Part shown: positions 1 to 24,007 of the stretch, in pieces
Layout: every line of letters starts with the position of its first letter
How positions within the stretch are numbered: position 1 is the stretch's first letter
Source of the DNA: Macrostomum lignano
Lineage: Eukaryota
Reading direction: 5' to 3'
NCBI GenBank assembly: GCA_002269645.1
Contig: NIVC01005165.1
Span: 1-24,007, forward strand
Length of the DNA: 24,007 nt
Position numbers and translations under genes: made by a program
The notes under the pieces: model-generated
Told to the model about the DNA's origin: nothing
The model's database searches: none
The model's input: the letters and a program-made list of their open reading frames with translations, nothing else

Positions 1-75
1 TGTCATAAGTGCGCAGATTGTTACAAAGCGCGCAGTTTTGTAATACGCGCGCAGTGTCATAAGCGCGCGCTTATG
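1..75. repeat. Short GCGC-cored tandem/palindromic cluster
   Basis: TGTCATAAG(T/C)GCGC occurs at 1 and 55. There is a perfect 18-bp palindrome CATAAGCGCGCGCTTATG at 58-75, and TTACAAA...TTTGTAA is inverted around GCGCGCAG. Truncated by the window edge. Confidence 0.5.
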
Positions 76-291
76 CAAACACGCTCTTTATTGATTATAT
101 TGCGCGCTCCAAAATAACTCGAAAAATTTCCTATCTGGCCACAAGTCATTCTGTCTCAGCCAATCGCAACAGCCCTCCTATCGGAGTTCGGACCAGCCCA
201 GCTGACTTTAATCTCGAACTTCTCCGCCAAGTCGATCAGTTCGTGTCCATTCCATCCATCCATCCATCCATTCTTCGAGACAGAAACCAAA

Positions 292-612
292 ATGCCTTCA
301 GTTAATCCGATTGCGGTAACCATGACAACGGTTCGACGCCACTCCACCGCTCCAATACTAAGTCGGACCTACTTCGCAATGAAAGGCACCTCAATAGTGC
401 TGCAGTGGTTGGCACAGTCACCAGCAGTTTCTCTCTGGCTGGTGCTGCTGAAGAAGTACCACGCACCAAGGAGGTGTTCGACGTCGGGCTGAATCCTGCT
501 GGAGGCCTGCCACGCCGTCTATGCCTGATGTTCGCTGGACTGAGCAGCGCGCGATCTGGTTAGCCAAGTCACCGACTTGTACCAGCAGCCTCAGTTTGCC
601 GTCTTCTACAAG
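292..612 (+). CDS. Class A GPCR, putative exon 1 (N-terminus, TM1, TM2, ECL1); interrupted by 1-bp indels
   Basis: AAAATG start at 292. Correcting alternating -1/+1 indels gives ...TYFAMKGTSIVLAVVGTVTSSFLWLVLLKKYHAxKEVFDVGLILLEACHAVYALMFAGLAARDLVSQVTDLYQQPQFAVFYK, with two hydrophobic helices and GC3-rich codons. It ends at AAG|GTGAAT (phase 0), where the sequence turns AT-rich, and joins in frame to exon 2. The reconstruction is by eye. Confidence 0.62.
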
Positions 613-945
613 GTGAATTTAGATTTAAAACACTATGATACCTTGCTATTCTTAATTCTCTGCTGCCCAGGGTAAGTCACAGGGCAGTTTGATTTGCACG
701 AAGTCCTCAAGCCATCAGTCCGCTCGGTCTCACCCGCCCCCCACCCCAAGACCTTGAAAGATTGACCGAATCTCTGCGACACTAATTAAGCCGAAGTCTG
801 ACTATTGCAAACAGAGTGGCTGGGGATCGGGAGAGGAGGGTGGGATTATACTCCGATACTCCAGCGGTGAGCGATTGCAACCGCGAAATTGAGACTTGCT
901 GAGGTGGCGGGTCGGTAGGGCTTTCCTTCAGCTTGTAGTTGCGCC

Positions 946-1565
<620 letters not shown>

Positions 1566-2195
1566 GTGCGATCTCTCCCTGCCTTTTTTCAGTTTCATCC
1601 ATCTCTCCTATCCAAAATCCCAGATTTCGCGCCCCCACTGGTTAAAGCAGACTTTAAATCACGATAGAAATGCACTCTGCAGGCCCGCAGCTCATGTCAC
1701 ACTCGAGCACCCGTGCTGCAATCCCGAGTTCGCATTTTCGGGCACAGTTAAATTTCATGTAAAATATGGCGGCAGACTTCCAATGGAAAATGTTTCTCAT
1801 ACTTTGTTGACCGAAGCATTTGATTAGGAACTCATGCGGAGGCCATATGAGAATGCCATGAGGGCAGACTTTCTTAGGGCTGCCACTGAGGGCAGTCAAT
1901 GTCGCGACCATAGCTTATGGCTTCGCTGCTTTCAAAACCATTAATAACTCAATGTTAAAGTGCAGCTTTGCCGGTCATTGCTGCTTCTGAAAGACAATCT
2001 CTGCAAGCACATCTATGGCTTTTCCTTTCTGAGTCCCAGCTTTTCTGTCTGAGGAGCATTGACTTTTTACATTGGAAGACTCGTTCTGTCTGTCTGTCAA
2101 GCACCCAGATGCTACAACTCGACTTTCCGGCACATTTAGTATGCCCTGGAGCTGCGGCTGGCAAACTCCGTCTACCGGCTGCATGTGGCTCTCAT

Positions 2196-2243
2196 CTCTT
2201 CTCTTCTCTTCTCTTCTCTTCTCTTCTCTTCTCTTCTCTCTTC
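2196..2243. repeat. (CTCTT)n pentanucleotide microsatellite followed by a pyrimidine-rich tract
   Basis: About 9 consecutive CTCTT units. Confidence 0.95.
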
Positions 2244-2884
2244 TTTATTTCCTCGCCTCTCCTTTCTCCCATTTCCCATTTCCCATCTCTATTTTCGATT
2301 TCCTCTCCTCTCTCCCCGCAGTCATGCTCTAGTTTGTCTATCTGGCAATTGAGATAAAAAATTGCCAACCCCTACGCCTAGAGAGAATGCATTGTGCTAA
2401 ATGAAGTTTCAGTCAGTGATCATTTCTGAGAAAATCGAATGTAGACTCGATGCTTTAACCTGAATCAACTGTAATGACTGACTGAGTCAATTCCCCAGTC
2501 AACTGGCTGAGCTACAAAATATCCAGCTAAGATCCGGGATCCAAGCTGTCACATCCTGTGCTGAGAAGTGCAAAGCAGCTTATGCAGTCTCTGGGGCGGA
2601 ACTTCGGGAGCTGCCCAAATAAATCAAACACAACAGCAGAAGAAAAGGTGACAAAGACGCTGACAGGATGGATCTGGGGGATTTGTGGAGACGGATCCCA
2701 TCGTGAGATGCTACGATCGTACGAGTGATTCTGGTAGATCAATGCAGTGACAATTTTTGAGCAAATAATTATACTAGGAACGCGACTTAAGCATCGGACA
2801 CATAAAAATTATCGAAATTTTTTATATTGTTACGAAATCGAAATTAAACAGTTCAATTCAAATGACCCAGGGGAAATTCCGGCC

Positions 2885-3651
2885 CAAGTGCCCTTGGGAA
2901 TCCAAACAAAATAACCTTGGGAAATCCAAACCAAATGGCTTTGGGGAATCTAAACCGAACAACCTTGGGAAATCCAAACCAAATCGCCTTAAGTAAATAA
3001 TCCAATTTAATCCAATAAATAATCCAATAATCCAATCCAATCCAAACCAAATGACCTTAAACCCAATCAAAACCAAATGACCTTGGGGAATCCAAACCAA
3101 ATGACCTTGGGGAATCCAAACCAAATAACCTTAAGTAATCCAAACCAAATGACCTTGGGGAATCCAAACCAAATGACCTGGGGAATCCAAACCAAATGAC
3201 CTTGGGGAATCCAAATCAAATGACCTGGGGAATCCAAACCAAACCAAAGTGCTTAAGGAATCCAAAACTACGAGTAACTTACCTTGGAGAATCTAAACTC
3301 AGTATCCTTAGAGACCGTGGTAAATCCAAAACAAGTGAACTTAGGGAATCCAAACCAAATGACCTTGAAGAATATAAACTGTGCGACCTTGTAGAATCCA
3401 AACCAAATGACCTTGGGGAATCCAAACTAAATGACTTTGGAGAATCAAAACCAAATGACCTTGGGGAATCCAAACTAAATGACTTTGGAGAATCCAAACC
3501 AAATGACCTTGGGGAATCCAAACCAAATGACTTTGGAGAATCCAAACCAAACTTTGGAGAATCCAAACCAAATGACCTTGGGGAATCCAAACCAGATGAC
3601 TTTGGAGAATCCAAACCAAATGACCTTGAGAATCCAAGCCAAATGACCTTA
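2885..3651. repeat. 23/24-bp minisatellite, consensus GGGGAATCCAAACCAAATGACCTT
   Basis: Many recognisable units. Translates as (ESKPNDLG)n on + and (LDSPRSFG)n on -. Confidence 0.95.
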
Positions 3652-3696
3652 AGCTAGACTTCTTCACTAACCCCAGAAAGCTCCACAACCCTGCAG

Positions 3697-4722
3697 ATCC
3701 TATACGCATTCGCGAACGCGGCCATGCTGCAGCGCAACCAGTGGACCACCTGCGTGACTCTGTTCCGCACCTTGGCCACCCTGAGCCCCATCGCAGTGCG
3801 CAACCGTCTGACCAGGTGCGCCCAGCTGGCCGTCTTCAACCTGGTGCTGCTCATCTCGCTCACCTTCTGCGTCCTGTTCATCGCCTATCCGAGATCCCGG
3901 TTCCAGGAGCTGCTGAGAATGTCCCGGATATTCCAGTCCGGCATACCCATACCAGTGGTGTTGATCAGTTCCATTGTGATGGCTGCTTTTCTCTACGCTA
4001 CCTACAGACCGTTTCTCCTGCAGCAGCAGCAGCAGCATCAGCAGCAACAGCAACAGCAGAACCAGCTGCTTCCAACGCCAGCCGGAAGCGACATGGCTCA
4101 GAATCAGCGTCGGAACACTCGCATAGCAACGGCGATCGTGCTCTGCCTGGCGGTGACCTTCTGCGTGTTCGAAGCGCCAGGAGCCGTGATGCTGATGTTC
4201 GACTGGCAGCAGTTCACCACCGCCGACTGGTTCTTCAGCTTCAACGACACGCTGGTGTCGCTGGACACCGCCTGCAACTTTTTGATCTTCGTCTGTCTGA
4301 GCCGCAATTTTCGTCGAACAGCCGGCGCCGCCCTTCCGACAGCTTGTCGCGCTGCAGCTGGCGTTGGCGGCGGAGGCGGAGGCGGCGGAGGCGCTGGAGG
4401 GAGAGGCGCGGGCGTCGGTAGAAACGGCGCCGCTTATGGCGGCGGCGGTCGCCGAGGCGGTGGCGTTGGCAGCGTCGGTCGCGGAGGTCGCAACGAAATT
4501 TCGAGAGCCACAGAGAGAAGCAGCGGAGCCAGCCGAGTTGTCAGAGGCTTCGGCATCAGCGGTGGAGAAGGCGGCTGTGGCGGTGGCAGCGGCGGCGCCG
4601 GTCCAAGCGGACTCTCCCTGGCCGGTGTCGCTGAGGTGGGCATCAGCGAGACTCTGGACGATCCGTTCCTGCCGACTGAGGAGTACCAGATGACCGCTCT
4701 GTCCAGAAGCCACCGCGACTGA
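3697..4722 (+). CDS. Class A (rhodopsin-like) GPCR, exon 2 (TM3-TM7 and C-tail); resembles FMRFamide/myosuppressin/Srw-type peptide-receptor-like families
   Basis: TM3 ILYAFANAAMLQRNQWTTCVTLFRTLATLSP (FR in the DRY position); TM4 LAVFNLVLLISLTFCVLFIAYPR; TM5 IPIPVVLISSIVMAAFLYA; TM6 IATAIVLCLAVTFCVFEAPGAV; TM7/H8 DTLVSLDTACNFLIFVCLSRNFRR. Open frame from the acceptor at 3697 to TGA at 4722. Confidence 0.88.
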   Translation: MLYAFANAAMLQRNQWTTCVTLFRTLATLSPIAVRNRLTRCAQLAVFNLVLLISLTFCVLFIAYPRSRFQELLRMSRIFQSGIPIPVVLISSIVMAAFLYATYRPFLLQQQQQHQQQQQQQNQLLPTPAGSDMAQNQRRNTRIATAIVLCLAVTFCVFEAPGAVMLMFDWQQFTTADWFFSFNDTLVSLDTACNFLIFVCLSRNFRRTAGAALPTACRAAAGVGGGGGGGGGAGGRGAGVGRNGAAYGGGGRRGGGVGSVGRGGRNEISRATERSSGASRVVRGFGISGGEGGCGGGSGGAGPSGLSLAGVAEVGISETLDDPFLPTEEYQMTALSRSHRD

Positions 4723-4867
4723 CGGAGTCGCTTGACAGAAGGGATTGGGAACGGAAAGCTGCGTCGGTTTGAGAGTCTGTGTTCAAGGACCTTAGAAGAC
4801 TTGGATTGAAAATGGTCAAAAGTTATTGGTATAGTTAGTTTTCTAATTAGGTAGTAAGTTTTTTAGC

Positions 4868-4877
4868 TTAGTTTAGT

Positions 4878-4919
<42 letters not shown>

Positions 4920-4920
4920 C

Positions 4921-4962
<42 letters not shown>

Positions 4963-4963
4963 C

Positions 4964-5036
<73 letters not shown>

Positions 5037-5037
5037 T

Positions 5038-5074
<37 letters not shown>

Positions 5075-5075
5075 C

Positions 5076-5119
<44 letters not shown>

Positions 5120-5120
5120 C

Positions 5121-5206
<86 letters not shown>

Positions 5207-5207
5207 C

Positions 5208-5276
<69 letters not shown>

Positions 5277-5297
5277 TTTAGTTAGTTAGTTAGTTAT

Positions 5298-5334
<37 letters not shown>

Positions 5335-5335
5335 C

Positions 5336-5383
<48 letters not shown>

Positions 5384-5408
5384 CGTTAGTTAGTTAGTTA
5401 GTTATTTA
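4868..5408. repeat. (GTTA)n tetranucleotide microsatellite
   Basis: About 135 units with occasional GTTC, GTCA and TTTA variants, starting ~150 bp after the GPCR stop. Confidence 0.98.
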
Positions 5409-5723
5409 GCAGATACTAGACTATTTAGTATCTTTTATACTACTAGACTACTTTTATTTTCAGTCCAGATCTTAGAGGTCCTCGGCGGGTTGTTTAGTCA
5501 CAAAATATTTATTGCTTGTTTTGCGCTTAGTCGTGTTTGTCTCTAGAATGTTTATTACTGAAGTATGAACAGATTTGATAATTGTTAATCCAGGCCTAGT
5601 ATTAGAATTGCTATAGTATTGATGTGCACTAAAATTTCTGCAAACTTTTCCGTGTCTGTCTTTTCAGCGCCCAGTGTTCAAATACTGTAACATTGGTAAC
5701 TTGAAATGGTAACTTGTTATAAG

Positions 5724-6110
5724 GGAGACAGTGAGAAGGTTACAGTGAGAGGGAGACAGTGAGAGGGAGACAATGATAGGAAGACAGTGAGAGGGAGACA
5801 AGGAGAGGGAGACAGTGAGAGGGAGACAGTGAGAGGGAGACAGTGAGAGGGAGACAGTGAGAGGGAGACAGTGAGAAGGAGACAGTGAGAGGGAGACAGT
5901 GAGAGGGAGACAGTGAGAAGGAGACCGTGAGAGGGAGACCGTGAGAGGGAGACAGTGAGAGGGAGACAGTGAGAAGGAGACCGTGAGAGGGAGACAGTGA
6001 GAAGGAGACAGTGAGAGGGAGACAGTGAGAAGGAGACAGTGAGAGGGAGACAGTGAGAGGGAGACAGTGAGAGGGAGACAGTGAGAAGGAGACAGTGAGA
6101 GGGAGACAGT
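5724..6110. repeat. 14-bp minisatellite GTGAGA(G/A)GGAGACA
   Basis: About 27 units. The (SLSLSPSHCLPLTV)n translation has a 42-bp period, equal to 3 x 14 bp. Confidence 0.97.
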
Positions 6111-6636
6111 AAATATTGTTAACGCGCCCCAGTGTTGTCCTTCAGACTCCACTAATTAGTGGAGGGTAAATAACTCCTAAATAGTAACTTTTAATCAAAA
6201 AAACTTTTAATGAATTTATTTTAAAAATATAATGTCTGTGTCAGTTGTATCAGTTTAGTCTTGTACATGATTCTTAGCATTATTGTGTACTTTTAATAGT
6301 ATCATTAGTAGAAATGTTATAATCGAACCATTATTACATACATGCAAAGTTCGTATATATTAAAAAAATATACATTGTTAGCTTCATGTCAGCTTATCTT
6401 AGCTTGTAATATTGTGTTTCTGTGAAAATATAATATATGATTAATGCATAAATACAGATTTTTCACAAAAATTTTTGTTGTGGATATAAATTTGAAAGTA
6501 GTTTTGCGCTAGGGAGCTTTCTATGTCTCAATTGATTTTGGTGATCAAATGGACTGAGGAGAGTGTGAATTCCGATGAGGGAGGGAGTCGAGTGTGCTGA
6601 TGAAGAAGAGGGAGCTGAGGGAGCTGAGGGTGCTGA

Positions 6637-16618
<9,982 letters not shown>

Positions 16619-16894
16619 ATCTCTCACTTGTCGAACTTTCCTGTTGTGCCAAATTTGGAAAGCGCCAAGAAGAGTTTTTTGATTGGCACAATTCGCTGCA
16701 ATGCACGATTGATGAAGTGAGTTGCCCCAATCAGTCCAAAAACATTTTTGGGATTGCCTTCTTCAGTTGACGTCTTTTAGACTCGTGAACGTGACGGTAA
16801 CGCCTTGCAACTTTGTGAAAGTTTCGCTATGAAGGAGAAGGCCAGTTCACAGTTGAAGCTCTTCTCATTACTAGTAAGTTCTCAGCCGGAAAGC

Positions 16895-18515
16895 ACTACT
16901 CCTCTCTAGGTGCCATATTGACGGAAGGACCTTGGCGACCGCAGTCTTCCACAAAGCACGGTCCTTTGAGGCGTGGAGTCTTTCCAGGCTGTTCATGTTC
17001 ATACATCGAGACAGAAAGGTGATTCGCTGTCTCCTTAAATTTTTTGTTCAATCTTCCCAGTCTTACTCATCATAGGGCGCAAAGAGCACCACTTGCAGTC
17101 TCCGAATGTTCGCCATCAAGTTTCTTCTGCAGAGCATCTTCACTCGGTGTGTGACTGGTCCAGCTCACTCTCAGGATGCGCTTCAAGATCCACAACTCCA
17201 TTGTCTCGACTCTTCACTCTTCTATCCATTGCTGATGATATTGTCCAGCATTCTGAGCCGTAGTTCAGACAAGGAGAACACAGCAGTCAAGGATTCTTAA
17301 CTTGGTCTTCAGATTGACTTTCCTGTTTTTCAGGATTTTGTTCAGCTGTTGGAAGGAATCCATGCTATTCTGATTCTTCATTTGATTTTCTGTTCACCTT
17401 TTCCTTTCGAAGTAATCACACTTCCCAAATATAGTTGAATTTTTTGCTTCCTTGAATGGTTCTCTCTTCTGTTTGGGAACAAACCATGCAATCCTTGAAC
17501 ACATCTTCTTACTTTCCAATACCGCTCACCCTGTTCAGAATTTCTTGCAACTTCTCTGAGCTTAATTTCTTAAGAACAACTGTCTTAATCTGCGCAAACT
17601 TTGACATTCTTACAGCAGTACCTTGCTTCTAATACAGATTATTGAGAACTCAAGTGTCTTTTCCATTAATGTAAATTTATTCTAACATCTTCATCAGTTC
17701 TTTGTGTCTGACACTGTCGAAAGCTCTTACTTAGTATAGATAGCTCAAAGAAAATACAGATTCTTCTTCATTTCAACAGCTCTTTCACTAAGCATTCGAA
17801 CAATTCGAAGATGGCAGTTCGTGTTTCACAGTCTCCAGCAAAGCCGCACTGAACTTCAAAGACTTCTGGACGCACGGTCGTAATCTACTTCACGCTCCCA
17901 TCATCAGAACCCTTATCAGCACCTTGGTAACGTGGCTCATTCGCATTCAGTTGCTCCCGTCTTTTTGGCATGGCAATGAAGCTTGGCTGACTCATATCTT
18001 TTGTTCAATTTGTTCAATTACATGCTCACAATGGCATCTCTCTGACTTCCGATTTCCAGATTGCTGGTCCACGTGGCTCCTTTCTGAGGTTGGGCTGCTC
18101 ACTGCTGTGATCATGGAAGAGATCGGTGACAGATCAGACCATTGCTTCAGCACCTTCTCGTTTCCAATGCTGCAACCTGATGCAGCTACATTGGAATGCA
18201 TATCAGTCAGGTTTCTGTCCTTCTGCTTCTCAATCTCTTCACATCTCTAATTTAGCCAATTGCCCATTATTCTTCAGTGCACATTGCGGCCTAATTCTTC
18301 AGTCTAGCTTCATGTACACTTTTGTCTTCCATGAGCAGAAGGATTTCTCTGTCATCCACTTCTTGCATTTCTGCTTCGTCTTCAATGGAATGGCTTCTTT
18401 TGCACCTTCGTTCACTCCCACTTGGTCTTAGTTTGTTCGACTTCTTGTTGTCGAAATCGCGATTCCTGACTTTCACATTGAACTTTGCCTTGACTGGTTC
18501 ATCTTGTTGTTAGAC
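16895..18515 (-). mobile_element. Decayed, 5'-truncated RTE-clade non-LTR retrotransposon (LINE) ORF remnant
   Basis: Minus-strand fragments in the expected order: FNVKVRNR, KEAIPLKTKQKCKKWM, GPAIWKSEVRDAI, FIAMPKKTGATECE, MSHVTKVLIRVL, EVQCGF, MLSERAVEMKKNLYF, AFDSVRH, LNNLY, LQEILNRV, FNY, NYGSECWTIS, ending RQYGT*. Many stops and frameshifts. These match RTE/BovB-type RT and its flanking motifs. Confidence 0.9.
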
Positions 18516-19091
18516 TGGTAGAAGATCCAAAAATCAAACGCAGCATTGTTGTAACAAAAGATTTCGCCAGACAGAGCGGCTGTGTTAGCAAAGCCCGAAG
18601 GCAGCCAGCCTCACACGGCAGACAGATTCTGCAGCGATGTCGAGGACCTGCTCAGGGACAGTTCGACTTGCTTTTGCACTGCGGGCATAAAAATAAGAAA
18701 CTCTTGTTCGATTCCAGATTTACAGGCAGGTGTTTTCATTCTTGGTCTAAAACTAATTTGGCAAATTTTAATCGGATTCGTTAAAGAATCAGATTCCTGT
18801 ATTCGCACTACACCTGGGTTTGTCATGTGAGGTTGAACTTCATCAGAGTTCATGAGGTTGAACTCACAGCTAGCCACCGCCATGCACATGAGCTGCATAC
18901 TTGATAAATACGTTCCTCCTACTGGCATCAAGCTGCTACTTTAAGTAGCAAAGCAGCAGCTACGATAGCAATTAGTCTGTAGCCAAGCCGAACCGCACCC
19001 AAACCTCATTTATTTCAATTGGACGGTGGCAGCGCTGCCAATGGCAGTCAATTGTGACGCAAATGAGCAAAAATAGATAAATACCAGCAAA

Positions 19092-19940
19092 ATGCGGCGC
19101 TCTCCGCATTCCACAGCACCGATACCGAGCCGAAATGGAAGCTCTTTGGAGAATTCTGACAGCGATTGCAGCAGTTCTGATGCAGAACTTCGGCAGGTCC
19201 GCAAGCCAAAGCGAGGGCCTCGATGGCACTGAGTAGGAGATACTGGAAGCCATTATGCTCGAAAATGAAACTAAAATTTCACGATACCTGCAGATGGCTT
19301 CTAACGTTGATAGGCTCTTCAGTATCAATGAGATGACATTCTCATCGCTTCACATTGCATGTGAAATGGGAAAAGTCAAAATTATCGAAATGTTCATTCA
19401 AGCCAGAGCTGACGTCAATCTTCAACGAAGCGATGGCTGCTCACCTCTCTACATTGCATCAGCGAAGGGTCACCACCAAGTTGTGAGCTCACTCATCAAA
19501 GCACAAGCTGACGTCAATCTTCAAGAAGTCGATGGCTGCTCACCTCTCTACATTGCATCACAGAATGGTCACCACCAAGTTGTGAGCTCACTCATCAAAG
19601 CACAAAAGCTGACGTCAATCTTCAAAAAGTCCATCGCTACTCACCTCTCTACATTGCTTCACAGAATGGTCACCACCAAGTTGTGAGTTCACTCATCAAA
19701 GCAGAAGCTGACGTCAATCTTCAAGAAAATGTTCATGGCTGTTCACCTCTCAACATTGCATCACAGAATGGTCACCACAAAATTGTGAACCTACTCACCA
19801 AAGCACAACAAGATGACGCCAATTCTGAGTATATTGGGAGTCAAAACTCCAGTGTACTTTGTTGTTGTTGTTGGAGTAAAAAAGTAACTAAAAGTTCATC
19901 TGCTTTGGAAAAACCACCGAAAGAGCCAGAATTTGAGTAA
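19092..19940 (+). CDS. Ankyrin-repeat protein (~5 repeats), intronless, possibly a pseudogene
   Basis: Canonical repeats such as ADVNLQxxDGCSPLYIASQNGHHQVVSSLIKA. ORFs 19255-19686 and 19683-19940 join across a 2-bp AA insertion at ~19606. The upstream ATG at 19092 is separated by one frameshift and a TAG at 19234, so the start is uncertain. Confidence 0.8.
19408..19805 (+). repeat. Near-identical 99-bp coding tandem repeat (ankyrin units)
   Basis: GCTGACGTCAATCTTCAA recurs at 19408, 19507, 19608 and 19707. Confidence 0.93.
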
Positions 19941-20539
19941 GTTTCAATCATTAGATTTGCTTTTTTCTATTTAATTTTTGCTCGTTTTTTAATAGCATTT
20001 ATCTTTTAGTTTTTCGGGATTGAAAAAGTTCGTGCAATTTTCGGCGGCCAAACAAATAATTTTTGTTGAAATTTTAACAGAAACAGCACAAAAACAGCGA
20101 AAGGCAAAAGAGAGAGTTTTGAATATGGTTTTGAAATTGTCCATAAGACAGCCTGGCGTAATGACAAACTCAACTGGCCATTATTTCAGCTTTAGCAGGC
20201 GTTTGAACCATAGACGATTAGTTAACTATGCATTTATTAACTGACATAAGGGAATAATCGCAAACAGTCTACATGGAATTCTGGAATACACTGAAAAAAG
20301 GATAGTCAAGACATTTTAGCTAACAAACAATGGATAAATAATCAGCGGTCCCAGTGCGTGGCAACGATTGTACATATACTTTCCTTCAGACGCAATGAAG
20401 TTTAATTTAGGCCATTATTCCACACTTTTGGAACTTTCCATAGACAAAAGAGTCAATCAGTATATTTTAACCAATAAGCAACGGATGCAAATACGAGAAC
20501 TCGTATAAATGAAAAGATATCAGGGCCTCACGGCTAGTA

Positions 20540-20807
20540 GTCTATGGCCAAAACTGTGTCAAACAAGAAAAACATGTACTACACCTTTTCACGTTCAATT
20601 TTGATCAAAGTCCAGTTCTAAAAAAACTAGCGGAAATTCAATTCAGATAATTCAGACTTGGGCAACAAACCACCGTTCAAAACATTATGCAACCGAAGCA
20701 AGTTTTAGCCATAGACAAAATTGTCCCCAGTCTGAATCGTCTGAATTGAATTTCCGCTAGTTTTTTTAGAACTGGAGTTTGTTCAAAATTGAACGTGAAA
20801 AGGTGTA
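20540..20807. repeat. Two interleaved inverted repeats (MITE-like insertion)
   Basis: 16-bp IR (15/16 identical) at 20540-20555 / 20701-20716, and an ~88-bp IR (~90% identical) at 20580-20668 / 20721-20807. Confidence 0.9.
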
Positions 20808-20913
20808 AAAGCTGCATTCATCCATGCATTAAATAAACGTGAACACAAAACCAGAACAGGAGCAATTAAATGTCACTGTCTATCAACGTTACTGCAGATG
20901 TCAAAGACGCCTA

Positions 20914-22441
20914 TTACTTACCCCCAAAATTAAATGTACAGTTTTCAAAGCGGCAATTTTCGAAAATACGGGACACTTGTGCCTGGGCGTTCATCACTGC
21001 AATAATTTAAAGCGAAACTGTTTTTACACCAAAGGAACATTTATTCACCAACAAACATTTTCTGATAAATAGACATTCATTTAGTTACTCAAACTTACCA
21101 CTTGAAACTTGCACTTCATTAGCCGGCTTGACTTCGACAGGTGAGATACCGTCGACACCTGTCTCAATGCATGGCATGTTTACGCCGTTCGATTGCTTGG
21201 GCACCTCGATAGGACGATCTAAGGCCGTGCTTACAGCCGTCGACGCTTCAAAAACTGCGCGGTCGCGCTTCCTTGATAGATATCGGCGCACCGTTTTTTC
21301 GCTCTTCTGACCGGTGATGCACATGATATCATTCATTCCATGGCCAGTCTCGTGCAAGTCCGCGATTCGCGTCACCCGTATACAATGATTTGTATACTCT
21401 CGAGATAGATTGCATTGCTTGCTAAGCCGTTTCATCAATGAGGTGAACCAATTGATGCCTCGTACCTGCTGAGATAAAAAACGCAAACAACCCGTTATCT
21501 TGTCATTCGTAGTGCTCTTGGAACAAGCAGTCGTCCTTGCGATCCGATGGGAGCAGCGAAATGTTTTTTGACCAGGTCCCGCTGCTTCCCATACAGCCTA
21601 GCTTGCTTCGGGCGGTCGTCCTTACAACGCGTAGGATCGGAAATTTGATTCTTCGTAGGCAGTATTGGAAGCGACATATAGGGTCTGCCATCAGCATCCA
21701 CCTTTGTCAACAGACTGCTTGCTGCCTTCAATGCCGGCAGGTGCTCTTGCCCACGCTCTCCAAAAACGTAAAAAATGGTGAACAATACCTCATCCTGCAA
21801 CTTCTCAGCGGTACTTCCGTCGAAATATGCTCGCAACTTTGTTAGATCAGCGTCCTCGATAGCTTCAAATTGCTTGGTAACGCCTCAGCATTGTGGAATT
21901 CCCTCACCTTCACTCTTAGCATGCGATTGGAGCTCGCAAACTCTTCTCCGTCAATGAAGTTGATAGAGCGCTTCAGAATTAGGTTAAAGTACCGGTGTAT
22001 CCCAGCTCTAATGCACACAAGACTTGACGGCGAATACTTTTCACCGTTCGTCCTCTGCAGACCGAAATAATAATAGCGCAAGTACTCATTCAGCTTCCAC
22101 ACTTCCATCGTCACAGGCGACTCCTTGGTTGTCTCAGAGAGAAACTTCACGAAAGCCTGCCCATGCCGATTCATCTGGTCCACCGTTGACTTTGGCAGTG
22201 ACTGAATTTCTACACCATCCATTCTCGAACTCAGGTCCATGTCGTCGCCCGCCACCTCCGGAAGTTCGGGCAGTTCTTCAGTGCCATGATCGTTCTCAAG
22301 CCACTTAATGAAATCACTCAGGGCCTGGTCATCGTGATGTTCTCCATGCATGCTTGTATCCGACAAAAGTTGCAGCTCGTCCATCTTGACACCATTGAGC
22401 GAGTCGACCGGAATATTTTTCCAATTGATAAATGCAGGCAT
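20914..22441 (-). CDS. Crypton/DUF3504 (KCTD1/KIAA1958-like) tyrosine recombinase; exons 22441-21099 and 20996-20914; frameshifted
   Basis: N-terminal core-binding-like region (LNEYLRYYYFGLQRTNGEKYSPSSLVCIRAGIHRY); catalytic motifs FGERGQE (R), TKN (K), YTNHCIR (HxxR), ITGQKS and RRY (Y). Phase-1 GTAAGT...TTGCAG intron, then VMNAQAQVSRIFENCRFENCTFNFGGK*. Frameshifts at ~21885 and ~21490-21570. Confidence 0.88.
20997..21098 (-). other. 102-bp spliceosomal intron in YR copy 1
   Basis: Minus strand AGTG|GTAAGT ... TTATTGCAG|TGATG. Splicing restores the frame into the cysteine-containing tail, and the same intron position is seen in copy 2. Confidence 0.85.
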
Positions 22442-22578
22442 TTTGAAGCTACAAAAAAGCGTCCCTTAATATGTCAAGAGTGATAAGAAATGGACATCAA
22501 TATTGCAAGTTTTCTGTCTATGGTCCAGGTAACCTCTGAAGACAACATAGCGAGCAACGTTTAGTCTATGGTCAAGAG

Positions 22579-22666
22579 AAAAGTGTGGAATAATGACCGC
22601 GTCAAAAGTGTGGAATAATGGCCGCAAAAGTGTGGAATAATGGCCGCAAAAGTGTGGAATAATGAC
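22579..22666. repeat. Four-copy 22-bp tandem AAAAGTGTGGAATAATGGCCGC
   Basis: Copies start at 22579, 22604, 22626 and 22648. It is the reverse complement of the outer part of the motif at 20410 and 23511. Confidence 0.95.
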
Positions 22667-22718
22667 TGCGCGCTGAGTGAAAGTATAAATACAATGCACT
22701 TGTGTAGTATGCAACTTC

Positions 22719-22779
22719 GTTGAATAATGGCATAGACACTCGTGCGCTACGCGCACTCGTGTTTTGGCCATTATTCAAC
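22719..22779. repeat. 61-bp imperfect hairpin built on the GGCCATTATT motif
   Basis: GTTGAATAATGGC-ATAG-ACACTCGTGCGC / TAC / GCGCACTCGTGT-TTTG-GCCATTATTCAAC; about 24 of 29 positions pair. Confidence 0.85.
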
Positions 22780-22986
22780 TCAGTGCAGTTGCATACTATA
22801 CAATTTACCATTGTTTGGCGAGCGCCGGTAGGCGCGAGCCATAGACAAATCGTTGTCACCTACTGCGACCGCTGATTCTTTGCATTGTTTTTCTGTTTGA
22901 GGATCCTAAAAACAATGCATTGTTTGTAGTAATGTATTGTTCTGCATAAAAAATGCGAATAATGATCGTCAAATTGCTAAACAATG

Positions 22987-23189
22987 CAATGGCCGTATGC
23001 AGAAAGCTTAGTCCAGACTAGCTAGTCCAGACTTGGGTAGTTCAGTCTATAGTCTATGGTCTATAGCTACCCTTGTTCTGTCTATAGTAGACCGGTCTAA
23101 CTTTGTGTTTCTGCATACCAAATCCAAGTCCAGGCTGGCTTTTCAAGACCGGACTACCCTAGACAGAGCTTTCTGCATACGGCCCATTG
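22987..23189. mobile_element. ~200-bp MITE-like element with 22-bp terminal inverted repeats
   Basis: CAATGGCCGTATGCAGAAAGCT at 22987-23008 versus AGCTTTCTGCATACGGCCCATTG at 23167-23189 (one indel). Internal AGTCCAGACT x2, a GTCTAT(A/G) tandem and the palindrome TAGACCGGTCTA. No clear TSD or superfamily. Confidence 0.7.
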
Positions 23190-23735
23190 TGTCTAGTTTC
23201 GTTTGGGCCACAAATGGGCCACTATGGCCATCATCTGGCTTGCGCCAAGTGGAAAATGCTATGACACAAATCCCTAGAATCGCTTAGTGAACAATTCCCG
23301 TCTGGGAAGTTGTGTCCTAGCCGTTTTGAATTGGTTTTTGGACGAAACTAGACACAATTCCACTATCAAGAGGTCACGCTTCACACACAACTGCCTTACC
23401 GCGTCTCGGCCTACCGGCCTCGACCTATGGCAGTTTTATGTGAAGCTTAACCTCTTGATAATCCTACATTGTAATTATACTTTTACCCAGACGCAATGAA
23501 AAAATATTTAGGCCATTATTCCACAGTTTTGATGTGTACCATAGACATTTGGATTGAAAAAATCCATCGCACAGTATTTTTGTAATAAATACAGAACAAC
23601 AAGAAGTAAATGAACAAAAAGGAAAAATCATTAAAACTAAAGTACCAGCTACACGAAAAGAGTTAATAATAAATGTCACAGCTAGTGCAGTTCATCAGTT
23701 TGTAGTCGAAATTTGACAATGTAAAAATCAATTTG

Positions 23736-24007
23736 TCACCCAAAGTGAAACATGCAGTTCTCAAAGCCGCAGTTCCCAAAGATGCTCGACACTTTAGCCT
23801 GATGATTTGGCTGCAAAAGGAGTTGGTCTATTTTGAATGTTTTCTATGAAAGAGAAATACAGGTGCTCAAGTATAGTTGCCGAACTTACCATTTGAAAGA
23901 TGCACGTCTTGGTTAAGTTGGCATGCGACTGATGAGCTTCGTCTGATGAGCCTCTTTGGTACCGCAGTATCCAAGCTGGATTCTTTGGGACTGGCGGCTG
24001 CTCGACT
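23736..24007 (-). CDS. 3' end of a second, paralogous Crypton-like tyrosine recombinase gene (exons >24007-23890 and 23810-23736)
   Basis: ...NQDVHLSNG|GTAAGT (79-bp intron) TTTTGCAG|...HQAKVSSIFGNCGFENCMFHFG*, homologous to copy 1 (NEVQVSSG| ... QAQVSRIFENCRFENCTFNFG). 46 of 63 nt are identical without gaps in the last exon. One extra base follows the acceptor. The catalytic domain would lie beyond the window. Confidence 0.8.

What the first reader, a model, noticed from the sequence alone, without database searches (positions are those of the whole stretch)
20367..24007. Head-to-tail stack of two diverged Crypton-like YR elements sharing a terminal site
Two same-strand YR genes share intron position and phase and the C-terminal F.NC.F.NC.F.F tail, but are only ~73% identical in the last exon. 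Each has the conserved block ATTGTA..ATACTTTT..CAGACGCAATGAA..TTTAGGCCATTATTCCACA.TTTTG..CCATAGACA downstream (20367-20446 and 23467-23547), better conserved than the sequence between it and the gene. These blocks are direct repeats 3,101 bp apart, so recombination between them would excise a circle carrying YR1, the intermediate proposed for Cryptons. Repeated site-specific integration of related elements at one att-like site would generate exactly this stack, in the manner of a eukaryotic integrative-element or integron-like array. Ancient tandem duplication is the alternative.
Basis: partly seen in the sequence, partly recalled or inferred. Interest (0 to 1): 0.82.

Follow-up and report, generated by a model that had tools for sequence, protein, structure and literature searches.

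The report
Stacked hairpin-ended tyrosine-recombinase transposons
The window ends in a nest-and-stack of small mobile elements of the Crypton type (two with a tyrosine-recombinase gene, about three without), each ending in a roughly 100-base hairpin bracketed by ACAAT and ATTGT and joined to its neighbour through that 5-base site; I found no paper describing such ends for animal Cryptons.

Summary
Two 80-bp blocks (20367-20446, 23468-23547) are 78-80% identical, while the 3'UTRs beside them share nothing. Both lie downstream of minus-strand genes with the same intron donor and FxNCxFxNCxF tail.

The anatomy is richer than described:
- The block also occurs inverted upstream of YR1 (22505-22695), so it acts as a terminal inverted repeat.
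- Next to it lies a 104-nt hairpin (22700-22803), then ATTGT.
- YR1 is a discrete 2,443-bp insertion (20372-22814) with ATTGT on both sides. Joining its flanks in silico restores a 119-nt hairpin (z -9.5).
- The 650 bp between the two YR elements consists of gene-less modules with the same ...ACAAT-hairpin-ATTGT... layout, each sharing its pentamer with the next.

Relatives about 30% identical in marine metagenomes, and a Macrostomum lignano copy, show the same architecture. Identical copies sit in different flanks and diverge exactly after ACAAT. Two metagenome contigs carry independent head-to-tail stacks.

The protein is a Cre-fold recombinase of the DUF3504/CryptonA kind.

Best reading: circles integrate by recombination at ATTGT, preferentially at resident element ends, which builds arrays. 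A plain tandem duplication is disfavoured. Whether the hairpin acts folded, like an integron attC site, is open. The recombinase domain of YR2 lies off-window.

The parts
20136..20331 (.). Module b0: degenerate third copy of the terminal block (ATTGTCC..GGCCATTATTTCA..CCATAGAC, 20136-20216), running to an inner ...ACAAT at 20327-20331
   Evidence: (D5)
20336..20366 (.). Left arm of hairpin P0, split by the YR1 element. The right arm is 22851-22881, and the loop and apex are 22815-22850.
   Evidence: I3, 85% complementary; joined flanks fold to -39.4 kcal/mol, z -9.5
20367..22814 (-). el1, the YR1 element, bounded by ATTGT at 20367-20371 and 22810-22814. One copy belongs to the target, so the unit is 2,443 bp.
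20367..20446 (-). 3'-terminal block of el1: outer TIR 20367-20389, GGCCATTATTCCACA at 20410-20424, CCATAGAC at 20438-20445
20571..20816 (.). 246-bp foldback inside the 3'UTR of el1. It is not bracketed by the pentamers and is probably an unrelated or degenerate insertion.
   Evidence: (I1)
20917..20996 (-). YR1 last exon (..VMNAQAQVSRIFENCRFENCTFNFGGK*), preceded by a 102-nt intron at 20997-21098
   Evidence: the same intron is present in relative L002
21099..22441 (-). YR1 main exon, a Cre-fold tyrosine recombinase. The frame changes near 21885-21893 and 21510-21531.
22505..22695 (-). Inner, inverted copy of the terminal block: inner TIR 22673-22695 ending ..ACAAT, four 22-bp repeats AAAAGTGTGGAATAATGGCCGC at 22579-22664, and two CCATAGAC motifs
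   Evidence: (I6-I9, I13)
22700..22803 (-). Hairpin P1 of el1. Its arms carry GGCCATTATTCAAC. The apex GA-GTGCGC-GTA-GCGCAC-GA is on the gene-sense strand at 22742-22756.
   Evidence: I4, I12; z -8.6
22815..22888 (.). Rest of hairpin P0 (apex GA-GCGCC-GGTA-GGCGC-GA on the + strand at 22822-22835, right arm 22851-22881), then GC and ATTGT at 22884-22888
22884..23190 (.). Gene-less module elY: TIR-bounded body 22884-22985 (ATTGT...ACAAT), a 5-nt spacer, palindrome 22991-23184, then C and ATTGT at 23186
   Evidence: I5, I10; z -8.9
23186..23472 (-). Gene-less module elX: perfect 17-bp TIRs at 23186-23202 and 23342-23358, hairpin 23364-23460 (apex GA-GGCC-GGTA-GGCC-GA on the minus strand), a 7-nt spacer, then ATTGT at 23468
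   Evidence: I18, I2; z -7.7
23468..24007 (-). el2, the YR2 element, 3' part only: terminal block 23468-23547, last exon 23736-23810, intron 23811-23889, tail of the main exon 23890-24007

Best explanation
The region 20136-24007 is a nest-and-stack of small DNA transposons of the Crypton (CryptonA/DUF3504) kind.

Unit layout, read in the sense of the recombinase gene:
- a 5-bp site ACAAT (target side);
- a few bases;
- a roughly 100-nt hairpin-forming palindrome;
- a few bases;
- an inner inverted repeat that starts ATTGT;
- repeated short motifs;
- the recombinase gene, or nothing in gene-less derivatives;
- the same motif again;
- an outer inverted repeat that ends ...ACAAT.

Shown:
- This layout is present four times in the window.
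- It recurs in relatives that are only about 30-50% identical in protein.
- Identical copies elsewhere sit in different flanks and diverge right after ACAAT.
- YR1 interrupts another module's hairpin, which is restored in silico when the 2,443 bp between the two ATTGT are removed.
- Neighbouring modules share one pentamer.

Inferred:
- The element leaves as a circle in which the two inverted repeats flank the hairpin and form one long palindrome of about 150-170 nt.
- The Cre-like recombinase exchanges strands within ACAAT/ATTGT between this circle and a target pentamer.
- A resident element's end offers the same half-site (repeat plus pentamer, next to a hairpin). It is therefore a preferred target, so insertions pile up head to tail or land inside a resident hairpin.
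- The hairpin is part of the recombination site. Its apex (GA, 4-6 bp stem usually G+C-rich, G..A loop, GA) always lies on the gene-sense strand. I lean (about 55:45) to it acting as a folded strand or extruded cruciform rather than as plain duplex.
For: Window anatomy:
- Four palindromes are each preceded by ACAAT at 4-5 nt and followed by ATTGT at 1-7 nt. The chance estimate is about 4e-14.
- Outer end versus inner end: 22/35 matches for el1, 21/35 for elY, and a perfect 17 bp for elX.
- The hairpins fold with z scores of -7.7 to -19.

Empty site: the joined flanks of el1 give a 119-nt hairpin with the family apex. The energy is -39.4 kcal/mol (z -9.5) and weakens when the cut points are shifted outside the pentamer.

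Against duplication: outside the elements, the flanks of the two blocks share no colinear similarity.

Mobility in relatives:
- L007, L008 and L009 are 99.9-100% identical from ACAAT+hairpin to ...GGACAAT, and their flanks then differ.
- L012, L013 and L014 are 100% identical up to ...TATACAAT, followed by three different flanks.

Generality:
- A hairpin bracketed by (A)CAAT and ATTGT lies upstream of the gene in at least 13 families.
- The inner repeat matches an inverted copy near the 3' end at 15/18 or better in 9 families.
- The M. lignano locus L001 has the same layout.
- The apex motif occurs 19 times on the gene-sense strand against 5 on the antisense strand in 250 kb. All but two of the 19 lie upstream of the YR gene; those two head the next stacked unit. 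In every upstream hairpin where it was found it was on the gene-sense strand only.

Independent stacks:
- L029 has two same-strand YR genes (56% protein identity). Each follows a hairpin (91% identical), and they are joined at ...GTGAACAAT|GGATGAATA-hairpin. A third 3'-end-like sequence precedes them.
- In L035 the element end ...GATAGACAAT is followed at once by a different hairpin and ATTGT.

Simulated circle junctions fold into one hairpin with an outer stem, a small internal loop and the main stem.

Enzyme:
- Residues R231, K265, H349, R352 and Y384 are conserved.
- DUF3504, Phage_integrase and QRICH1 each hit 6 of 11 aligned sequences.
- A profile of the family hits XerA in the PDB at E 6e-4.
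- The AlphaFold model of the closest relative (pLDDT 84.5) matches Cre over both domains at E 1e-10.
Against: - No circle, empty allele or second genomic copy of the window's own elements could be examined.
- YR1 has frame changes, and YR2 is seen only as a tail with a frame defect. Current activity is therefore unproven.
- The repeats of module el0 are weak (16/35). Its hairpin apex faces the opposite way, so the assignment of hairpins to bodies in the gene-less part is ambiguous.
- The palindrome of elY lacks the canonical apex.
- Most relatives with a visible 3' flank are not stacked. My automated check flagged none of about 14 families; the two stacks (L029, L035) were found by reading the contigs.
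- A 5-bp site alone is a weak target. The preference for resident ends is inferred from the stacks, not measured.
- Nothing distinguishes a folded from a duplex hairpin except the strand-asymmetric apex. An RNA or promoter role would explain that equally well.
Confidence: 0.7

Rival explanations
1. Ancient tandem (segmental) duplication of a roughly 3.1-kb unit containing one YR gene, followed by divergence. The blocks stay similar because they are regulatory or structural.
For: Two same-strand paralogues share intron position, tail and downstream block at a regular 3,101-bp spacing.
Against: - Only the block and the coding tail align. The UTRs and the flanks left of each block do not.
- The spacer is made of unrelated modules, each with its own inverted repeats and hairpin.
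- YR1 splits a hairpin whose halves re-form on removal.
- Relatives are demonstrably multi-copy in different flanks.
Confidence: 0.07
2. Same elements and the same circle-based integration, but the palindrome works only as duplex DNA. It would be a symmetric array of protein-binding sites, or a promoter or 5'UTR element, and recombination would be a conventional Cre/lambda-type duplex reaction at the pentamer.
For: - The hairpin arms carry the same motif as the subterminal repeats (window; L011; L029; seven families). This fits protein binding to duplex DNA.
- The best structural matches are Cre-loxP complexes.
- The hairpin lies upstream of the gene, where a promoter is expected.
Against: - In every upstream hairpin where the apex motif was found (14 loci), the strand-asymmetric mini-hairpin (GA, short stem usually G+C-rich, G..A loop, GA) is on the gene-sense strand only. 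Arm sequences differ completely between families while pairing is kept.
- Gene-less modules keep the hairpin.
- The two binding repeats lie about 110 bp apart unless the hairpin is extruded.
Confidence: 0.3
3. The units are moved by another enzyme, such as a DDE transposase acting on the inverted repeats with ATTGT as a target-site duplication. The recombinase would be a passenger or a resolvase.
For: Inverted repeats plus a 5-bp direct repeat look superficially like a cut-and-paste transposon, and short gene-less derivatives look like MITEs.
Against: - The 5-bp repeat is the same sequence in all units and in most families, and it is part of the inverted repeat itself.
- One physical end is the hairpin, not an inverted copy of the other end.
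- No other long ORF lies inside the 2.4-kb element or in the 1.8-2.3-kb relatives.
Confidence: 0.04
4. A domesticated host gene cluster (DUF3504-type genes) with palindromic regulatory DNA, no longer mobile.
For: DUF3504 genes have been domesticated repeatedly in animals (PMC3212892). An intron is present and conserved in a relative.
Against: - The catalytic residues are kept.
- Frame defects occur in both copies.
- The architecture is shared with multi-copy elements that have different flanks.
- Gene-less modules have the same ends.
Confidence: 0.03

Closest known systems
Crypton DNA transposons, CryptonA group (Goodwin et al. 2003; Kojima & Jurka 2011, PMC3212892; Glomhopper, PMC13465315)
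   Same: - The only gene is a tyrosine recombinase.
- Relatives hit DUF3504, QRICH1 and Phage_integrase.
- There is no reverse transcriptase.
- Both ends carry a short direct repeat of 5 bp, like the 4-6 bp repeats taken as the crossover site.
- Gene-less derivatives exist.
- The proposed route is excision as a circle and reintegration.
   Different: [quoted passage not shown] The 2026 paper calls the termini variable or poorly conserved.
- Here the ends are well defined: inner and outer inverted repeats, subterminal motif repeats, and a roughly 100-nt hairpin with a conserved apex.
- A C-terminal FxNCxF tail is present, whereas the 2011 paper says animal Cryptons have no C-terminal domain.
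- The elements occur in head-to-tail stacks.
Integron gene cassettes and attC sites (bacterial IntI recombinases)
   Same: - Units lie in one orientation and are joined through a short conserved core.
- Each unit ends in an imperfect palindrome.
- In the circle, this palindrome has an outer stem containing the crossover site, a small unpaired spacer, an inner stem with a second conserved box, and a variable top.
- A tyrosine recombinase catalyses the reaction, and the strand-asymmetric features suggest one folded strand.
- IntI (2a3v) is among the structural matches.
   Different: - There is no platform (no attI, no fixed integrase gene, no common promoter). The recombinase is carried by some of the units themselves.
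- The host is a eukaryote.
- The hairpins are longer.
- Folding is inferred, not shown, and no homology beyond the general fold is claimed.
DIRS / Ngaro / PAT retroelements with tyrosine recombinase
   Same: They have a recombinase of the same superfamily, unusual inverted or split repeats with internal complementary regions, a proposed circular intermediate, and a tendency to insert into their own kind.
   Different: There is no reverse transcriptase or RNase H anywhere in the 2.4-kb unit. The unit is far smaller.
Starship elements of fungi (DUF3435 'captain' recombinase)
   Same: A recombinase gene sits near one end reading inward. Short direct repeats derive from the target, and some have terminal inverted repeats.
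   Different: Starships are 15-700 kb cargo carriers with a different recombinase family (DUF3435; no such Pfam hit). No hairpin module is described.
Hairpin-dependent recombination by Xer on folded single-stranded phage DNA (CTX-type), and Tn916/Tn1549-type circular intermediates
   Same: A recombinase acts on a site that exists only when inverted repeats are brought together, either in a fold or in a circle junction. Tn1549 Int and XerH/XerA are among the structural matches.
   Different: These are bacterial systems with different site organisation. The similarity here is in logic only.

Membership tests
Tyrosine recombinase superfamily | Catalytic residues R..K..H-x-x-R..[H/W]..Y in conserved order | tested here: met
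   R231, K265, H349, R352 and Y384 of the conceptual YR1 translation fall in invariant columns. The fifth position is Gln (TGQKS) in YR1 and its flatworm relatives, where other relatives have His. This is a variant, not a loss of the nucleophile.
Tyrosine recombinase superfamily | Two-domain Cre/Xer/Int fold | tested here: met
   Tested on the closest relative P0001 (55% identical), not on YR1 itself. The model has pLDDT 84.5. The best PDB matches are Cre (E 1e-10, target TM 0.65-0.68, about 340 columns), then IntI, Tn1549 Int and XerA/XerH. A profile of the family hits XerA at E 6e-4.
Tyrosine recombinase superfamily | YR2 also encodes the catalytic domain | not testable with these tools
   The window ends at 24007, downstream of where the catalytic Tyr would be encoded. 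Only about 39 codons plus the last exon are visible.
Crypton (CryptonA / DUF3504) | Recombinase of the DUF3504/QRICH1-related kind | tested here: inconclusive
   Each of DUF3504, QRICH1 and Phage_integrase hits 6 of 11 aligned sequences at E<=1e-3. YR1 pieces themselves reach only QRICH1 at E 0.004 and Phage_integrase at E 0.009, below Pfam cut-offs. No phylogeny with reference Cryptons was built.
Crypton (CryptonA / DUF3504) | Recombinase is the only enzyme; no reverse transcriptase or DDE transposase | tested here: met
   No other long ORF lies in 20367-22814. There are no other Pfam hits. Relatives of 1.8-2.4 kb carry one gene.
Crypton (CryptonA / DUF3504) | Short (4-6 bp) direct repeats at both ends, taken as the crossover site | tested here: met
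   ATTGT lies at 20367 and 22810. ACAAT lies at both ends of L007-L009.
Crypton (CryptonA / DUF3504) | Excision as a circle and reintegration | not testable with these tools
   No reads or circles were available. No contig showed a self-junction.
Integron (as a member, not as an analogy) | Platform with intI, attI and Pc next to the cassette array | tested here: not met
   Nothing of the kind exists. Recombinase genes sit inside the units, and the left border of the stack at 20136 abuts unique DNA after an ankyrin ORF.
Integron (as a member, not as an analogy) | Cassette-end palindrome with outer and inner boxes and crossover in the outer box | tested here: inconclusive
   The layout is analogous in simulated circle junctions. 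Folding and the cleavage point are not shown.
DIRS/Ngaro retroelements | Reverse transcriptase and RNase H genes | tested here: not met
Cut-and-paste TIR transposon / MITE | Inverted repeats at both physical ends and a target-site duplication of variable sequence | tested here: not met
   One physical end is the hairpin. The 5-bp repeat is nearly constant and is part of the repeat itself.

The most novel reading that the evidence does not exclude
A clade of animal (and marine-eukaryote) Crypton-type elements uses a folded hairpin as its recombination site, in the manner of integron attC sites. The outer stem would be formed by the two terminal repeats, with the crossover in ACAAT/ATTGT. There would be a small unpaired spacer, an inner stem carrying a second protein-binding box, and a strand-specific mini-hairpin at the top. 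Autonomous and gene-less units would behave as cassettes that stack head to tail at each other's ends. This would be a eukaryotic counterpart of cassette arrays, and possibly a source of flip/flop hairpin inversion.
Probability: 0.3. Interest if true: 0.9.

Novelty: new variant of a known kind. Interest (0 to 1): 0.75.

Why it matters
Cryptons are the least understood class of eukaryotic DNA transposons. Their ends have been called hard to define, and for animal Cryptons the reference study reports no terminal repeats at all. No transposition reaction has been reconstituted.

This window, together with the relatives fetched here, gives a concrete and testable recombination site:
- a 5-bp crossover;
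- flanking inverted repeats;
- motif repeats;
- a hairpin with a conserved, strand-specific apex.

It also gives natural mini-elements of about 280-310 bp that could serve as substrates.

The same features explain why such elements are found stacked and nested. They raise the testable possibility that a eukaryotic recombinase works on folded DNA as integron integrases do. A small self-contained recombinase with a short core site would also interest tool builders.

Finally, DUF3504 genes (ZMYM2-4, QRICH1, KCTD1) descend from such elements. Knowing the ancestral DNA site could help in asking what those proteins bind.

Tried and rejected
Searches that led nowhere:
- Looking up the 199-aa YR1 ORF to extend the window found no such gene on record, so the source genome and the rest of YR2 stayed out of reach.
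- The viral contig scan found no relative.
- Rfam found nothing in 16600-24007.
- I searched for contigs whose two ends overlap, as a sign of a circle or of a tandem of one element. Only the L029 stack turned up.
- Five full-text literature searches for hairpin or terminal-repeat descriptions of CryptonA found none. This does not prove that none exists, for example in Repbase Reports.

Technical failures:
- The global MAFFT alignment of the two 3' regions misplaced the block because of the foldback in el1. Local alignment was used instead.
- My first apex pattern searches failed for technical reasons and were redone.

Ideas rejected:
- Small introns as the cause of the YR1 frame changes: the gaps are only a few bases and lack splice signals.
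- ATTGT as a DDE-type target duplication.
- The foldback 20571-20816 as a further unit of the same kind: it has no bracketing pentamers and no canonical apex.

Left open: which body each hairpin belongs to in the gene-less part. The apex of P0 faces the other way.

Full report
CONTEXT. The window is eukaryotic. It holds a 10-kb (AGAT)n microsatellite and other arrays, a serpentine-receptor-like ORF and an ankyrin-repeat ORF. The finding occupies the last 3.9 kb.

THE OBSERVATION. Two blocks, 20367-20446 and 23468-23547, are direct repeats 3,101 bp apart. They are 78% identical without gaps and 66/83 identical in the best local alignment of the two 3' regions. Between each block and its stop codon nothing aligns, and neither do the flanks to the left of the blocks. 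The motifs inside the block are far over-represented: GGCCATTATTCCACA occurs 7 times against 0.03 expected, and CCATAGAC 9 times against 1.0.

Both blocks lie downstream of minus-strand coding sequence. The coordinates are:
- YR1: main exon 22441->21099, intron 21098->20997, last exon 20996->20917.
- YR2 (visible part): 24007->23890, intron 23889->23811, last exon 23810->23736.

The donor sits at the homologous place in both genes. Both last exons encode the IFxNCxFENCxFxFG tail.
- Only the tail of YR2 is in the window.
- YR1 changes frame near 21885-21893 and 21510-21531. Read against its relatives, this takes three 1-nt indels, all at short homopolymers.
- The last exon of YR2 needs a 1-nt fix in an AAA run.

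The ankyrin ORF breaks frame in an A-run too. Assembly indels are thus as likely as true pseudogenes, and no premature stop occurs within the frames that align with relatives.

THE PROTEIN. A conceptual translation of YR1 finds 33 relatives:
- an unnamed Logan contig at 55% identity;
- Macrostomum lignano 'Tyr recombinase domain-containing' proteins at 43-48%;
- a large set at about 30% from marine and estuarine metagenomes;
- a sea-urchin protein at 26%.

Each of DUF3504, QRICH1 and Phage_integrase hits 6 of 11 aligned sequences. R231, K265, H349, R352 and Y384 of YR1 fall in invariant columns. The second conserved His is Gln in the flatworm clade. A family profile hits XerA in the PDB. An AlphaFold model of the closest relative (pLDDT 84.5) matches Cre over both domains at E 1e-10, followed by the integron integrase, Tn1549 Int and XerA/XerH. 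This is a Cre-fold tyrosine recombinase of the Crypton/DUF3504 kind. The last intron is kept in the closest relative but absent in M. lignano.

- The block also lies inverted upstream of YR1 at 22505-22695. There it starts with ATTGTATTTATACTTTCACTCAG, carries four tandem 22-bp copies of the GGCCATTATTCCACA motif, and has two CCATAGAC motifs. The block is therefore a terminal inverted repeat plus subterminal sites.
- Four bases outside the inner repeat lies a 104-nt palindrome (22700-22803; DNA fold z -8.6). Its arms carry the same motif. Six bases further on comes ATTGT (22810).
- A degenerate third block lies at 20136-20216.

THE REPEATING LAYOUT. On the + strand the region reads as an alternation of repeat-bounded bodies (ATTGT...ACAAT) and palindromes. 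Each palindrome is preceded by ACAAT at 4-5 nt and followed by ATTGT at 1-7 nt:
- ACAAT 20327, palindrome P0, ATTGT 22884.
- ACAAT 22691, palindrome P1, ATTGT 22810.
- ACAAT 22981, palindrome PY, ATTGT 23186.
- ACAAT 23354, palindrome PX, ATTGT 23468.

The last ATTGT is the first five bases of the YR2 block. From the local frequency of the pentamers, the chance of this bracketing is about 4e-14. Body elX has perfect 17-bp repeats.

YR1 IS A DISCRETE INSERTION. The two arms of P0 (20336-20366 and 22851-22881) lie on either side of the YR1 element. Joining 20327-20371 to 22815-22888 in a script gives a 119-nt hairpin of -39.4 kcal/mol (z -9.5). Its apex is GA-GCGCC-GGTA-GGCGC-GA. Moving the cut points outside the pentamer weakens it steadily. 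This is an in-silico empty site. The unit is 2,443 bp with ATTGT on both sides.

THE SAME ARCHITECTURE ELSEWHERE. In the M. lignano locus a 104-nt palindrome is followed by a 23-nt repeat (96% complementary to a copy after the gene) and by CCATAGAC motifs.

In the metagenome relatives:
- L007, L008 and L009 are 99.9-100% identical from ACAAT+hairpin to ...GGACAAT and then have different flanks.
- L012, L013 and L014 behave the same way at ...TATACAAT.
- The inner repeat matches an inverted copy near the 3' end at 15/18 or better in 9 families.
- In about half of the families the hairpin arms share exact 10-mers with the 3' subterminal region.

The hairpin top is conserved in form: GA, a 4-6 bp stem (usually G+C-rich), a G..A loop of 3-4 nt, then GA. 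It is strand-specific. The motif occurs 19 times on the gene-sense strand against 5 on the other strand in 250 kb. All but two of the 19 lie upstream of the gene, and those two head the next stacked unit. In every upstream hairpin where it was found, it was on the gene-sense strand only. In the window it occurs exactly three times: in P1 and PX on the minus strand, like the genes, and in P0 on the plus strand.

STACKS ELSEWHERE.
- L029 (4,050 nt) has two same-strand recombinase ORFs that are 56% identical. Each is preceded by a hairpin, and the hairpins are 91% identical. The first element's end ...GTGAACAAT runs straight into the spacer and hairpin of the second. A further 3'-end-like sequence precedes the first ACAAT.
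- In L035 the element end ...GATAGACAAT is followed at once by a different hairpin and ATTGT.
- L004 has two convergent genes.
- My automated check of about 14 families with a visible 3' flank flagged no stack. L029 and L035 were found by reading the contigs. Stacking is therefore recurrent but not the rule.

MECHANISM. The following are shown: the unit boundaries, the pentamer on both sides, mobility in relatives, and nesting and stacking.

The following are inferred:
- The element leaves as a circle. In the circle, the outer repeat, ACAAT, spacer, hairpin, spacer, ATTGT and inner repeat form one palindrome of about 150-170 nt. Simulated junctions fold as an outer stem, a small internal loop and a main stem.
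- The recombinase exchanges strands within the pentamer between circle and target.
- Resident ends, which present the same repeat+pentamer next to a hairpin, are favoured targets. This yields stacks (shared pentamers) and nests (el1 inside the stem of P0).
- The opposite apex of P0 could result from inversion between the inverted sites that flank every hairpin, or P0 may belong to the neighbouring body. This is unresolved.

The layout parallels integron attC sites point by point. Only the strand-specific apex speaks for a folded state. A duplex role, or an RNA or promoter role, is not excluded.

COMPARISON WITH THE LITERATURE. Cryptons are described as lacking terminal inverted repeats and having 4-6 bp direct repeats. 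[quoted passage not shown] A 2026 study of DUF3504 CryptonA elements calls the termini variable or poorly conserved (PMC13465315). Five searches found no description of hairpin-bearing ends or stacks. I therefore file this as a new variant of a known kind.

The stack-by-integration reading is essentially right. It needs these corrections: the nature of the site, the excision unit, the inverted copy of the block, the intervening gene-less units, and the nesting. A plain tandem duplication is disfavoured.

Noticed in passing
window 6636-16615; also 946-1565, 2884-3650, 4832-5409, 5722-6110: A 10-kb (AGAT)n microsatellite of about 2,500 copies at 98% match, plus (GTCT)n, a 24-mer array, (TAGT)n and a 14-mer array. 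Repeats fill most of the left two thirds of the window.
   Followed up: partly
window 3724-4722 (+): A 332-aa ORF with a weak match to the serpentine chemoreceptor family 7TM_GPCR_Srw (E 1e-5). It overlaps a long antisense ORF in G+C-rich sequence.
   Followed up: partly
window 19255-19940 (+): Ankyrin-repeat coding sequence built from 99-bp repeats. It is split into two ORFs by a frame break in an A-run near 19600. Like the YR frame defects, this may be an assembly indel.
   Followed up: partly
window 20571-20816: A 246-bp near-perfect foldback (-85 kcal/mol, z -18.8) inside the 3'UTR of the YR1 element. CCATAGACAAAATTGT lies near its top. It has no bracketing pentamers.
   Followed up: partly
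window 16870-17200 (-): Short minus-strand ORFs such as ..ILRVSWTSHTPSEDALQKKL resemble, from memory, the region after the reverse transcriptase of non-LTR retrotransposons. This was not tested.
   Followed up: no
L004 6-82 versus L005 1-77: This is the same element (99.4% identical) in two samples, but the top of its hairpin is reverse-complemented in L005. It is either a real flip/flop isomer or an artefact of k-mer assembly through a 42-nt palindrome arm.
   Followed up: partly
L019 3596-6138 (Diadema setosum chromosome): A distant DUF3504 gene (4001-5365) is flanked by a 33-nt inverted repeat (3596-3628 / 6106-6138), by palindromes at 3627-3733, and by a 121-nt hairpin at 5554-5674. Inverted-repeat ends may be wider among animal Cryptons than reported.
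   Followed up: partly
window 20208, 20438, 20540, 20709, 22516, 22564, 22839, 23052, 23539; L001 9623, 9707, 9894: CCATAGAC(A) recurs in every module of the window and in the M. lignano element, whose protein is only 47% identical. It appears in hairpin arms and just upstream of the start codon. It is a second conserved cis motif of unknown partner.
   Followed up: partly
window 20917-20996 and 23736-23810; alignment A1 columns 541-580: The C-terminal FxNCxFxNCxF tail is conserved from flatworm to sea-urchin relatives. It is a separate mini-exon in the window and in L002 but contiguous in M. lignano P0003. Animal Cryptons were reported to have no C-terminal domain.
   Followed up: partly
YR1 codon for Q374 (TGQKS), about window 21310: The second conserved histidine of tyrosine recombinases is glutamine in YR1, P0001-P0003 and P0005, but histidine in the marine relatives.
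   Followed up: no
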